From Lachnospiraceae bacterium (GTDB lineage: Bacteria > Bacillota > Clostridia > Lachnospirales > Lachnospiraceae), in the NCBI GenBank assembly GCA_017483735.1, contig JAFUVF010000004.1:3186-67185 (forward strand): 64,000 nt of DNA, read 5' to 3'. The position numbers and the translations under genes are program-made. Below are positions 1-64,000 of the stretch, piece after piece. The notes below the pieces were generated by a model that ran no database searches, was not told the DNA's origin, and saw only the letters and a list, made by a program, of their open reading frames with translations. The stretch's first letter is position 1. Each line of letters opens with the position of its first letter.

Positions 1-45
1 GCTTTATACCATATGCGGCGGAAACATAGCATATTCCGCCGGACT

Positions 46-741
46 TTAGTTTATTCCTATCATATATATCCCCTTTGCATGCCCCTTTGCGAGAGATGCA
101 ATGAGCTCTGATATATTCCTTTGCGGAAGGGATGCCCTGCCGCCTGTGTAGGCATTGTGAGCGACATAGGCTTCCTCTCCCCTGTAGTCGTTTTCCTTCG
201 AAATATTTATGGTATGCACCATCTTCGTGATATCCCGCCCATCGTTGTAATATACGAGAATCAGGGTTTTACTGCGCCCTGCTACGGCTTCAAACTCCTC
301 TATATGCGTGGTGGTTTCTATCCTGTATCCTCTTTTTTTCAGATAATCCGCTATGGCCTTCGGAGATGAGCCGAATTTCCCGGAGAGGACGATTCCATCC
401 CTCTCGAATTCGACGAGCAACTCCTTAAATTCCAGAGTCCCCAGCTTCTTTAAGCTCCTGAGCGCATTGTACAGCGCTATGACCTCACAGCCGCAATAGC
501 CCACGGAATATTTTCCGTAGCGAAGATCCGAATAGTTGAACTGATCCTCGATATATCCTGAAGTCCTTGCCGTCCGTTCTTTAAGCCTGATAAGCGCCTG
601 TCTGTCGTTAAGTGCCTTTCTGAAATCCCCTTCATTTCTTTTATATGCACCATGCAGCGCCTTCCCCAGCTTTCGCAGGAATTCGTAGAAGGCGATAAAG
701 GTATCGTTTGATATGTACTTTGGAATAAAACCCTTAAGCAT
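46..741 (-). CDS. hypothetical protein, possibly a papain-like/C39-like cysteine peptidase fold
   Basis: 231-aa ORF lying 36 bp downstream of, and co-directional with, the CpaB-like gene. The motif VGYCGCEVIALYNAL offers a candidate nucleophile Cys, with His residues later (VHTINIS, AHNAY). I recognise no confident family. Confidence 0.4.
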   Translation of the reverse strand: MLKGFIPKYISNDTFIAFYEFLRKLGKALHGAYKRNEGDFRKALNDRQALIRLKERTARTSGYIEDQFNYSDLRYGKYSVGYCGCEVIALYNALRSLKKLGTLEFKELLVEFERDGIVLSGKFGSSPKAIADYLKKRGYRIETTTHIEEFEAVAGRSKTLILVYYNDGRDITKMVHTINISKENDYRGEEAYVAHNAYTGGRASLPQRNISELIASLAKGHAKGIYMIGIN

Positions 742-777
742 ACCGCTATTATACTATATTCGCAGGCACCTTTTCAA

Positions 778-1434
778 TCACTGCAGAGCCTTTACCGCTC
801 GCAGGTTTCCGCTTTCAAGTCCGGTGTAGAAGCTTTCCACATCCGCCTTCTCCATATACAGATTTATACGCTTTGCGCTCGTCCTGTTATTTCCGGCGTC
901 TATGGCTCTCCCCTCCTCATCGAAGGTCTGCACCACATATATATTGCTCCATCTAAGCCGCACATTTCCTTCCTCGTCGCTTCCATATATATGTATTCTG
1001 TCGCCTCCTCTCAGGATTCCGTTGTCGAGCTGGTATAGATCCTCCGCCTTAAGTCCCACAACCACCGGAGCCTTCATACCTTTCACGGGATCCTGATTTT
1101 CCTTAAACATACCCAGAGTCAGAATGCTTCCCTTGTCGATATCGCAGACTGCCATCATGCCCTTTATCTCCGAGGACATCCTTATCCCTGATGCAGGTAT
1201 GAGTTCATCTGCAATTTCCGTCTTCTTCATATAATTAAGTAAATTATCCTCGTCTATAACAGTTCCTGCGGGTATTGTATTTATTGCAACATACACATCC
1301 CCTGCGGAGGCCTCCGCCAATATGCTCCTTTTTGCGTACAGCATAATGATAAACACCGCTATGGCCATTATCAGCGCAAGCGACACACTCCCTATGCATA
1401 TTTCCTTGATTTTGCTTTCATTTATTCTATTCAT
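778..1434 (-). CDS. Flp pilus assembly protein CpaB/RcpC-like (N-terminal TM anchor plus SAF domain)
   Basis: 218 aa with one N-terminal TM helix (ICIGSVSLALIMAIAVFIIMLY). This is followed by a SAF-like segment (VYVAINTIPAGTVIDEDNL), as in CpaB proteins of Tad loci. It sits directly after two T2SS-F-like membrane proteins. Confidence 0.55.
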   Translation of the reverse strand: MNRINESKIKEICIGSVSLALIMAIAVFIIMLYAKRSILAEASAGDVYVAINTIPAGTVIDEDNLLNYMKKTEIADELIPASGIRMSSEIKGMMAVCDIDKGSILTLGMFKENQDPVKGMKAPVVVGLKAEDLYQLDNGILRGGDRIHIYGSDEEGNVRLRWSNIYVVQTFDEEGRAIDAGNNRTSAKRINLYMEKADVESFYTGLESGNLRAVKALQ

Positions 1435-1453
1435 TTTTTTCTCCTTTGTCTGC

Positions 1454-2293
1454 CTATTTCAATATTGATGCGTCTATAATTCCGATGATCCCTGCGGACA
1501 AAAACACCATGCAGCCCGCCAGAATAACGCCCATTCTGTACATCATCAGCTCTCCTTCAAGCTTCTGTTCCCTCCTGAAGGAAACCACATCCCTTAACTC
1601 AGACAGCTCCGCATATAACTCCTCCATCACATCCTCATTCCCCTTGCTGTCAAGCTCCCTCATCATTGTTATGCAGAAGGAATCAATGTATTCACAGTCA
1701 AAGCACTCTCTGAATGTGGTAAGCGCCGTTATTGTATCTTCACTCCTCTTAATATCCTCGGAAAGCTTGTCAAATGCGTCCCTTAGCCTTTTCATACAGG
1801 CTAACTGTTCCGTCTCCATAAGCGCCTCCCTTAAGGAGAGTCCGGAGCTGCACATATTTATGATATTTTTGTATATTCTCAAAAGTACATAGGCTATTTT
1901 CTCGTTGTCCGTGGAATTTCCGATATGCAGATACGCCAACGGAAGAAGCATCCCTGCCAGAAATCCTGCGAAGCCCATATAGATATTTACCAGCCCAAGC
2001 AGCATAAAAAGCAGCGTTCCACACAATATCTGCATTGAAAAGAAGCTCCCTATAGAAGCGTCCTTTATTCCGTGATACGACGCTCCCAGCTTCTTAAGCT
2101 TTCTTTCAAGGCGCTCAAATATTCGCACATTCCTCTGTCTGACCTCATATTCCGTCAACACACCGTTTCCGTCTATTATTCTGGTTTCCTGATTTGCTCC
2201 TGAAAAGAGAAGTCCCAGCACCAATGCAAGCCCCATTATGACAGCAGGCAGCAGGCAAAGCGCCAGCTGTAATCCCGACAAAACCATTTCCAT
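1454..2293 (-). CDS. type II secretion system F-domain membrane protein (TadC-like)
   Basis: 279 aa with N- and C-terminal TM helices flanking a helical cytoplasmic domain, the topology of TadB/TadC (GspF-like). Its start overlaps the stop of the upstream TadB-like ORF at 2293. Confidence 0.45.
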   Translation of the reverse strand: MEMVLSGLQLALCLLPAVIMGLALVLGLLFSGANQETRIIDGNGVLTEYEVRQRNVRIFERLERKLKKLGASYHGIKDASIGSFFSMQILCGTLLFMLLGLVNIYMGFAGFLAGMLLPLAYLHIGNSTDNEKIAYVLLRIYKNIINMCSSGLSLREALMETEQLACMKRLRDAFDKLSEDIKRSEDTITALTTFRECFDCEYIDSFCITMMRELDSKGNEDVMEELYAELSELRDVVSFRREQKLEGELMMYRMGVILAGCMVFLSAGIIGIIDASILK

Positions 2294-2841
2294 CAGGCAC
2301 CACCTCCGTTCCTTTCAAAGCGGATAAGCTTGACGCAGTACAAAATGATCAGTCCGAGGATAATAAAGGACAGCATTCTTCCGATAGCAGTATCAAGCAC
2401 GACATATTCCACGGGAAATCTTGCCGCAAGGGATAGAACTATTCCGCTTATGATGAGCAAAAATATTACTCCGAGCATTTCCTTTGCAGCATCAATAATG
2501 AGGAGCCTGCTTTTTCTCCTGTTCTTCATGCTCCTTCGGATATCCTTGCCATATTTACTGACGAAGCTGTTGATATCTCCTCCTCTTCTTTCCACAGCCT
2601 CCAGTCCAATGGCAAAATCATCCATGTACTGCGCCTTCAGGCTATCTGCCAGAAGTGCATACGCCTCCCGCCTTTTCATGCCCTTTTGCAGATTTCTCCC
2701 AAAATCCTCCAGAGGGCGTGATAATTCGCTCCCCATGTACTTTGCCACCTGTTCAAAGGCAAGGGGCAGGTTCTCCTCCGTGAGCTCATAATTCTGCAAA
2801 AAATCAAACAGTCTCACGGGATTGCCGTTTTCAGCAATCAT
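2293..2841 (-). CDS. type II secretion system F-domain membrane protein (TadB-like, short)
   Basis: 182 aa with a soluble helical N-terminal domain and two C-terminal TM helices. It is shorter than a typical TadB and is the first gene of the operon in this window. Confidence 0.4.
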   Translation of the reverse strand: MIAENGNPVRLFDFLQNYELTEENLPLAFEQVAKYMGSELSRPLEDFGRNLQKGMKRREAYALLADSLKAQYMDDFAIGLEAVERRGGDINSFVSKYGKDIRRSMKNRRKSRLLIIDAAKEMLGVIFLLIISGIVLSLAARFPVEYVVLDTAIGRMLSFIILGLIILYCVKLIRFERNGGGA

Positions 2842-2938
2842 AAATACTCCTTTCCGGTATTTAATTGTACGTTTATTCTCAGCCCAAATGAAAACGGTCG
2901 ATACGACCTCGAAATAGATAAACTATTTGCGTAAAGAC

Positions 2939-2968
2939 ATTATAAAACGGTTACCGACCAAAAGTCAA
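2939..2968 (-). promoter_or_regulatory. candidate sigma-70 promoter for the Tad-like operon (TTGACT-18-TATAAT)
   Basis: The minus strand reads TTGACT (2963-2968), an 18-nt spacer, then TATAAT (2939-2944). This lies about 95 nt upstream of the 2841 start. The -35 box overlaps the 3' end of the acetylesterase CDS. Confidence 0.45.
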
Positions 2969-3684
2969 TAACCGTTTTTCGCAAAAACATCATCCTCGGG
3001 AATCTCTGTAAGTATCATATCCTCATAGGGTTTCCCAAGCTCCTTTAGCCCCTCTGCTATCATACCAGCATATGTAAATGCCCCATAATATCTTAAATGC
3101 GTGTTATCCGCCTTCCCCTCCGGATGGGTAAGATACAGCCCCTCCCTAAAGTTCATATACAGCGCCTTACTCTCATCATCTCCAAGCCTTGTAAGCAAAT
3201 CCCTGCTCTTTTTGCACAGGTCTATGACCGGTACGTTTTCTTTTCCGCCGAAATCAAGCTCCGCTTCGACATAGGGCGTGTGGGCGCTTGGCTTTAGCTT
3301 TCCCGTATCATCAAAAAGGCGCCTCTCTATTGGGGTCATTATCACGGGATATGCCGATACTGCTCTGGCAGTATCCGTAAAAAACTTAAGATTATCCCTA
3401 AAGCTTGTCTGCGGATCCGTGTAGCGCAGGGAATCCTCCTTCTTTTCATCATTATGTCCGAACTGTATAAATAGGAAATCCCCCTTGCCGATACCGGCCT
3501 GAACCGGCTTAAATCTGCTCTCGTCTATGAAGCTCTTGGTGCTCCTGCCGTTCTTTGCAAGGTTTATGACCTGATACTCGGGCTTTAAAAATATGGGAAG
3601 CACCTGTCCTATCCCTGTCTGTGGGAATTTCAGATGTACATTGGTCTGAACCGTGGAATCTCCGATATAATATACTTTAGGCAT
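2965..3684 (-). CDS. rhgT: rhamnogalacturonan acetylesterase (SGNH/GDSL hydrolase, CE12-like)
   Basis: 239 aa carrying the SGNH blocks IGDSTVQ (block I), GRSTKSF (II), FGHND (III) and DNTHL (V). The overall pattern matches Bacillus RhgT/YesT. Confidence 0.8.
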   Translation of the reverse strand: MPKVYYIGDSTVQTNVHLKFPQTGIGQVLPIFLKPEYQVINLAKNGRSTKSFIDESRFKPVQAGIGKGDFLFIQFGHNDEKKEDSLRYTDPQTSFRDNLKFFTDTARAVSAYPVIMTPIERRLFDDTGKLKPSAHTPYVEAELDFGGKENVPVIDLCKKSRDLLTRLGDDESKALYMNFREGLYLTHPEGKADNTHLRYYGAFTYAGMIAEGLKELGKPYEDMILTEIPEDDVFAKNGY

Positions 3685-3704
3685 TTCCTTCTCCTTTGCG
3701 ATAC

Positions 3705-3737
3705 CAAAAATAGAGCCAACCCTTTGGCTGGCTCTAT
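3705..3737 (-). terminator. rho-independent terminator after ABC operon 1
   Basis: On the minus strand, a stem ATAGAGCCAGCC/GGTTGGCTCTAT is followed by TTTTT. It sits immediately downstream of the permease stop at 3775. Confidence 0.6.
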
Positions 3738-3774
3738 TCTATCATACTGAATTATTATCCGCAATGCACAGAAA

Positions 3775-4638
3775 TTACTCTTTTACGGCACCTATATTCA
3801 CACCTGTTACGAAATACTTCTGCAGGAACGGATACAGAGCCATGAAAGGAAGCACCGCCACTACGATAGCTGCATAGTACAGGGTATTCTGGGATACCTT
3901 GTATGCAGAGGTAGGCGTATCTCCGTCCATGACGAGGACTCTTAGGATATACTGGAAGTTTACCTGGTCTCTGTCTACGATGTAAATCTGAACAGTTGAG
4001 TAGTCGTTCCACACCGTAACCGCATACATAAGTCCGATGGATGCTAACGCTGCCTTGGAAAGGGGAAGCACTATCTTAAAGAAGATTCCCATAGGGGAGC
4101 AGCCATCTATCTTCGCCGCCTCAAAGAGAGAGCCGGGTATGCCTTCAAAGAAGTTTCTCATAAGCACAAGGTTGTAAACGTTCATACCGTGCTTGACAAC
4201 CAATATCCACATATTGTTAGTCAAATGAAGCTGTCTCATAACCAAGTACTCGGGAATCATGCCTCCGGAGAATATCATGGTAAAGAGAAGGAAGAACGCC
4301 AATGCGTTACGTCCGGGCATCTCAAACTGGCAGAGCACATAACCTCCCAGAGTACTCATAATAAGTCCGAGGAGTGTTCCCAAAACCGTGGTAATTACAG
4401 AGTTAAGGAAGGGTCTGTACAGCTTCTGTGTGCCGAAGATTGTGAGATATCCGGCAGCCGTGGGCTGTGAAGGCCAAAGCTTAAACTGGTATACACCCAC
4501 CGCATTGAAGGAATCCACTATAACCTTCCAGATAGGTATGATGACTATGAGTGCAACAATAACAAATACTATGTAGTTTACAACGTCGAAAACATGAACC
4601 TTTTTCTTGGGCTGTCTGAATTCTATATCTTTTGCCAT
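3775..4638 (-). CDS. carbohydrate ABC transporter permease (LplC/YtcP-like), copy 1
   Basis: 287 aa and multi-TM, with the EAA-type loop FEAAKIDGCSPMGIFFKIVLPL. It is a paralogue of 11510-12373. Confidence 0.9.
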   Translation of the reverse strand: MAKDIEFRQPKKKVHVFDVVNYIVFVIVALIVIIPIWKVIVDSFNAVGVYQFKLWPSQPTAAGYLTIFGTQKLYRPFLNSVITTVLGTLLGLIMSTLGGYVLCQFEMPGRNALAFFLLFTMIFSGGMIPEYLVMRQLHLTNNMWILVVKHGMNVYNLVLMRNFFEGIPGSLFEAAKIDGCSPMGIFFKIVLPLSKAALASIGLMYAVTVWNDYSTVQIYIVDRDQVNFQYILRVLVMDGDTPTSAYKVSQNTLYYAAIVVAVLPFMALYPFLQKYFVTGVNIGAVKE

Positions 4639-4652
4639 TTTTCAAGCCCTCC

Positions 4653-5612
4653 TTATATAATACCGCGTCCGCGGACTTTTTTACTTGCCCAGTTGCAGAC
4701 AAGCACGAGCATACAGCCAACAAGTGACTTGAAGAGACCAACCGCAGTCGTATATCCATAGTTGGGTATTGCGGAAAGGAAGGTCTTTCTGTATACGTAT
4801 GTGGATATAACATCAGATACATCCAACACACGGGTATTGTACATAACGAATACAGACTCGAACATATTGAGCACCTTTGCAAGATTAAGGATAAGTACGA
4901 TAAGTACTGTGTTTGCAAGGGCGGGTACTGTTACATACCATATCTTCTGCATTCTGGTTGCGCCGTCTATGTCGGCCGCCTCATAGAGCTCGGGATTGAT
5001 ACCTGAAAGTGTTGCAAGGAAGATAACTGTTCCCCAACCTGTCTCCTTCCAGATATTTACCAGATAGAACACCGGACGCCACAGTGCAGGCTCATGTAGG
5101 AAGTCAATGCTCTCCGTGATAAGCCCCCATTCCTTTAAGGTCTCATTTATCATACCTGTGGATGATGCGGAGAGGAAAAGGGTAAATATAGCCGCCGTAA
5201 CTGTCCATGACATAAAGTGGGGCAGATAGATGACCGTCTGCAAAGCCTTCTTTGCAAGTAGATTACCCATCTCATTTATAAATACCGATACGATGACAGA
5301 TGTTGCCGTCGTTATTATCAATTTCATTATTGAAAGCTGGAGCGTGTTGAAGAAGGAGCGCCAGAAGTCTGACGAATCCTTGCCGAAGAACATGCTCTGG
5401 AAATGCTTGAAGCCTACAAATTCAATTTTCTTAAGTGTGTAATCATAGAACGAATAGCGTACGCCTAACATAGGCCAATAATAAATTATAAGCACATAGA
5501 TAAGAACCGGCAGGAACATTATATAGTAGCCTCTATGGTTCCATATCCGCGTTCCTAAAGGTTTGTGACGGATAACGGTTCCGTCTTCCGTTGCGAGAAC
5601 TTTTTTACTCAT
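4653..5612 (-). CDS. sugar ABC transporter permease (LplB/YteP-like), copy 1
   Basis: 319 aa with the EAA loop YEAADIDGATRMQKIWYVTVPAL. It is a paralogue of 10533-11495. Confidence 0.9.
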   Translation of the reverse strand: MSKKVLATEDGTVIRHKPLGTRIWNHRGYYIMFLPVLIYVLIIYYWPMLGVRYSFYDYTLKKIEFVGFKHFQSMFFGKDSSDFWRSFFNTLQLSIMKLIITTATSVIVSVFINEMGNLLAKKALQTVIYLPHFMSWTVTAAIFTLFLSASSTGMINETLKEWGLITESIDFLHEPALWRPVFYLVNIWKETGWGTVIFLATLSGINPELYEAADIDGATRMQKIWYVTVPALANTVLIVLILNLAKVLNMFESVFVMYNTRVLDVSDVISTYVYRKTFLSAIPNYGYTTAVGLFKSLVGCMLVLVCNWASKKVRGRGII

Positions 5613-5663
5613 ATGTACACCCTGCCTTTTGATAGTTTTTTTACTAATACCTTTGAAAATTTT

Positions 5664-5693
5664 GTCCCGTCGGGACTCCCGAGGAGGAGTCCC
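5664..5693 (-). promoter_or_regulatory. intercistronic stem-loop between the SBP and permease genes (copy 1)
   Basis: The mRNA strand forms GGGACUCC-UCCUCG-GGAGUCCC (8-bp GC-rich stem) followed by an A/U-rich stretch. An alternative small hairpin (GUCCC/GGGAC) shares one arm with it. Confidence 0.5.
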
Positions 5694-5715
5694 AAACGGA
5701 ACGGAAAATCATAGA

Positions 5716-7374
5716 TTACTGTGCATTGAGCTCGTCAAGTATGGTCTGAGCGGTGTCGCCCCACTTTGCCTGATACTCAGCAATAGCGTCAGCGCCGGTC
5801 TTCTTGCCGGTAACAACCTCGTTCATAAGCTTGGTCTTGTCACTTACGATATCAGAGTTTACCTCGGTAAGAGTATCGGAAGCTGCTGCCTGAGGAGCAT
5901 CTACGCAGTTCTCGGTAAAGAACTTGTTACCCTTCTCAACAAGGGGATCGCTATCAACGAAGCCGTTGGTAAGAGGTGCAATAACAAGGACTGCATCAAG
6001 GTGATTCTTCTTCCAGATGGAGTTAGGATCGTTGGGAGTGGGTCTCAAGTGGAACTGACCATCCTCATACTTGTACTCCTTCTTCTTCTCAGGGTCATCA
6101 GGGTTGGTAACGAACTCCTCAGCCTTGGTAGACCAGTGAACATCCTCAGCACCATAGGTCCAGAGAGTCTGTACCTTGTCGCCGTCAAGCATGGTGTCAA
6201 GAAGTGCATCGAAGATAGCCTGCTCACGGGAATCATCTCCGTCGCCATCATCAGTGATTACCCAAACGGGAGCCTCACGGTTGATGTAGCCGCCCCAGGT
6301 ATCCTTGATCTCCTTGATAGGAGGAAGCTGTACGAGTCTGTCATCGCCGAGCTCGGAATCTACTTCCTGCTTCTCCATGTTGTCGGTAAGAGTTCTGAGC
6401 CATGTACCTGCCCAATAAGTGAACACACCTTCGGAAGTGGTCTGATCGTTGGAGAAGAACTTCTCACGAGCGATCTTTGTGGTAGCTTCCTCAGTATCCT
6501 TATCAATGAGGCCATCCTTGTATGCGGTTGCAAGTCTGTCAAGCGCATCGATGGTAGCCTGCTCCTGGAAACCGTCTACCCAAGTGCCGTCCTTCTGATA
6601 GAAAGAAGGATAAGCACCCTGCCAGAACTCGGGCATGTAGTTGATGTAAGGAGCCTCGTCAAGCTTACCGAAGCCTGCTGCGATAACGCCGGTGGTCTTT
6701 CCGTTGGAGAAAGCCTTGAGCATATTGTAGTAGTCATCATAAGTCTTGATGTCATCGATCTTAAGTCCTGCTGCATCAAGCCAAGACTGCTTTACATAGG
6801 TAACGCATCCGTTTCCGTATGTAGGAGCGAATCCATAAAGCTCTCCGGAGGAGGTCTTCATGTTCTCATTGATTGAAGGAAGAGTGATCCTTGACTGGAA
6901 CTCTGCATTTGCATATGCGTCAGCGAGGTTCCAAAGGATACCGGTTGACTGATACTGTCTGAACATGGTAGCGCTCATAATGAGTGCATCGGGATAGCTT
7001 CCGTCTCCGGGCTGTCCGGTGGTAAGAAGCTGGGATACCTTATCAGAGTATCCTGAGTGCTCAGGCTGATTGATGTGAAGCTTAATGGGATGTCCGATCC
7101 TCTCGGAAACTGCTGCTTCCCACTGCTCAACGAAAGCATCCTGTCTGTTGTCTACGTTAGCGGTTACGGTACCGTCAACTGTGATGTAGAGATCCTCAAG
7201 TACATAAGGCTCTGCCTCAGTAGTTGTGGTGTTTCCACCATCGGTGGAAGTGGTGGTGCTTCCGCTGTTGCCGGAATCAGTAGATCCACCGTTATCGGTA
7301 GAGGTACCGCCGCAGGCTGCAAGAGATGCAACCATAGCAGAAGCGAGAAGTAATGCTAATACTTTCTTCTTCAT
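5716..7374 (-). CDS. extracellular solute-binding lipoprotein (LplA/YtcQ-type, family 1), copy 1
   Basis: 552 aa with lipoprotein signal MKKKVLALLLASAMVASLAACGG and a Ser/Thr/Gly-rich linker. It is the first gene of the operon and a paralogue of 8757-10436. Confidence 0.9.
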   Translation of the reverse strand: MKKKVLALLLASAMVASLAACGGTSTDNGGSTDSGNSGSTTTSTDGGNTTTTEAEPYVLEDLYITVDGTVTANVDNRQDAFVEQWEAAVSERIGHPIKLHINQPEHSGYSDKVSQLLTTGQPGDGSYPDALIMSATMFRQYQSTGILWNLADAYANAEFQSRITLPSINENMKTSSGELYGFAPTYGNGCVTYVKQSWLDAAGLKIDDIKTYDDYYNMLKAFSNGKTTGVIAAGFGKLDEAPYINYMPEFWQGAYPSFYQKDGTWVDGFQEQATIDALDRLATAYKDGLIDKDTEEATTKIAREKFFSNDQTTSEGVFTYWAGTWLRTLTDNMEKQEVDSELGDDRLVQLPPIKEIKDTWGGYINREAPVWVITDDGDGDDSREQAIFDALLDTMLDGDKVQTLWTYGAEDVHWSTKAEEFVTNPDDPEKKKEYKYEDGQFHLRPTPNDPNSIWKKNHLDAVLVIAPLTNGFVDSDPLVEKGNKFFTENCVDAPQAAASDTLTEVNSDIVSDKTKLMNEVVTGKKTGADAIAEYQAKWGDTAQTILDELNAQ

Positions 7375-7412
7375 TTCTTTCCTCCCTGTTTAATGAATGA
7401 AATGGTATAATT
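7226..7412. repeat. IR-L: high-identity core of the inverted repeat (5' UTR/SD plus first ~50 codons of SBP1)
   Basis: The reverse complement matches 8717-8908 with about 5 substitutions, a 1-nt indel and a 3-nt indel by hand alignment. This includes a perfect run of about 96 nt from AACAGGGAGGAAAGAA through codon 27. Confidence 0.85.
7403..7411 (+). promoter_or_regulatory. inward-facing extended -10 element TGgTATAAT inside IR-L
   Basis: The plus strand reads TGGTATAAT, pointing into the recombinase cassette and antisense to the recombinase 3' end. It is the mirror copy of the element at 8718-8726. Confidence 0.4.
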
Positions 7413-7437
7413 TATGCAGGAACAATTTCCCACACAA
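7410..7437 (-). promoter_or_regulatory. candidate promoter for ABC operon 1 (TTGTGT-16-TGcATAAAT)
   Basis: On the minus strand the -35 is TTGTGT (7432-7437), followed by a 16-nt spacer ending in TGc, then the -10 ATAAAT (7410-7415). The -10 straddles the boundary between unique spacer DNA and IR-L. Confidence 0.45.
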
Positions 7438-7560
7438 TGCAATCATATCATTATTGTGTCGTTTAGGCAAGAAATTTTTGTCAAAAAGCAATAAAAAACA
7501 CTTGAAATTTACGCCGTTTTTTCGTTATTTTTTTGACAAATCCCTGACTGTCCAGAGCCA

Positions 7561-8622
7561 TTATGGAGCCAAGCCGTATTCATCATTAAGCTTTTGCGCC
7601 AACTCCCTCTGTTTTCCGGGATATAAATGCGAATATGTGTCCAAAGTGGTCTCTATCTTTTCGTGTCCCAGCCTCTCCGCAATGAGAAGCGGCGTCACGC
7701 CCATTTCTATGAGAAGTGATGCGTGGGAATGCCTGAGGTCATGCACCCTTATCCTATGAAGCTTTGCCATGTCAGCATGCCGTTTCAGCGAATATTCTAT
7801 ATGAAAGCGGCTTACTCCAAAAATTCTTCCGTCATCGGGGCAACCCTTTCTTATTATATATTCTGCAACAGCATAACACAAGAAGTCCGGCAGAGTAACC
7901 GCCCTCACGCCTTTTTTTGACTTTGGCGGAGTCGTCACATCCTGTCCCTTTATGCGTTGATATGATTTTGTTATGCTTATACTCCCCTCCTCGGTATTGA
8001 TATCATTCGGTGTCAGAGCCAGAAGCTCTCCCACTCTCATTCCTGTCCAGTACAGCAATAGGAAGATAAGCCTGTCGGCATAATCCTCATCCGAAGAAAG
8101 GGTCTTTATAAAGACTTCAAATTCTTCCCTCGTCCAAAAGTTCAGCTCCTTCGTCTTGTTATTTCCTATGCTTCCTGCCCTCCTGCACGGATTGTCATTT
8201 AGTCCGTAATACTTTTCGGCATACGAGAAAAGTGCCTTAAGCTGGCTGTTTAACTGCTTTAAATACGTGGGCGAATACTCCCTTTTAAGCATTTCGTTCT
8301 GCCAGCCTCTGATGTCCGGCGGTTTGATATCGCACAGGTACATGTTTTTAAAGTACGGTATTATGTGCTTTTCGAACAAATACCGCTTGCCCCTGACTGT
8401 ATTCACACGAAGCCGTACATCCATATCGTCAAGATACAGTCTTGCAAACTCATCAAACCTTACACTCATATATTTCTGCATGGATTCCTTGAAATTCTTT
8501 TCCCATTCAAGAGCATCCCGCTTACGCATAAATCCCCTTTTGTTTTTCTTGCGCCGAACCCCTTGCCAGTCCACATAATAGAACTGGCAGCGCCATTTCT
8601 TTCCGTCCTTGTTCGCAGACAT
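7561..8622 (-). CDS. site-specific tyrosine recombinase (phage integrase family)
   Basis: 353 aa with an N-terminal arm-type DNA-binding region (KKWRCQFYYVDWQG). The catalytic signature is present: WTGMRVGE (Arg), HDLRHSHAS (His-x-x-Arg) and LGHEKIETTLDTYSHLY (His ... Tyr). An AGGAGG sits 8 nt upstream of the ATG. Confidence 0.9.
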   Translation of the reverse strand: MSANKDGKKWRCQFYYVDWQGVRRKKNKRGFMRKRDALEWEKNFKESMQKYMSVRFDEFARLYLDDMDVRLRVNTVRGKRYLFEKHIIPYFKNMYLCDIKPPDIRGWQNEMLKREYSPTYLKQLNSQLKALFSYAEKYYGLNDNPCRRAGSIGNNKTKELNFWTREEFEVFIKTLSSDEDYADRLIFLLLYWTGMRVGELLALTPNDINTEEGSISITKSYQRIKGQDVTTPPKSKKGVRAVTLPDFLCYAVAEYIIRKGCPDDGRIFGVSRFHIEYSLKRHADMAKLHRIRVHDLRHSHASLLIEMGVTPLLIAERLGHEKIETTLDTYSHLYPGKQRELAQKLNDEYGLAP

Positions 8623-8716
8623 AATTTCCTCCTATCAAAAAATGAGAGCCAAAATGGAGCCACGGAAAAAATTGTCATAATTTAATCCGTCGATTCCCTT
8701 ATGAACCCTCGCCCCT

Positions 8717-8908
8717 AATTATACCATTTCAATTCATTATAACAGGGAGGAAAGAAATGAAGAAGAAAGTATTAGCATTACTTCTCGCTTCTGCTATGGT
8801 TGCATCTCTTGCAGCCTGCGGCGGTACCTCTACCGACAACGGTGGATCTACCGATTCCGGCAACAGCGGAAGCACCACCACCACTTCCACCGACGGTGGA
8901 AACACCAC
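8717..8908. repeat. IR-R: high-identity core of the inverted repeat (5' UTR/SD plus first ~50 codons of SBP2)
   Basis: Partner of 7226-7412; see that entry. Confidence 0.85.
8718..8726 (-). promoter_or_regulatory. extended -10 promoter TGgTATAAT inside IR-R, oriented to drive the recombinase
   Basis: The minus strand reads TGGTATAAT, about 95 nt upstream of the recombinase ATG. I found no other good promoter between it and the gene. Confidence 0.45.
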
Positions 8909-10436
8909 TACCGCAGAGCCTTACGTACTTGATGAGCTCTACGTAATCGTTGACGGTACTCTTACTGCTACCGTTGACAGCGGTCAGGATGCTTTTATTG
9001 AGCAGTGGGAGCAGCTTGTAGGCGAAAAGATCGGACATCCCATCAAGCTTACCATCGAGCAGCCCGAGCACTCCGGCTATCAGGCAACAGTATCCCAGAT
9101 ACTGTCCACCAGACAGCAGAGCGATGCGGATTATCCCGATGCAATGATAATGAGCGCATCAATGTTCAGAGAGTATCAGACCACCGGTATTCTTTGGGAT
9201 ATGGCAAACGCTTATGACAACGCTGATTTCCATGCAAATGTCCGTTTCCAGAACAACGAGTTCAACAAGGACTCCCAGGGACGTATGTATGGTATCGCAC
9301 CTACCAGAGGAAACGGATGCGTTACCTATGTAAAGCAGACCTGGCTTGACGCAGTAGGCATGAAGCTTGATGACATCAAGACCTTCGATGACTACTACAA
9401 GATGCTCAAGGCATTTGCCGAGAACGACCCCGACGGCAACGGAAAGGGCGGCACCTACGGCGCTATCGCTGCCGGCTATGCAAATATCGGCGAGGCTCCT
9501 TACATCAACTATCTTCCTGAGTTCTGGCAGGGCGCATATCCCGCAATCCTCCAGAGAGACGGCGTATGGGTTGACGGATTCCAGGAGCAGGCTACCATCG
9601 ATGCTCTTACCAGACTCCATCAGGCTTATGTTGACGGTGTAATCGATCCCGATACCGAGGAAGCTGGCACCAAGCAGGCTCGTGAGAAGTTCTGGAATGC
9701 AGATCAGAGTGTTGCATCCGGAACCTTCGCATACTGGGCAGGAACCTGGTATAACAATATTACCAACAACATGATCAAGCAGGGCATTATGGCAGAGGGA
9801 GACCAGCAGAAGGATCTTGTAATGCTTCCTCCAATCAAGGAAATTCAGGACACCTGGGGCGGACTTATCGACAGAGAGGCTCCCGTTTGGGTAATCACTG
9901 ATGACGGCGACGGCGATGATTCCCGTGAGCAGGCTATCTTTGATGCTCTCATCGAGACCATGCTCGACGGCGACAAGGTAGAGACCCTCTGGGTATACGG
10001 TGCAGAGGATGTTCACTGGTCTGTAAAGGCTGAGGATTTCGAGACTGTTACCGGAGATGACAAGAAGGTTACCGAGTATCATTATGAGGACGGACAGTTC
10101 CACTTAAAGCAGTCCCCTAATGACCCTAACTCTATCTGGTCCAAGAACCACCTTGATCCCATCCTTGTAATCGTACCCCTTACCAACGGTTATGACGATC
10201 CCAACCCCGTTGTACAGGCAGGTAACGACTTCTTCAACAAGTATGCGATTGCAGCTCCTGTTTCACCCGCAAGTGAGACTCTTACCGAGATTCAGTCCGA
10301 GCTTACCGATGCTAAGAAGGTAGCTATCAATGCGGCCGTTACCGGCGAGAAGACTCCTGAGGAGGCTGTTGCAGAGTATGTTGCAGCTTGGGGAGATACC
10401 GTTCAGGGAATTCTTGACGAGTTAAACGCTCAGTAA
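8757..10436 (+). CDS. extracellular solute-binding lipoprotein (LplA/YtcQ-type), copy 2
   Basis: 559 aa. The signal peptide and linker match copy 1 (one extra Thr). The mature domain is roughly two-thirds identical to copy 1 by eye. Confidence 0.9.
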   Translation: MKKKVLALLLASAMVASLAACGGTSTDNGGSTDSGNSGSTTTTSTDGGNTTTAEPYVLDELYVIVDGTLTATVDSGQDAFIEQWEQLVGEKIGHPIKLTIEQPEHSGYQATVSQILSTRQQSDADYPDAMIMSASMFREYQTTGILWDMANAYDNADFHANVRFQNNEFNKDSQGRMYGIAPTRGNGCVTYVKQTWLDAVGMKLDDIKTFDDYYKMLKAFAENDPDGNGKGGTYGAIAAGYANIGEAPYINYLPEFWQGAYPAILQRDGVWVDGFQEQATIDALTRLHQAYVDGVIDPDTEEAGTKQAREKFWNADQSVASGTFAYWAGTWYNNITNNMIKQGIMAEGDQQKDLVMLPPIKEIQDTWGGLIDREAPVWVITDDGDGDDSREQAIFDALIETMLDGDKVETLWVYGAEDVHWSVKAEDFETVTGDDKKVTEYHYEDGQFHLKQSPNDPNSIWSKNHLDPILVIVPLTNGYDDPNPVVQAGNDFFNKYAIAAPVSPASETLTEIQSELTDAKKVAINAAVTGEKTPEEAVAEYVAAWGDTVQGILDELNAQ

Positions 10437-10472
10437 AAGTAAACCATTTATAAAGACATTTATGTTCTGTCA

Positions 10473-10500
10473 GATATCCCGTCCTTCGGGGCGGGATATC
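10473..10500 (+). promoter_or_regulatory. intercistronic stem-loop between the SBP and permease genes (copy 2)
   Basis: GATATCCCG...CGGGATATC forms a 9-bp outer stem with a GC-rich interior, followed by TTTAAAAAAAA. It occupies the same position as the copy-1 hairpin but has an unrelated sequence. Confidence 0.5.
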
Positions 10501-10532
10501 TTTAAAAAAAACGAAAGAGATGGGTAAAGCTT

Positions 10533-11495
10533 ATGGCAAAAAACAAATTTGAAACAACCTCAAACGGAGTGCCTATAAGACACAAGCCATTAGGAATGCG
10601 TATCTGGAACAACAGAGGGTTTTATCTCATGTTTCTTCCCGTGTTTATCTTCGTTCTAATCATCAACTATTGGCCTATGTTGGGTATCCGCTATTCATTC
10701 TATGACTACACAGTAAAGAAAATGGAATGGGTGGGGCTTAAACATTTCCAGGATATGTTCTCCGGCAAAAACTCTTCTGATTTCTGGAGATCATTTTTTA
10801 ACACACTTGAACTTTCGATAATGAAATTATTGATAACGACTGCCGCATCGGTAATCGTATCCGTATTTATAAATGAAATGGGCAATCTTCTTGCCAAAAA
10901 GACATTGCAGACAGTTATCTACCTGCCTCACTTCCTTTCATGGGCGGTTACGGCAGCTATATTTACTCTGTTCCTCTCAGCTTCATCTACAGGCTTTGTA
11001 AACGAGACCTTAAAGAGCTGGGGAGTACTGGAACGAAGTATAGACTTCCTGCATCTGCCAACGTGGTGGCGGCCTATCTTCTATCTCATAAACATATGGA
11101 AAGAGACAGGATGGGGAACGGTTATATTCCTTGCCACATTATCCGGTATCAATCCGGAGCTCTACGAGGCGGCGGATATAGACGGTGCAACCAGAATGCA
11201 GAAGATATGGTATGTAACAGTACCCGCCCTTGCAAACACGGTAATTATAGTGCTTATACTGAATCTTGCAAAGGTTCTCAATATGTTCGAGTCGGTATTC
11301 GTACTTTACAACACCAGAGTTTATGATGTGTCGGACGTTATCTCCACATACATCTACAGAAAGACCTTTATGGCTGCGGTTCCCAATTACGGCTTTACCA
11401 CCGCTGTAGGTCTGTTTAAATCTATTGTGGGCGCATTCCTTGTACTCGTCTGCAACTGGGCAAGCAAAAAAATCCGCGGACGCGGAATTATATAA
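10533..11495 (+). CDS. sugar ABC transporter permease (LplB/YteP-like), copy 2
   Basis: 320 aa, very similar to 4653-5612 along its whole length. Confidence 0.9.
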   Translation: MAKNKFETTSNGVPIRHKPLGMRIWNNRGFYLMFLPVFIFVLIINYWPMLGIRYSFYDYTVKKMEWVGLKHFQDMFSGKNSSDFWRSFFNTLELSIMKLLITTAASVIVSVFINEMGNLLAKKTLQTVIYLPHFLSWAVTAAIFTLFLSASSTGFVNETLKSWGVLERSIDFLHLPTWWRPIFYLINIWKETGWGTVIFLATLSGINPELYEAADIDGATRMQKIWYVTVPALANTVIIVLILNLAKVLNMFESVFVLYNTRVYDVSDVISTYIYRKTFMAAVPNYGFTTAVGLFKSIVGAFLVLVCNWASKKIRGRGII

Positions 11496-11509
11496 GGAGG
11501 GCTTGAAAA

Positions 11510-12373
11510 ATGGCAAAGGATATAGAATTCAGAAAGCCCAAGACAAAGATACATCTTTTCGATGTTATAAACTATATAGTGTTTGTTATTGTGGCGCTTA
11601 TCGTCCTTATTCCACTGTGGAAGATTGTGGTGGATTCCTTTAATGCAGTGGGTGTATACCAGTTCAGATTCTGGCCCAACCGCCCCACGGTAGCTGGATA
11701 CCTTACGATTTTCTCCACAAATAAGCTGTACAGACCCCTTCTCAATTCCTTTATCACTACGATATTCGGAACCTTGCTGGGGCTTGTGCTCTCCACTCTC
11801 GGAGGCTATGTACTAACTCAGGAGGAAATGCCCTTCAGAAACGGGTTGTCCTATTTTCTCCTGTTTACCATGATATTCTCCGGAGGACTTATCCCCGAGT
11901 ATCTGGTAATGAGACAGCTCCACCTTGTAAACAATATGTGGATATTGGTTGTTAAGCACGGTATGAACGTTTACAACCTCGTGCTTATGAGAAACTTCTT
12001 TGAAGGCATTCCCGGCTCCCTCTTTGAGGCGGCGAAGATAGATGGCTGCTCCCCTATGGGAATCTTCTTTAAGATAGTGCTTCCCCTTTCCAAGGCAGCA
12101 TTAGCGTCCATCGGACTTATGTTTGCGGTTACCGTATGGAACGATTATTCAACGGTTCAGATCTATATAAACAACCGTGATCAGGTAAACTTCCAGTACA
12201 TTCTTCGTGTAATGGTCATGGACGGAGATACGCCGACGACACAGTATGCGGTATCACAGAATACCCTGTACTATGCGGCGATAGTCGTAGCCATCCTGCC
12301 ATTCATGGTGCTGTACCCGTTCTTGCAGAAGTATTTCGTACAGGGCGTAAATGTAGGTGCAGTAAAGGAATAA
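11510..12373 (+). CDS. carbohydrate ABC transporter permease (LplC/YtcP-like), copy 2
   Basis: 287 aa. It shares long identical protein runs with 3775-4638, for example NNMWILVVKHGMNVYNLVLMRNFFEGIPGSLFEAAKIDGCSPMGIFFKIVLPLSKAALASIGLM. Confidence 0.9.
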   Translation: MAKDIEFRKPKTKIHLFDVINYIVFVIVALIVLIPLWKIVVDSFNAVGVYQFRFWPNRPTVAGYLTIFSTNKLYRPLLNSFITTIFGTLLGLVLSTLGGYVLTQEEMPFRNGLSYFLLFTMIFSGGLIPEYLVMRQLHLVNNMWILVVKHGMNVYNLVLMRNFFEGIPGSLFEAAKIDGCSPMGIFFKIVLPLSKAALASIGLMFAVTVWNDYSTVQIYINNRDQVNFQYILRVMVMDGDTPTTQYAVSQNTLYYAAIVVAILPFMVLYPFLQKYFVQGVNVGAVKE

Positions 12374-12384
12374 TTATCAAAGCT

Positions 12385-12414
12385 AAAGGCTGCGGAACCT
12401 CCGCAGCCTTTTTT
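12385..12414. terminator. bidirectional rho-independent terminator between convergent genes
   Basis: The sequence is AAAGGCTGCGG-AACCT-CCGCAGCCTTTTTT, with an A-run on one side and a T-run on the other. It lies between the permease stop and the ispD stop. Confidence 0.75.
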
Positions 12415-13141
12415 ATATCCTTTTTTCGATTATCCTCTGCGCTATTCCCACATCCTCCGGCGTCGTTATCTTGATATTCTCATAGCTTCCGAGGGTTAGC
12501 TTTACCTTTTTATCCGTATACAGCTCGCATAACGAGGCATCATCGGTTATATTTATGCCCTCGGAAATGAGCTTATCCGCCTCATCCTCGAATTTAAAGT
12601 AGGCATCCCTTATAAGCTTATATTCAAAAACCTGCGGTGTCTGTATGTTCCAAACCCTGCTTCTGTCGGGTGTCTCCTTCACAAAGCCCTCTTCGTCCGC
12701 TATCTTTACAGTATCCTTGGAGGGCACCGCTGCGACACAGGCTCCACACTCGCGCACATCATTGTACAGCCTCTCTAACATCTCCTCATCCACAAAGGGT
12801 CTTGCCCCGTCCTGAACAAAGATATATCCATCACCTTCGATAAGTCCTTCATCCTCTATATAATGAAGCGCATTTGCTACGGAAAAATACCTCTCGCTCC
12901 CTCCGCAAGCAATACCGCAGACCTTCTTAAAGCTATGCGCCTCCACAATCTCCCTGCGTACCCTTTCGACATCCTGCGCTCCCGCTACAAGCACGATGCC
13001 TTCTATAATATTCGAGGCTTCAAATGCATTCAGGGCATACCATATGAGAGGATGCCCCGATATTTCCATATATTGCTTGGGTACAGCGCCGCCCATGCGG
13101 CTGCCGCTCCCCCCTGCGAGGATTATACCTATATTTTTCAT
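12413..13141 (-). CDS. ispD: 2-C-methyl-D-erythritol 4-phosphate cytidylyltransferase
   Basis: 242 aa with the N-terminal motif ILAGGSGSRMGGAVPKQY and IspD-like length and pattern. Confidence 0.85.
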   Translation of the reverse strand: MKNIGIILAGGSGSRMGGAVPKQYMEISGHPLIWYALNAFEASNIIEGIVLVAGAQDVERVRREIVEAHSFKKVCGIACGGSERYFSVANALHYIEDEGLIEGDGYIFVQDGARPFVDEEMLERLYNDVRECGACVAAVPSKDTVKIADEEGFVKETPDRSRVWNIQTPQVFEYKLIRDAYFKFEDEADKLISEGINITDDASLCELYTDKKVKLTLGSYENIKITTPEDVGIAQRIIEKRI

Positions 13142-13142
13142 A

Positions 13143-14174
13143 TTATCCCCCTAATTTAAGGTTCGGCACCGCATTCAGCGTGTAGTCATCCCTCACTCCC
13201 TTTATGAATTCGTAGTATCCTGCGCAGGCTATCATCGCACCATTGTCCGTGCAGAGTATGGGAGCTGGTCTGTAAAAGCTTATGCCCTGCTTTTCGCACT
13301 CCGTTTCAAATGCTTCTCTGAGCGCAAAGTTGGACGCAACGCCGCCGGCAATGGCGAATTTGTCATATCCGTATTCCTTCACAGCCCTTATCGAATGCTC
13401 CACAAGTACGTCGCATACCGCTTTCTGGAAGGAAGCCGCCACATCGGCGGTATTGACCTCCTCTCCCTTCATATTACAGCCGTTTATGTAGTTGAGCACA
13501 GCGCTCTTTAAGCCACTGAAGGAAAAATCATAATCGTTCCCTTCAACCCTGGCTCTGGGGAAGTCTATGGCATATGGATTCCCTTCCCTTGCAAGCTTAT
13601 CTATCTTCGGACCTCCGGGGTATCCCAGTCCTATAGCCCTTGCCACCTTGTCAAAGGCTTCTCCTGCAGCGTCATCCCTCGTGCGCCCTATTACCTCATA
13701 TTCTCCGTAATCCTTCACAACCACCAGATGTGAATGTCCTCCGGATGCCACAAGGCATACAAAGGGTGGCTTAAGCTGCTTATTCTCGATATAATTTGCG
13801 CTTATATGCCCTTCAATATGATGTACTCCCACAAGTGGTAGCCCCGCAGCGAAGCTCATAGCCTTGGCTTCCGCCACTCCAACAAGAAGCGGTCCCACAA
13901 GCCCCGGCCCGTAGGTAACGGCGATGGCATCCATATCCTTAAGCTCCATACACGCCGAAGCAAGCGCTTCCTTAATTACCTGATTTATGCGCTCTATGTG
14001 CTTCCTCGACGCTATCTCCGGTACCACGCCGCCGTACAGGGTGTGTATCGGTACCTGTGATGATATAATATTAGAAAGCAGCTCTCTGCCGTTTTTCACA
14101 ACAGACGCTGCCGTTTCATCACAGGATGTTTCTATTCCCAATATGTATATGTCCTTTTCGGTGCTGACATTCAT
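13143..14174 (-). CDS. tsaD: tRNA N6-adenosine threonylcarbamoyltransferase
   Basis: 343 aa with Kae1/Gcp/TsaD hallmarks ([26 protein letters not shown]). Confidence 0.95.
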
Positions 14175-14175
14175 T

Positions 14176-14871
14176 TTATTGTCCTACGTTCGGTATATTT
14201 ATCTGAACCTTGGGTATTTCAACCGTAGGTATCTCAACATTCCCTGTCTCCTGATTCTGATTAGAGGTAAGTCCTGCCTCTGCAGCCGCCTGAGCCGCCA
14301 TGAATTCGGACTCAGACTCCCAGCCGTATATCTTCCAGCGGTTGGTGCCTGACTCACGCTTCAGAAGATATACCTCCCGGATGATCTGGCTCATGCCGCC
14401 CTCAACCATGGTGTAGCTGCAGGTAAGTCTGGCATATGAAATACCGTCTATGGTAAGGGGCTCCACATTTGCCGCCTTTGGTTCCACATAATTTGTTATC
14501 CTGCGGTTCTTATTTCTGAACTCCGCAATATCACTTTTTAAATTCTGAATATAGTCCTGTTCCGGGTTATTGAGAAGCAAATCATTATCATAGAGCTCCC
14601 TTGCCTTCATCCCAAGCTCCTCAATCTCATCATCCGTACACTGCCCGTCATAGAAGCATTCCATTATCTGATGATAATATTTCATAAGCTCCTTGGGCGT
14701 TGACGGATAATCGGACTTTAAATTCCTCGAAAGGACGGACTGAATCAGAGTCATATCCACATCCGTGTTTCTGACCCTTGTCTTGTTTGAGAGATAGGCA
14801 TAATATCCCACCACCGCAAACACCAGAAGTATCAATATTACAGAAATTTTTGTCGCACCCGACTTCTTCAT
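14176..14871 (-). CDS. hypothetical membrane-anchored protein
   Basis: 231 aa with a single N-terminal TM helix ([19 protein letters not shown]) and a soluble domain. It lies inside the rnz-tsaD operon. I recognise no family. Confidence 0.6.
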
Positions 14872-14892
14872 TATTTCCTCTGTGACGGCAGA

Positions 14893-15804
14893 CTACTCAT
14901 CTGTAAAATCAAGCTCCGTTCTCCTGCCGTCCTTAGCTATTACCGTTCTGTCGAAAATCTTCCTTACAGCATCCTTAAAATTCTCCGGATGCCCCATTGA
15001 GGGACTGTAGTGTGTGAGCCACAATTCCGGCACATCCAGCTCTCTTCCTATTTCCGCCGCCTCGTACATAGTCATATGTTTTTTTTCTCTGGCATCCTTC
15101 TGCTTGTCCGCCTCGCCGTACATCCCTTCGAGAATGAGAAGGTCCGCACCTTTTCCATTCTCCATAATGCTCTCTGTAGGGCGGGTGTCCGTGGAGTAGG
15201 TTACCTTAAGACCCTTCCTTGCGCCTCCCAGCACCATGTCCGGCGTGTATACCGTTCCGTTGTCCTCTATGCTCTCCCCCTTTTGAAGCCTGCTCCAGAG
15301 CTTCATGGGAATGCCCTGTGCTTCCGCTCTCTCCCGGTCAAACCTCCCCTGTCTGTCCACTACAAGGCTATATCCATAGCATAACACATTATGGTTTACC
15401 TTGAAAGCCTCAATGCGAAAACCCTCAAAATAAAATGTATCAAATTCTCCGTCTATCTCTATGCACTCCACAAGAAAGGGGAGCTTAGGGGCGATCACTC
15501 GCAACGAACTTACCACCCTGTTTAAGCCCTTGGGGCCGATAATAGTAACAGGCTCCGTGCGGTCCGCATTTCCCATCGCAAGCAGCATCCCCGGAAGTCC
15601 GCTGACATGATCCGCATGATAGTGGGTCAGACAGATTATGTCTATGGGGTTGGGTGAAAAGCCCGCCCTGCTTAAAGCAATCTGGGTTCCCTCGCCGCAG
15701 TCTATGAGTACGTCATTGCCGTTGTACCTCATAAGAAGCGAGGTTAGCCACCTGTATGTGAGAGGCATCATACCTCCGGTTCCCAAAAGGCAAACATCTA
15801 TCAT
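14893..15804 (-). CDS. rnz: ribonuclease Z
   Basis: 303 aa metallo-beta-lactamase fold with HYHADHVSG (HxHxDH). The N-terminus MIDVCLLGTGGMMP is typical of RNase Z. Confidence 0.85.
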   Translation of the reverse strand: MIDVCLLGTGGMMPLTYRWLTSLLMRYNGNDVLIDCGEGTQIALSRAGFSPNPIDIICLTHYHADHVSGLPGMLLAMGNADRTEPVTIIGPKGLNRVVSSLRVIAPKLPFLVECIEIDGEFDTFYFEGFRIEAFKVNHNVLCYGYSLVVDRQGRFDRERAEAQGIPMKLWSRLQKGESIEDNGTVYTPDMVLGGARKGLKVTYSTDTRPTESIMENGKGADLLILEGMYGEADKQKDAREKKHMTMYEAAEIGRELDVPELWLTHYSPSMGHPENFKDAVRKIFDRTVIAKDGRRTELDFTDE

Positions 15805-15810
15805 TAAGCT

Positions 15811-16278
15811 TTAATTCCTTTTCCACATTATAAGCGCATCTTCCTTCGGCGCATCATAAAATCCAGGTCTTACTCCCTCGGACACGAAGCCATGCTTCTC
15901 GTAGAGTCCTATGGCCGGCGCATTGGATACTCTGACCTCCAGAGTATAGGCGCTTATGCCCTCCGCATCTCCGGTGCGTATCAGCTCTGAAAGCAGCGCA
16001 TCCGCAATGCCCATCCGCCTGAGGTCCTTTTTTACCATGACCTTGTCGATTTCGCCCTCTCCTGCGGCGTTTTTCAAGCCCGCAAGCCCTACGGGGCTTC
16101 CCTCATATTCCGCCGTGAGATATATGCCGTATTGAATATCTGCAAGCTCCGAAATGGCTTTTTTTGACCACGGCATACTGAAGGCTTCTTTTTCTATTTT
16201 CGCAAGCTCTTCGGCATCGGATGCAAGCATTTTCCTTATGCGAAGCTTATCCTTCATCTCATTTGGCTCTGCCTTCAC
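15811..16278 (-). CDS. rimI: ribosomal-protein-alanine N-acetyltransferase (GNAT)
   Basis: 155 aa GNAT motif (RRMGIADALL), in the conserved tsaE-tsaB-rimI context. Confidence 0.75.
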   Translation of the reverse strand: MKAEPNEMKDKLRIRKMLASDAEELAKIEKEAFSMPWSKKAISELADIQYGIYLTAEYEGSPVGLAGLKNAAGEGEIDKVMVKKDLRRMGIADALLSELIRTGDAEGISAYTLEVRVSNAPAIGLYEKHGFVSEGVRPGFYDAPKEDALIMWKRN

Positions 16279-16981
16279 GTTCGGCCTTCTCCCTCTCCGC
16301 CTGACTTACCCTGAAATACTCAGGGGCGTGCAAATCGGGATCAATGCCTTTCCCTTCTGAAAAATATATTTCTCCCAAAAGTGCAATATTGGCTCCCCTC
16401 TGTCTGTTTCGTCCTGCGGGAGCAAAGGAAAACCTTTCCTTCACATTGTCACATATATATTTTTCGTGAACAGGAGCTCCGTCTCCCAAAAATATAATCT
16501 CACGTCCAAAGGCATTTACGTTAATCAAAAGCTCCTCGACACTCACGGCACAGGGAGCCAGAAGAGCATTTAATCTGTAATCCTTTCCCATTCCTTTGAA
16601 CTCATAAATGGCAGTATATACCTGATCTCTTCTTGCATCCATAAGAGGGCATATAAGCTTCTCGCTCCCCCACATATTCATTGCGATGCCCTCCAGAGTA
16701 GGCACCTCGACAATGGGTATATCAAGTGCAAGGGCAAGCCCTTTTGCCGTAGCGCTCCCTATCCTTAGCCCCGTGAAGGACCCCGGTCCGGAGGCGACGG
16801 CTATTGCGTCCACCTTGCTTAAGTCAAGCTCGCACATACGCTTTATTTCGTCCAGCATAGGAAGAAGCGTCTGGGAGTGGGTCTTTTTGTATTCAACTGT
16901 ATACTCTGCGGTCAGCACCGAATCCGACACAAGCGCTACACTTGCCGTAAGTCCCGAGCTGTCCAGCCCTATTATCTTCAT
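16259..16981 (-). CDS. tsaB: tRNA threonylcarbamoyladenosine biosynthesis protein TsaB
   Basis: 240 aa YeaZ-like protein (IIGLDSSGLTASVALV, GPGSFTGLRIG), located between tsaE and rimI. Confidence 0.9.
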   Translation of the reverse strand: MKIIGLDSSGLTASVALVSDSVLTAEYTVEYKKTHSQTLLPMLDEIKRMCELDLSKVDAIAVASGPGSFTGLRIGSATAKGLALALDIPIVEVPTLEGIAMNMWGSEKLICPLMDARRDQVYTAIYEFKGMGKDYRLNALLAPCAVSVEELLINVNAFGREIIFLGDGAPVHEKYICDNVKERFSFAPAGRNRQRGANIALLGEIYFSEGKGIDPDLHAPEYFRVSQAEREKAEREGRAK

Positions 16982-17418
16982 TCTGCGCTTCCCGTATGCT
17001 TCACGGTAATCCTTCTGTAATCAAAGCCCTTTTCCGGCTCCTTTTCTATGGTTATGTCCGTATATCCTACGGGCAGTATCTCCGCTATGAGCTCCGCCCA
17101 CTCTATGAGTGTGATGCCTTCTCCGTAGAAGTAATCCTCATATCCTATCTCGTCCATCTCATAAACATCGCCTATGCGGTATACGTCCATATGATACAGG
17201 GGGAGTCTGCCGCTCTCATATATCTTTAGTATCGTAAAGGTTGGGGAGCTTACGTTCTCCTCAATTCCAAGTCCCTTTGCAAAGCCCTTCGTAAATACGG
17301 TCTTGCCGACACCGAGCTCCCCGTTCAGGGTATATATTTCGCCTTTTTTTGCCTCACAGCCCATTCTGTAGCCGAGCTCAAAGGTCTCCAGCTCCGAATG
17401 GCTCTCGTGGAAATCCAT
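16978..17418 (-). CDS. tsaE: tRNA threonylcarbamoyladenosine biosynthesis ATPase TsaE
   Basis: 146 aa with Walker A GELGVGKT and the SPTFT motif of YjeE/TsaE. Confidence 0.9.
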   Translation of the reverse strand: MDFHESHSELETFELGYRMGCEAKKGEIYTLNGELGVGKTVFTKGFAKGLGIEENVSSPTFTILKIYESGRLPLYHMDVYRIGDVYEMDEIGYEDYFYGEGITLIEWAELIAEILPVGYTDITIEKEPEKGFDYRRITVKHTGSAE

Positions 17419-17424
17419 ATGGCA

Positions 17425-17901
17425 TCAACCCCTTATCTTTACCTTGTCCGCAGGCATATGCGTGGAAATAAACTCAATGAGCGCCGCCGTATTGTCCTTA
17501 AGCTGCGCCTTGGGAAATATGGTCGCATTTATCCTTGATGTATATAATATTATGCTCCTGCCCGTGGATACAGCCTTTACCATATTCTTCCACTCAGCCT
17601 TCGTGACCGCCTCTCCCTGGGATATCTCCATGCCCTCATCGTCAAAAACATAATGGAGAGGCTTCTTAAATGCAGGATTTCCCGTCGCCTGTCCTGCACT
17701 CTTTATAAAAAGCGCCACAGGAAGGTACAAAAGGAGTATTATTCCCCATATTATGAACATCCATGTCCCCTTTGCCACGCCTGCAATGAAAAGAAGCGCT
17801 CCGACGGAGGTTCCCATTATCCCGCCTGCTGATGAATAATTATGTCTGAGCATATAGTCATACAGGTCTCTGGTGCCTATCTTTATATCGAATTCAAGCA
17901 T
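17425..17901 (-). CDS. YcxB-like membrane protein (hypothetical)
   Basis: 158 aa with two central TM helices and a C-terminal soluble segment. It resembles YcxB-family proteins, but the assignment is weak. Confidence 0.45.
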   Translation of the reverse strand: MLEFDIKIGTRDLYDYMLRHNYSSAGGIMGTSVGALLFIAGVAKGTWMFIIWGIILLLYLPVALFIKSAGQATGNPAFKKPLHYVFDDEGMEISQGEAVTKAEWKNMVKAVSTGRSIILYTSRINATIFPKAQLKDNTAALIEFISTHMPADKVKIRG

Positions 17902-17951
17902 ATTATCCTCTTTTTTTGTACACTAACATGTCAAGGAGCTTTCGCCCCTTG

Positions 17952-17985
17952 AAAAAAGCACCCGCCGAACAAAGCAGGTGCTTTC
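17952..17985 (-). terminator. rho-independent terminator after ribU
   Basis: On the minus strand, AAAGCACC...GGTGCTTT (8-bp stem) is followed by a T-run. Confidence 0.5.
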
Positions 17986-18044
17986 AGTCATAGATATTCT
18001 AATATAATTCCCGCAAAAAAGCAAGAGCGATATTTGCGCCCCGG

Positions 18045-18659
18045 CTATCCGTTCTGACGCTTTAATATGGGGCTTAAGGGTTTATAGATAAACATTGTAA
18101 CCAGACTCACAAGACCGCCCTTTACGAAATTAAGGGGGGCCACGCATGCTGCCACAAAGCTTAAAACGCTGTCTCCTATAAGGGGATTTACCGCCGCTCC
18201 CATGGCAATTATTGCAGATAAGTCCATTCCGTACATCTCGGCAAATTTGGGAAGCAGATATACCGCATTAAAGAACGCTCCGAAAACCGCCATTACCAGA
18301 GTTCCTGCAACGCAGCCTATGACCGCCTGCTTTTTGGTCTTCTTAAGCCCGTAAATTACTCCCGCAGGGACTATGAGGCTGCAGCCCACTGCAAAATTTG
18401 CTATCTCCCCCACAAATTTCGTGGAGGTTCCCTTGATTACCACCTTGAGCAGAACCTTCACAAGCTCAATCAGCACCCCTGCCAGAGGTCCGTATGCAAA
18501 TGCGCCTATAAGCGCAGGAAGCTCCGAAAAATCAATTTTGTAAAAGGAAGGTGCAAAGGGAATCGGAATGTCAAACAGCATAAGTATCGTTGCTATCGCA
18601 GAAAGCATACCGACGGACACTACCATTCTGGTAGTAAGAGCAGAATCATTGTTTTTCAT
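18045..18659 (-). CDS. ribU: ECF transporter S component, riboflavin transporter RibU
   Basis: Multi-TM protein of about 204 aa with RibU-like segments (FSELPALIGAFAYGP). An FMN riboswitch lies directly upstream. I chose the start at the second ATG (18659), which follows AAAGGAG; the ORF track extends it to 18674. Confidence 0.8.
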   Translation of the reverse strand: MKNNDSALTTRMVVSVGMLSAIATILMLFDIPIPFAPSFYKIDFSELPALIGAFAYGPLAGVLIELVKVLLKVVIKGTSTKFVGEIANFAVGCSLIVPAGVIYGLKKTKKQAVIGCVAGTLVMAVFGAFFNAVYLLPKFAEMYGMDLSAIIAMGAAVNPLIGDSVLSFVAACVAPLNFVKGGLVSLVTMFIYKPLSPILKRQNG

Positions 18660-18671
18660 ATTTTCTCCTTT

Positions 18672-18778
18672 CATCCGGACTGTTACCGTTGGTACCGGAA
18701 TCGCACCGGTTCAGCCTCTCGGCGGGCGGACTTTACCGCCAGTGGGGATTTGCACCCCGCCCTGAAGATATCTGTTAC
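18672..18778 (-). promoter_or_regulatory. FMN riboswitch (RFN element)
   Basis: The minus strand reads CTTCAGGGCGGGGTGCAAATCCCCACTGGCGGTAAAGTCCGCCCGCC...GGTGCGATTCCGGTACCAACGGTAACAGTCCGGATGAAAGGAG. This matches the conserved RFN core, and its 3' arm runs into the ribU SD. Confidence 0.9.
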
Positions 18779-18784
18779 ATTGTC

Positions 18785-18813
18785 AATATACACACAGGGT
18801 GTTTTGATGTCAA
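18785..18813 (-). promoter_or_regulatory. sigma-70 promoter of the FMN riboswitch-ribU unit (TTGACA-17-TATATT)
   Basis: On the minus strand, TTGACA (18808-18813) is followed by a 17-nt spacer and TATATT (18785-18790). This is immediately upstream of the riboswitch. Confidence 0.7.
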
Positions 18814-18936
18814 GAGCTATTGCATTTTCCGCAATTATATGCTACTATTTATGTGTATATCTATGTATGCATTTCGTATTGCATATATTGTGATTTAAGG
18901 ATAACGGATTCATTACACGGATGTAAGGAGGTTTGT

Positions 18937-19713
18937 ATGAGCGGAGTATCAGGAATCAACAGCAGTTACAGCGCATATTCCAATTACAGCGCAGCGCTTT
19001 CCAGCGGCAAAAAGATAAACAGCGCCGCCGACGGTGCCAGCGAGCTTGCCATCCTTGAAAAGGAGGATCGTCAGGTAAGGGGAACCGATGCCGGCACGGA
19101 GAATATGCAGGACGCAAAAAGCGCCATCAATATTGCCGACGGTGCTTTGGATGGCATAACGGATCAGCTCCAGCGTATGCGTGAGCTTGGCATAAAGGCA
19201 ATGAACGGGCTGCTTACCGATGATGACAGACAGTATATCCAGAACGAGATAGACCAGCTTAAGCAGGGCATCGCTGATGTTGCCAAGAATGCCACCTTCA
19301 ATGAGAAGCATCTTCTTGACGGCAGCGAGGAGAATTTCAACATAATGTCCGATGCCAACGGCACGACCCGTAATATGGCCAATGTGAACGGAACCCTTGA
19401 AGCATTGGGTATTGCTGATTTCGATGTGACCAGCGGAAATTTCGATCTCGGTGCTATCGACAACGCTTTAAAGACCGTAAGTCAGGGGCGTTCCACTCTC
19501 GGTGCGCAGAGCAATGCATTTGACCATGCGATAAGCTACAACAATATCGTATCCTACAATACCGTTGCCTCCCAGAGCAGAATGGGCGACACAGAGTACG
19601 GCGAGTACGTGAGCAAGCTTCAGAAGGAAAATATTTTAAATACCTATCAGGTCATGATGCAGAAGAAACGTATGGAGGATGAGCAGACCAAGGCTCACAA
19701 TATCTTCTCATAA
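18937..19713 (+). CDS. divergent short flagellin-like protein
   Basis: 258 aa from the ATG that follows AAGGAGG. The N-terminal block KINSAADGASELAILEKEDRQVRG...AINIADGALDGITDQLQRMRELGIKA and the C-terminal block GRSTLGAQSNAFDHAISYNN...ENILNTYQVMMQ align with flagellin D0/D1 helices. The canonical termini (MRINHN..., ...LSLLR) are absent. Confidence 0.65.
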   Translation: MSGVSGINSSYSAYSNYSAALSSGKKINSAADGASELAILEKEDRQVRGTDAGTENMQDAKSAINIADGALDGITDQLQRMRELGIKAMNGLLTDDDRQYIQNEIDQLKQGIADVAKNATFNEKHLLDGSEENFNIMSDANGTTRNMANVNGTLEALGIADFDVTSGNFDLGAIDNALKTVSQGRSTLGAQSNAFDHAISYNNIVSYNTVASQSRMGDTEYGEYVSKLQKENILNTYQVMMQKKRMEDEQTKAHNIFS

Positions 19714-20112
19714 ATGGATTTCAGTACAGCGGCCTACAATAATAATTCTCCCGACAGCGGAGGCAGATACAGCAGCGGAATGGCTGTCGCCTCCCTGATA
19801 ACGGGGCTTCTGTCCATCCTTATGTGCTGCACCGGATTTTTATCCATAATATTCGGTGCATTGGGCATAATATTTGCAGCACTTTCAAGAGGACGGGACA
19901 GGCGGTTTTTGGGAACGGCTGTTGCCGGGCTTATCACAGGGCTTTGCGGTCTTGTGCTCGGCATTTCCCTCACGGCATTCTCTTTCGTTTTTATGAACCG
20001 TGTAATGGAGGATCCCTCTATGAGAGAACAGCTTGATCCGATGTTTGAACAGACATACGGTATGAGCTTTGAAGAACTGATGGAACAGTTCGGATATACC
20101 TTTGACGACTGA
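19714..20112 (+). CDS. DUF4190-like small membrane protein
   Basis: 132 aa with two Gly/Leu-rich TM helices (GMAVASLITGLLSILMCC, GLITGLCGLVLGISL). The ATG directly abuts the flagellin-like stop. Confidence 0.6.
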   Translation: MDFSTAAYNNNSPDSGGRYSSGMAVASLITGLLSILMCCTGFLSIIFGALGIIFAALSRGRDRRFLGTAVAGLITGLCGLVLGISLTAFSFVFMNRVMEDPSMREQLDPMFEQTYGMSFEELMEQFGYTFDD

Positions 20113-20130
20113 AGGAACAGGTGAACGTCT

Positions 20131-20706
20131 ATGGGAATAGGAGCAATAGGAAATTCTTATTTTAATACAGGCATCCGGTTCGGTACGGCACAGGCAGCAG
20201 ATCCCGTACAGGAACGTCAGGAGCGGGAGCGCAAGGATCAGCTCGGCATAGAGAAGACTCCTGTAGAAAAGGCAAAGATGACTCCTGCCGAAAAGGACAA
20301 GGAGCATGAACGCAAGGAGCGGCTGGGCATAGATGACAAGGAGGAAACCTTAGCCGAAAAGCGTGCCAACTGTGAAACCTGCAAGCGCAGGAAGTATCAG
20401 GACGGCTCCGATGAGATGGTTTCTTTCAAGAGTGCGGCTCATGTTTCTCCCACTCAGGCTGGGGCGGCAGTCAGAGCCCACGAGCAGGAGCATGTGTCAA
20501 ATGCCTACAAAAAGGCCTTCGAAGAGGGCGGAAGGGTGCTTCGTGCATCGGTAACCATTCACACAGCCGTATGCCCCGAATGCGGGCGTACCTATGTTTC
20601 CGGCGGAACCACCCACACCTGCATAGCATCCCCCAAGGATACACCTGAGAAGGCACAGCATGCAGCAGATGCATATGCACAGTTTTCCGGAGCGAGAGCG
20701 GTTTAA
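20131..20706 (+). CDS. SprA-related / putative metalloprotease CJM1_0395-family protein
   Basis: 191 aa with CETCKRRKYQDGSDEMVSFK...AVRAHEQEHV and a second CPECG pair. This pattern is characteristic of the SprA-related family, recalled from memory. Confidence 0.55.
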   Translation: MGIGAIGNSYFNTGIRFGTAQAADPVQERQERERKDQLGIEKTPVEKAKMTPAEKDKEHERKERLGIDDKEETLAEKRANCETCKRRKYQDGSDEMVSFKSAAHVSPTQAGAAVRAHEQEHVSNAYKKAFEEGGRVLRASVTIHTAVCPECGRTYVSGGTTHTCIASPKDTPEKAQHAADAYAQFSGARAV

Positions 20707-21404
20707 TGAATTTCAGATCATCAGCGGAATTAAAGGACGAGGCAAGGGAGCTGCTTATTGGAAAATATGGCAGCTTCTTTGTAATTATAATGATAGTGAT
20801 GGCGGCGAATCTGCTTCTCGCCGCTCCGGCAAGATATATCGGTTCTTATCTAATATCCTTTCTGTTTACTATGCTGGCATCCGTGCTGCTAGGCGTTTTC
20901 AAGCCGGGGCTCTGCCTCTTCTTTCTGAATATCGCCTGTGACAGAAAGCCTCTCACTTCCGATATTTATTATGCCTTTAACAAAAGCAACCTCAAAAAGA
21001 GCCTGCTTTTGTCCTTTTATGTTGTTTTTCCGGAAATGATTCTTATGATTCCATATGGGATATTGGGCTATATGGCGGATAGGGCTTCAAGCGTTCCCCT
21101 TATGCTTGCGGCCTATGGCACTCTCGCAATAGGAGAGCTCATATACCTCCCCTACTCGCTTTTCGCTTCTCAGGCGTTTTATCTTATGCTGGATTTTCCA
21201 AGCCTTGACGCATTTGAGCTTGTAGCCTTAAGCTTTAAGAGAATGAGAGGGCATGCAGCCAGACTTTTGCTGCTTCGCTTAAGCTTTATTCCCATGTATC
21301 TTCTGGGAATATGCTCCATGGGACTTGGCTTTGTATGGATACTTGCATATGTAAATATGGCGAATGCACTATTCTTTATGGATTTGATGAAAAATCCGGC
21401 CTAA
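20706..21404 (+). CDS. DUF975-family integral membrane protein
   Basis: 232 aa, multi-TM, with an N-terminus (SAELKDEARELLIGKYGSFF) typical of DUF975. Its start overlaps the preceding stop (TAATG). Confidence 0.6.
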   Translation: MNFRSSAELKDEARELLIGKYGSFFVIIMIVMAANLLLAAPARYIGSYLISFLFTMLASVLLGVFKPGLCLFFLNIACDRKPLTSDIYYAFNKSNLKKSLLLSFYVVFPEMILMIPYGILGYMADRASSVPLMLAAYGTLAIGELIYLPYSLFASQAFYLMLDFPSLDAFELVALSFKRMRGHAARLLLLRLSFIPMYLLGICSMGLGFVWILAYVNMANALFFMDLMKNPA

Positions 21405-22525
21405 TTCTCCGATTTAACCTTATTAGATGCACTCCACTTAAGATAGCCTATAATAAACGGGTCAATGGCTCCATCTAAAACTGCATCCGCATTGGCGTTC
21501 TCCACATCCGTCCGAAGATCCTTGACCAGCTTGTAGGGCTGCAAAAAATATGAGCGTATCTGGTTTCCCCAGGCTATATCCTTAATCTCTCCCCTGATAT
21601 CCGAAAGCTTTTCTACATTTGCCTCCTTCTTAAGCATATACAGCTTGGTCTTCAGCATCTGCATGGCCTTGTCCTTGTTCTGGAACTGGCTTCTTTCGTT
21701 CTGGCACTGCACAACAACCCCCGTGGGAATATGGGTTATTCGCACTGCAGAGGAGGTCTTGTTTATATGCTGACCACCGGCACCGCTGGAGCGGTATGTG
21801 TCGATTCGCAAATCCTTATCATCAATCTCCACATCAAGGTCATCCTCTATATCCGGCATAACATCCAGCGACACAAAGGAGGTCTGCCTTTTGCCCTGTG
21901 CATTAAAGGGGGATATGCGCACAAGTCTGTGGACACCCTTTTCCGACTTTAAAAAGCCATAGGCATTCGTACCGTTTATCTGAAACTCCACGGACTTTAT
22001 GCCCGCCTCGTCTCCGTCATGGAAATCCAGAACATCTATGGAAAAGCCCTTTCTTTCAGCCCATCTGGTGTACATTCTGTAGAGCATCTGGCACCAGTCA
22101 CAGCTCTCTGTTCCGCCGGCTCCGGCATTCAGGGTAAGTATAGCATTTTTGCCGTCATATTCATCGGACAATAATGTACCTATGCGAAGGGCGTCAAACT
22201 CCTCCTTGAAGCTCTCATACTCTTCCTTTATCTCATTTACCATAGCTTCATCATTTTCTTCGTTTCCCATCTCGATTAAGGTAAAGAGATCCTCGTACTG
22301 TGCGGAGAGCTTATTCATCTCGTCCACGGTATCCTTGAGATTCTTAAGCTCCTTCATCTTGAGATTAGCCTTGTCGGCATCATCCCAGAAGCCGGGAGAC
22401 TCCATATCCATAGAAAGCTCCTCTATGCGGCGTTCCTTATTCTCCAAATCAAGAGACTCCCGCACTTCCTTAAGAGGAGTTTCATATGTAGTTAATTCGT
22501 ATTTTATATTATCTAATTCTACCAT
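21401..22525 (-). CDS. prfB: peptide chain release factor 2 (uninterrupted reading frame)
   Basis: 374 aa with the SPF tripeptide (RISPFNAQG) and the GGQ motif (SGAGGQHINK). There is no in-frame stop at the usual frameshift position. The start overlaps the secA stop (TAATG). Confidence 0.95.
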   Translation of the reverse strand: MVELDNIKYELTTYETPLKEVRESLDLENKERRIEELSMDMESPGFWDDADKANLKMKELKNLKDTVDEMNKLSAQYEDLFTLIEMGNEENDEAMVNEIKEEYESFKEEFDALRIGTLLSDEYDGKNAILTLNAGAGGTESCDWCQMLYRMYTRWAERKGFSIDVLDFHDGDEAGIKSVEFQINGTNAYGFLKSEKGVHRLVRISPFNAQGKRQTSFVSLDVMPDIEDDLDVEIDDKDLRIDTYRSSGAGGQHINKTSSAVRITHIPTGVVVQCQNERSQFQNKDKAMQMLKTKLYMLKKEANVEKLSDIRGEIKDIAWGNQIRSYFLQPYKLVKDLRTDVENANADAVLDGAIDPFIIGYLKWSASNKVKSEN

Positions 22526-25089
22526 TATTTCTTACCATGACAATTCTTATACTTCTTACCGCTTCCGCAGGGGCAGGGGTCGTTGGGATATATCTTCGCA
22601 TTCTCCCGCTTTACGGGGCCTCTTGCCGCAGAATCATCCTTGTTTGTGCCCGTGGCAACCGCCACCTGCTCTCTCTCAACCTTCTGCTCAACCCTCACAT
22701 GAAGCAGGAGCCTTACTGTATCCTCCTTGATGTTCTGGCTCATCTCATCGAACATCTCGTATCCGGTCATCCTGTATTCAACCAGAGGGTCTCTCTGACC
22801 GTAGGACTGCAGGCCTATGCCCTGACGAAGCTGCTCCATATCGTCGATGTGATCCATCCACTTTCTGTCGATTACCTTTAAAAGGATCACTCTTTCAAGC
22901 TCTCTTACCGCCTCGGATGAGGGGAACTCTGTTTCCTTGTTCTCATAGAGCTTTACCGCCTCCTCCTTTAGCTGCTGGATAAGGGCGGATTTCTTTTCCT
23001 TCTGTATGCGGCTCTTTGTCACAGGCAGCAAGGGCACAATGGGAATAAGAAGCTGATTAAGCTCATTCAAATCCCAGTCCTCATATGCGGTATCATCCCC
23101 GATTACGGTATTTACAGAGGATTCCACTATATCCGTTATCATCTTGTAGATATAGTCGCGCATGCTCTCCCCGTCCAGTACCTTCCTGCGCTCGCCGTAT
23201 ATTATCTGCCTCTGCTCACTCATAACATTGTCATATTCAAGCAGATTCTTTCTTATTGCAAAGTTATTGTTCTCTATCTTCTTCTGTGCGGTCTCTATGG
23301 ATCTGGTAAGCGATTTATGCTCTATCTCCTGTCCTTCCGGCACTCCAAGGGCGTTAAATATGGATATGAGCCTCTCCGAGCCGAACAGTCTCATCAAGTC
23401 ATCCTGCAGCGATATGTAGAACTTACTTTCGCCGGGGTCTCCCTGACGTCCCGAACGACCTCTCAGCTGATTGTCGATACGTCTGGACTCATGCCTCTCC
23501 GTGCCGATTATCTTAAGTCCTCCTGCTGCCTTTGCCTCATCATCCAGCTTGATATCAGTACCACGCCCCGCCATATTGGTGGCTATGGTAACCGCTCCGT
23601 GGATACCTGCATCCGCTACAATCTCCGCCTCCAGCTCATGGAACTTCGCATTCAATACCTTATGCTGCACTCCCACTCTTGTGAGCATCTTGGAAAGCTC
23701 CTCCGATGCCTCTATGGTAATCGTGCCCACTAACACAGGCTGTCCCTTTTCGTGCGCCTCGCACACCGCATCCACAATGGCGTTCAGCTTTTCATTCCTC
23801 GTCTTATATACCGCATCCTGCAAATCCTTACGGATAACGGGCATATTTGTGGGTATCTCCACCACGTCCATCCCGTATATCTCTCTGAACTCCGACTCCT
23901 CGGTAAGCGCCGTACCTGTCATACCGCATTTCTTTCCGAAGAGGTTGAAAAAGTTCTGGAAGGTAATGGTAGCAAGGGTCTTGCTCTCCCTCTTTACCTT
24001 CACATGCTCCTTGGCCTCTATAGCCTGATGAAGTCCGTCGGAATACCTTCTTCCCGGCATTATACGTCCCGTAAATTCGTCGACTATAAGCACCTGATCG
24101 TCCTTTACCACATAATCCTTGTCCCTGAACATCAGATTGTGCGCCCTCAAGGCAAGAATTATATTGTGCTGTATTTCAAGATTGTCCGCATCCGCAAAGT
24201 TGTCTATGTGGAAGAATTTCTCCACCTTCTCCACCCCGGCGGTGGTAAGGTTTATGACCTTATCCTTCTCATTTACTATAAAGTCCCCGGTCTCCTCCTG
24301 CACTATTCCCATTATGGCATCCATCTTGCTCATCTCGGGAATATCCTCTCCGCGGTGCATCTGTCTTGCAAGCACATCGCAGGCTTCATAGAGCGCCGTA
24401 CTCTTTCCGCTCTGTCCTGATATGATAAGAGGAGTTCTCGCCTCGTCGATAAGCACCGAGTCCACCTCGTCGATTATGCAGTAGTGAAGGTCTCTTAGTA
24501 CAAGCTGCTCCTTGTATATAACCATGTTATCTCTGAGGTAATCAAAGCCCAGCTCATTGTTTGTCACATACGTGATATCGCAGTTATACGCCTCTCTCCT
24601 CTCCTCAGGAGTCATGGAGTTTAGCACCACGCCCACGGAAAGTCCTAGGAATCTGTGAATCTGTCCCATCCATTCCGCATCACGCTTTGCAAGATAATCG
24701 TTTACCGTAACGATATGTACGCCCTTGCCCTCCAATGCATTTAAGTATGCGGGAAGAGTGGAAACGAGGGTTTTACCTTCTCCTGTTCTCATCTCGGCGA
24801 TTCTGCCCTGATGAAGGATTATTCCTCCGATAAGCTGTACCCTGTAGTGCTCCATGTCAAGAGCTCTTTTAGCGGCCTCACGCACTGTAGCGAAAGCCTC
24901 GGGAAGAAGGTCATCCAAGGTTTCCCCATCCTTAAAGCGCTTTTTGTATTCGTCCGTCTTTGCACGCAGCTCATCATTCGACAGAGCCTGCATAGACTCC
25001 CTCAGGCTCTCTATCTTCTCAACCAGAGGCTCTATTCTCTTTAGCTCTCTTGTGCTGTGTGTCCCGAATATCTTTTCCGTAAGCTTCAT
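22525..25089 (-). CDS. secA: preprotein translocase ATPase SecA
   Basis: 854 aa with Walker [13 protein letters not shown]-like DEVDS and the C-terminal zinc finger [14 protein letters not shown]. Confidence 0.97.
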
Positions 25090-25129
25090 TGTGAAATCCT
25101 CTTAATATTGACAATATCAAAGTATAATA

Positions 25130-26254
25130 CTAACACAAACCCTTTAAATAGTCCATAAAATTATCTTTGTTTTCCCTTGCAGTGGTGGTGGGACGCCCCA
25201 GATCATCTCTCGCCCCGATACCGCATTTAACCTCTATTAAACGCAAGCCCTTTTCAGCCTTCGCCCTTTCAAGCTCTCTGTCAAGAGCATCATAAGCATC
25301 CACCGATACTGCATATTTGTAGCCGCAGCCTTCGGCAATCTTTATGACATCCATGCTCCCGGCAACTGTTGGCATCCCGCCCACAGTCTCATGCGCTCCG
25401 TTATTTATAACAATATGGACGAGATTGTCCGGATTCACGCTTCCTATTACACCCAGAGCTCCCATATGCATGAGCATGGCTCCGTCTCCGTCAATGCACC
25501 ATATCCTTGTATCCGGCTTATTTATAGCAATTCCCAGCGCTATGGATGAGGAATGTCCCATAGAACCCACAGTCAGGAAATCATACTTATGACTTTTACC
25601 TCTGGCTTCTCTTATCTCAAAGAGCTCCCTGCTTGCCTTTCCTGTGGTGGATACAATAGGCTCCTCCCCTGCTGCGGTCTCGATATGCCTGATTATCTCC
25701 TCTCTCACAAGCGGACAACCGTTCTCATACTTTACCTTTTCGTCATAGGACAGCGCACCCTTCTTTACCACAAATGCCACGTCCTTTTTGTCCGAAAGCA
25801 AAGCCTTAAAGCGTTCCATTGCCTTCCTTAAATCATTTTCGCCGGTGTCCTTATCGATAACATATGCTTCTATTCCCATATCCTCAAGAAGCTTCAATGT
25901 AACCTCTCCCTGATATATGTGCTGGGGTTCGTCGTGTACTCCCGGCTCCCCTCTCCAGCCGATTATAAATATCATAGGAATACCGTAGACCTTTTCATTC
26001 AGAAGGGAGGCTACCGGATTTATGATATTTCCCTCGCCCGAATTCTGCATATACACTACGGGGACCTTTCCTGTGGCAAGATGATATCCTGCCGCAAGCC
26101 CCACACAGTTCCCCTCGTTTGCGGCGATTAAATGATGTTTTTTGTCTATCCCATATGTGTTTATGAGATAATTGCATAACGCCTTCAACTGGGAATCGGG
26201 AACTCCCGTATAAAAATCCGCACCGATTATCCCGACAAGCTCTTCAACCTTCAT
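25130..26254 (-). CDS. aepY: phosphonopyruvate decarboxylase
   Basis: 374 aa ThDP enzyme (GDGAMLMHMG...NNGAHE) with a Ppd-like N-terminus (GADFYTGVPDSQLK). It lies in a cluster with PEP mutase. Confidence 0.85.
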   Translation of the reverse strand: MKVEELVGIIGADFYTGVPDSQLKALCNYLINTYGIDKKHHLIAANEGNCVGLAAGYHLATGKVPVVYMQNSGEGNIINPVASLLNEKVYGIPMIFIIGWRGEPGVHDEPQHIYQGEVTLKLLEDMGIEAYVIDKDTGENDLRKAMERFKALLSDKKDVAFVVKKGALSYDEKVKYENGCPLVREEIIRHIETAAGEEPIVSTTGKASRELFEIREARGKSHKYDFLTVGSMGHSSSIALGIAINKPDTRIWCIDGDGAMLMHMGALGVIGSVNPDNLVHIVINNGAHETVGGMPTVAGSMDVIKIAEGCGYKYAVSVDAYDALDRELERAKAEKGLRLIEVKCGIGARDDLGRPTTTARENKDNFMDYLKGLC

Positions 26255-26973
26255 CCGAATCTATCCTCCACTGTCTTTAATTCATCCACTGTATCTATCT
26301 CAACAATTTGTTCTCCGCTTACCGGATTTATCCGCAGCTTAAGCCTGTCCAGATTGGCATCCACCACCTCATCCCAATACAGGTTTTCATGTCCCGGCCT
26401 TTTGTATGCAGCCCTTATTGCCTCTGAAAGGATTTTTGCATCATCCTTTGTAAAATAGGATACTCCAACCATATTGTAGGTGTCTGTGCCGCCCTTGCCC
26501 ACACGGGTAATCATCCCTTCATTATCAAGCTCAAACACCCAGTCGTCGGAATAGCCCTCCGTGAATCTCCCATAGTAGCAGGAGCCTTCAAGCGCCGCAT
26601 CAAATATGGAGGCGTCCCTTATATACAAATCCGCCTCACAGATAAAACAGGGACACTCCCCCATAATATCCGTTGCCGCATATATGGAGGAGATATTATT
26701 TTTTACTTCGTATTCCGTATTCTCTATGAGACTTAAGTTATCGTATTTTTCCTTCAGTACCTCAAAGGCTTCCTTCTTGTAGCCCACCACAACATATATA
26801 TGGGATACGTCTCTTTTTAGAAGCCCCTCGATAACAGTCTCTATCATTGGCTTCCCAAGTACCGGCACCATGGGCTTGGGAAGCTTTTTGGTAAGCGGCG
26901 CCATTCGGCTTCCGAAGCCCGCCGCCATAAGTATTGCAATTTCCTTTTCTTTTTCCATATCCTTAAAGCTCAT
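26251..26973 (-). CDS. LicC-like nucleotidyl(cytidylyl)transferase (candidate phosphonate-activating PntC-type enzyme)
   Basis: 240 aa with LMAAGFGSRMAPLTKKLPKPMV and LYWDEVV, which align well with S. pneumoniae LicC recalled from memory. Confidence 0.7.
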   Translation of the reverse strand: MSFKDMEKEKEIAILMAAGFGSRMAPLTKKLPKPMVPVLGKPMIETVIEGLLKRDVSHIYVVVGYKKEAFEVLKEKYDNLSLIENTEYEVKNNISSIYAATDIMGECPCFICEADLYIRDASIFDAALEGSCYYGRFTEGYSDDWVFELDNEGMITRVGKGGTDTYNMVGVSYFTKDDAKILSEAIRAAYKRPGHENLYWDEVVDANLDRLKLRINPVSGEQIVEIDTVDELKTVEDRFG

Positions 26974-28258
26974 CGATAAGACTTATAATTTCCTTAAAGG
27001 GCATAAGCATTTTGTCTGCTTCCAACGCCCTGTGACTTTTAAGTATCGTCTCCGCAGTCTGCTTCATTGCAGGGAATGCCGCCCTCATAAGCTGGTTTGC
27101 ATATATTACCACATTTATTCCGTGGCCTATAAGCTCATCCTCTGTCACGGAATTAAAGGAGGTAGGCACTACGACAATTGGCGTCTTTTTGTCCTCTTTT
27201 CTGAAGGTATCACAGAATTCAAAGATTTCTGCGGGATCCTTTTTTCTTGAATGAATCATAATGCCGTCCGCACCGGCCTTTACATAGCTTCTCGCACGGT
27301 TAAGCGCATCCTCCATTCCCTTCTCTAAGATAAGGCTCTCTATTCTGGCAATTATCATAAAATCATCCGTAAGCTGCGCCTTTTTCCCCGCACTTATCTT
27401 GGCGCAGAAGTTCTCTATGGAATCCTGTGTCTGCTCCACCTCCGTTCCAAAGAGGGAATTCTTTTTAAGTCCGGTCTTGTCCTCTATTATCACGGCGGAA
27501 ACACCTGTCCTCTCGAGGGTGCGCACATTATACACGAAATGCTCTGTAAGACCGCCCGTATCCCCGTCAAGTATAATGGGCTTTGTGGTAACCTCCATAA
27601 TATCATCTATGGTTCGGAGTCTTGATGTCATATCCACAAGCTCTATATCGGGCTTTCCCCTGTCGGTGGAATCACAGAGACTCGACACCCACATCCCGTC
27701 GAACTGATCCAGCTTCCCGTCGCCCTCAACGACAGTTTTTTCCACTATGAGTCCGGTAAGCCCGCTGTGCGCCTCCATAACCTTTACGATGGGGCAGAGC
27801 TCTATAAGCTGCTTAAGTCTCTTTCTGCGGTACTCCGGCATCGAAAGCTTTTCCTTAAGCTGGTCGTCCACCTTTTTTACATTTTCATTGTAGGTATAGC
27901 CGACCTCGACAAGCTCTCCGCCGTAGCTTTTAAGCCCTTCTATCACTCTCCCTCTTATGGAGCTTTCAGGACCGTTTTTCCAATTGTCCCCATGAAGTAT
28001 GTAATCCGGCTTAAGCTCGCTAAGGATATCTGAGTAGTTCATATCGTTCTGAACTATTACCTCGTCAACACCTTCGGTCTCCCTGTATACTTTAATTCTC
28101 TCCTCCAGAGGCAGAGTGGGAAATTTGTTGTATCTGACAAGCGCCTCGTCGGAAAGAGCCCCCACAATGACTTTGCCGTATTTCTTTGCATTGTTTATAA
28201 TATTCAGATGTCCCTCATGTATGACATCGGTACAAAAACAGGTATATGCCGTCTTCAT
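26963..28258 (-). CDS. aepX: fusion of a TagD-like cytidylyltransferase domain with phosphoenolpyruvate mutase
   Basis: 431 aa. The N-terminal ~130 aa carry the HxGH motif (DVIHEGHLNIINNAKKYG). The remainder is an isocitrate-lyase/PEP-mutase fold (GVSAVIIEDKTGLKKNSLFG). Confidence 0.85.
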   Translation of the reverse strand: MKTAYTCFCTDVIHEGHLNIINNAKKYGKVIVGALSDEALVRYNKFPTLPLEERIKVYRETEGVDEVIVQNDMNYSDILSELKPDYILHGDNWKNGPESSIRGRVIEGLKSYGGELVEVGYTYNENVKKVDDQLKEKLSMPEYRRKRLKQLIELCPIVKVMEAHSGLTGLIVEKTVVEGDGKLDQFDGMWVSSLCDSTDRGKPDIELVDMTSRLRTIDDIMEVTTKPIILDGDTGGLTEHFVYNVRTLERTGVSAVIIEDKTGLKKNSLFGTEVEQTQDSIENFCAKISAGKKAQLTDDFMIIARIESLILEKGMEDALNRARSYVKAGADGIMIHSRKKDPAEIFEFCDTFRKEDKKTPIVVVPTSFNSVTEDELIGHGINVVIYANQLMRAAFPAMKQTAETILKSHRALEADKMLMPFKEIISLIDEL

Positions 28259-28274
28259 AAAACACCCCTTTTAA

Positions 28275-29411
28275 TTATTCTTCGTTATATTTTGCGGGCA
28301 GCTTGATATCAAATTCCTCAAACGCCGCCTTCAATACCTTTGAAAATTCCGCTATATCCTTTTCGTTTATGGCTCCCAGTGCGCAAAGCCTGAAGGTTCC
28401 CTTTTTCTCTATCTTGCCCGGATATATGGTAAATCCCCTCTCGTAGCAGTAATCATGCACCTTCTCAAAATTAAAATTCTCATCATCCGGATATCTTATG
28501 GCAGAGACCAGACCTGACTGATATTTTCTGTCCACAGCCTCCTTAAGCCCCATCTCGTCCTCCATTCGGTGTATCGCTGCCATTACGGATTTGTGCCTCT
28601 CCCACTTTGCGGCTTCGCCCTCCTCAAAATATTCCTTCAAAGCCTGCTTTGCCGCATAGATGGTCTGCACCGGCGGCGTGAAATGCATCTCTCCGGTCTT
28701 TTCAAAAAATTCGTATTGCATATATAGATTGCAATAATATGAGCGCTTCGGAAAATCCTTCGACTTTTCTATTATGCTCCTCTTTCCTATGATGTAGGAA
28801 AGTCCTGTCATACCCATTATGCCCTTCTGAGCGGATGCCATACAGAAGTCCACATTGTCCTTGTTTACATCAATAGGTATCATTGCATAGCTGGAGGTGG
28901 TGTCCGTGATAAAGAAGGCGTTGTATTTGTGCGCCAGCGCCCCCACCTCTCTTATGGGATTCAAAAGCCCTGTTCCTGTCTCGTGATGCGTCATATACAC
29001 ATAGCCCACATCTGGATTTGCCTTTAAGGCGGCCTCAATCTCAGCTAATGACGGAGGCACATTTATTGGCTGTTTAAGCTCTATAAGCGGCATTCCGTAG
29101 TATTTTAACACATCACAGGCTCTGTCGCTGTAGGAGCCGTTATTTATCACAAGCGCCTTTTTGCCCTCGTCCAGAAGGGAATTGAGAGCGATATCAATGC
29201 ATATTGTTCCTGAGCCGCAGAAGAGTACTGCCGTGTATTCCTCCGTATCTCCATGCACTATGCGCACCAGGTCATCCCTCATTGGCTTCATTATGCTTTG
29301 GAATTCTTTTTCTCTCGGACATATATCCGGCACCACCTGTGCGTACTTAACAGTATCCGTGGTGGTGGAGGGTCCGGGATTAAGTAATATGTTTCGTTTA
29401 ATGCTTTCCAT
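28275..29411 (-). CDS. phnW: 2-aminoethylphosphonate--pyruvate transaminase
   Basis: About 378 aa from MESIKRNILLNPGPSTT (ATG 29409-29411, preceded by AGGGAAAGG). It is a class-V aminotransferase with SAQKGIMG (PLP lysine). The ORF track's 17-aa N-terminal extension is unlikely. Confidence 0.85.
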   Translation of the reverse strand: MESIKRNILLNPGPSTTTDTVKYAQVVPDICPREKEFQSIMKPMRDDLVRIVHGDTEEYTAVLFCGSGTICIDIALNSLLDEGKKALVINNGSYSDRACDVLKYYGMPLIELKQPINVPPSLAEIEAALKANPDVGYVYMTHHETGTGLLNPIREVGALAHKYNAFFITDTTSSYAMIPIDVNKDNVDFCMASAQKGIMGMTGLSYIIGKRSIIEKSKDFPKRSYYCNLYMQYEFFEKTGEMHFTPPVQTIYAAKQALKEYFEEGEAAKWERHKSVMAAIHRMEDEMGLKEAVDRKYQSGLVSAIRYPDDENFNFEKVHDYCYERGFTIYPGKIEKKGTFRLCALGAINEKDIAEFSKVLKAAFEEFDIKLPAKYNEE

Positions 29412-29482
29412 TTGCCTTTCCCTTTCAAAAATAATCCATATAATTATACACTTATAAGACACTCAAAACAAGGCAAATCTTC

Positions 29483-29511
29483 TTGACGGTTCATATTTAT
29501 ATTGTTAAAAT
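29483..29511 (+). promoter_or_regulatory. sigma-70 promoter for the YidC-TagF fusion gene (TTGACG-17-TAAAAT)
   Basis: TTGACG (29483-29488) is followed by a 17-nt spacer and TAAAAT (29506-29511), 36 nt upstream of the ATG. Confidence 0.6.
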
Positions 29512-29547
29512 CTATGCTATGATTTTGAGTCGACTCTAGGAGGGCAT

Positions 29548-31446
29548 ATGAGCTATATAATCGGCATATTTAAGGCAATAGTTGATTTCTGTTATTATTT
29601 GTGTAAGGACTACGGACTTGCAATAATCCTTTTTACCCTTATCAGCAAGATAATACTGATTCCGGTCTCGATATGGGTTCAGAAGAATTCCATAAAAATG
29701 GTAAAGCTTCAGCCTGAGATAAACCAGATAAAGGCAAAGTACTTCGGAGACAAGGATGCGATAGCCGACGAGGAGGGAAAGCTCTATAAAAGGGAAAATT
29801 ACAAGCCCCTTGCCACTCTTATACCCATGATAATACAGCTTGTACTCCTGATGATAGTCATAGAAGCCATAAAGGCAGGAATAGAGGATCCTAACATAGA
29901 TATGAATTCCTTCGGCGTGGATTTGAGCACCGTTCCCAACGTCGCAAAGGGTCTTTTTATCCTCTCCCCCATTCTTGCCGGACTCTCGTCCCTCATAATG
30001 TGCGTGACGCAGAATATAAGCAATGTCCTGCAGTCCGAGCAGTCCAACGCCAACAAATACGGAGTTTTGATATTTTCGGTTGCCCTCTCCTTATATCTGG
30101 GGTGGTTCGTTCCCGTGGGAGTGGCACTTTACTGGATAGCCAGCAACCTCATGTCCATTGCGCAGATGTATATCCTGAACTTTGCCATAAATCCGAAAAA
30201 GTATATTGATTATGAAGCTTTGGAGGAGTCAAAGAAGGCGCTGGCAGAGCTTGGAAGCATAGGCGAAAAGAAGCAGAATATCTTCCAAAGGCTCTCAGAC
30301 CCCAACATAAAAAGAGAGCGTGCGGATTACAAAAAATTCTTCTCAATAGTGAATAAGCACCTTGTCTTTTACTCGGAATCCGGCGGATTTTACAAATACT
30401 ATAGGGGACTCATCGAATGGCTCCTTGCAAATACAAATCTCACAATCCATTATATAACCTCCGACCCTGATGATGCTGTTTTTGAGCTTTCTGGGAAGGA
30501 AAGCAGAATTAAGCCCTACTATATCGGGGAGAAACGCCTCATAACCCTGATGATGAAGATGGATGCAGATATTGTCGCAATGACCATGCCCGATATCGAA
30601 AACTTCCACATAAAAAGAAGCTATGTGCGAAAGGATATCGAATATCTCTATATCCCCCACTATATGGACAGCGCAAATCTCACTATGAGAAAGGGGTGCC
30701 TCGACCATTATGACACTGTATTCTGCACAGGCAGGCATCAGGTTGAGGAAGCAAGAAAAACCGAAGAAGCATACAACACAAAGGAAAAGAAGCTCATAGA
30801 ATGGGGATATTGCCTTTTGGACGAAATGATAGCGGATTATGAGAGTAAGCCCCATAAGGAAAACGAGACAAAGCAGATACTTATAGCCCCCTCATGGCAG
30901 GCTGACAATATCGTGGACAGCTGTCTGGAGGATATCTTAAATGCGCTTAAGGACAAGAATTACAATATAATAGTCCGCCCCCACCCTCAGCATGTACGCC
31001 ACAGAGGTGAGTATATGGAGGCGCTCAAGGAGAAGTACAAGAGCTCTCCCAACATTGAGATACAAACCGACTTTTCTTCCAGCAGCACGGTAATGGATTC
31101 AGACCTCATTATAACGGACTGGTCCAGTATAGCCTATGAGTTTGCCTTTACAACAAAGCGTCCCGTGCTCTTCATAAATACGCCTATGAAGGTTATGAAT
31201 CCGGAGTACACAAGGATTGATACCGTTCCCATAAATATCTGGATGAGGGACAAGATAGGCGCTTCCATAGACCTTGATAAGCTTGGCACCGTAGGCGAAA
31301 AGGCTGACGAGCTCATACAAAAAACTCCCGAATACAATGAGATAATACGGGAGTTTGTAAACGAGTATGTATATAATCCCGGACACAGCGCCGAAGTAGG
31401 CGGCAAATACATAATGGAAAGTCTGATGAAGAGAAAAGCTAATTAA
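29548..31446 (+). CDS. fusion protein: N-terminal YidC/Oxa1-type membrane insertase domain plus C-terminal TagB/TagF-like glycerophosphotransferase-family domain
   Basis: 632 aa. Residues ~1-215 look like a short Gram-positive YidC (GLAIILFTLISKIILIPV...QPEINQIKAKY...ALYWIASNLMSIAQ). Residues ~270-632 carry TagF-family motifs (ILIAPSWQ, VRPHPQ, DLIITDWSSIAYEFAFTTKRPVLFI). Confidence 0.75.
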   Translation: MSYIIGIFKAIVDFCYYLCKDYGLAIILFTLISKIILIPVSIWVQKNSIKMVKLQPEINQIKAKYFGDKDAIADEEGKLYKRENYKPLATLIPMIIQLVLLMIVIEAIKAGIEDPNIDMNSFGVDLSTVPNVAKGLFILSPILAGLSSLIMCVTQNISNVLQSEQSNANKYGVLIFSVALSLYLGWFVPVGVALYWIASNLMSIAQMYILNFAINPKKYIDYEALEESKKALAELGSIGEKKQNIFQRLSDPNIKRERADYKKFFSIVNKHLVFYSESGGFYKYYRGLIEWLLANTNLTIHYITSDPDDAVFELSGKESRIKPYYIGEKRLITLMMKMDADIVAMTMPDIENFHIKRSYVRKDIEYLYIPHYMDSANLTMRKGCLDHYDTVFCTGRHQVEEARKTEEAYNTKEKKLIEWGYCLLDEMIADYESKPHKENETKQILIAPSWQADNIVDSCLEDILNALKDKNYNIIVRPHPQHVRHRGEYMEALKEKYKSSPNIEIQTDFSSSSTVMDSDLIITDWSSIAYEFAFTTKRPVLFINTPMKVMNPEYTRIDTVPINIWMRDKIGASIDLDKLGTVGEKADELIQKTPEYNEIIREFVNEYVYNPGHSAEVGGKYIMESLMKRKAN

Positions 31447-31452
31447 AAAAGG

Positions 31453-32106
31453 CTAATTAAGTATCTTTAAAAACGCCTTTGCATTCTCCTCTATATTTCC
31501 CTTGAACACCGCTGAGCCGGAGACTATGACGTTAGCTCCGGCTTTTATTATATCCGCCACATTTGTAAGCTTTATGCCGCCGTCAACCTCAATATTGAGG
31601 GCTATACCCATTTTTTCCGCAATGCCCCGAAGCTCTCTTACCTTCTCTATGCATTCCGGAATTATCTTCTGCTCTCCAAAGCCCGGCTCCACAGTCATTA
31701 CAAGCACCATATCCACAAGCTCTATAAAGGGTACAACCTCGCTTACAGGCGTCCCCGGCTTTATGGTTATACCTGCCTTTTTGCCGGCGCCTCTTATCTT
31801 TTCAATGGTGCCTCCTATATCCTGCGTACTCTCTATATGAAAGTTTATTAAGTCAGCTCCCGCCTCTGCGAAATAATCTATATAGCGCTCAGGTCTTTCT
31901 ATCATTAGGTGGGTGTCAAAAAACATATCCGATACCCTTCTTATGGATTCCATTACCGGTCTTCCGAAGGAAATGGCAGGAACAAAGCTTCCGTCCATCA
32001 CATCTATATGAAGCCATTCCGCTCCCGCTTTTTTAACCGTCTCTATATCCTGTCCCAGCTTGGCAAAATCCGCTGCAAGGATTGAGGGGGATAAAATATT
32101 TTTCAT
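31453..32106 (-). CDS. rpe: ribulose-phosphate 3-epimerase
   Basis: 217 aa with SILAADF, HIDVMDG and VDGGI motifs. Confidence 0.95.
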   Translation of the reverse strand: MKNILSPSILAADFAKLGQDIETVKKAGAEWLHIDVMDGSFVPAISFGRPVMESIRRVSDMFFDTHLMIERPERYIDYFAEAGADLINFHIESTQDIGGTIEKIRGAGKKAGITIKPGTPVSEVVPFIELVDMVLVMTVEPGFGEQKIIPECIEKVRELRGIAEKMGIALNIEVDGGIKLTNVADIIKAGANVIVSGSAVFKGNIEENAKAFLKILN

Positions 32107-32170
32107 AATATAAAACTCCTTACCTCATAGGATTTTATCAGAAGATTAAATTTAATACAACCTCGACTTG

Positions 32171-32179
32171 TGGTATAAT
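32171..32179 (+). promoter_or_regulatory. extended -10 promoter (TGgTATAAT) for the pectinesterase gene
   Basis: The plus strand reads TGGTATAAT, 37 nt upstream of ATG 32216. Confidence 0.5.
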
Positions 32180-32215
32180 TACATAAAATTCAAATATAAA
32201 GGAGGCTTATGCATA

Positions 32216-33334
32216 ATGGAAGGTATAGATATTTACGTAAATCCTAAGCTTTCGTCGGCATATCACACTATTTCCGAGGCGTTACTCGCTAATGATGCGG
32301 GCTATGATGAGGATACTGCTGAGGAAAGGATGCTCTCCGGCTTAAAGCCCGGTGAGCTTATGCAGCACGAGGTTGTGACCAACAACAAAAAGCACTTCCC
32401 GGAGGAGTATTCCGACCTCCCGAGAATGATATTTCACATTGCATCAGGCACCTACAGGGAGAGGATAGTAATTACCCGCCCCAACGTAGAATTCATCGGA
32501 GAAAGTGCGGATGACACTGTTATAATCTACGGAAAGGGCGCAAATGAGGTACTTTCCGATGGCACAAAGCGGGGAACCTTCAGAACCGCCACTGTCCGCA
32601 TAGACACCCACGATTTTGGCGCAACAAACATTTCCTTTGTGAATGATGCAGGCTACGGGCATACTGTGGGACAGGCGCTTGCCCTGTATGTGGACGGGGA
32701 CAGAAACTCTTTCACAGACTGCCGCCTCATTGCCAGTCAGGACACTCTCTTTACCGCCCCCCTTCCTAAAAAGGAAGCAAAGCCCGGAGGCTTTAAAGGT
32801 CCGGGAGAATTTACCGAGAGAGTGATCGGCAGGCATTACTTTAAAAAATGCTTCATACAGGGCGATGTGGACTTTATCTTCGGCTCCGCCATAGCTCTGT
32901 TTGAGGACTGCGAAATTTATTCCAAAAAGCCCGGAGACAGGAAGCCTCCCGAGTCCCCGGAGGATGACATTACCTACGGATATGTCACTGCGGCATCCAC
33001 CTATGAGGATATGAAATTCGGATATGTGTTTAAGAATTGCAGACTCACAAGCGACTGCCCTGATTCCACGATATATCTGGGACGTCCCTGGAGGGAATGG
33101 GCTAAGACAGTATTTATGAACTGCGAGCTGGGCTCCCACATAAAGCCCGCAGGCTGGCAGGACTGGAACAAGGATCACTCCCATTTCTTCTACGGAGAGT
33201 ACAGCTGCACAGGAGCCGGTGCCGACACCTCAAAGCGTGCTGATTTCGGGCATATTCTGGAAAAAGAGGATGTGTCGGAATACACCAATGAGAATATTTT
33301 GCAGGGCTGGAACCCTACAGCTTTTCAGGAATAA
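32216..33334 (+). CDS. pectinesterase (pectin methylesterase, CE8)
   Basis: 372 aa from MEGIDIY, after AAAGGAGG. CE8 motifs are present: GQALAL, QDTLF, GDVDFIFG and LGRPW. Confidence 0.9.
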   Translation: MEGIDIYVNPKLSSAYHTISEALLANDAGYDEDTAEERMLSGLKPGELMQHEVVTNNKKHFPEEYSDLPRMIFHIASGTYRERIVITRPNVEFIGESADDTVIIYGKGANEVLSDGTKRGTFRTATVRIDTHDFGATNISFVNDAGYGHTVGQALALYVDGDRNSFTDCRLIASQDTLFTAPLPKKEAKPGGFKGPGEFTERVIGRHYFKKCFIQGDVDFIFGSAIALFEDCEIYSKKPGDRKPPESPEDDITYGYVTAASTYEDMKFGYVFKNCRLTSDCPDSTIYLGRPWREWAKTVFMNCELGSHIKPAGWQDWNKDHSHFFYGEYSCTGAGADTSKRADFGHILEKEDVSEYTNENILQGWNPTAFQE

Positions 33335-34163
33335 TCTTAAGGCTTTTAAAGCCCTTTAATAGACCGTCATCCAATACGTCGGGGCACACATAAGTGCTCC
33401 GACTCTTTAAATATTCGCTTCCATTCTCCATACATACGGATATTCCCGCCATCTCCATCATTTCAAGGTCGTTCATTCCGTCCCCGAAGGCAATGGAATC
33501 CTCCACAGGAATACCGTAATATGCGCAGAGCTTATGTATCGCCGTTCCCTTTGAAAACTCTCTGTTTATGAGTTCTCCCACCAGCCAATTGCCTGTAACG
33601 GTGTCATCAAGGCAGAAATTAAACGTTTCTTCCACCGCTCTTCTGGCGGGAAGAAGCTGCTTGGGTTCTCTGTATATTATGAGATTTTTATACACGGGAG
33701 CGCCGTCATATTCCTCTATGGGGCGCATACCCAGCCTGTGCACCCACTCTGCTCTTTTTAGCCAGAAGCTTTCATTCCTGTCAAACCACGGAGCGCTTAC
33801 CCTGCCCAGAATGAGGGAGGCATCATCGCCGTATACCGCATCGCCGGTCTCTACGGTGCACAATACCCCTCCCTCCTTCAGGGCGTTATACTGCTTTTTA
33901 AACTCTTCGTCGGTCATGGGTCTGTCATATATTACATTCCCTTCCGCCTCGATATAGCCTCCCACACTTGCAACGACGCCGTCGTATTTGTCTCTCTCAA
34001 TGCCTGTCAGCATTCCGGTGCTTCTTCCGGTGTTTATAAACACCTTATGTCCGGCATCTCTGGCGGCTCTTATGGCTCTCATTGCGCTCTCCGGGGGCCA
34101 GACCTCTGATTTGGGAATGAGAGTCCCGTCTATATCAAGGAATATCAGCTTTTTATCTCCCAT
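33315..34163 (-). CDS. Cof-type HAD-IIB phosphatase
   Basis: 282 aa with the DIDGTL motif I and GDGMNDLEM motif IV. Confidence 0.8.
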   Translation of the reverse strand: MGDKKLIFLDIDGTLIPKSEVWPPESAMRAIRAARDAGHKVFINTGRSTGMLTGIERDKYDGVVASVGGYIEAEGNVIYDRPMTDEEFKKQYNALKEGGVLCTVETGDAVYGDDASLILGRVSAPWFDRNESFWLKRAEWVHRLGMRPIEEYDGAPVYKNLIIYREPKQLLPARRAVEETFNFCLDDTVTGNWLVGELINREFSKGTAIHKLCAYYGIPVEDSIAFGDGMNDLEMMEMAGISVCMENGSEYLKSRSTYVCPDVLDDGLLKGFKSLKIIPEKL

Positions 34164-34184
34164 TAGAATGCACTCTCTAGTTGT

Positions 34185-36062
34185 TTAAAATTTGTGTACC
34201 ATCCAGACAAAGCCATAGGGAGGAACCACTACATGCTTAGAGCTGCAGGGCTTACCCGTGACAATATCGGTGTAATCCTCATTCTCCTCTATCCATGCGG
34301 TCTGGTTCAGTCCGTCAAAGTTAAAGAGCGCAATGAGCTTCTCCCCGTTTAAGTATCTTCCGATACCGAGAACCTGATTGTTGTAGGTTTCCACAATCCA
34401 CGTATCCGCAGGGGAATCGAACACCTTATGGTTGACTCTCAATTTTTCGAGCTTCAATAAAGCCTTAAATATCCTGCCCTCTCTGGATTTCGAATCCTTC
34501 CTTTTTGCGACCTCGTCCCACTTGAGCTTTCCTCTGTGCAGGTATCTGCTGTCCGTACACTTAAGCCCATCCTCATGGTAGGTATAATCGTTTAGAGCGC
34601 CTATCTCGTCTCCGCTGTAGAGCACGGGAGGACCGCTAAGGGTAAGAAGAAATGCGTGGAGCATTATATCCATCCTTATGCCTTGATCCAGTTTGCCTTC
34701 GTTCTTTTCGTATTCCGCAGCCTCTATGCCGCAGAGGGATGCCGTGGTTCCGCAGAGTCTCGCATCGCCCAGCCTCGGGTCGTCATTGTACAATTCGCCT
34801 CTGGATTCCGAGCCGTAGATTCTGCCCTGAAAATATTCGTTCAGGAAATGCTTGTGCGCCACCTCCTCCACTCCGAACTGCGAAAGGAAGGGATAATCAA
34901 GCCCCCAGCCTATATCGTCGTGACATCTTAGGTAATTTAAGAATATGTATTCCTTCGGAAGTGAAAATACCTTTTCAAGCTGATTCTTTAAAAGCCTCAC
35001 ATCATGTGTCGCCACAGTATGCCATGTGCTTGCCATGGTTGTGACATTATAGAGCATATGGCATTCCGGCTTGTCCACGGTTCCAAAATACGGAACCACC
35101 TCCTTGGGCTCCATTACCACTTCGCCCAAAAGCAGCGTTCCGGGGGCTACAAGCTCCGTCGCTATGCGCATTATACGCACAAGAGTATGCACCTGGGGAC
35201 GGTTTCTGCAGTTCGTGTAAAGCTCCTTCCAGATATAGGGTACCGCATCAAGGCGGATTATATCCACGCCGCAGTTGCACAGATACAGCATATTCTCCGT
35301 CATATCGTTAAATACCGTGGAATTTCCATAATTTAAATCCCACTGATACGGATAGAAGGTGGTCATTACCACCTTTTGAGCGTCGGGACACCATGTGAAG
35401 TTTCCGGGGGCAGTCTGTGGGAACACCTGCGGAACGGTCTTCTCAAATTCGTAGGGAATACCCCAGCCGTCAAAGAAAAAGTATCTGTCCTGATATTCCT
35501 TCTCCCCCTGTCTCGCACGCACAGCCCACTCATGATCCTCGCTTGTGTGGTTCATGACAAAGTCGAGGCATAGGCTGATTCCCTCGCTGTGGCATTTGTC
35601 TGCAAGGCTCTTAAGCTCCTTTATGTCTCCGAGCTTCGGCTCCACATTCTTAAAATCGGATACGGCATAGCCGCCGTCGCTTCTGCCTACAGGGCTCTTT
35701 AATATGGGCATGAGATGAAGATAATTTATCCCCACCTCCTTAAGATAATCAAGGTGCTCCTCCACGCCCTTCAATGTCTCCGCAAAGCAATCCACATACA
35801 TAAGCATTCCGAGCATGTCATTGCCCTTGTACCAGTCGGGATTTTTAAGACGTTTCCTGTCAAGCTCCTTTAGGGATGCTCTTCTTTCGGAATAGTATTT
35901 ATAGAGCATTCCACAGAAATAATCAAACGCCTGCTTATCGGAATTATAGAGCTCATAATACAGCCATTTGAGCTCGTCATAATGCCGCGACATTCTTTCG
36001 TTAAAGATATCATCCCATGCTTCGTTTATCTTTTTTATCTTTTTTTCCTGCTGCTTTTTCAT
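34185..36062 (-). CDS. amylosucrase-like GH13 alpha-glucan synthase / sucrose-active enzyme
   Basis: 625 aa. It aligns along its length with Neisseria amylosucrase recalled from memory (YLHLMP...SDGGYAVSD, DFVMNHTS, GVDIIRLDAVPYIWK, CHDDIGW). Confidence 0.8.
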   Translation of the reverse strand: MKKQQEKKIKKINEAWDDIFNERMSRHYDELKWLYYELYNSDKQAFDYFCGMLYKYYSERRASLKELDRKRLKNPDWYKGNDMLGMLMYVDCFAETLKGVEEHLDYLKEVGINYLHLMPILKSPVGRSDGGYAVSDFKNVEPKLGDIKELKSLADKCHSEGISLCLDFVMNHTSEDHEWAVRARQGEKEYQDRYFFFDGWGIPYEFEKTVPQVFPQTAPGNFTWCPDAQKVVMTTFYPYQWDLNYGNSTVFNDMTENMLYLCNCGVDIIRLDAVPYIWKELYTNCRNRPQVHTLVRIMRIATELVAPGTLLLGEVVMEPKEVVPYFGTVDKPECHMLYNVTTMASTWHTVATHDVRLLKNQLEKVFSLPKEYIFLNYLRCHDDIGWGLDYPFLSQFGVEEVAHKHFLNEYFQGRIYGSESRGELYNDDPRLGDARLCGTTASLCGIEAAEYEKNEGKLDQGIRMDIMLHAFLLTLSGPPVLYSGDEIGALNDYTYHEDGLKCTDSRYLHRGKLKWDEVAKRKDSKSREGRIFKALLKLEKLRVNHKVFDSPADTWIVETYNNQVLGIGRYLNGEKLIALFNFDGLNQTAWIEENEDYTDIVTGKPCSSKHVVVPPYGFVWMVHKF

Positions 36063-36940
36063 CTGCCGGCTTCCTCCAGCGCATCAAGCGCAAGCTTGAT
36101 ACAGCCCATTATTCCCTGATCGTCATTTAAGCTTGCGGGAACAATATACTCATCCATGCTTGCAAGCTCCTTTGTCTTTAAATAACCGTTTAAATTCTCT
36201 GCCGTCTTTTCTCTTATTAACGGGAAAAGCTCCATGCGGTGCATTACTCCGCCCCCGAGTATTATCCTTTTCGGAGAGAGTATGACTATAATGTTTGCGA
36301 GAGCCTGTGCAATGTAATATGCCTCCATCTCCCATACAAGCTCGTTGTCGTACAGCTCCTTTGCGGGCCTTCCCCATCTGTCGCCGATAGCAGGGCCGCA
36401 TGCCATGCCCTCAAGACAGTTCTTATGGAAGGGACATCTCCCGGGAAAGGTATCCTTTGAATGGGGTACCATCTTCATATGTCCCAGCTCCGGATGCAGC
36501 ATGCCGTGCACAAGATTTCCTCCCGACATCACTCCTCCTCCGACGCCGGTGCCTACCGTGATGTACACGGCATCGGAGATTCCCTTTGACGAGCCGTAGG
36601 TAACCTCGCCCAAAAGCGAGCCGTTCACGTCCGTATCAAACCCCATGGGTACATTAAGAGCCGCCTTTAATTCCCCCAAAAGGTTGTAATCTCCCCAGCC
36701 CTTTTTGGGCGTGGAGGTAATGTAACCATAGGTGGGAGACGCCTTGTCCAAATCAATGGGTCCAAAGCTTGCCACTCCCAGACTTTCTATTTTCTTATCC
36801 TTGAAATAATCAATGATCTGTGGAATAGTCTCGGCGGGAATAGTAGTAGGAATAGAGACCTGCTCCGAGATACGTCCCGTTTCATCCCCTAACGCACAGA
36901 CCATTTTGGTTCCGCCGGCTTCAAGCGCACCAAGTATCAT
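36059..36940 (-). CDS. ROK-family fructokinase
   Basis: 293 aa with an N-terminal EAGGTK motif, the ROK signature and a Cys-rich zinc site (CPFHKNCLEGMACG). Confidence 0.8.
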   Translation of the reverse strand: MILGALEAGGTKMVCALGDETGRISEQVSIPTTIPAETIPQIIDYFKDKKIESLGVASFGPIDLDKASPTYGYITSTPKKGWGDYNLLGELKAALNVPMGFDTDVNGSLLGEVTYGSSKGISDAVYITVGTGVGGGVMSGGNLVHGMLHPELGHMKMVPHSKDTFPGRCPFHKNCLEGMACGPAIGDRWGRPAKELYDNELVWEMEAYYIAQALANIIVILSPKRIILGGGVMHRMELFPLIREKTAENLNGYLKTKELASMDEYIVPASLNDDQGIMGCIKLALDALEEAGR

Positions 36941-37141
36941 AATGATCCTCCGTTTCCCGTTCCACTATATTTTTCTGATTGCATATAAAGTATGTATAAA
37001 AAACACCCCTTTTGTCAAGATACTTTATTAAAAACCGTCTCTTGGCACAAAATATCAGGTCGATTTTTGTGCAATTTTCACAAATTTGGTGTGTCGTTTT
37101 TGGTAATATTGTGAAAATGTATGTCAAGCGGTTGACAGAAA

Positions 37142-37170
37142 TTTTAATGCGTGCTATTCTTGTATCATCA
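37142..37170 (+). promoter_or_regulatory. sigma-70 promoter for the sugar ABC/GH32/GH36 operon (TTGACA-17-TATTCT)
   Basis: TTGACA (37142-37147) is followed by a 17-nt spacer and TATTCT (37165-37170), about 90 nt upstream of the SBP start. Confidence 0.5.
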
Positions 37171-37261
37171 AAACGTTCCATACGTTACTGATTGCAAAAA
37201 ACATCCGGTCAGACACAAGAGGAAACAGAAGGTCAAACCTAGCAAAATGAAGGAAAGAAAA

Positions 37262-38566
37262 ATGATTAAGATGAAAAAGTTCCTTGCACTGGCGCTGAGC
37301 GCCGCAATGACAGCCGGCATACTCGCAGGCTGCGGCTCCGATGGAAGCACAAACGGCGGTTCTACCGGCGGAAGCACTTCCGGAAACGGCGCAACAATTA
37401 CCATACTCAATTCAAAGATGGAGATTCAGGAGCAGCTTGAAAAGATGGCTGAGTCCTACGGAAAGTCAAAGGGAGTCAATGTTGAGGTTTACTACTCCAG
37501 CGACACAATCGCAGCACACCTCTCCACCAGATATGCTTCCAACGAACCCTACACCATTTCAATGGTTGATGCAAAGGATGTATACTCTCTCGCAAAGGAG
37601 CACGCAGTTGACCTCTCCGGCGAGGATTGGGTAAAGGATACCACCGAGGCAATCTCAATAGACGGCAAGGTTTACGGCTTCCCCGTATGTGTTGAGGCAA
37701 GAGGAATCATCTACAATGCCGATGCCATCAAGGCGATCACGGGAAGCGACTTTGATCCTGCAAGCGTTAAGACACTTGACGATTTCAACAAGCTCCTCTC
37801 AGATTTAAAGGCAGGCGGCATGGCGGCTCCCACCGGTATAATGAAGGAGGACTGGTCCCTTGCAGCACACTTCCTTGCAGAGGTTTATGAGCAGCAGGCT
37901 GACCCCGATGCATTCATAAAGGGACTTCACGACGGCACAACCCATATGGCTGATGATGCAATCTTCAACTCCATGATGGACACCTTCGATGCATTAAAGG
38001 CAAACAACTACGCAGAGGCAAGCGCAATCTCCGCAGAGCGTGAGGTTACCGAGCAGAAGCTTGCGGAAGGCGAACTCGCATTTATGTTTGGCGGCAACTG
38101 GGACTGGTCCGTAATCAATCAGTATGACTACTCAGATAATATGGGAATCATGCCTGTACCTCAGAACGGCTCCACTGACGCAAACACCAAGCTTGTAGGC
38201 GGCGGCTCCAAGTACTTCTTCATTGATTCCTCAAGCAACACCTCCGACGAGCAGGTTCAGGCGGCAAAGGATTTCTTAAACTGGATGGTATATGATTCCG
38301 AAGGACAGAGCTTCCTTGTAAACGAGTGTGCATTAGTTCCCGCATTCTCAAATATTACCCTCGCAGTTTCAGACCCTCTCGGCGCATCCGTAAAGACCTA
38401 CGCCGACAAGGGAGCACTCATTGGAAACTACAACTATCTTCCCGATGACCACTACTCAAAGCTCGGCGCTGCATTCCAGGAGTATCTTGCAAACAAGACC
38501 GACAGAGCAGGCTTTGGCGCAGCTATTGACAGCTATTGGCAGGCAGCAACTCTCTCTGAGCACTAA
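37262..38566 (+). CDS. sugar ABC transporter substrate-binding lipoprotein (CUT1)
   Basis: About 434 aa from MIKMKKFLALALSAAMTAGILAGCGS (lipobox). The long N-terminal extension in the ORF track lacks an RBS. Confidence 0.85.
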   Translation: MIKMKKFLALALSAAMTAGILAGCGSDGSTNGGSTGGSTSGNGATITILNSKMEIQEQLEKMAESYGKSKGVNVEVYYSSDTIAAHLSTRYASNEPYTISMVDAKDVYSLAKEHAVDLSGEDWVKDTTEAISIDGKVYGFPVCVEARGIIYNADAIKAITGSDFDPASVKTLDDFNKLLSDLKAGGMAAPTGIMKEDWSLAAHFLAEVYEQQADPDAFIKGLHDGTTHMADDAIFNSMMDTFDALKANNYAEASAISAEREVTEQKLAEGELAFMFGGNWDWSVINQYDYSDNMGIMPVPQNGSTDANTKLVGGGSKYFFIDSSSNTSDEQVQAAKDFLNWMVYDSEGQSFLVNECALVPAFSNITLAVSDPLGASVKTYADKGALIGNYNYLPDDHYSKLGAAFQEYLANKTDRAGFGAAIDSYWQAATLSEH

Positions 38567-38580
38567 TCCGATTTAAATAC

Positions 38581-38608
38581 AGGGGCTGTAAAAATGCAGC
38601 CCCTTTTT
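38581..38608 (+). terminator. intercistronic attenuating terminator-like hairpin after the SBP gene
   Basis: AGGGGCTG-N9-CAGCCCCT is followed by TTTTT. Confidence 0.55.
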
Positions 38609-38636
38609 AAAAATAAAAAAAGAAAGGAAGAAAGCT

Positions 38637-39515
38637 ATGCAGAGAAACAAGATGTCATACAAGGTAAGTCAGTTTCTTATGTTCGCAGGACCGGCAGGGC
38701 TTTTGTTCGTCGGAACCGTCATAATACCCTTCCTGTACGGACTGTATCTTACCTTTACAAGCTGGGATGGAATATCCCGTACAAAGCCCTTTGTAGGCTT
38801 TGAAAACTATGCGTCCACCTTTGCCGATACCGCATATTGGCAGGCAATCGGACGCACCCTTATCTATTCGATTTTTTCCGTAATACTTATCAACATTGTG
38901 GCATTTGCCCTTGCATATCTTGTTACAAGCGGTGTTAAGGGACAGAATTTCTTCCGTGCAGGCTTCTTTATCCCCAACCTTATAGGCGGCATCGTTTTGG
39001 GTTATGTCTGGAAGTTTGTGTTTAACAGAGCTTTCGTTGCGGTTGCAGAGAGTCTGGGGCAGAGGAATGCGGCATCCCTCCTCTCCACCACAAACGGCGC
39101 AATGTTCTGTCTCATACTCGTATCGGTATGGCAGTATGCAGGATATATGATGCTCATATATGTTGCGGGCTTTATGAGCGTATCCGAGTCCCTTAAGGAA
39201 GCGGCTATGATAGACGGCTGCACGCCTGCGCAGGCAATGCAGAACGTGACCATACCTCTTATGCGCTCCAGCTTCGTACAGTGCATATTCTTAAGCATCA
39301 CACGCTGCTTTATGGTATATGATGTGAACCTCTCCCTCACAAAGGGCGAGCCCTTCAATTCATCCGTAATGGCGGCAATGCATGTGTTCAATCAGGCGTT
39401 TACTTACAAAAACTACGGAACCGGTCAGGCGGAGGCTCTGATACTCTTCGTTATATGCGCAATCGTCGGAGTAACTCAGGTCTACATCGGCAAGAAAGGG
39501 GAGGTGGCTGCATAA
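38637..39515 (+). CDS. sugar ABC transporter permease
   Basis: 292 aa MalF-type permease with the EAA loop KEAAMIDGCTPAQAMQNVTIPL. Confidence 0.9.
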   Translation: MQRNKMSYKVSQFLMFAGPAGLLFVGTVIIPFLYGLYLTFTSWDGISRTKPFVGFENYASTFADTAYWQAIGRTLIYSIFSVILINIVAFALAYLVTSGVKGQNFFRAGFFIPNLIGGIVLGYVWKFVFNRAFVAVAESLGQRNAASLLSTTNGAMFCLILVSVWQYAGYMMLIYVAGFMSVSESLKEAAMIDGCTPAQAMQNVTIPLMRSSFVQCIFLSITRCFMVYDVNLSLTKGEPFNSSVMAAMHVFNQAFTYKNYGTGQAEALILFVICAIVGVTQVYIGKKGEVAA

Positions 39516-40375
39516 TGAGCGATTCTGAAAGAGCTTTGAGAAAAAAGAAAATATCACACTTTTTTATGCTCCTTTTACTTGTCATCCTCTTCTTTTTGTT
39601 TATCTCCCCCTTCCTTTTGGTGGTTATAAACGTATTCAAGACTAAGGCTGACATTACGTCAAATCCTCTGGGGCTCATCGGCAAGCATGGCTTTACCACC
39701 AAGAACTTCCCCGAGGCAATGAGAAAGATGGATTTCTTCAAGGTATTCGGAAATTCACTGATAATTACCGTATGCGCCACAATCCTTACCATTATCTTCT
39801 CCGCAATGGCGGGCTTTGTAATGGTCAGAAACAAGTGGGTTGCCTGCAATGCTCTCTTCTCACTTATGATAGCATCCATGGTTATACCCTTCCAGGTGCT
39901 TATGGTTCCCCTGGTATCCGTATACGGCGGAATGTTTGGTGTCCTGAACCACAGGCTCACGCTGATACTTCTGCATGTGGGCTTCTCGGTGTCAATGGCT
40001 ACCTTTATGTTCCACGGCGCAATACATACAAACATCCCTCTTGAGCTGGAGGAGGCGGCATATATAGACGGCTGCACAAGATGGCAGACCTTCTGGAAGA
40101 TAGTATTTCCTCTCCTTACCCCCACGATTGCCACTGTTGCGATAATCGATGCGATGGCATTCTGGAATGACTATCTGCTTCCCAGCCTTGTGCTGCAGAA
40201 GAAGGATCTTTATACCATACCCATCGCAACCCAGAGCTTCTACGGAACCTATTCCACGGATATCGGACTCGTGATGGCTGCCCTGCTTCTGGCAATGCTG
40301 CCCATACTCGTGCTGTATATCTTCCTGCAGAAGTTTATAGTAAAGGGAGTAACCTCGGGAGCTGTAAAAGGTTAA
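39515..40375 (+). CDS. sugar ABC transporter permease
   Basis: About 286 aa from MSDSERAL (ATG overlaps the upstream stop as TAATG). The EAA loop is EEAAYIDGCTRWQTFWKIVFPL. Confidence 0.9.
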   Translation: MSDSERALRKKKISHFFMLLLLVILFFLFISPFLLVVINVFKTKADITSNPLGLIGKHGFTTKNFPEAMRKMDFFKVFGNSLIITVCATILTIIFSAMAGFVMVRNKWVACNALFSLMIASMVIPFQVLMVPLVSVYGGMFGVLNHRLTLILLHVGFSVSMATFMFHGAIHTNIPLELEEAAYIDGCTRWQTFWKIVFPLLTPTIATVAIIDAMAFWNDYLLPSLVLQKKDLYTIPIATQSFYGTYSTDIGLVMAALLLAMLPILVLYIFLQKFIVKGVTSGAVKG

Positions 40376-40393
40376 GAAAGGAAACACAGGACT

Positions 40394-41668
40394 ATGGAAA
40401 TTCAGGTGAGCGGCAGGTATCTTGCGGTACCGGTTTGGACAAACAGAGAATGCTGGGACAGATATGAGCTTACGGTAAAGGGCTTAAACTCTTCCCTATT
40501 CTATACCTTCAAGCTGCCCGCAGAGAGCGGGGATAAGGATGCACCCGACTACTACACCTACCTTCCCATGCTCGACTGTGAGGGTAATCCCGTTACAGGA
40601 AGGCTTGACCTTGACTGTGATGCACCCTATCCGGTAAAAGACAGGCTTTTCTTTACGGATACCCCGGCATTTGAGCATGAGCCGGACGCGCTTCATTATC
40701 ACGCTCCCTACGGCTCCCTGAACGACCCCAACGGACTTGTGTATTATGACGGACTTTGGCATATGTACCATCAGCACAATCCCTTTGACAATGTCTGGGG
40801 CAATATGAGCTGGGGGCATTCCGTGTCAAAGGATCTCATTCATTTTTCTTTTGCCGGGGATGTGCTCTTCCCCGACAACGAGGGTGTGATGTTCTCCGGA
40901 TGCGGGCTTGTAAACGAAAGGGGCGCTTTTTCTCTCCCTGAGAATGCCCTTCTCTTCTTCTATACACTCGCATCGGAGGAGCCCGCCCCGGGGGAGGCAG
41001 AGCCTCACAGGTTTTTCACACAGCGCCTTGCCTATTCCCTCGATAACGGTTATACTCTTATCAAATATCCCGAATGGAAGCTTGATACATATGAATCTGA
41101 GAACCGGGACCCGAAAATTTTCTGGCATAATGAGACCTCTGCATATATTATGTCACTGTTTCTCACAAAGAACCGCTTTGCAATCTTCCGTTCAGAGGAT
41201 TTAAAAAACTGGACAAAGACCTGCGAGGTCGACTATCCACCCATGTGGGAGTGTCCCGACTTGCTTAGGCTGTCCGACGAAAAATGGGCATTTATGAGTG
41301 CCGACGGCTTCTATTTCATAGGGAGCTTCGACGGCTTCAGCTTCAAACCCGAAACCGAAATGAAAAAGCTCTATGCAAACGATATGCCCTATGCGGCACA
41401 GAGCTATTCCAATACAGACGGACGCATTATAAGCGTCGCATGGCTTCGCACCGGGAATCACGGGGAGAACTGGCACGGCATGATGAGCGTGCCGAGAGAG
41501 CTTTCCCTGGGCTGTGATCCCGAAGGCTATTATATCCGCCAAAGCTTCGTACCGGAGCTTTCCGGCTTTATAAAAGAGAATAAAGACAGCTTTATCATAG
41601 AGGATGAATATATCCGTGAGACACTTGATAAGGACGGACATATGCTTCTTACAGAGCAGCTGTTTTAA
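40394..41668 (+). CDS. GH32 beta-fructofuranosidase / sucrose(-6-phosphate) hydrolase
   Basis: 424 aa with GH32 motifs LNDPNGL, WGHSVS, RDPKIFW and WECPDL. Confidence 0.85.
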   Translation: MEIQVSGRYLAVPVWTNRECWDRYELTVKGLNSSLFYTFKLPAESGDKDAPDYYTYLPMLDCEGNPVTGRLDLDCDAPYPVKDRLFFTDTPAFEHEPDALHYHAPYGSLNDPNGLVYYDGLWHMYHQHNPFDNVWGNMSWGHSVSKDLIHFSFAGDVLFPDNEGVMFSGCGLVNERGAFSLPENALLFFYTLASEEPAPGEAEPHRFFTQRLAYSLDNGYTLIKYPEWKLDTYESENRDPKIFWHNETSAYIMSLFLTKNRFAIFRSEDLKNWTKTCEVDYPPMWECPDLLRLSDEKWAFMSADGFYFIGSFDGFSFKPETEMKKLYANDMPYAAQSYSNTDGRIISVAWLRTGNHGENWHGMMSVPRELSLGCDPEGYYIRQSFVPELSGFIKENKDSFIIEDEYIRETLDKDGHMLLTEQLF

Positions 41669-41694
41669 AATAAATACTGCAGCAGGATGAAAAA

Positions 41695-42672
41695 ATGGCG
41701 ACTATCAAGGATGTGGCAAGGGAAGCGGGAGTGGCCGTAGAGACCGTTTCCAGAGTTTTGAACAACAGAGGATACATAAGCGAAAAGACAAGGGACAAGG
41801 TCTACGCCGCAATGCAGAATATAGGCTACACTCCCAACGCCTTTGCTCAGGGGCTTTCCAGACAGAATATGGACTGCATAGTGGTAATTGTTCCCCATAT
41901 TGTGCATCCGTACTTTGCAAAGGTAATATCAAGCATAGAAAACGAGGCTGCCAGAAGAGGCTACAAGACCTTTCTTTACAATTCAAACGGCGATGCCGAA
42001 AGAGAAAGCTTTGTACTGAAAATATGCCAGAGCAGCTTTATGTCCGGTGCGCTTCTCTTCTCCGCAGATATCTCCGAGGAGACCTTAAAGAGCATAAGAA
42101 TCCCCACTGTTCTTGTCGAACGGAACGCCATAGGCAATGCTGTCAGCGTGCAATGTGACAACAAAAAGGGCGGCGAGCTTGCCGCAAAGCATCTCATAAG
42201 CAAGGGCTGCCACAATCTGATAGTCTTGGGAACCCTGAACAATATAGATATGCCTGGAGACAGCAGGGACAACGAATTTGTCCGCATATGTGAGGATAAA
42301 GGGTTGAAGGTATCCAGATACCGCGCCACCTCGGAACACTATGTATCCATGGATTATCACGACATAATTATTCAGGCGCTGAATGAGAATCCAGATTGTG
42401 ACGGAATATTTGCGACCTCCGATTTGATAGCCTCACAGATAATACAGGAATGTGCAAGGAGGGGCTTAAGCATCCCAGGGGACATTAAGCTTGTGGGCTT
42501 TGATGATGTGCAGCTTGCAAGGCTTACCACCCCCACACTTACAACAATACGCCAGCCCATACACAATATTGCCGTGGCGGCGATTGAAGCAATTGAAAAG
42601 CTAAGCCGGGGGGAAAACGTAAACCGGAACATAGTTCTCCCCGTGAGCCTTATAGAGCGTGAATCCACCTGA
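41695..42672 (+). CDS. LacI-family transcriptional regulator
   Basis: 325 aa with the N-terminal HTH ATIKDVAREAGVAVETVSRVLN and a periplasmic-binding-fold C-terminal domain. Confidence 0.9.
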   Translation: MATIKDVAREAGVAVETVSRVLNNRGYISEKTRDKVYAAMQNIGYTPNAFAQGLSRQNMDCIVVIVPHIVHPYFAKVISSIENEAARRGYKTFLYNSNGDAERESFVLKICQSSFMSGALLFSADISEETLKSIRIPTVLVERNAIGNAVSVQCDNKKGGELAAKHLISKGCHNLIVLGTLNNIDMPGDSRDNEFVRICEDKGLKVSRYRATSEHYVSMDYHDIIIQALNENPDCDGIFATSDLIASQIIQECARRGLSIPGDIKLVGFDDVQLARLTTPTLTTIRQPIHNIAVAAIEAIEKLSRGENVNRNIVLPVSLIEREST

Positions 42673-42690
42673 TGAACAAAAGAGGTAATT

Positions 42691-44886
42691 ATGATAAAGC
42701 ATGACAAAAAAACCGGAATCATTACAATAAACACGAAAAACACCACCTATCAGATGCAGGCGGATACCCACGGTATTCTTCTGCATTTGTATTATGGGAG
42801 AAAAATTCATTTTGATGCTTCGCACACCATACAATATGCGGACAGGGGCTTTTCGGGAAATCCATACGACCTTGGAAGCGACAGGACTTATTCTCTGGAC
42901 GCCCTGCCGTTGGAATACCCCTTCTACGGGGAGGGGGATTACAGAAATCCCGCTCTCATAATTAAAAATGAAAAGGACGGAAGTCTGGGGCTTGACTTAA
43001 GAGTCTCTGACATAGAAATATCAAAGGGAAAATATTCCCTTAAGGGGCTTCCCGCAAGCTATGGAGCGGAAAATGAAGCGGAAACTCTCTCCGTTACCCT
43101 AAAGGATTCCATCACTGGGCTTACAGTCAGATTACTATACGGCGTGTTTGAGGGCTATGATGTCATTACAAGGGCAGTAAAGCTCACAAATGAAGGTACA
43201 GCTCCCCTTACAATAAAAAAGGCTGCCTCTGCCGCACTGGATTTTCTCTACGGCGACTACAGGCTTATAAGCTTCTACGGAAGACATGCAATGGAGCGGA
43301 ATCTCTGCGACAGCCTGATTTCTCACGGAAGATTATCCATTGGCTCTAACAGGGGAACCTCATCCCACCAATACAATCCCTTTGTCATACTTGCAGACAG
43401 TGGCACAAACGAGGACTTTGGCGGATGTATCGGCGTGCATCTTATGTACAGCGGAAGCTTTGAGATAAGCGCCGAGAAGGATCAATACGACCAGACGAGG
43501 CTTGTAGCGGGATTATCCGGCATATGCGGAGAGCTTGACTGGCTTCTGCAGCCGGGGGAGGACTTCGATACGCCGGAGGTCATACTTACATATTCCAAAG
43601 ATGGACTGACACATCTGTCACATAATACCCACTCCTTTATAAATAACTGTGTTATACGAGGAAGCTTCAAGGATAAGAGGCGCCCCATACTCATAAACAA
43701 CTGGGAGGCTACATATTTTGACTTCGACGGAGAAAGACTCATAAATATCGCAAAAGATGCCAAAAATCTGGGGATCGAGCTCTTTGTTCTCGATGACGGC
43801 TGGTTTGGAAAAAGGGAGGATGACAATACCGGCCTCGGGGATTGGAAGGTCAATACAGGCAAGCTTGGTATGACCTTGGGCGAGCTGTCCCGACGGATAA
43901 ACGAGCTTGGGCTTTCCTTCGGACTGTGGTTTGAACCGGAGGCAGTTTCAGAGGATTCTGATATGTACAGAGCCCATCCCGAATACTGTCTAAGGATTCC
44001 CTCCCGCCCTCCTGTAAGGGCAAGGTATCAGCTTATGCTGGACTTTGCGAGGCAGGAGGTTGTGGACTTCGTATACGAAATGCTCGTTGATATTTTTGAT
44101 AATGCAAATATATCCTATATGAAGTGGGATATGAACAGAAGCCTGTCGGATTTTTACTCCGATGCGCTCAGCAAAGACAGGCAGGGAGAGGTTTCTCACA
44201 GATATGTTCTCGGGGTGTATGACCTGCTTGAACGTTTGATTAAGCGCTATCCTGATATGCTTATTGAGGGCTGCAGCGGGGGTGGCGGGCGCTTTGATGC
44301 AGGTATGCTTTATTACACCCCCCAGGTCTGGTGCAGCGACAATACAGATGCCATAGACAGGCTCTTTATCCAATACGGAACCTCCTTCGGATATCCCATA
44401 TCCGCCGTGGGCTCCCATGTATCCGCCGTGCCGAACCACCAGACGGGACGTACCACTCCCTTTAACACCAGAGGCATTGTGGCAATGTCAGGCACCTTCG
44501 GCTATGAGCTTGACCCTGCGAAATTGACGGATGAGGAAAGAGAGGCTCTAAAGACCCAGATTGAACGCTTTAAGAAGGATTATGACTTAATCCGCCACGG
44601 AGATTATTACCGCCTCACATCCCCCTATTCGGACAAGGAGCTGTGCGCATGGATGTTTGTGAGCAAGGATAAGAAAACCGCAGTCATTAACGCAGTAAGC
44701 CTTAATAACCACGGTAATCCTGTCTTTAAGTATATCAACCCGAAGGGACTGATTCCGGACGCTGTCTACCACATTGAGGAATCTGACGAAGCTTATCCGG
44801 GAGATGCTTTGATGTATGCCGGTCTTCCCCTTCCGTATGCTTTGGGAGAATATGAGGGCATACAGTGGCATCTGAACCTCACATAG
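42691..44886 (+). CDS. alpha-galactosidase (GH36)
   Basis: 731 aa with FVLDDGWF, KWDMNR and EGCSGGGGRFD motifs, as in AgaA-type GH36 enzymes. Confidence 0.9.
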   Translation: MIKHDKKTGIITINTKNTTYQMQADTHGILLHLYYGRKIHFDASHTIQYADRGFSGNPYDLGSDRTYSLDALPLEYPFYGEGDYRNPALIIKNEKDGSLGLDLRVSDIEISKGKYSLKGLPASYGAENEAETLSVTLKDSITGLTVRLLYGVFEGYDVITRAVKLTNEGTAPLTIKKAASAALDFLYGDYRLISFYGRHAMERNLCDSLISHGRLSIGSNRGTSSHQYNPFVILADSGTNEDFGGCIGVHLMYSGSFEISAEKDQYDQTRLVAGLSGICGELDWLLQPGEDFDTPEVILTYSKDGLTHLSHNTHSFINNCVIRGSFKDKRRPILINNWEATYFDFDGERLINIAKDAKNLGIELFVLDDGWFGKREDDNTGLGDWKVNTGKLGMTLGELSRRINELGLSFGLWFEPEAVSEDSDMYRAHPEYCLRIPSRPPVRARYQLMLDFARQEVVDFVYEMLVDIFDNANISYMKWDMNRSLSDFYSDALSKDRQGEVSHRYVLGVYDLLERLIKRYPDMLIEGCSGGGGRFDAGMLYYTPQVWCSDNTDAIDRLFIQYGTSFGYPISAVGSHVSAVPNHQTGRTTPFNTRGIVAMSGTFGYELDPAKLTDEEREALKTQIERFKKDYDLIRHGDYYRLTSPYSDKELCAWMFVSKDKKTAVINAVSLNNHGNPVFKYINPKGLIPDAVYHIEESDEAYPGDALMYAGLPLPYALGEYEGIQWHLNLT

Positions 44887-44888
44887 GC

Positions 44889-46484
44889 TTATTTAAACAA
44901 AGTATTCAGGAGACCCCTCTTTAGTACCTGCGCTCCGGTGCTTATGAGCTGGGTCTCTATTTTTGACTTTCTTCTGGCTGCCGCCTGCTCCCTTCTTCTC
45001 TCCGCAGCCTCAGCCTCTCTCTCCTTCTTTTTCCTTGCGGCTTCCTCTTCCTTCTCCTTCTTCTTTCGCTCCGCTTCTTCTTCCTTTTCCCTCTTTTTTC
45101 TGGCTTCCTCCTCTTCCTTTGCCTTCTGCTTCTCGAACTCCTCTCTTTCCTTCTGGAGTGCAAGTCTCTCCGCTTCAAGCCTTGCAGCCTCTGCATCCTT
45201 TTCTGCCTGCGCTTCGAGTATCTCATAGGCAGATTCATTATCGACAGCCCTGTCATATTTTGACATACCGTCCGAATTCATCATACGGTTTCTGCTGCTG
45301 TCATCCGTAGGTGCCATAAGGCTCTTGGGACATATTATGGAGGTTCGCATCGCCATGGTAGGCACACCCTTCTCATCAAGGAAGGAGGTAAGGGCTTCTC
45401 CCACTCCAAGCTCCATTATCACTTCATCTGCCTTGAAAGCGGGATTTGCTCTCATGGAGCTTGCCGCTGCCTTTACCGCCTTCTGCTCGGCAGGCGTATA
45501 TGCTCTTAATGCGTGCTGCACTCTGTTTGAAAGCTGTGCCAGGACAGTATCCGGAATATCGCTGGGGGACTGTGTCACAAAATATATTCCCACGCCCTTT
45601 GAACGTATGAGCTTTACCACCTGCTCAATCTTCTGCACCAAAACCTTCGGTGCATCGGAAAACAGCATATGCGCCTCATCAAAGAAGAATACCAGCTTCG
45701 GCTTGTCCATGTCTCCCGCCTCCGGCAGGGTCTCAAAAAGCTCCGCCATCATCCAGAGTACAAACATCGCATACAACGTAGGATTGTTTACAAGCCTTGT
45801 GCAGTCAAGAAGGTTCACATAGCCTCTTCCGTTTGAATCCCTGCGTATCCAGTCAAGTATATCAAGCGCAGGCTCTCCGAAGAAAAGGTCTCCTCCCTCA
45901 GCCTCCAGAGGAAGCAATGCTCTCAAAATGCCTCCCACGGACTGGGATGAAATATTTCCGTACGTGGTAAGATAGTCCTGTCTGTGGTCATTTATATAGG
46001 TCAGAACGGCACGCAGATCCTTTAAGTCTATGAGTAACAGCCCCTTGTCATCCGCAATCCTGAATACTATGTCAAGCACACCCTCCTGCGCCGGAGAAAG
46101 ATTGAGTATCCTCGACAATAGATCCGGTCCCATATCCGATACCGTTGCACGTATGGGATGACCGCCTTCGCCGTATATATCCCAAAATACAGTGGGATAA
46201 TTCTCATATTTGAATTCATCCCTGATCCCAAACTTATCTATTCGCTTCTCCATTCCGTCGGATTTCTCTCCTGCCGATGCGATGCCCGACACATCGCCCT
46301 TTACATCGCACAAAAATACCGGCACTCCCGCATCTGAAAAGGATTCCGCCATACACTTCATTGTGATGGTCTTTCCCGTGCCGGAAGCTCCCGCAATGAG
46401 ACCGTGACGGTTCGCCATGTTGAGCTGCATATAAACTCTCTCTCCGTCCGCCAATCCCATATAAATATTACCGTTTGTGTACAT
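44889..46484 (-). CDS. HerA-like / DUF853 P-loop ATPase with a Lys/Glu-rich repetitive C-terminal tail
   Basis: About 531 aa from MYTNGNIYMG (AGGAGG 8 nt upstream). Walker A is GASGTGKT and Walker B-like is LVFFFDEAH. The C-terminal ~110 aa consist of EEEAxRKKxEK-type repeats. Confidence 0.75.
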   Translation of the reverse strand: MYTNGNIYMGLADGERVYMQLNMANRHGLIAGASGTGKTITMKCMAESFSDAGVPVFLCDVKGDVSGIASAGEKSDGMEKRIDKFGIRDEFKYENYPTVFWDIYGEGGHPIRATVSDMGPDLLSRILNLSPAQEGVLDIVFRIADDKGLLLIDLKDLRAVLTYINDHRQDYLTTYGNISSQSVGGILRALLPLEAEGGDLFFGEPALDILDWIRRDSNGRGYVNLLDCTRLVNNPTLYAMFVLWMMAELFETLPEAGDMDKPKLVFFFDEAHMLFSDAPKVLVQKIEQVVKLIRSKGVGIYFVTQSPSDIPDTVLAQLSNRVQHALRAYTPAEQKAVKAAASSMRANPAFKADEVIMELGVGEALTSFLDEKGVPTMAMRTSIICPKSLMAPTDDSSRNRMMNSDGMSKYDRAVDNESAYEILEAQAEKDAEAARLEAERLALQKEREEFEKQKAKEEEEARKKREKEEEAERKKKEKEEEAARKKKEREAEAAERRREQAAARRKSKIETQLISTGAQVLKRGLLNTLFK

Positions 46485-46503
46485 CCTAGATACCTCCTTT
46501 ATG

Positions 46504-46665
46504 TAGTGACAATTTGCGTTAGCAAATTGCATCGAGCCATTCATAATGTTACATAACCTAAATTATGGCTCGTTTCCTCCTTAATATAGTGACAATTTAC
46601 GAAGTAAATTGCATCGAGCCATTCATTATGTTACATAACCTAAATTATGGCTCGTTTCCTCCTTA
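46504..46665 (-). repeat. tandem duplication (2 x ~80 nt, period 83) of a two-hairpin element, each copy starting with AAGGAGG on the coding strand
   Basis: The copies at 46504-46583 and 46587-46665 are nearly identical. Each contains GAGCCAT...ATGGCTC and an 8-bp stem: CAATTTGC/GCAAATTG in one copy and CAATTTAC/GTAAATTG in the other. The difference is a compensatory double change. Confidence 0.85.
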
Positions 46666-46935
46666 TTCTAAAAATATTATCCTCAGCCTCTCGTTTTCCT
46701 TCATTGCGTCCCTCGCCAGCCGCTTCAGGGATTTATAATAATTCGGCAGCGCCCCTTTAAAGCTCTCACATCCCAAAAAGGTAATCTCCGTTTCCTCTCC
46801 TATGTCCGTAAGCACATCATGGAGCGCATCCAGATTTCTGCCGTAATAATCCGGCACCGGAAGCGTTTTTATTATGAGTTCGTGAAACCTGTCTCTCTCC
46901 TTTATTTTTTTCAGCTCAATCGTATACTCTTTCAT
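46663..46935 (-). CDS. barstar-family ribonuclease inhibitor
   Basis: About 90 aa from MKEYTIELKKI. The segment LPVPDYYGRNLDALHDVLTD matches the barstar signature (Y-Y-G-x-N-L-D-A-L-x-D). It overlaps the upstream RNase gene by 20 nt. Confidence 0.8.
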   Translation of the reverse strand: MKEYTIELKKIKERDRFHELIIKTLPVPDYYGRNLDALHDVLTDIGEETEITFLGCESFKGALPNYYKSLKRLARDAMKENERLRIIFLE

Positions 46936-47467
46936 ACTCCTCGTACAGCTGTGTAAAGCTCTCGTAATGATCCTCCGTATAATATACATCCCCGTCGTCG
47001 GAGTATATTATGCGTTTTGCCCCTCTTGACTTTTTGCCGAGGGTTCCAATATCACATTCCCTGTAATCATCATCCTCCGGAAGAAGTCCCTCATAATTTC
47101 CGAAATAATCTCCGCCAATGCATTTGTCCGGCGCATACTCCTTCAATGAGCCGCCCTCCCAGCCCAATGCCTTCGCTTCCTTCTTCGTGATATAATTATC
47201 CGGGAGATGTCCGTAGGTCACAATATACAATGCCACATCATCACGGCTGTCATACACGCCGTCCTCTGCTATGCTATCCATAGCTGCGACCACAGCCGTC
47301 GGAGACGTCTCTGCCGCATTCGGCTCCCGGGAAGCCTCCGGTGCTTCGGTTATCGGAATATCCGAAAGGTATTCCTCCGGAACTCCGCAGCCCGCCAATA
47401 TAAGCCCCGCAAGAATCGCCGCCAGTATATATTTAATCCTTGAAATTCCCTGCCTCATATCACACAT
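46916..47467 (-). CDS. secreted barnase-like guanyl-specific ribonuclease (lipoprotein)
   Basis: 183 aa with signal/lipobox LAGLILAGCG. The C-terminal domain YITKKEAKALGW...YRECDI...RGAKRIIYS...YYTEDHYESF matches the barnase/N1-T1 family. Confidence 0.8.
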   Translation of the reverse strand: MCDMRQGISRIKYILAAILAGLILAGCGVPEEYLSDIPITEAPEASREPNAAETSPTAVVAAMDSIAEDGVYDSRDDVALYIVTYGHLPDNYITKKEAKALGWEGGSLKEYAPDKCIGGDYFGNYEGLLPEDDDYRECDIGTLGKKSRGAKRIIYSDDGDVYYTEDHYESFTQLYEEYERVYD

Positions 47468-47472
47468 TCACT

Positions 47473-48321
47473 TTATACAACACATTCGTCATACAGCTTC
47501 TGAATATATTCCTTTACCTGAACATTATTTTCCGGCGTGGTATTTTCAAGCGTTGCATGAATAAAAGGCTTCTTTGACTTCATAAACCTTATAACGGATG
47601 AATAATCCATATTTCCCAGACCGCATCCGAGAGATGTCAGACTTTGCTTCTCCTCATCCACGACGAAATCCTTAAGATGCACCACTGCCACATCATCCCC
47701 CAGTACATCTATGGCTTCATCCACTATCTCCACCTGATTTTTATAATTGCAATAGTCAAGAAGATTGACCGGGTCAAGTATTATCTGTAAATTCGGGGAT
47801 GCAATCTCATCAAGCACCTGCCTTGCACGCCTCGGGTTATATACAATATGCTTCCAGACAGGCTCTATCGCCATTATTACGCCGAACTGCTCCGCATAAC
47901 GTACCACGGGCTTAAGGTTTTTCACAAATATTTTCAGAGCTTCATCAGTATGGCACTCCGGAACGTACTTATATTCCTCATTGGGAGCCCCCGTCTCGGT
48001 GCCTACCACACCGCAGCCCAAAAGCCCTGCAAAGCGTATATTAGCCATATACCTGTGGGTAATTGTCTTTAGCTTATCCGGATTCGGATTTGCAAGATTC
48101 AAATAGCAGCCAAGCACCGCTATATCGACATTATTTTTTTCAAAGAGCTTTTTTAAATACATGGCAAAGCCCGGTGTCAAAGCCGAATCATCGACAGGGT
48201 ACTCGTCTATTACCTTTGAAAGCGCTAAATGCCCGCAGCCAAAGCCCAGATCATGCACATCCTTTATGCGCTCCTCCAGGGGTAATTTTTTTGTGTCATG
48301 CAAACGTATTCCTAAGTTCAT
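47473..48321 (-). CDS. sugar phosphate isomerase/epimerase (xylose-isomerase-like TIM barrel)
   Basis: About 282 aa from MNLGIRLHD, after GGGAGG. The pattern is typical of an AP-endonuclease-2/xylose-isomerase-like fold. Confidence 0.7.
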   Translation of the reverse strand: MNLGIRLHDTKKLPLEERIKDVHDLGFGCGHLALSKVIDEYPVDDSALTPGFAMYLKKLFEKNNVDIAVLGCYLNLANPNPDKLKTITHRYMANIRFAGLLGCGVVGTETGAPNEEYKYVPECHTDEALKIFVKNLKPVVRYAEQFGVIMAIEPVWKHIVYNPRRARQVLDEIASPNLQIILDPVNLLDYCNYKNQVEIVDEAIDVLGDDVAVVHLKDFVVDEEKQSLTSLGCGLGNMDYSSVIRFMKSKKPFIHATLENTTPENNVQVKEYIQKLYDECVV

Positions 48322-48334
48322 CTCATCCTCCCGA

Positions 48335-49888
48335 TTATTTAATAAGCTCGTCAACACCTATGAGCTCATACTTCTCTCCGTCCTGTCCTGATATGTTCAC
48401 ATTTTCCAGAGTAAGCTTCTTTACGTTTCTCGCAAAAAGCCCTCTCCTTGAGCTCTTTTCAACTCCCTCGCTCATGGCCGGCACATCACATTTCGGATTG
48501 TCGCTGTAGCTTATATTGACATTTTTCATATATATTTCTTCAATCTTTTTCTCCGGAAGACCGTCAAAATATGCCGCCGCCACATGGCAGTTCGTACAGT
48601 CCATATTTTCAAAGACCATTTTCTTTATGACGGGCGTCCTGTCATCAACAGGATATTCATCCCTCGACTGCACGTATGGCGTCTTTCCGTCAGGATCGCA
48701 GAAATAGAAGGAATTAACCACAAGGGGTGTCATCACATTGTCGAGAGTAAGATTTTTGAAGGTCACATTCTGAATAACGGAATCCTTCCCCCTTCCTCTT
48801 CTGGTCTTTATCCTGAGCCCCCTGTCGGTGTGCCTGAAGGTGCAGTCCTCAACCGTAAGCTCCTTTACTCCGCCTCCAATCTCACTTCCCAAGGTGACGG
48901 CTCCGTGTCCGTTCTCCATCAGACATTGTCTGATATGTATATTTTCCGAGGGACGCTTAAACCTTCTTCCGGTGTAAATCTTTCCGCTCTTTACCGCTAT
49001 GCAGTCATCTCCCAGGGAGAAGCGCACTCCGGTTATCTCGACATTTCTGCAGGATTCCGGGTCAAGTCCGTCCGTGTTGGGAGAATCCGACGGATTTTCC
49101 ACACTGACATTTATAAACTTAAGATTGTCACTGAAATACGGGTGTATTGTCCATGCCGGGGAATTTGCAAACTTTACTCCCTGTACCGTGACATTATTGC
49201 AGTTGTTTATAAAGAAAAGCCTCGGTCTGAAGGCGATATTCATAACCTTGGGATTATTCCACCAGGTTTCCTTGGAGGAATTTCCGTTTATTACACCCTG
49301 ACCGTATATTTGAATATTATCCGCATTCATTCCGCAGATAATACCCGCAAACATAGGCAGGGGATTCCCCTCCCATGTGCCGAGGAAATAATCATCCTTC
49401 TCATCATAGCTCTGTATGGTTCCGGGGAAGCGCACAAATTTCTCCCTGTCGGTAAAAGCCTTAAGCTCCGCCCCCTTTGCAAGCTCTATCCGTATGTCGC
49501 TCTTTAAAAAGAGGCTGGTTATACGGTAGGTTCCTGCGGGGATAAGCACCCTCGAAGCCTTGGGACACGCCATTATTGCCCCCTGTATAAAATGTGTATC
49601 GTCGCTTACTCCGTCGCCCCTGGCGCCGAACTTCTTTACATCTATGGTCACAAATTCATAATCTGTCTTAAATGAGGTTTCTCCAAGCTTATTATCTCCG
49701 TCAAAAACCTCTATATGATAATCCGTCTCCGGCTTTAATTCAAATATTGAAAAAACGGTTGTCTCCGCTACAGCGCAGTCCTTGCCGTTTACCCTGATCC
49801 CATAAGGCTTTTTTGTAAAATATCTTCCGCCATCCTTTATCTCTATGGTTGCGCTTCTGGCGGTCTTTAGTATAATACCTATCTCCAT
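48335..49888 (-). CDS. GH28 polygalacturonase / exo-poly-alpha-galacturonosidase
   Basis: About 517 aa from MEIGIIL, after AAGGAGAAGG. GH28 motifs are present: NTDGLDP, GDDCIAVKSG, GHGAVTLGSE and RIKT. Confidence 0.85.
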   Translation of the reverse strand: MEIGIILKTARSATIEIKDGGRYFTKKPYGIRVNGKDCAVAETTVFSIFELKPETDYHIEVFDGDNKLGETSFKTDYEFVTIDVKKFGARGDGVSDDTHFIQGAIMACPKASRVLIPAGTYRITSLFLKSDIRIELAKGAELKAFTDREKFVRFPGTIQSYDEKDDYFLGTWEGNPLPMFAGIICGMNADNIQIYGQGVINGNSSKETWWNNPKVMNIAFRPRLFFINNCNNVTVQGVKFANSPAWTIHPYFSDNLKFINVSVENPSDSPNTDGLDPESCRNVEITGVRFSLGDDCIAVKSGKIYTGRRFKRPSENIHIRQCLMENGHGAVTLGSEIGGGVKELTVEDCTFRHTDRGLRIKTRRGRGKDSVIQNVTFKNLTLDNVMTPLVVNSFYFCDPDGKTPYVQSRDEYPVDDRTPVIKKMVFENMDCTNCHVAAAYFDGLPEKKIEEIYMKNVNISYSDNPKCDVPAMSEGVEKSSRRGLFARNVKKLTLENVNISGQDGEKYELIGVDELIK

Positions 49889-49898
49889 ATCCTTCTCC

Positions 49899-50345
49899 TT
49901 ATGCAAACATATATTTTTCCGCCAGCAGCAAATCCTTCTTGCAGGCTTCGTTTACCACATCCTTAAAGGCGCTTACCGCCGATGCATCAAGCCCCTCCTT
50001 AAAGCCCTTTTCATTGTCATAATAAATCAAAAGAACTTCCTTTACCTTTGTGCGGAACATATCCAGAAGCTCCCTGTAATTTTCGTATATTTCCGGGCTG
50101 AATACGGAAACTGCCGACAAGAGGAGCTTAAGGAATCCCGTGTTTTCGGAAAAATCCTTATTCTCCGACATACGAGCGCAAAGCGTCCTCATCTGCGCCA
50201 TTATGTCGGGATAGCCCGCCTTCTTGTTTTCATTGGTCTCATAAGAAATATAGGTGGCAAAAATTTCCGCCGCCTTATCAAAGCTGTCTATTTCAAATAC
50301 TCCGTCCTTATCACGGGGGAGTGCCTTTATTTCGTCGATTGTCAT
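49899..50345 (-). CDS. hypothetical protein
   Basis: About 148 aa from MTIDEIKAL, after GGAGGG. It is acidic and helical, lies in the uxaA-GH28 operon, and I recognise no family. Confidence 0.55.
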   Translation of the reverse strand: MTIDEIKALPRDKDGVFEIDSFDKAAEIFATYISYETNENKKAGYPDIMAQMRTLCARMSENKDFSENTGFLKLLLSAVSVFSPEIYENYRELLDMFRTKVKEVLLIYYDNEKGFKEGLDASAVSAFKDVVNEACKKDLLLAEKYMFA

Positions 50346-50376
50346 TGAACCCTCCAAATATTTAGGCTGTGGCTAG

Positions 50377-50441
50377 AAAAAAGCGTGGATAACCCCGCCT
50401 TATGCAAGCAAGCCTGCTTCGGCGGATTATCCACGTTTTTT
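50377..50441 (-). terminator. rho-independent (bidirectional-looking) terminator after uxaA
   Basis: AAAAAAGCGTGGATAA...TTATCCACGTTTTTT forms a long hairpin with an internal CCCCGCC/GGCGG pairing. It is flanked by an A-run and a T-run. Confidence 0.6.
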
Positions 50442-50442
50442 A

Positions 50443-51942
50443 TTATAGCGTCACACCCTGCTTAAATATCGCCATGTCGTGGAATCCGTTTATTTCTGAA
50501 CATACCCTCTCTCCGCTGGCAACTCTTACCACCTGATCAAAGAGCTTCTGTCCCTGCTCCTCCATTGTGGTCTCGGTGTCTACGAGCACACCGGCATTGA
50601 AGTCTATCCAGTTTCCCTTCTTGTTTGCAAGCCTTGAATTGGTTGCAATCTTAAGTGTGGGAACCGGCGATGCAAAAGGAGTTCCTCTTCCTGTAGTAAA
50701 CAGCACAATCTGTGCGCCGCTTGCCGCAAGCGCCGTAGATGCGACCAGATCATTGCCCGGCGCAGAAAGAAGATTGAGCCCCGGAGTGGATACCTTCTCG
50801 CCATATTTGAGCACGCCTCTTACCTTTGCGCTTCCGGATTTCTGCGTGCATCCCAAAGACTTGTCCTCCAGAGTGGAGATACCTCCCTTCTTGTTGCCCG
50901 GTGAGGGATTCTCATATATGGTCTGATTGTGGGACTTAAAATAATTTTTAAAATCATTTATGAGATTTACCGTCTTGTCGAAAAGCTCCTTGTCTGCGCA
51001 GCGGTTCATAAGTATGGTCTCTGCGCCGAACATCTCCGGAACCTCCGTGAGAATCGTGGTACCTCCCTTGGAAACCAGAAGATCCGAAAATCTTCCCACA
51101 AGAGGATTGGCGGTAATTCCCGAGAGCCCGTCGCTGCCTCCGCACTTCATACCGATGACAAGCTTGCTTACGCTTATAGGCTCCCTCTTTAAGGTGGATA
51201 CATAGTCAATCATATCCTTTATGATAGAGAGCGCTTCCTCCTTCTCATCATCCGATTCCTGACATACGAGGAATTTTACCCTCTTTTCATCATAATCTCC
51301 GAGATACCCTTTAAGCACATCAATATTGCTGTTCTCGCAGCCAAGCCCCAATACCAGCACTCCTCCCACATTGGGATGGGTTATCAGGTCAGCCAGTATC
51401 TCTCTTGTGTTCTCCTGATCATCTCCCATCTGTGAGCAGCCGTAGGGATGATCGAATGCGAAAACATCCTCGACAGAGCCCTTGATATACTGCTTTGCCT
51501 CATTTGCGATGGCTGTGGCGATATTGTTTACGCAGCCCACCGTCGGCATTATCCATATATCGTTTCTTACGCCGGCTCTCCCGTCGGGGCGCATAAAGCC
51601 CTGAAATGTCACATCCTCCGTGGTTTTTTCCTCCACCTCTACAGGCTCATAGGTGTAGGTGAGAAGCTCTCCCAGTGCAGTCTTTACATTGTGGGTGTGT
51701 ATCCACGCCCCCGCCTTTATCGGCTCCTTCGCATTTCCGATGCGGTATCCGTATTTGATCACATCTCCGCCCTCGGGAATATCGTAGAGCGCCATCTTGT
51801 GTCCTGCCGGAATTTCCTCTATTGCAGTTACCGACAGCGGCGCTCCGTTGTCATCCGTGGTCTCCACCACTCTGCCCGCAGGCAGAGTGTTCAAAGCCAC
51901 GATAACCTTGTCATTTGGATTTATCTTTAAGAAATCTTGCAT
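50443..51942 (-). CDS. uxaA: altronate dehydratase
   Basis: 499 aa with an N-terminal SAF domain and a C-terminal UxaA/GarD domain, adjacent to uxaB. Confidence 0.9.
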   Translation of the reverse strand: MQDFLKINPNDKVIVALNTLPAGRVVETTDDNGAPLSVTAIEEIPAGHKMALYDIPEGGDVIKYGYRIGNAKEPIKAGAWIHTHNVKTALGELLTYTYEPVEVEEKTTEDVTFQGFMRPDGRAGVRNDIWIMPTVGCVNNIATAIANEAKQYIKGSVEDVFAFDHPYGCSQMGDDQENTREILADLITHPNVGGVLVLGLGCENSNIDVLKGYLGDYDEKRVKFLVCQESDDEKEEALSIIKDMIDYVSTLKREPISVSKLVIGMKCGGSDGLSGITANPLVGRFSDLLVSKGGTTILTEVPEMFGAETILMNRCADKELFDKTVNLINDFKNYFKSHNQTIYENPSPGNKKGGISTLEDKSLGCTQKSGSAKVRGVLKYGEKVSTPGLNLLSAPGNDLVASTALAASGAQIVLFTTGRGTPFASPVPTLKIATNSRLANKKGNWIDFNAGVLVDTETTMEEQGQKLFDQVVRVASGERVCSEINGFHDMAIFKQGVTL

Positions 51943-53387
51943 AAAGCAGCCCTCATTCCGTTAGTTTTGATATCATCAAGGTAATTGACCACAGCGTCGG
52001 TAAGTCCGGGAACCTTGTTAAGATCCTGTCCGTGGAAATCTGCGTTTCCGAGATAGGAGGTTACAAGCGTCCTTGTATCCTTGCCGTTGTTCTCCGCAAA
52101 GAACTGCAATACCTTGGCATCATCCTTTATATTGTACTCCGCTCCGTCTCTGTGACCGATAAGCACGCCGTCACGAATCTCGGTGCCGTTGTAGAATGCC
52201 ATAAGAGCTGCAATGGAGAAGGTAAGCCTCTCGGGCAGCTTTCCGAACTTGTCCACATATCCGAGAAGGCTGGGAAGGCATCTTGCCCTCCACTTTGATA
52301 CAGAGTTTAAGGAGATATCCAAAAGCTTATGGTCAACAAAGGGATTGTCGAAACGGTTTACCACCTCGGATGCGAATGCCTTGAGCTCATCCTCGGGAAG
52401 GGTAAGCGTGGGAATTACCTCATCATAAATCGTCTTATCCATAAAGTTACGGATATCGTTGTCTCTCATGGAATCTCTCACTATGTCAAGGCCGCAAAGC
52501 CATGCCGCAAGCACAAAGGAGGTATGCGCTCCGTTTAAGATACGCACCTTTCTCTGCTTGTAGGGATGGTGGTCATCGGTAATTATCGCATTGAAATTGT
52601 CTATGGGAAGCTTCGGGAAGTCTGCGCTGATATCCTTGGGGCTCTCAATTACCCAGAGAGAGAAGGGCTCAGCCGTAACCATAATATCATCCTGATATCC
52701 CAGTCTGTCCCATTCCTTCTGCATATCTGCCGGACGTCCGGTAACGATGCGGTCAACCAGAGTTGATGTGAATACGCATGCATCCTCGACCCATGCCTTG
52801 AAGTCATCGGAGAGCTTCCAGAGGTCTATAAACTGCATTACGCACTTCTTTAAGTTTATTCCGTTGTCGTCTATGAGCTCCACGGGAAGCATAATGAGTC
52901 CCTTGGACTTGTCCCCCTTGAAGGTTTCAAATCTTCTGTACAGGAATTTGGTAAGCTTTCCGGGGAAGGTTGCGGGAGGATTCGACTCAAATTTGTCGGA
53001 ATCATCAAAAACAATTCCCGCCTCTGTAGTATTGGAAACCACGAATTTTAAAGTATCAATATCCGCCAATCCCATATACTTGTCATATTCGTTTATTGTA
53101 TCCACTGCATCCGCAACGGAGGTAACGATGCGGTCTATAATCTTTCCCTCGCCGTTTACGTTGCCCCTCAATGAAACGGTGTACTGGCAGTCCTGCTTGT
53201 GGAAATTCTCGAGATTTCCGAAAGCGATAGGCTTTATCAGCACGATATCCCCGTCGAATTTCCCCTGTTCGTTTGCAAGATCAAACATGTAGTCCACAAA
53301 AGCTCGTAAAAAATTGCCCTCTCCAAACTGTACGACCTTCACAGGTCTTTCTTTTTTGCCGGTTTTTACCTTGTTTAAGCTATCCAT
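51927..53387 (-). CDS. uxaB: tagaturonate reductase (altronate oxidoreductase)
   Basis: About 486 aa from MDSLNKV, after GGGAGG. It belongs to the mannitol-dehydrogenase family (VQFGEGNFLRAF). Confidence 0.85.
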   Translation of the reverse strand: MDSLNKVKTGKKERPVKVVQFGEGNFLRAFVDYMFDLANEQGKFDGDIVLIKPIAFGNLENFHKQDCQYTVSLRGNVNGEGKIIDRIVTSVADAVDTINEYDKYMGLADIDTLKFVVSNTTEAGIVFDDSDKFESNPPATFPGKLTKFLYRRFETFKGDKSKGLIMLPVELIDDNGINLKKCVMQFIDLWKLSDDFKAWVEDACVFTSTLVDRIVTGRPADMQKEWDRLGYQDDIMVTAEPFSLWVIESPKDISADFPKLPIDNFNAIITDDHHPYKQRKVRILNGAHTSFVLAAWLCGLDIVRDSMRDNDIRNFMDKTIYDEVIPTLTLPEDELKAFASEVVNRFDNPFVDHKLLDISLNSVSKWRARCLPSLLGYVDKFGKLPERLTFSIAALMAFYNGTEIRDGVLIGHRDGAEYNIKDDAKVLQFFAENNGKDTRTLVTSYLGNADFHGQDLNKVPGLTDAVVNYLDDIKTNGMRAALCKIS

Positions 53388-53614
53388 CTTAACCTCCCAA
53401 TCTTGGTTTAAATTAAATTTGTGCAAAAAAACCGCACTATGTGTAAATTCTACAATAAAACGGGATGTTAGTCAACTTTTATTGGTCAAATTAACCATTG
53501 GTCTGTTTTATGTCTTGAAAATATTGCTCATATCCTGTAAACTTGATACAAGTGCATTGTACGAATTTGAATTTTTTTGCATTTAAAAATAAATCACATT
53601 AAGGGAGGTATCAC

Positions 53615-55024
53615 ATGAAACCATTTATGGACAAGGATTTCCTTTTGGAAACCCCCACTGCGCAGAAGCTCTTTCATGAGTATGCGGAAAAGACACCTAT
53701 TTTGGACTATCACTGCCACATAAGCCCCAAGGAGATTGCCGAGGACAGAAAATTCGACAATATCGCACAGGTGTGGCTGGGCGGAGACCATTATAAGTGG
53801 CGCTTCATGCGTTCCTGCGGTGTCGACGAAAAGTACTGCACCGGAGACGCATCGGACTACGAGAAATTCGAGAAATGGGCAGAGTGTCTCGGAAAGGCTA
53901 TCGGTAATCCCCTCTTCCATTGGAGCCATTTAGAGCTCCAGAGGTATTTTGGATATACCGGCGCGCTCAACAAAAACACCGCAAAGGAGGTATGGGAGCT
54001 TTGCAACAAAAAGCTCGCAGAGCCTTCTATGTCTGTCCGCAACATAATCAAGCAGAGCAATGTAACCCTCATCTGCACCACGGACGACCCGATTGATTCC
54101 CTGGAGTACCACAAGCAGATAAAGGAGGATTCCAGCTTTGACGTAAAGGTGCTTCCTGCCTGGAGACCCGACAAGGCAATGAACATCGAGAAGCCCGAGT
54201 ACCTCGAATATATTGCAAAGCTCGCAGAGGTTTCCGGACTTTCCGAAATTCATACCTTTGCACAGCTAAAGGAAGCTCTTGTTAAGCGTATGGATTTCTT
54301 TGCTTCCATGGGCTGCAACGTATCCGACCACGCTCTTGAGTTTGTAATGTACTATCCCGCAAGCGACGACGAGATAGAGGCAATCTTCTTAAAGAGGCAG
54401 AACCGCATTCCTCTCACAAAGGAGGACGAGTACAAGTTCAAGACCGCATTTATGCTCTTTGTAGGCAGAGAGTACGCAAGAAGAGATTGGGGTATGCAGC
54501 TCCATTACGGCTGTAAGAGAGACAACAATGAGCTTATGTACGAAAAGCTCGGTCCCGACACAGGATACGACTGCATAAACAACTATGCTCCTTCGGCTCA
54601 GATGGCTGATTTCCTCAATGCCCTCATAAAGACCGATGAGCTTCCCAGAACAATACTTTACAGTCTGAACCCCAATGATAACGAGTCCATCGGCACAATC
54701 CTCGGATGCTTCCAGGACTCCACCGCTGTGGCAAAGATACAGCAGGGCAGCGCATGGTGGTTCAATGACCACAAGGTGGGAATGCAGAATCAGATGATAT
54801 CCCTCGCAAACTTAGGAAACCTTTCCGGCTTTGTGGGAATGCTTACCGATTCCAGAAGCTTCCTCTCCTATACCCGTCATGAGTATTTCAGAAGAATCCT
54901 CTGCAACCTTATCGGTAACTGGGTGGAGAACGGCGAGTTCCCCGAGGACTATGATACCCTCGGCGAGATTGTCAAGAACATCTCCTACTACAATGCGAAG
55001 AACTACTTTAAGTTTCCGCTGTAA
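53615..55024 (+). CDS. uxaC: glucuronate isomerase
   Basis: 469 aa with MKPFMDKDFLL...PILDYHCHISPKEI, characteristic of UxaC. Confidence 0.95.
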   Translation: MKPFMDKDFLLETPTAQKLFHEYAEKTPILDYHCHISPKEIAEDRKFDNIAQVWLGGDHYKWRFMRSCGVDEKYCTGDASDYEKFEKWAECLGKAIGNPLFHWSHLELQRYFGYTGALNKNTAKEVWELCNKKLAEPSMSVRNIIKQSNVTLICTTDDPIDSLEYHKQIKEDSSFDVKVLPAWRPDKAMNIEKPEYLEYIAKLAEVSGLSEIHTFAQLKEALVKRMDFFASMGCNVSDHALEFVMYYPASDDEIEAIFLKRQNRIPLTKEDEYKFKTAFMLFVGREYARRDWGMQLHYGCKRDNNELMYEKLGPDTGYDCINNYAPSAQMADFLNALIKTDELPRTILYSLNPNDNESIGTILGCFQDSTAVAKIQQGSAWWFNDHKVGMQNQMISLANLGNLSGFVGMLTDSRSFLSYTRHEYFRRILCNLIGNWVENGEFPEDYDTLGEIVKNISYYNAKNYFKFPL

Positions 55025-55153
55025 TTAAAGAGCTTCAGCCCCCGATTCCGCAAGAGCAGTTTTGATTTCAAAGCTGTTGTCTGTGTCTGGTTCCGAAAAC
55101 AAAAGAAGTGCGCCGAGAACACAAGACGGTCGGGGGTTGAATTATATGTAAAT

Positions 55154-55963
55154 ATGCCAACCTTCGGAAGAAAAAAAATCGAAAAGATAATAATAGAACA
55201 CGGAAAACGGGGCTATGATTCTCCCATACAGAAGGATCACAGCCACGGCTTCTTTGAGATATTCTATGTCAAGAGCGGCGAGTGCAGCTATCTTTTGAAG
55301 GATACAGTCTACAGACTGCATGCCGGAGACCTTGTATTCATCTCTCCGGGGGAGCTGCACCATGCAATCTACAATGAGGGCGACTCCGTTGAATGTGCCT
55401 TCATCTACTTTAACCGTGAGCACATACATATCAATGAGCTTAAGGAGGACGCCTCCTTTATGGGAAGCGTGCCGACAGTCTACAGAGAGGAGTTTCAAAA
55501 GCTCCTGTCGCAGATGCTTACGGAGTATTCCGGTATTGACGAGTACTCCAAGAGCTTTATCTCCTGCTATCTGTCCGAGGCGCTTTTACTTTTGATGCGG
55601 CACTCTGTGCTTAACGAGGAGGATCCTGCGCTGATAAACTCTACGGATGCCGACATTCTTCTCTCCACAAAATATATCTACAAGAATTTTAAAAAACCAC
55701 TTACTCTGGACGAGGTGGCCTCCGTTGCGTCCTTAAGCCCCACCTACTTTTCCAAAAAATTCAAGGCTACCGTCGGCATGGGCTTTAAGGAATATTTAAA
55801 CTTTGTGCGCCTAAAGCACGCACAAGCCGCACTCCTCACAACAGATTCTTCCATAACGGACATTGCTTTGGAGTACGGCTTTAACGATTCCAATTATTTC
55901 AAAGACCTCTTTAAAAAGGTTTACGGCAAATCTCCCAGAGAGTTCAGGAAATCAAATCAATAG
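55154..55963 (+). CDS. AraC-family transcriptional regulator (cupin sensor plus HTH)
   Basis: 269 aa with an N-terminal cupin-like domain and a C-terminal AraC HTH ([10 protein letters not shown]...[24 protein letters not shown]). Confidence 0.85.
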
Positions 55964-57024
55964 GAAAGAGCCTTTTCCTCTCCGTTTAAGACTCTTAAGC
56001 CTCCCTGACACAATGCGAGGAGCTCATCCTCCCCCGGATATACCGTAATGGGTGCGATAAAGCCCACCATCTTTTCTATCGCATCGCACACATCCTTGCC
56101 GTATGCGATTCCGCCCGTAAGAATAATCCTGTCAACCTTTCCTTCGAGCACGCACGCCATTGAGCCTATGTCCTTTCCGATCTGGTATACAAAGGCTTCC
56201 TTGACAGCCTTAGCCTTCTCATTGCCCTCGTTCGCACGCTTTGTGACCTCCCTCATATCGTTGGTTCCCAAATATGCATTGAAGCCGCCGGCTCCCACAA
56301 ACTTCTTCATCATTTCCTTCTCGGTATATTTGCCGGAATAGCATAGCCTGATAAGCGCTCCGCTGGGCACCGCTCCGACTCTCTCCGGCGAAAATGCGCC
56401 GTCGCCGTCAAGAGCGTTAAACACATCTACAACCTTGCCGTTTAAATGAGCGCCCACGGACACTCCGCCGCCCATATGTACCACAATGAGCCTAAGCGAA
56501 TCATATGCCTTCCCAATCTCCTTTGCATACCTCTTTGCCACAGCCTTCTGATTCAGAGCATGGAACACGGAATTTCTCTCAATATCCGGAGTTCCGGAAT
56601 ATCTTGCCACATCCGAAAGCTCATCAACCACTACCGGGTCGACAATGTACGAAGGAATACCCAGCTCGTCTCCGATTTCTCTTGCAAGTATTCCTCCAAG
56701 ATTGGAAGCATGCTGTCCCTGAACACCCACCTTCAAATCCTCAAGAAGCTCATCCGTGACAGCGTAGGTTCCGCCGGGTATGGGCTTTAACATTCCGCCC
56801 CTTCCTACAACCATATTTAGGGACTTCATATCAAAATCCTTGGACTTAAGCAGCTCAGTGATTATCTTTTTCCTGAAATCCTTCTGATCCACTATCGTGG
56901 CATAGCTTGCTATCTCCTCCGTGGAGTGACGAAGGGTTTCCTCGAAAAGTAAGGTTTCATCCTCGAATACTCCAATCTTTGTTGAGGTTGAACCGGGATT
57001 TATAATAAGACTTTTAACAGACAT
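55957..57024 (-). CDS. buk: butyrate kinase
   Basis: 355 aa ASKHA-fold protein (INPGSTSTK), located immediately downstream of ptb. Confidence 0.9.
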
Positions 57025-57036
57025 AATTTTTCTCCT

Positions 57037-57954
57037 TTATGAATTTTTCTTTATCTCTTCCGAAACTACCGCTGCCAGAGCGATTGAATTTACCTTCGTC
57101 TCGAAGGTGTCGGAGCGGCTCGTAAGGATTGCGGGCACCTTGGTTCCCGTGAGAATGCAGCCGTTCTTCACGCCGGACACCATATGCACTATAGCCTTGT
57201 ACACAAGATTTCCCGCATGGATATCCGGGAAGAGAAGCACATCCGCATCCCCCTGAATCTTTCTGTCGGTAGCTCCCTTGTGCTTTGCAGCCTCCGGGTC
57301 GATTGCAAGGTCAAGCGACAAAGGACCGTCCACAATGCAGCCCTCTATCTCTCCCCTTTCACACATCTTTGTGAGCTCGTCAGCCTCCACAGTAACAGGC
57401 ATCTTGGGGTTTACCACCTCAACTGCGGCAATTGGAGAAACCTTTGGAAGCTCCACACCGCAGGCCTTACATACGGGAAGCGTATTCTTTATGATATTAA
57501 CCTTGTCCTCCAATGTGGGATAAGTCATAAACGCTACATCCGTGAGGAATAGCAGCCTGTCAATGCCGGGGATGTCAAAAACGCACACATGAGAGAGGGG
57601 ACCGCCTGTTCTTAAGCCTACCTCCTTGTCTAGAACACTCTTTAAGAAATTCTTGCTGTCGATAAGCCCCTTCATATACATATCAGCCTTGCCGTCATGT
57701 GCAAGCTTGACCGCCTTTAAGGACGCCTCTATCATATCGGGCTCGTTGATGATCTCAAAGTCCGAAAGATCCATGTTGATGGTTTTTGCAATCTCTCTGA
57801 TTTTTGTCTCGTCGCCTACGAGGATTGCATCTGCGATTCCTCTCTCTTTTGCCGCCTTTACCGCCTCCAGCACAGCATCATCCTGCGCCACGGATACGGC
57901 AACTGTTTTCTTTTCGCACTCCTTTACCTTTGAAATAATGTCATCAAAATGCAT
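57037..57954 (-). CDS. ptb: phosphate butyryltransferase
   Basis: 305 aa of the PTA/PTB family, paired with buk. Confidence 0.85.
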   Translation of the reverse strand: MHFDDIISKVKECEKKTVAVSVAQDDAVLEAVKAAKERGIADAILVGDETKIREIAKTINMDLSDFEIINEPDMIEASLKAVKLAHDGKADMYMKGLIDSKNFLKSVLDKEVGLRTGGPLSHVCVFDIPGIDRLLFLTDVAFMTYPTLEDKVNIIKNTLPVCKACGVELPKVSPIAAVEVVNPKMPVTVEADELTKMCERGEIEGCIVDGPLSLDLAIDPEAAKHKGATDRKIQGDADVLLFPDIHAGNLVYKAIVHMVSGVKNGCILTGTKVPAILTSRSDTFETKVNSIALAAVVSEEIKKNS

Positions 57955-58011
57955 TTTTCTTTCCTCCTGCTCTGTGCATTTATATATTTATGAGCTTAAG
58001 CACTCCGCTTA

Positions 58012-58929
58012 TCACATTTTTCTGTATAATGCCTCTATATCGGCATATTTCGGAAGTCCCTCCGAAAATGCTCCGGCGCTCCCCGCCGCTATTCCCCATT
58101 TAAGCGCAGATGAATAATCCCTGCTTCTTTCATATTCCGCAATAAATCCCGCAAGCATTGAATCCCCTGCTCCTACCGAGTTTATTGCATCTCCCTTTGG
58201 TGCTTTTTCAAAATAGCTTTTCCCGTCTTCGGATGAAAGTACCGCTCCCCTGTCCGCCATGGACACAAGGACATTTTTTACGCCCCTTTTTCTGATATCT
58301 TCGGCATATTCTGCGATTACCTTTTCATCCGTCGTTATCTCTTTTCCCAAAAGGGCGCAAACCTCTATATGATTCGGCTTTATGAGATATGGCTTTGCCT
58401 CTATTGCCTCCTTTAATGCTTCATCCGAGGTGTCGATAATCACCCTCACTCTGCCACCGTGCTTTTTATGCAAATGCACCGCAATATCCCTGTATATCGT
58501 GGGCTTCACAGACTTAGGCACACTCCCCGACAGCACGAGCAAATCGCCTGCCTTCAATTCATCAAGCTGTGAATACAAAGCCTCCGTATCGTCTGTTTTT
58601 ATATCGGGTCCCTGACCGTTTATCTCAGTTTCTTTAAAACCGGTTTTAAGCTTTATATTGATTCTTGAATTTCCGTGTAAAACATCAATAAATTTCTCTC
58701 TTATGCCCTGCCCTTTTAATTCCGTCCTGATCTTTTCCCCGGTAAAGCCTGCGATAAATCCAAGAGCTATGGACTCTGTCGAAAATTCCTTAAGCACGAG
58801 CGAGACATTTATCCCCTTGCCTCCTGCAAAAAAGCTTTCCGATGTGCTCCTGTTCATCCCTCCCTCAGTAAAATTTGCGACCCGCACAACATAGTCGATG
58901 GAGGGATTCAATGTAACCGTATATATCAC
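58012..58929 (-). CDS. PfkB-family sugar kinase, 1-phosphofructokinase-like
   Basis: 305 aa beginning with a GTG start (MIYTVTLNPSIDY) and carrying GAGDSMLAGF. It is LacC/FruK-like, and the substrate is not determinable here. Confidence 0.7.
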   Translation of the reverse strand: MIYTVTLNPSIDYVVRVANFTEGGMNRSTSESFFAGGKGINVSLVLKEFSTESIALGFIAGFTGEKIRTELKGQGIREKFIDVLHGNSRINIKLKTGFKETEINGQGPDIKTDDTEALYSQLDELKAGDLLVLSGSVPKSVKPTIYRDIAVHLHKKHGGRVRVIIDTSDEALKEAIEAKPYLIKPNHIEVCALLGKEITTDEKVIAEYAEDIRKRGVKNVLVSMADRGAVLSSEDGKSYFEKAPKGDAINSVGAGDSMLAGFIAEYERSRDYSSALKWGIAAGSAGAFSEGLPKYADIEALYRKM

Positions 58930-58965
58930 AGCAATACCTTTTAAAGATTGTTAAAATATAGTCAT

Positions 58966-58994
58966 AATATAGCATATCTTTATCATTAAAACAA
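58966..58994 (-). promoter_or_regulatory. sigma-70 promoter for the kinase-ptb-buk unit (TTGTTT-17-TATATT)
   Basis: On the minus strand, TTGTTT (58989-58994) is followed by a 17-nt spacer and TATATT (58966-58971). Confidence 0.45.
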
Positions 58995-59004
58995 CTTAAT
59001 GTTT

Positions 59005-59841
59005 TTATTTGAACGTCGCCCTCAAATCTTGATTGTATGGGACTTGCGGCACCTCCTCCGCTATAATCCTCCTAAGCCTCTCAAAATTTTCCTTTGAATT
59101 GGCTGCCACAAAGGGAAATATCTTGTCTATCTGAAATCCGTCGTCATACAGACATTCCCAATACCCTCCCGCTTCCTCTATGAGAAGCGCACCCGCAGCC
59201 ACATCCCACGGGGATATCCTCATTTCAAAATAAAGCTCAACCCTGCCTGCCGCCAGCTGCGCAAGCTCCAACGCAGCCGAACCGAAGCGCCTTAAGTCGT
59301 CCGCCTCATCATATACTCTTCCGATAATATTGAGACAAGGCTTTGCAAACCTCTTGTCATACAGACTCATTGCCGAGCAGAGATGAGAATGGGCAAAATC
59401 CCTGTCGGACACGTAAAGTCTTTCGCCGTTGCAATATGCCCCACAGCCTCTTGCGCCATAAAACATTTCGTCCCTATACGGATTGTATATGATTCCCGCC
59501 TGCAACTCTCCGTTTCTGACAAGCGCAATGGATATCACGGAAGCGCCAAGATCCCTTATAAAATTCGATGTGCCGTCTATGGGGTCAATGACCCATATAT
59601 CCCTGCCCTCATGCTTCCATTCCCTGCTCTCCTCGCCTACAACCACACTTTCTGGGAGAAGCTTAAGAAGCCCCTCCGTGACATAGCTCTGCACGGCGAT
59701 ATCGGATTCTGTGACATAGTTTGAAGCATTGCCCTTCTGGGTTATCTCACTCTGCTTCGGGCGATTCTTCATTATCCCGCTGGCTTTTCTCGCTATATCG
59801 CAGACCTTCAAGGCAAGCGACAGGTTCTCGTTTTCTGCCAT
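59005..59841 (-). CDS. inositol monophosphatase family protein
   Basis: 278 aa with WVIDPIDGTSNF and the WD..AG motif (ISPWDVAAGALLI). Confidence 0.85.
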   Translation of the reverse strand: MAENENLSLALKVCDIARKASGIMKNRPKQSEITQKGNASNYVTESDIAVQSYVTEGLLKLLPESVVVGEESREWKHEGRDIWVIDPIDGTSNFIRDLGASVISIALVRNGELQAGIIYNPYRDEMFYGARGCGAYCNGERLYVSDRDFAHSHLCSAMSLYDKRFAKPCLNIIGRVYDEADDLRRFGSAALELAQLAAGRVELYFEMRISPWDVAAGALLIEEAGGYWECLYDDGFQIDKIFPFVAANSKENFERLRRIIAEEVPQVPYNQDLRATFK

Positions 59842-59844
59842 ATT

Positions 59845-60330
59845 TCATTTTCCTCCCGTAACATCAAGCTTCGACAAAAGCGCCTCGCAGCCTTCTAAAA
59901 TCTGTCTGTATACCCCCGCAAAATCCCCTGTATACCATGGGTCGTCAATATCCTCTTCCTTGTCTGCAAAATCCATCAACAGACGCACCTTTCCCTCCGG
60001 GTCTCCTCCGAGAATACGATGCATATAGCTCATATTAAGCTGCTCCATGCCTATGATATAATCCCACTTATCATAATCATCCCGGCTAAGCTGCCTTGCA
60101 CGCTTCATCGAAAGCCCCAGCTCGTTTTCCGAAGTGCCTATGCCATGCGCCATAAGCTCACGCTTCGCCGGAGGATAAACAGGATTTCCTATCTCCTCCG
60201 TGCTTGTGGCGGCGGACTCGATATGAAACTCCTCCGCTATGCCACGTTTTGCGACCATATCCTTTAGTATAAATTCTGCCATCGGGGAACGGCAGATGTT
60301 GCCCCAGCAGACGAACAGTATTCTTATCAT
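59845..60330 (-). CDS. low-molecular-weight protein-tyrosine phosphatase
   Basis: About 161 aa from MIRILFVCWGNICRSPMAE (CX5R(S) P-loop), with a DP motif later. The ORF track's upstream ATG (60345) has no RBS. Confidence 0.85.
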   Translation of the reverse strand: MIRILFVCWGNICRSPMAEFILKDMVAKRGIAEEFHIESAATSTEEIGNPVYPPAKRELMAHGIGTSENELGLSMKRARQLSRDDYDKWDYIIGMEQLNMSYMHRILGGDPEGKVRLLMDFADKEEDIDDPWYTGDFAGVYRQILEGCEALLSKLDVTGGK

Positions 60331-60471
60331 GCTCGAAAACCTCATATTTTACGTTTTTTGCACACCTTAAGCATTGGCATAAACTGATGGATTTTGATGC
60401 AAAATATCCATCAAAAGGTGCAAATCAAGGTGCAAAACCGACTTACTTGCACCTCAACTATTTCCCATGAA

Positions 60472-61746
60472 TCAGCCATTTGATGCTTCATCTCTATAGT
60501 CTGAAAAATCTCTTACATTATCAGTATCTGGCTTTGATATCTTTTCGCCGCCATCTTTGGTTATACGGGACATCTCATCAGCTGCATCCTCAAATCCTAT
60601 ATGAGTATACGTATTTAAGGTTACCCCAATGTCTGAATGTCCCATGATGTACTGTAGCGTTTTTGGATTCATACCAGCCGATGCCATACGACTGCAAAAA
60701 GTATGTCGGCAGATATGAGGTGTCACTTTAGGCATCTGCACCCTGTAGATATTGTTATACTTCTCGCAGATATGCTGGAAGTATTTCTCCCAATGCATTG
60801 CCACCATAGGATGCTCATCTTTATCCAAAAACAGAAATCCTGCATAGCCGTCCACCATTGGCTCAACCTTCGGCGTAGGACGCTTGGCTATTATACTCTT
60901 AAAACACTCAGCCACTTCCTCTGTCATAGGCACATACCTTTCTCCAGATTCGGTCTTGGTCTCTCGGATATTGTAGCCTATGCCATTATTTCTCTGTAAC
61001 TGATGATCTACATGGATTCTCATACTATCAAAATCAATATCTTTGAAGGTCAGTCCAACGAATTCTGATATTCTGAGTCCTGTATTAAAAAGAATATAGA
61101 TTCCATCATAGTATTTGCTGAAATGAGAGTCCTCTTTAACAAATCTCAGGAATTTACGTTCGTTTTCTCTCGATAATGCTTCTCTTGTCACGCTGTCATT
61201 ATAAATAACAGATGCCAGCTCAAAGGAAAACGGATTCTTTCTAACATAATCGTTATCTACAGCCATCTGAAACGCTGGTCTAAGCACACCTCTTATTGTA
61301 TGGATAGAGCTGTACCCTCTACCATTCTTCTGAAGCTGCACGAGCCACGTTTGAGCATCAAGAACTTTGACCTTATCGATCCGCTTCTTGCCAAATGAGT
61401 CTTTTTTCAAGAGATTAATGACCGTCTTATATCCAGCCTCTGTACTTGGACGAACACCCTTCTTCAGCGATACATATTTTTCAACCAAAGCTAATACTGT
61501 TAATTTGCCTCCTTCTGGAACAATCTGATCGATCATATCTGCCGCAATCTGTTTTTCGAGCTCTCTAAGTGATGGTTCCCTCTTCTTTCCAGTCGGAGTA
61601 GGATCATTATGATCAAGTCTCCAAGACCTTACATACTTAGAATCTCCAAAAGCGTCTGCATACTTAAATCTGTAACGACCACTTTTTTCCTGTATTTCAC
61701 CATTGCGTAAGATTCGACCACGATTGTCTCGTCTTTTTTCGCTCAT
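60472..61746 (-). CDS. int: Tn916-family tyrosine integrase
   Basis: 424 aa from MSEKRRDNRGRILRNGEIQEKSGRYRFKY, very close to the Int-Tn916 N-terminus recalled from memory. The C-terminal HICRHTF...GHSDIGVTLNTYTH catalytic box is present. Confidence 0.9.
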   Translation of the reverse strand: MSEKRRDNRGRILRNGEIQEKSGRYRFKYADAFGDSKYVRSWRLDHNDPTPTGKKREPSLRELEKQIAADMIDQIVPEGGKLTVLALVEKYVSLKKGVRPSTEAGYKTVINLLKKDSFGKKRIDKVKVLDAQTWLVQLQKNGRGYSSIHTIRGVLRPAFQMAVDNDYVRKNPFSFELASVIYNDSVTREALSRENERKFLRFVKEDSHFSKYYDGIYILFNTGLRISEFVGLTFKDIDFDSMRIHVDHQLQRNNGIGYNIRETKTESGERYVPMTEEVAECFKSIIAKRPTPKVEPMVDGYAGFLFLDKDEHPMVAMHWEKYFQHICEKYNNIYRVQMPKVTPHICRHTFCSRMASAGMNPKTLQYIMGHSDIGVTLNTYTHIGFEDAADEMSRITKDGGEKISKPDTDNVRDFSDYRDEASNG

Positions 61747-61847
61747 GTATATTGTCTCCTTTCTTCGATTAGAAAGGCTCCAATATGGCTTTTTAATACT
61801 ATCACAAATAGCACTCTTCTGCCATAAGAAACCGCCAGTTCTGCCAT

Positions 61848-62192
61848 TCAGATGCAAGTAGCATTATCAATGTACTCCTCAAACAGTTTTCTCTTAAACT
61901 GTGTCCGATTTCCAACAGCCAACAGATAATCTGCATTTGGATTTTCTGCAATAAGATTTCTAAGCCTTTTTTGCCCGATGCCATAATAAATTGCAGCCTC
62001 TTCAACTGATAATGTGTACCGTTCGCTCACTGGAACCTCTGGCTTTTTATGTACCGCTATGCTTTTCCTTGCAGGTATTCCCTTCACGTTATATCCTCCT
62101 CTGTAGTAGAGGATATAGCTGAGAAGGACAGACTTGCTGTTTTCAAAAATAGCATCGTTCAGATTTAATTTAGGTACTGTTAGTTCATGCAT
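61848..62192 (-). CDS. xis: excisionase-family DNA-binding protein (Xis-Tn916-like C-terminal half)
   Basis: ERYTLSVEEAAIYYGIGQKRLRNLIAENPNADYLLAVGNRTQFKRKLFEEYID parallels Xis-Tn916. I chose the ATG at 62192 as the start, after GAGGTG. The ~45-aa N-terminal extension is of unknown function. Confidence 0.75.
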   Translation of the reverse strand: MHELTVPKLNLNDAIFENSKSVLLSYILYYRGGYNVKGIPARKSIAVHKKPEVPVSERYTLSVEEAAIYYGIGQKRLRNLIAENPNADYLLAVGNRTQFKRKLFEEYIDNATCI

Positions 62193-62245
62193 ATGCTTCA
62201 CCTCTTTCTTGTACCGGACAGGCAAAGCCTGTCCGGGTATATTGT

Positions 62246-62605
62246 TTACTTGGTTTCAAAATCAAACATTGTAAATCCTATGTATAATCTCTGTAGATGC
62301 TCTGGAATATTTGTCGGTGGTGCGTCATAAATCTTAGTTGCCCTCACACTTGAATCGTTAAGATTTCTTGATGTCCCATCATCAAAATAAACCATATTTT
62401 CATACTGGAGACCGAAATGCTTATGACTTCCTACTCTCTCGTACTTCTTCAACGAAACATTAAAGACAAAATCCTGTATCTCAGCTTCAATATACTGGCA
62501 TACTCCTACTTGGTCTGGCTTAACGTGTTTCATGTTCTCCCTATTCTTTTTTAAGCGACGGGTTCGCTTTTGCTCATCCGTCAAGTTCAATGATGGTCGG
62601 CCCAT
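62246..62605 (-). CDS. hypothetical protein of the mobile element
   Basis: 119 aa from MGRPSLNLTDEQK, with AGGAGG 8 nt upstream. I recognise no family. Confidence 0.55.
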   Translation of the reverse strand: MGRPSLNLTDEQKRTRRLKKNRENMKHVKPDQVGVCQYIEAEIQDFVFNVSLKKYERVGSHKHFGLQYENMVYFDDGTSRNLNDSSVRATKIYDAPPTNIPEHLQRLYIGFTMFDFETK

Positions 62606-62621
62606 GGCGACTACCTCCTTT

Positions 62622-63773
62622 TTATAAAATGATCTGCGGTGCTTTATTGAACACCATAGATTGCTTGTAATTAGGATCTGGTCTAAACAGATCGAATTGC
62701 GGATAGTAGTAGAAACCACAATGATAACTGGCTATCCCATATCTGTTCTTTAAGCAAACAAGTTCAACTTTTCTCGGCGATTCAGCTTTAGCAGCTGCAA
62801 TAAGTGCTCTTTTCTGTGCTATTCCCTTGGCTGATGTGAATGTAGGGTCATTCAGAATCTGAAGCTGCAAGCCCCAAACAACATCGGCACTATACTCAAT
62901 GGAGCCAGACTCCTTAAAGGATTCGAAATCAATCGGAAGCATATAATTACCTCTGTTGATGGAACTAATAGCAATTACTACCGCGTTATACTTTCTTTGA
63001 AGCATCTTCAAGCGTTTGGTAATACTATCTACCTTAGTCTTATCAGTCCCTTGTGTGTTTTCTTGAATAATCTGCAAATAATCAACAATAATAACTGGTA
63101 CAGTACCTGTTGTTTTTACATAGTCTTCTACGGTTCTTTCTATAGCCGTCATATCAGTCTGGAAATCGCCTTCAATGATCGTAAACAAGTTTGTAATCTG
63201 ATCATATTTTTTTATTGCGTCCACTACTTCCTGCGTGATATCACCTTTTCGTATCTGAATAGCTGTCTTCGCGTAACTCGTGTTTTTCATATTATCCAAA
63301 GCCGTTATTCTGCTTAGCGATTTAGAAACCAATTCCAGCTCACTCTGCTCCAAAGTGAAATAAATCACAGATTCATTTGAATCCACCATCTGATCCGCTA
63401 TCTGCAACACAAATGTTGTTTTTCCTATTGAAGATCCAGCACCCAAGACATAAAAGCCTGGGTACATAGAACCAATAATAGTATCAAGATTAGAATATCC
63501 TGTTTTCTTGCCGCTGCTGGCTTTAAAAGACTGGATTTCTCCCTTAAATTGTTTTCTAAGATAGTTACTTACTGTCCTTTTATAGAATCCAGGAACATAA
63601 TTGGGTTGATTTATCGGTATACTACTATTTGGTTGTTGGATATTACTATTCATCTGTACTGTATTAATACTTGCGGCAGAAGTAGTAGTATCCATTTTTT
63701 CAGAGTGCTTTTCAAAATCATTCATTACCGAAAAAGGATCATAAGGCTCTGTTTCAATGTTTTCTTGGTTCAT
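62622..63773 (-). CDS. DnaB-like helicase C-terminal-domain (RecA-fold) ATPase
   Basis: 383 aa from MNQENIE, after GGAGGTG. Walker A is GAGSSIGKTTF and Walker B is IIVDYLQ, followed by a KaiC/DnaB-like arrangement. The N-terminal primase-binding domain of DnaB is absent. Confidence 0.7.
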   Translation of the reverse strand: MNQENIETEPYDPFSVMNDFEKHSEKMDTTTSAASINTVQMNSNIQQPNSSIPINQPNYVPGFYKRTVSNYLRKQFKGEIQSFKASSGKKTGYSNLDTIIGSMYPGFYVLGAGSSIGKTTFVLQIADQMVDSNESVIYFTLEQSELELVSKSLSRITALDNMKNTSYAKTAIQIRKGDITQEVVDAIKKYDQITNLFTIIEGDFQTDMTAIERTVEDYVKTTGTVPVIIVDYLQIIQENTQGTDKTKVDSITKRLKMLQRKYNAVVIAISSINRGNYMLPIDFESFKESGSIEYSADVVWGLQLQILNDPTFTSAKGIAQKRALIAAAKAESPRKVELVCLKNRYGIASYHCGFYYYPQFDLFRPDPNYKQSMVFNKAPQIIL

Positions 63774-63937
63774 GACTTTCACCTCCTTCCCGAAGCATAT
63801 TGTGATTATGATTAAACAACATAAGGCGGTTGGCTTGTAGTACAAGCAACCGCCCCTATTCTTTTATAAATATATACAAAAAGAGACACCCCACCAGCCA
63901 GCATGTTTACTGGCTTTGCAGAATGTCCCTGTGCGTT

Positions 63938-63995
63938 TTATTACATGTTATTTGCGTCTTATTACACGTTATTGTTGCTATATTACAACTTAAAT
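63938..63995. repeat. iteron-like direct repeats (period ~21 nt) upstream of the DnaB-like gene
   Basis: The repeats are TTATTACATGTTATTTG, TTATTACACGTTATTGTTG and TATATTACAACTTA. They run up to the end of the window. Confidence 0.55.
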
Positions 63996-64000
63996 TATAA

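Follow-up and report, generated by a model that had tools for sequence, protein, structure and literature searches.

The gene described here lies in a 64-kb stretch of Lachnospiraceae DNA (the window, meaning the whole stretch that was analysed), between rpe and the first gene of a 2-aminoethylphosphonate (AEP) operon transcribed in the opposite direction. The features that matter for its interpretation are the following, with positions counted along the window.

25130-26254, minus strand: phosphonopyruvate decarboxylase (Ppd), last gene of the AEP operon (TIGR03297, TPP domains)
26251-26973, minus strand: LicC-like nucleotidyltransferase, candidate PntC for CMP-AEP (NTP_transferase)
26963-28258, minus strand: cytidylyltransferase-PEP mutase fusion, a Fom1-CyTase-like domain at aa ~4-134 followed by PepM (CTP_transf_like, PEP_mutase)
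28275-29411, minus strand: AEP aminotransferase (AEPT/PhnW-AepZ), first gene of the operon (TIGR03301, Aminotran_5)
29412-29547, no strand: divergent control region of 136 bp, with a promoter-like site at 29483-29511 (+) and a ribosome-binding site at 29538-29543
29548-31446, plus strand: fusion gene, 632 aa, YidC/Oxa1 core, linker and TagF-like GT-B domain (both Pfam domains above cut-off)
29548-30192, plus strand: YidC-like membrane domain, aa 1-215 (60KD_IMP, TIGR03592, Foldseek)
30193-30348, plus strand: helical cytoplasmic linker, in part of low confidence, aa 216-267 (AF2 model)
30349-31443, plus strand: TagF-like GT-B phosphotransferase domain, aa 268-632 (PF04464, domain model, Foldseek)
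30658-30660, plus strand: codon of the invariant H371 (family alignment)
30982-30984, plus strand: codon of the invariant H479, within RPHP (family alignment)

The fusion gene (+) runs from ATG to stop without interruption behind an AGGAGG ribosome-binding site. A TTGACG-17-TAAAAT promoter-like site lies further upstream; since a consensus scan of the 136-bp region did not find more such sites than expected from shuffling, it is a lead only. The length of the spacer agrees with that given in a preliminary description of the locus, provided that the aminotransferase starts at ATG 29411, the preferred start, which has a ribosome-binding site, and not at GTG 29462 of the list of open reading frames. 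The same description had claimed a union of a YidC/Oxa1 domain with a TagF-like domain, and this union is real: both domains score above their Pfam cut-offs, structural matches to YidC and to TagF/TarL were obtained, and structure prediction upholds the two domains. The open reading frame is a genuine two-domain inner-membrane protein, for which the full-length AF2 model reaches a pLDDT of 79.9. Between the domains, in aa 216-267, conservation falls in the family alignment, and the AF2 model shows helices at 222-236 and 245-266 and a pLDDT below 50 at aa 237-248.

All steps of an AEP pathway, together with two cytidylyltransferase modules, are encoded in the divergent operon. These modules had already been recognised in the preliminary description and resemble the Fom1 CyTase (5X3D) and LicC (1JYK), respectively. 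AEPT (TIGR03301, 418.7 bits vs cut-off 360.8), PepM (TIGR02320, 422.3 bits vs 319.55) and Ppd (TIGR03297, 463.7 bits vs 312.5) all score above the cut-offs of their families. The CyTase-PepM protein matches 5UNC (4e-43) and, through its cytidylyltransferase domain, 5X3D (3e-26), and it carries the EDKx5NS motif as EDKTGLKKNS at aa 259. The LicC-like protein has S. pneumoniae LicC as its best solved relative (1JYK, 1.7e-29) and also matches PntC Tde1415 (6PD1, 8.7e-9). The Pnt-type gene set, consisting of PepM with EDKx5NS, Ppd, AEPT and a PntC-type cytidylyltransferase, is complete in this one locus, and secA follows 40 bp downstream of Ppd on the same strand, 4.4 kb from the fusion gene. The Pnt pathway shares these AEP genes and likewise has a PepM-fused cytidylyltransferase, a LicC-like enzyme and a predicted destination at the cell surface (Rice et al., 2019; PMC6697681). 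The abstract of that paper calls the steps after formation of the C-P bond by PEP mutase enigmatic, and as neighbours the paper names only LicD-like phosphotransferases or glycosyltransferases (PMC6697681). Here, the adjacent candidate transferase is instead a YidC-fused TagF-like enzyme and not a LicD, the LicD profile (PF04991) having no match in the fusion at E<=0.1. YidC-TagF is a candidate for the so far missing enzyme by which phosphonates become attached to bacterial surfaces, and its family offers a concrete candidate for the transferase in phosphonyl tailoring of Firmicutes, with relatives on other donors as natural controls.

The membrane domain has the layout of a short YidC, with an extracellular amphipathic helix, TM1, a cytoplasmic C1 hairpin and TM2-TM5 (AF2 helices at 22-64, 69-82, 87-112, 135-158, 167-185 and 190-214). 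It matches Pfam 60KD_IMP (PF02096) over aa 22-211 with 117.6 bits (cut-off 35) and NCBIfam yidC_oxa1_cterm (TIGR03592) with 110 bits (cut-off 84.3), its QPEINQIKAKY segment aligns with the C1 region of E. coli YidC, and in Foldseek the AF2 model superimposes on B. halodurans YidC (3WO7/3WO6) with a TM-score of 0.72-0.75 on the target and an rmsd of ~3 Å. With the short YidC proteins of Gram-positive bacteria (SpoIIIJ/YidC2; 3WO6/3WO7) it shares the five-TM core, the cytoplasmic hairpin, conserved motifs, the positive charge in the TM1 groove and a cytoplasmic C-terminus, whereas it has no lipoprotein signal peptide, carries a groove Lys in place of Arg, has a 370-aa enzyme where the C-terminal ribosome-binding tail would be, and is found in decoration loci rather than with rnpA/jag, sometimes in two copies per genome. 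The groove charge has been called strictly conserved in YidC insertases (PMC8920935). In the fusion, the groove lysine K34 (codon 29647-29649) aligns with R366 of E. coli YidC, and among 123 family members the position is K in 114, R in 6 and a gap in 3, i.e., K or R in 120 of the 120 ungapped sequences. Mean pairwise identity in the family alignment is 0.50 for the YidC domain vs 0.53 for the TagF domain, and both domains are under equal evolutionary constraint. A YidC domain that is functional, and not a mere anchor, is the best reading of these sequences and constitutes its predicted role.

Because the YidC core is N-out/C-in, the TagF-like C-terminal domain must be cytoplasmic. Its match to Pfam Glyphos_transf (PF04464; aa 402-543, 54.2 bits vs cut-off 22.1) covers positions 146-292 of the 367 in the profile only; relatives P0127 and P0129 match the profile over positions 11-292. 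It may be noted that the Pfam match spans just the nucleotide-binding half of the TagF profile. All the motifs quoted in the preliminary description are present in the open reading frame, and ILIAPSWQ, RPHPQ and DLIITDWSSIAYEF align to the TarL motifs APT.., KMHP and DLLISDYSSLIYEYA. The family profile matches TarL 8VA1 at 2.7e-7, with RPH479P aligned with KMH433P of TarL; sequence profiles reached TarL only once they were broadened, and never reached TagF itself. Modelled alone, the domain is predicted to adopt a GT-B fold (pLDDT 96.1, pTM 0.92), and its best Foldseek E-values are to the TagF-like capsule polymerases 8QOY and 8A0M/8A0C and to TarL 8VA1, with MurG interleaved at rank 2. The full-length AF2 model matches TagF 3L7K (Foldseek E 2.8e-10), and TM-scores of 0.5-0.6 do not set TagF-like enzymes apart from other GT-B proteins (MurG, UDP-GlcNAc 2-epimerase).

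Nine residues of the domain (H371, S375, D389, E401, G420, W450, H479, P539 and G571) do not vary among the fused and unfused relatives compared, 46 in the case of H479. The TarL residue that aligns with H479, H433, is presumably equivalent to TagF H584, the histidine contacting the donor phosphate. H371 belongs to the N-terminal Rossmann domain, where the model places it in the loop that follows a beta-strand, a region that the TagF/TarL alignments do not reach, and it may be the counterpart of the catalytic base of TagF (H444; H300 in TarL). Histidine-based catalysis by H371 and H479 is the predicted mode of action. With TagF, TarL, TagB and the TagF-like capsule polymerases (PF04464; 3L7K, 8VA1, 8A0M, 8QOY) the domain shares the GT-B-like two-Rossmann fold, the nucleotide-binding motifs APSW, RPHP and DxxxSDWSS (aligned to those of TarL), the two invariant histidines (for H371 as a putative counterpart), the location on the cytoplasmic side of the membrane and, as may be expected, the chemistry, in which the distal phosphorus of a CMP-linked donor is attacked by a hydroxyl with loss of CMP. 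It differs in being a distant subfamily of ~370 aa that lacks the TagF-type N-terminal membrane-targeting domain, in being joined or adjacent to a YidC core, and in having neighbour genes that make AEP, HEP, choline/ethanolamine-type or phosphoramidate groups, not CDP-glycerol or CDP-ribitol. We infer that it probably decorates rather than polymerises.

More than 7,700 database proteins match the fusion; the best 120 of them, drawn from many independent assemblies, are full length and 64-69% identical and have both Pfam domains. Relatives occur in 237 species-level genomes, and the protein of the window retains all 71 of the 71 positions that are at least 95% conserved among 122 relatives. The concern, raised in the preliminary description, that a sequencing or assembly frameshift had artificially joined two genes is ruled out for all practical purposes by the same architecture and length in the 120 best hits and in 80 genome loci, with a conserved linker. 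No published description of the YidC-TagF combination was found in the literature, in line with the initial impression that it had not been characterised.

The gene neighbourhoods of 80 species-level loci, 47 of them well flanked, were counted. A LicC-type nucleotidyltransferase cassette lies within 8 kb of the fusion in 32 of the 47 well-flanked loci (68%) and comes in several kinds: NTP_transferase with a CobD-like decarboxylase, NTP_transferase with a choline kinase, and PntC-PepM/Ppd/AEPT. Genes of the tagD or tarIJ type were not found among the neighbours, where AEP, choline-kinase, CobD-like and phosphoramidate cassettes are present instead, a context that speaks for donors other than CDP-glycerol or CDP-ribitol. 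The suggestion that the fusion would co-occur with pepM holds in part: in three genomes (L010, L016, L018) the fusion gene stands within the AEP operon itself, in the order PntC-PepM > LicC > FUSION > AEPT > Ppd, while pepM adjoins the fusion in only about 11 of the 80 loci and in 5 of the 47 well-flanked ones (~11-14%). The family is tied to interchangeable LicC-type donor cassettes and not to phosphonates per se. The TagF domains of PepM-linked copies are 82-84% identical to those of copies beside other cassettes, which indicates that cassettes have been swapped, and in P0136 YidC, TagF and choline kinase form one polypeptide. Swappable donor cassettes suggest a general plug-in logic for the decoration of surfaces with zwitterionic head groups. 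Adjacency of a cassette does not prove use of its donor, and one locus (L091) carries two LicD genes besides, which are possible real users of CDP-X there.

The loci are embedded in glycopolymer genes (GT2, GtrII, YfhO, DUF6020, Acyl_transf_3, Glf, ABC ATPase), and some MAGs hold two copies of the fusion (L039/L042, L043/L074). Such a setting bears on the reading suggested by the source annotation, 'membrane protein insertase YidC', namely that the protein is a housekeeping or accessory YidC paralogue whose GT-B domain is regulatory or unrelated and whose proximity to AEP genes is due to chance. A fully canonical YidC core, the absence of pepM from most loci and the nearby secA would fit this reading. 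We nevertheless consider it very improbable, as the family resides in variable glycopolymer loci and no rnpA-yidC-jag setting was seen around the fusion gene in the window, two copies can coexist, the nine GT-B residues including both histidines are invariant, nucleotidyltransferase cassettes are frequent, choline-kinase fusions exist, and three genomes have the gene within the AEP operon. The family would represent a modular system for decorating the cell envelope that is conserved in Clostridia and has looser relatives in other phyla.

Unfused relatives are 30-39% identical. One (L081) belongs to an operon with genes for a sulfatase, PepM, Ppd, an Fe-ADH, a TagF-like protein, a small protein and a YidC-like protein; others (L084-86) have a phosphoramidate cassette of glutamine kinase, gamma-glutamyl-CDP-amidate hydrolase and NTP transferase, and L088 has a phosphonate importer and an NTP transferase. 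In such distant relatives, genes for TagF-like, small and YidC-like proteins can be seen adjacent to HEP or phosphoramidate cassettes. A YidC-like neighbour is present in only 13 of 83 environmental loci of unfused relatives, many of them on short contigs, so that the enzyme family does not strictly require YidC. At the groove position, the separately encoded YidC-like partners of L081 and L084 carry Asn or Ser, which weakens the argument for charge-based substrate capture.

Further partners accompany the fusion. A gene for a procoat-like small protein is present in 76 of the 80 loci, in 66 of them directly after the fusion gene. Its product consists of a signal-peptide-like helix, an A-x-A|Y-[IL]-D-P motif, a TM helix and a basic cluster, with an invariant Tyr at the outer membrane boundary. 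Type-I signal peptidase genes occur in 33 of the 47 well-flanked loci (70%) and LtaS-like ecto-transferase genes in 39 (83%). The LtaS-like protein, with five TM helices, an ectodomain and conserved Thr, Asp and His, has LtaS (2W5Q, 7e-8) and 4UOO as its best solved relatives, and its Pfam Sulfatase match is below or near the cut-off. Single polypeptides combine these parts as LtaSlike-YidC-TagF (8 representative clusters), YidC-TagF-small-LtaSlike (4), YidC-TagF-LtaSlike (4) and SPaseI-YidC-TagF (1), orders that, going by published topologies, would be coherent with an N-out/C-in YidC and an N-in/C-out LtaS. The co-occurrence of small protein and signal peptidase parallels the known route of M13 procoat, which employs YidC plus leader peptidase (PMC5766580, PMC7886851), and the likely client of the fusion resembles procoat, with signal peptidase alongside. 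In the window itself, the small protein, signal peptidase and LtaS-like genes were not found; the local system is accordingly a minimal pair of donor cassette and YidC-TagF, and the proposed insertase clients are not seen at this locus. The window can be viewed as a stripped-down version, devoid of the partners present almost everywhere else.

We propose that the protein is a CMP-AEP-dependent phosphonyl transferase of a modular envelope-decoration system in which the YidC domain is functional, a complete explanation about which our confidence is evenly balanced. The divergent operon would make AEP by means of PepM, Ppd and AEPT, and the LicC-like cytidylyltransferase would activate it to CMP-AEP, a second cytidylyltransferase being fused to PepM; CMP-AEP is quite probably the donor, and gene linkage alone points to the transfer of AEP from it to a surface acceptor. 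By H371 and H479, the TagF-like GT-B domain would hand the phosphonyl head group of CMP-AEP over to a hydroxyl on an acceptor bound to the membrane, with release of CMP, a transfer equivalent to that which TagF and TarL perform with CDP-glycerol and CDP-ribitol. The YidC/Oxa1 core would keep the enzyme at the membrane and would be functional itself, most probably as a dedicated insertase or assembly platform for the module's own membrane subunits, i.e., the procoat-like small protein matured by type-I signal peptidase and the LtaS-like ecto-phosphotransferase. We hold this insertase or assembly role tentatively, with somewhat less than even confidence, and a role of the YidC domain as head-group translocator is less likely. 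The repeated re-invention of a coupling between YidC, an enzyme, a procoat-like mini-protein, signal peptidase and an LtaS-like protein bears on the specialised roles of YidC paralogues, be it for a single client or for other cargo.

As peripheral membrane enzymes, TagF and TarL have to be targeted to the membrane, and the preliminary description had regarded the YidC module as just such an anchor or acceptor handler. Direct transfer of AEP to a lipid-linked glycan or teichoic-acid-like precursor at the cytoplasmic face, with a YidC module devoid of insertase function and with unrelated exporters, would suit loci among glycopolymer genes that have their own possible exporters or GT-C enzymes, and the lack of the small protein and the LtaS-like partner in the window implies that the enzyme may act alone. 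We nonetheless judge this improbable and do not favour it, since the YidC domain shows the same degree of constraint as the catalytic one, with its canonical motifs and groove K/R preserved, is retained in triple fusions that already possess a multi-TM LtaS-like anchor, is encoded separately in distant taxa, next to soluble TagF-like genes, and is accompanied by a procoat-like partner and signal peptidase.

The transport of the head group itself by the YidC core, which we consider unlikely, differs from the proposed insertase role in the cargo. The TagF-like domain would load the head group, AEP in this case, onto a lipid or onto the conserved Tyr/Ser loop of the small protein at the cytoplasmic face, the YidC groove would carry the polar adduct across, and the LtaS-like enzyme would transfer it to a wall polymer outside. 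To our knowledge, the characterised membrane-anchored enzymes of the LtaS/EptA clade all draw their phospho-head group from an outer-face lipid, so that the LtaS-like partner needs a translocated donor, and the module has no other obvious flippase. In the triple fusions, whichever the gene order, YidC has a cytoplasmic enzyme on one side and an extracellular one on the other, the operon of L081 is self-contained, lipid scrambling by YidC and other insertases occurs in vitro and in silico (PMC11047089), and the invariant Tyr of the small partner at the outer membrane boundary recalls the tyrosine relays of the DltX type (PMC12148441). However, the lipid- or protein-linked intermediate is putative, many unfused relatives have no YidC neighbour, scrambling by YidC lacks specificity and is not known to serve any pathway, the cost of a protein carrier used only once would be high, and the window has neither the LtaS-like nor the small-protein gene. 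The resemblance to LtaS, GacH and EptA, in turn, concerns a usual neighbour or fusion partner of YidC-TagF elsewhere, which is only weakly similar and not present in the window. MprF (a lysyl-phosphatidylglycerol synthase fused to a flippase), GtrB/GtrA/GtrC and DltABCD(X) likewise couple a cytoplasmic transferase to a membrane module and to a final extracytoplasmic transfer, but this comparison is one of working principle, with no homology to the fusion and with translocation by YidC being putative.

There is, then, a small chance that an Oxa1-family core has been recruited as a head-group export device together with a small A-x-A|Y-[IL]-D-P protein, fused in Clostridia and adjacent elsewhere in some bacteria; the cargo in that case, doubtful as it is, would come from a CMP-linked donor and be AEP, HEP, a P-choline/ethanolamine-like group or a phosphoramidate. 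If true, an Oxa1-family protein would here, for the first time in a biosynthetic pathway, handle cargo other than nascent protein, and the surfaces of abundant gut Lachnospiraceae would acquire zwitterionic decorations by a new general route. The family is large and prominent in gut Lachnospiraceae, and where the sources give a name at all (few of the listed hits) it is 'YidC insertase', a naming by which a surface-chemistry system relevant to host-microbe and phage interactions has been overlooked.

The open reading frame at 29548-31446 (+) runs from an ATG through 632 codons without interruption and, as the preliminary description had proposed, encodes a single polypeptide in which a YidC/Oxa1 core (aa 1-215) is joined to a TagF-like GT-B domain (aa 268-632). 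Both domains are supported by Pfam, 60KD_IMP scoring 117.6 bits (cut-off 35) over aa 22-211 and Glyphos_transf 54.2 bits (cut-off 22.1) over aa 402-543, i.e., profile positions 146-292 of 367, and the NCBIfam model yidC_oxa1_cterm scores 110 bits (cut-off 84.3). In the alignment with E. coli YidC, the segment QPEINQIKAKY, previously read as the amphipathic YidC motif, indeed falls on the C1 region, and K34 lies opposite R366. The gene is preceded by a ribosome-binding site (AGGAGG, 29538-43) and by a promoter-like site (TTGACG-17-TAAAAT, 29483-29511), the latter being a consensus match only, with no enrichment over shuffled sequences.

When the full-length protein was modelled with AlphaFold2 (pLDDT 79.9, pTM 0.62), the membrane part showed five TM helices together with the C1 hairpin and an N-terminal amphipathic helix; an alpha/beta domain comes after a linker (aa 216-267) that is disordered in part. 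Both domains were matched in Foldseek, the membrane domain by B. halodurans YidC (3WO7/3WO6, target TM-scores 0.72-0.75) and the alpha/beta domain by TagF (3L7K, E 2.8e-10), TarL (8VA1) and the TagF-like capsule polymerase 8A0M. Modelled alone from a broader alignment than that used for the whole protein, the C-terminal 388 aa adopt a clean GT-B fold (pLDDT 96.1, pTM 0.92); its best Foldseek E-values belong to 8QOY, 8A0M/8A0C and 8VA1 with MurG interleaved, and its TM-scores of 0.5-0.6 do not separate TagF-like from other GT-B enzymes. Among PDB sequences, TagF was not found by phmmer or by a profile of close homologues, YidC being the sole match, and a broader family profile reached TarL in its C-terminal half only. 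The membrane domain is a bona fide YidC/Oxa1 core, and the catalytic domain belongs to the TagF/TarL family as a distant member.

The fear that a frameshift or assembly error had joined two genes is dispelled by full-length two-domain relatives in many assemblies and genome loci: among more than 7,700 matches, the best 120 all span the full length with both Pfam domains, at 64-69% identity, which makes an artefact almost inconceivable. The few source names among these 120 read 'membrane protein insertase YidC'. Decay of the window copy was also ruled out, since 71 positions show at least 95% conservation across 122 relatives and this copy retains every one of them.

Selective constraint is shared by the two domains, with 123 fused members averaging a pairwise identity of 0.50 over the YidC part and 0.53 over the TagF-like part. 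At the groove position, 114 of these members have K and six have R (three have a gap), and the canonical YidC motifs (Y85, P93, Q97, Y195-W196, N200) are at least 97% conserved. In the unfused loci L081 and L084 (see below), the separate YidC-like protein has Asn and Ser, respectively, at the groove position instead of Arg/Lys. On the catalytic side, nine residues are invariant in 46 fused and unfused TagF-like sequences (H371, S375, D389, E401, G420, W450, H479, P539 and G571). H479, in RPHP, aligns with TarL H433, in KMHP. H371 sits just after a beta-strand in the N-terminal Rossmann domain, in the region that holds the TagF/TarL catalytic base; with alignments that reach the C-terminal half only, we infer that H371 is its equivalent.

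Divergently from the fusion gene, the 2-aminoethylphosphonate (AEP) operon encodes:

28275-29411 (-), AEP aminotransferase (TIGR03301, 418.7 vs 360.8)
26963-28258 (-), cytidylyltransferase-PEP mutase fusion (TIGR02320, 422.3 vs 319.55; EDKTGLKKNS at aa 259)
26251-26973 (-), LicC-like nucleotidyltransferase (1JYK, 1.7e-29; PntC Tde1415 6PD1, 8.7e-9)
25130-26254 (-), phosphonopyruvate decarboxylase (TIGR03297, 463.7 vs 312.5)

This is a standard Pnt-type AEP cluster. The two cytidylyltransferase modules recognised earlier are the LicC-like protein and the N-terminal domain of the PEP mutase fusion, which matches the Fom1 CyTase (5X3D, 3e-26). The divergent spacer measures 136 bp, as first described, provided that the aminotransferase begins at ATG 29411, which has a ribosome-binding site, is preceded by GAAAGGGAAAGG and fits the family model from residue 8; the longest-ORF start, GTG 29462 (28275-29462, -), is probably wrong. 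Downstream, the operon runs into secA (22525-25089, -) and prfB (21401-22525, -), the whole block spanning 21401-26254 with a gap of 40 bp between the decarboxylase gene and secA. The G+C content is 0.43-0.44 over 28-32 kb of the window vs about 0.47-0.48 in the flanks; such a pattern would fit an AEP/fusion block that was inserted upstream of secA.

What is said here about function is drawn entirely from homology and gene linkage. The TagF-like domain is probably a transferase consuming a CMP- or CDP-activated head group set by the adjacent cassette of donor-supply genes, CMP-AEP in the case of the window, and would esterify it to a hydroxyl of a membrane-associated acceptor, releasing CMP. 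The paper on CMP-AEP activation mentions only LicD-like phosphotransferases or glycosyltransferases as transferase neighbours (Rice et al., 2019; PMC6697681).

Relatives numbered 237 when one genome per species was scanned, and 80 loci were examined with up to 10 kb of flank; most belong to Lachnospiraceae, some to Oscillospiraceae or Erysipelotrichales, and a few contigs are probably mis-binned. Many loci come from MAGs or short contigs, and the counts depend on our own ORF calling and local HMMs. The expected co-occurrence with pepM held in part. The fusion lies inside the AEP operon in three loci (L010, L016 and L018, in the order PntC-PepM, LicC, fusion, AEPT, Ppd), but PepM, Ppd or AEPT occur within 10 kb in only about 11 of the 80, and PepM in 5 of the 47 well-flanked loci having at least 5 kb on each side. 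In this well-flanked set, a LicC-type nucleotidyltransferase cassette of some kind is found within 8 kb in 32 loci (68%), a multi-TM protein with an LtaS-like ectodomain in 39 (83%; best profile match LtaS 2W5Q, 7e-8) and a type-I signal peptidase in 33 (70%). The cassettes are of three kinds, namely an NTP_transferase fused to a CobD-like threonine-phosphate-decarboxylase-type PLP enzyme, an NTP_transferase fused to a choline/ethanolamine kinase, and the AEP set; judging from family names, the head group supplied by each would be a small amino-alkyl phosphate or phosphonate. The TagF domains of PepM-linked fusions are 82-84% identical to copies near other cassettes, and hence these fusions form no clade. 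The surroundings of the loci are cell-wall glycopolymer genes (GT2, GtrII, YfhO, DUF6020, Acyl_transf_3, Glf, ManC, ABC ATPase).

The most frequent companion is a small membrane protein of 70-100 aa, detected in 76 of the 80 fused loci by a dedicated HMM on 35-aa frames (in 32 at a 90-aa ORF minimum) and lying directly 3' of the fusion gene in 66 of the 76; in a few loci it makes up the N-terminal end of the LtaS-like ORF. It has a basic start, a signal-peptide-like hydrophobic helix ending in A-x-A, an invariant Y-[IL]-D-P-[SGN] motif, one TM helix, a basic cluster (YWRKAKKK) and, in Clostridia, an acidic tail, and no Pfam or NCBIfam model matches it. Examples are L025:12099-12380 (+), L081:7201-7413 (+), L084:9922-10134 (-) and L096:7169-7396 (+). 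The same build is found in M13 procoat, the textbook example of a YidC client inserted independently of Sec and then cleaved by leader peptidase (PMC5766580, PMC7886851). Across the 64-kb window, no small protein, signal peptidase or LtaS-like gene was found, and the window holds the minimal pair only.

In unfused relatives (30-39% identity), the partners still occur together, each with a gene of its own. The L081 operon is complete in itself and encodes, in this order, a sulfatase, PntC-PepM, Ppd, Fe-ADH, the TagF-like enzyme, a small Y-L-D-P protein and a 224-aa YidC-like protein. The marine loci L084-86 and L092-94 carry a sulfatase, a PRK05849-type kinase (892.8 bits), a gamma-glutamyl-CDP-amidate-hydrolase-like GATase, an NTP transferase, the TagF-like enzyme and a 216-aa YidC-like protein, with the small protein nearby (L084:2182-9852); theirs is a phosphoramidate-type donor cassette, lies directly upstream of the TagF-like and YidC-like genes and suggests that phosphoramidate-like groups, too, are installed by the module in organisms other than Campylobacter. 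The idea that the C. jejuni MeOPN transferases are themselves TagF-like was dropped, since a published paper treats the 'CGPTase' and the MeOPN transferase as separate genes. In L095-100, the TagF-like gene is followed by the small protein and a 530-aa Gram-negative-type YidC. In L088 (8001-13576) and L089, where YidC is absent, NTP_transf_3 and a phosphonate ABC importer accompany the TagF-like enzyme; the importer comprises two Phosphonate-bd proteins, an ATPase and a permease within a NeuB/polysialyltransferase-like glycan locus, and may serve salvage of environmental phosphonate for surface decoration. Among 83 environmental loci, many on short contigs, neighbours are an NTP transferase in 48, the small protein in 40, an LtaS/sulfatase-like protein in 26 and a YidC-like protein in 13, the divergent stand-alone YidC-like partners being missed by the fused-domain HMM and found by jackhmmer from three seeds. 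The conserved core is therefore the TagF-like enzyme, the small protein and the donor cassette, with or without the LtaS-like protein; YidC is recruited in some lineages and fused in Clostridia.

The YidC-like module had been cast as a membrane anchor or acceptor-handling domain. It is, however, as constrained as the catalytic domain, is kept beside other TM anchors and occurs elsewhere as a separate gene, which together argue for a functional domain and leave passive anchoring improbable. A housekeeping YidC is less likely still. Our tentative preference, which needs the fewest new assumptions, is for a dedicated insertase or assembly platform: the YidC domain would insert the procoat-like small protein, perhaps also the LtaS-like partner, and the co-encoded signal peptidase would then process the former. 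By inserting its own module's subunits, YidC would thus tie complex assembly to the enzyme.

The module has no other constant flippase and, to our knowledge, characterised LtaS/EptA-type enzymes take their group from an outer-face lipid. Both points, like lipid scrambling by insertases (PMC11047089) and the small-protein tyrosine relay of the Dlt system (PMC12148441), favour another reading, in which YidC, perhaps together with the small protein, would ferry the head-group adduct through the membrane and so deliver it to the LtaS-like ecto-transferase; we consider it rather unlikely. Descriptions of the fusion, the five-part module, its swappable donor cassettes or the small Y-[IL]-D-P family were not found in the searchable literature, and there is a minority chance that the module represents a new type of export logic.

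The partners are also linked by fusion to one another. Searching the C-terminal domain against 1.84 billion representative proteins gave 2,316 matches at E<=1e-3 (485 at E<=1e-30), of which the best 150 were typed by local HMMs and checked with Pfam: 95 are stand-alone TagF-like, about 34 YidC-TagF, eight LtaSlike-YidC-TagF, four YidC-TagF-small-LtaSlike and four YidC-TagF-LtaSlike, with one each of SPaseI-YidC-TagF, YidC-TagF-choline kinase and small-TagF. In the quadruple fusions, the small protein is the TM linker. In their published topologies, YidC is N-out/C-in, and LtaS is N-in with its ectodomain outside; the domain orders appear topologically coherent with both. Two of the long fusions prove to be single called genes on their contigs. 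In L090, a signal peptidase gene lies just 5'; in L091 (381-7952), two LicD genes, Aminotran_5 and NTP_transf_3 lie upstream and adjoin a 1,326-aa YidC-TagF-small-Sulfatase fusion, so that a single operon encodes head-group transferases of both the LicD and the TagF type.

Several loci show further features. In L025, L030, L034, L035, L040, L050 and L063 (Waltera/Acetatifactor-type), the fusion and small-protein genes are followed by three LtaS-like paralogues in tandem (about 12.4-17 kb in locus coordinates) and directly preceded by a gene for a GGDEF diguanylate cyclase whose sensor domain is periplasmic; the sister loci L031, L036 and L047 carry the NTP_transferase-CobD-like cassette in place of the third paralogue. 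Two bins each contain two paralogous fusions on separate contigs and in separate neighbourhoods (L039/L042 in JAKSQO01, L043/L074 in CAKRKK01). Finally, L004, L023, L062, L066, L068 and L070, binned as Paludibacteraceae, Odoribacter or Saccharibacteria/Nanosyncoccus, are 56-65% identical to Lachnospiraceae copies, probably through mis-binning and less likely through horizontal transfer.
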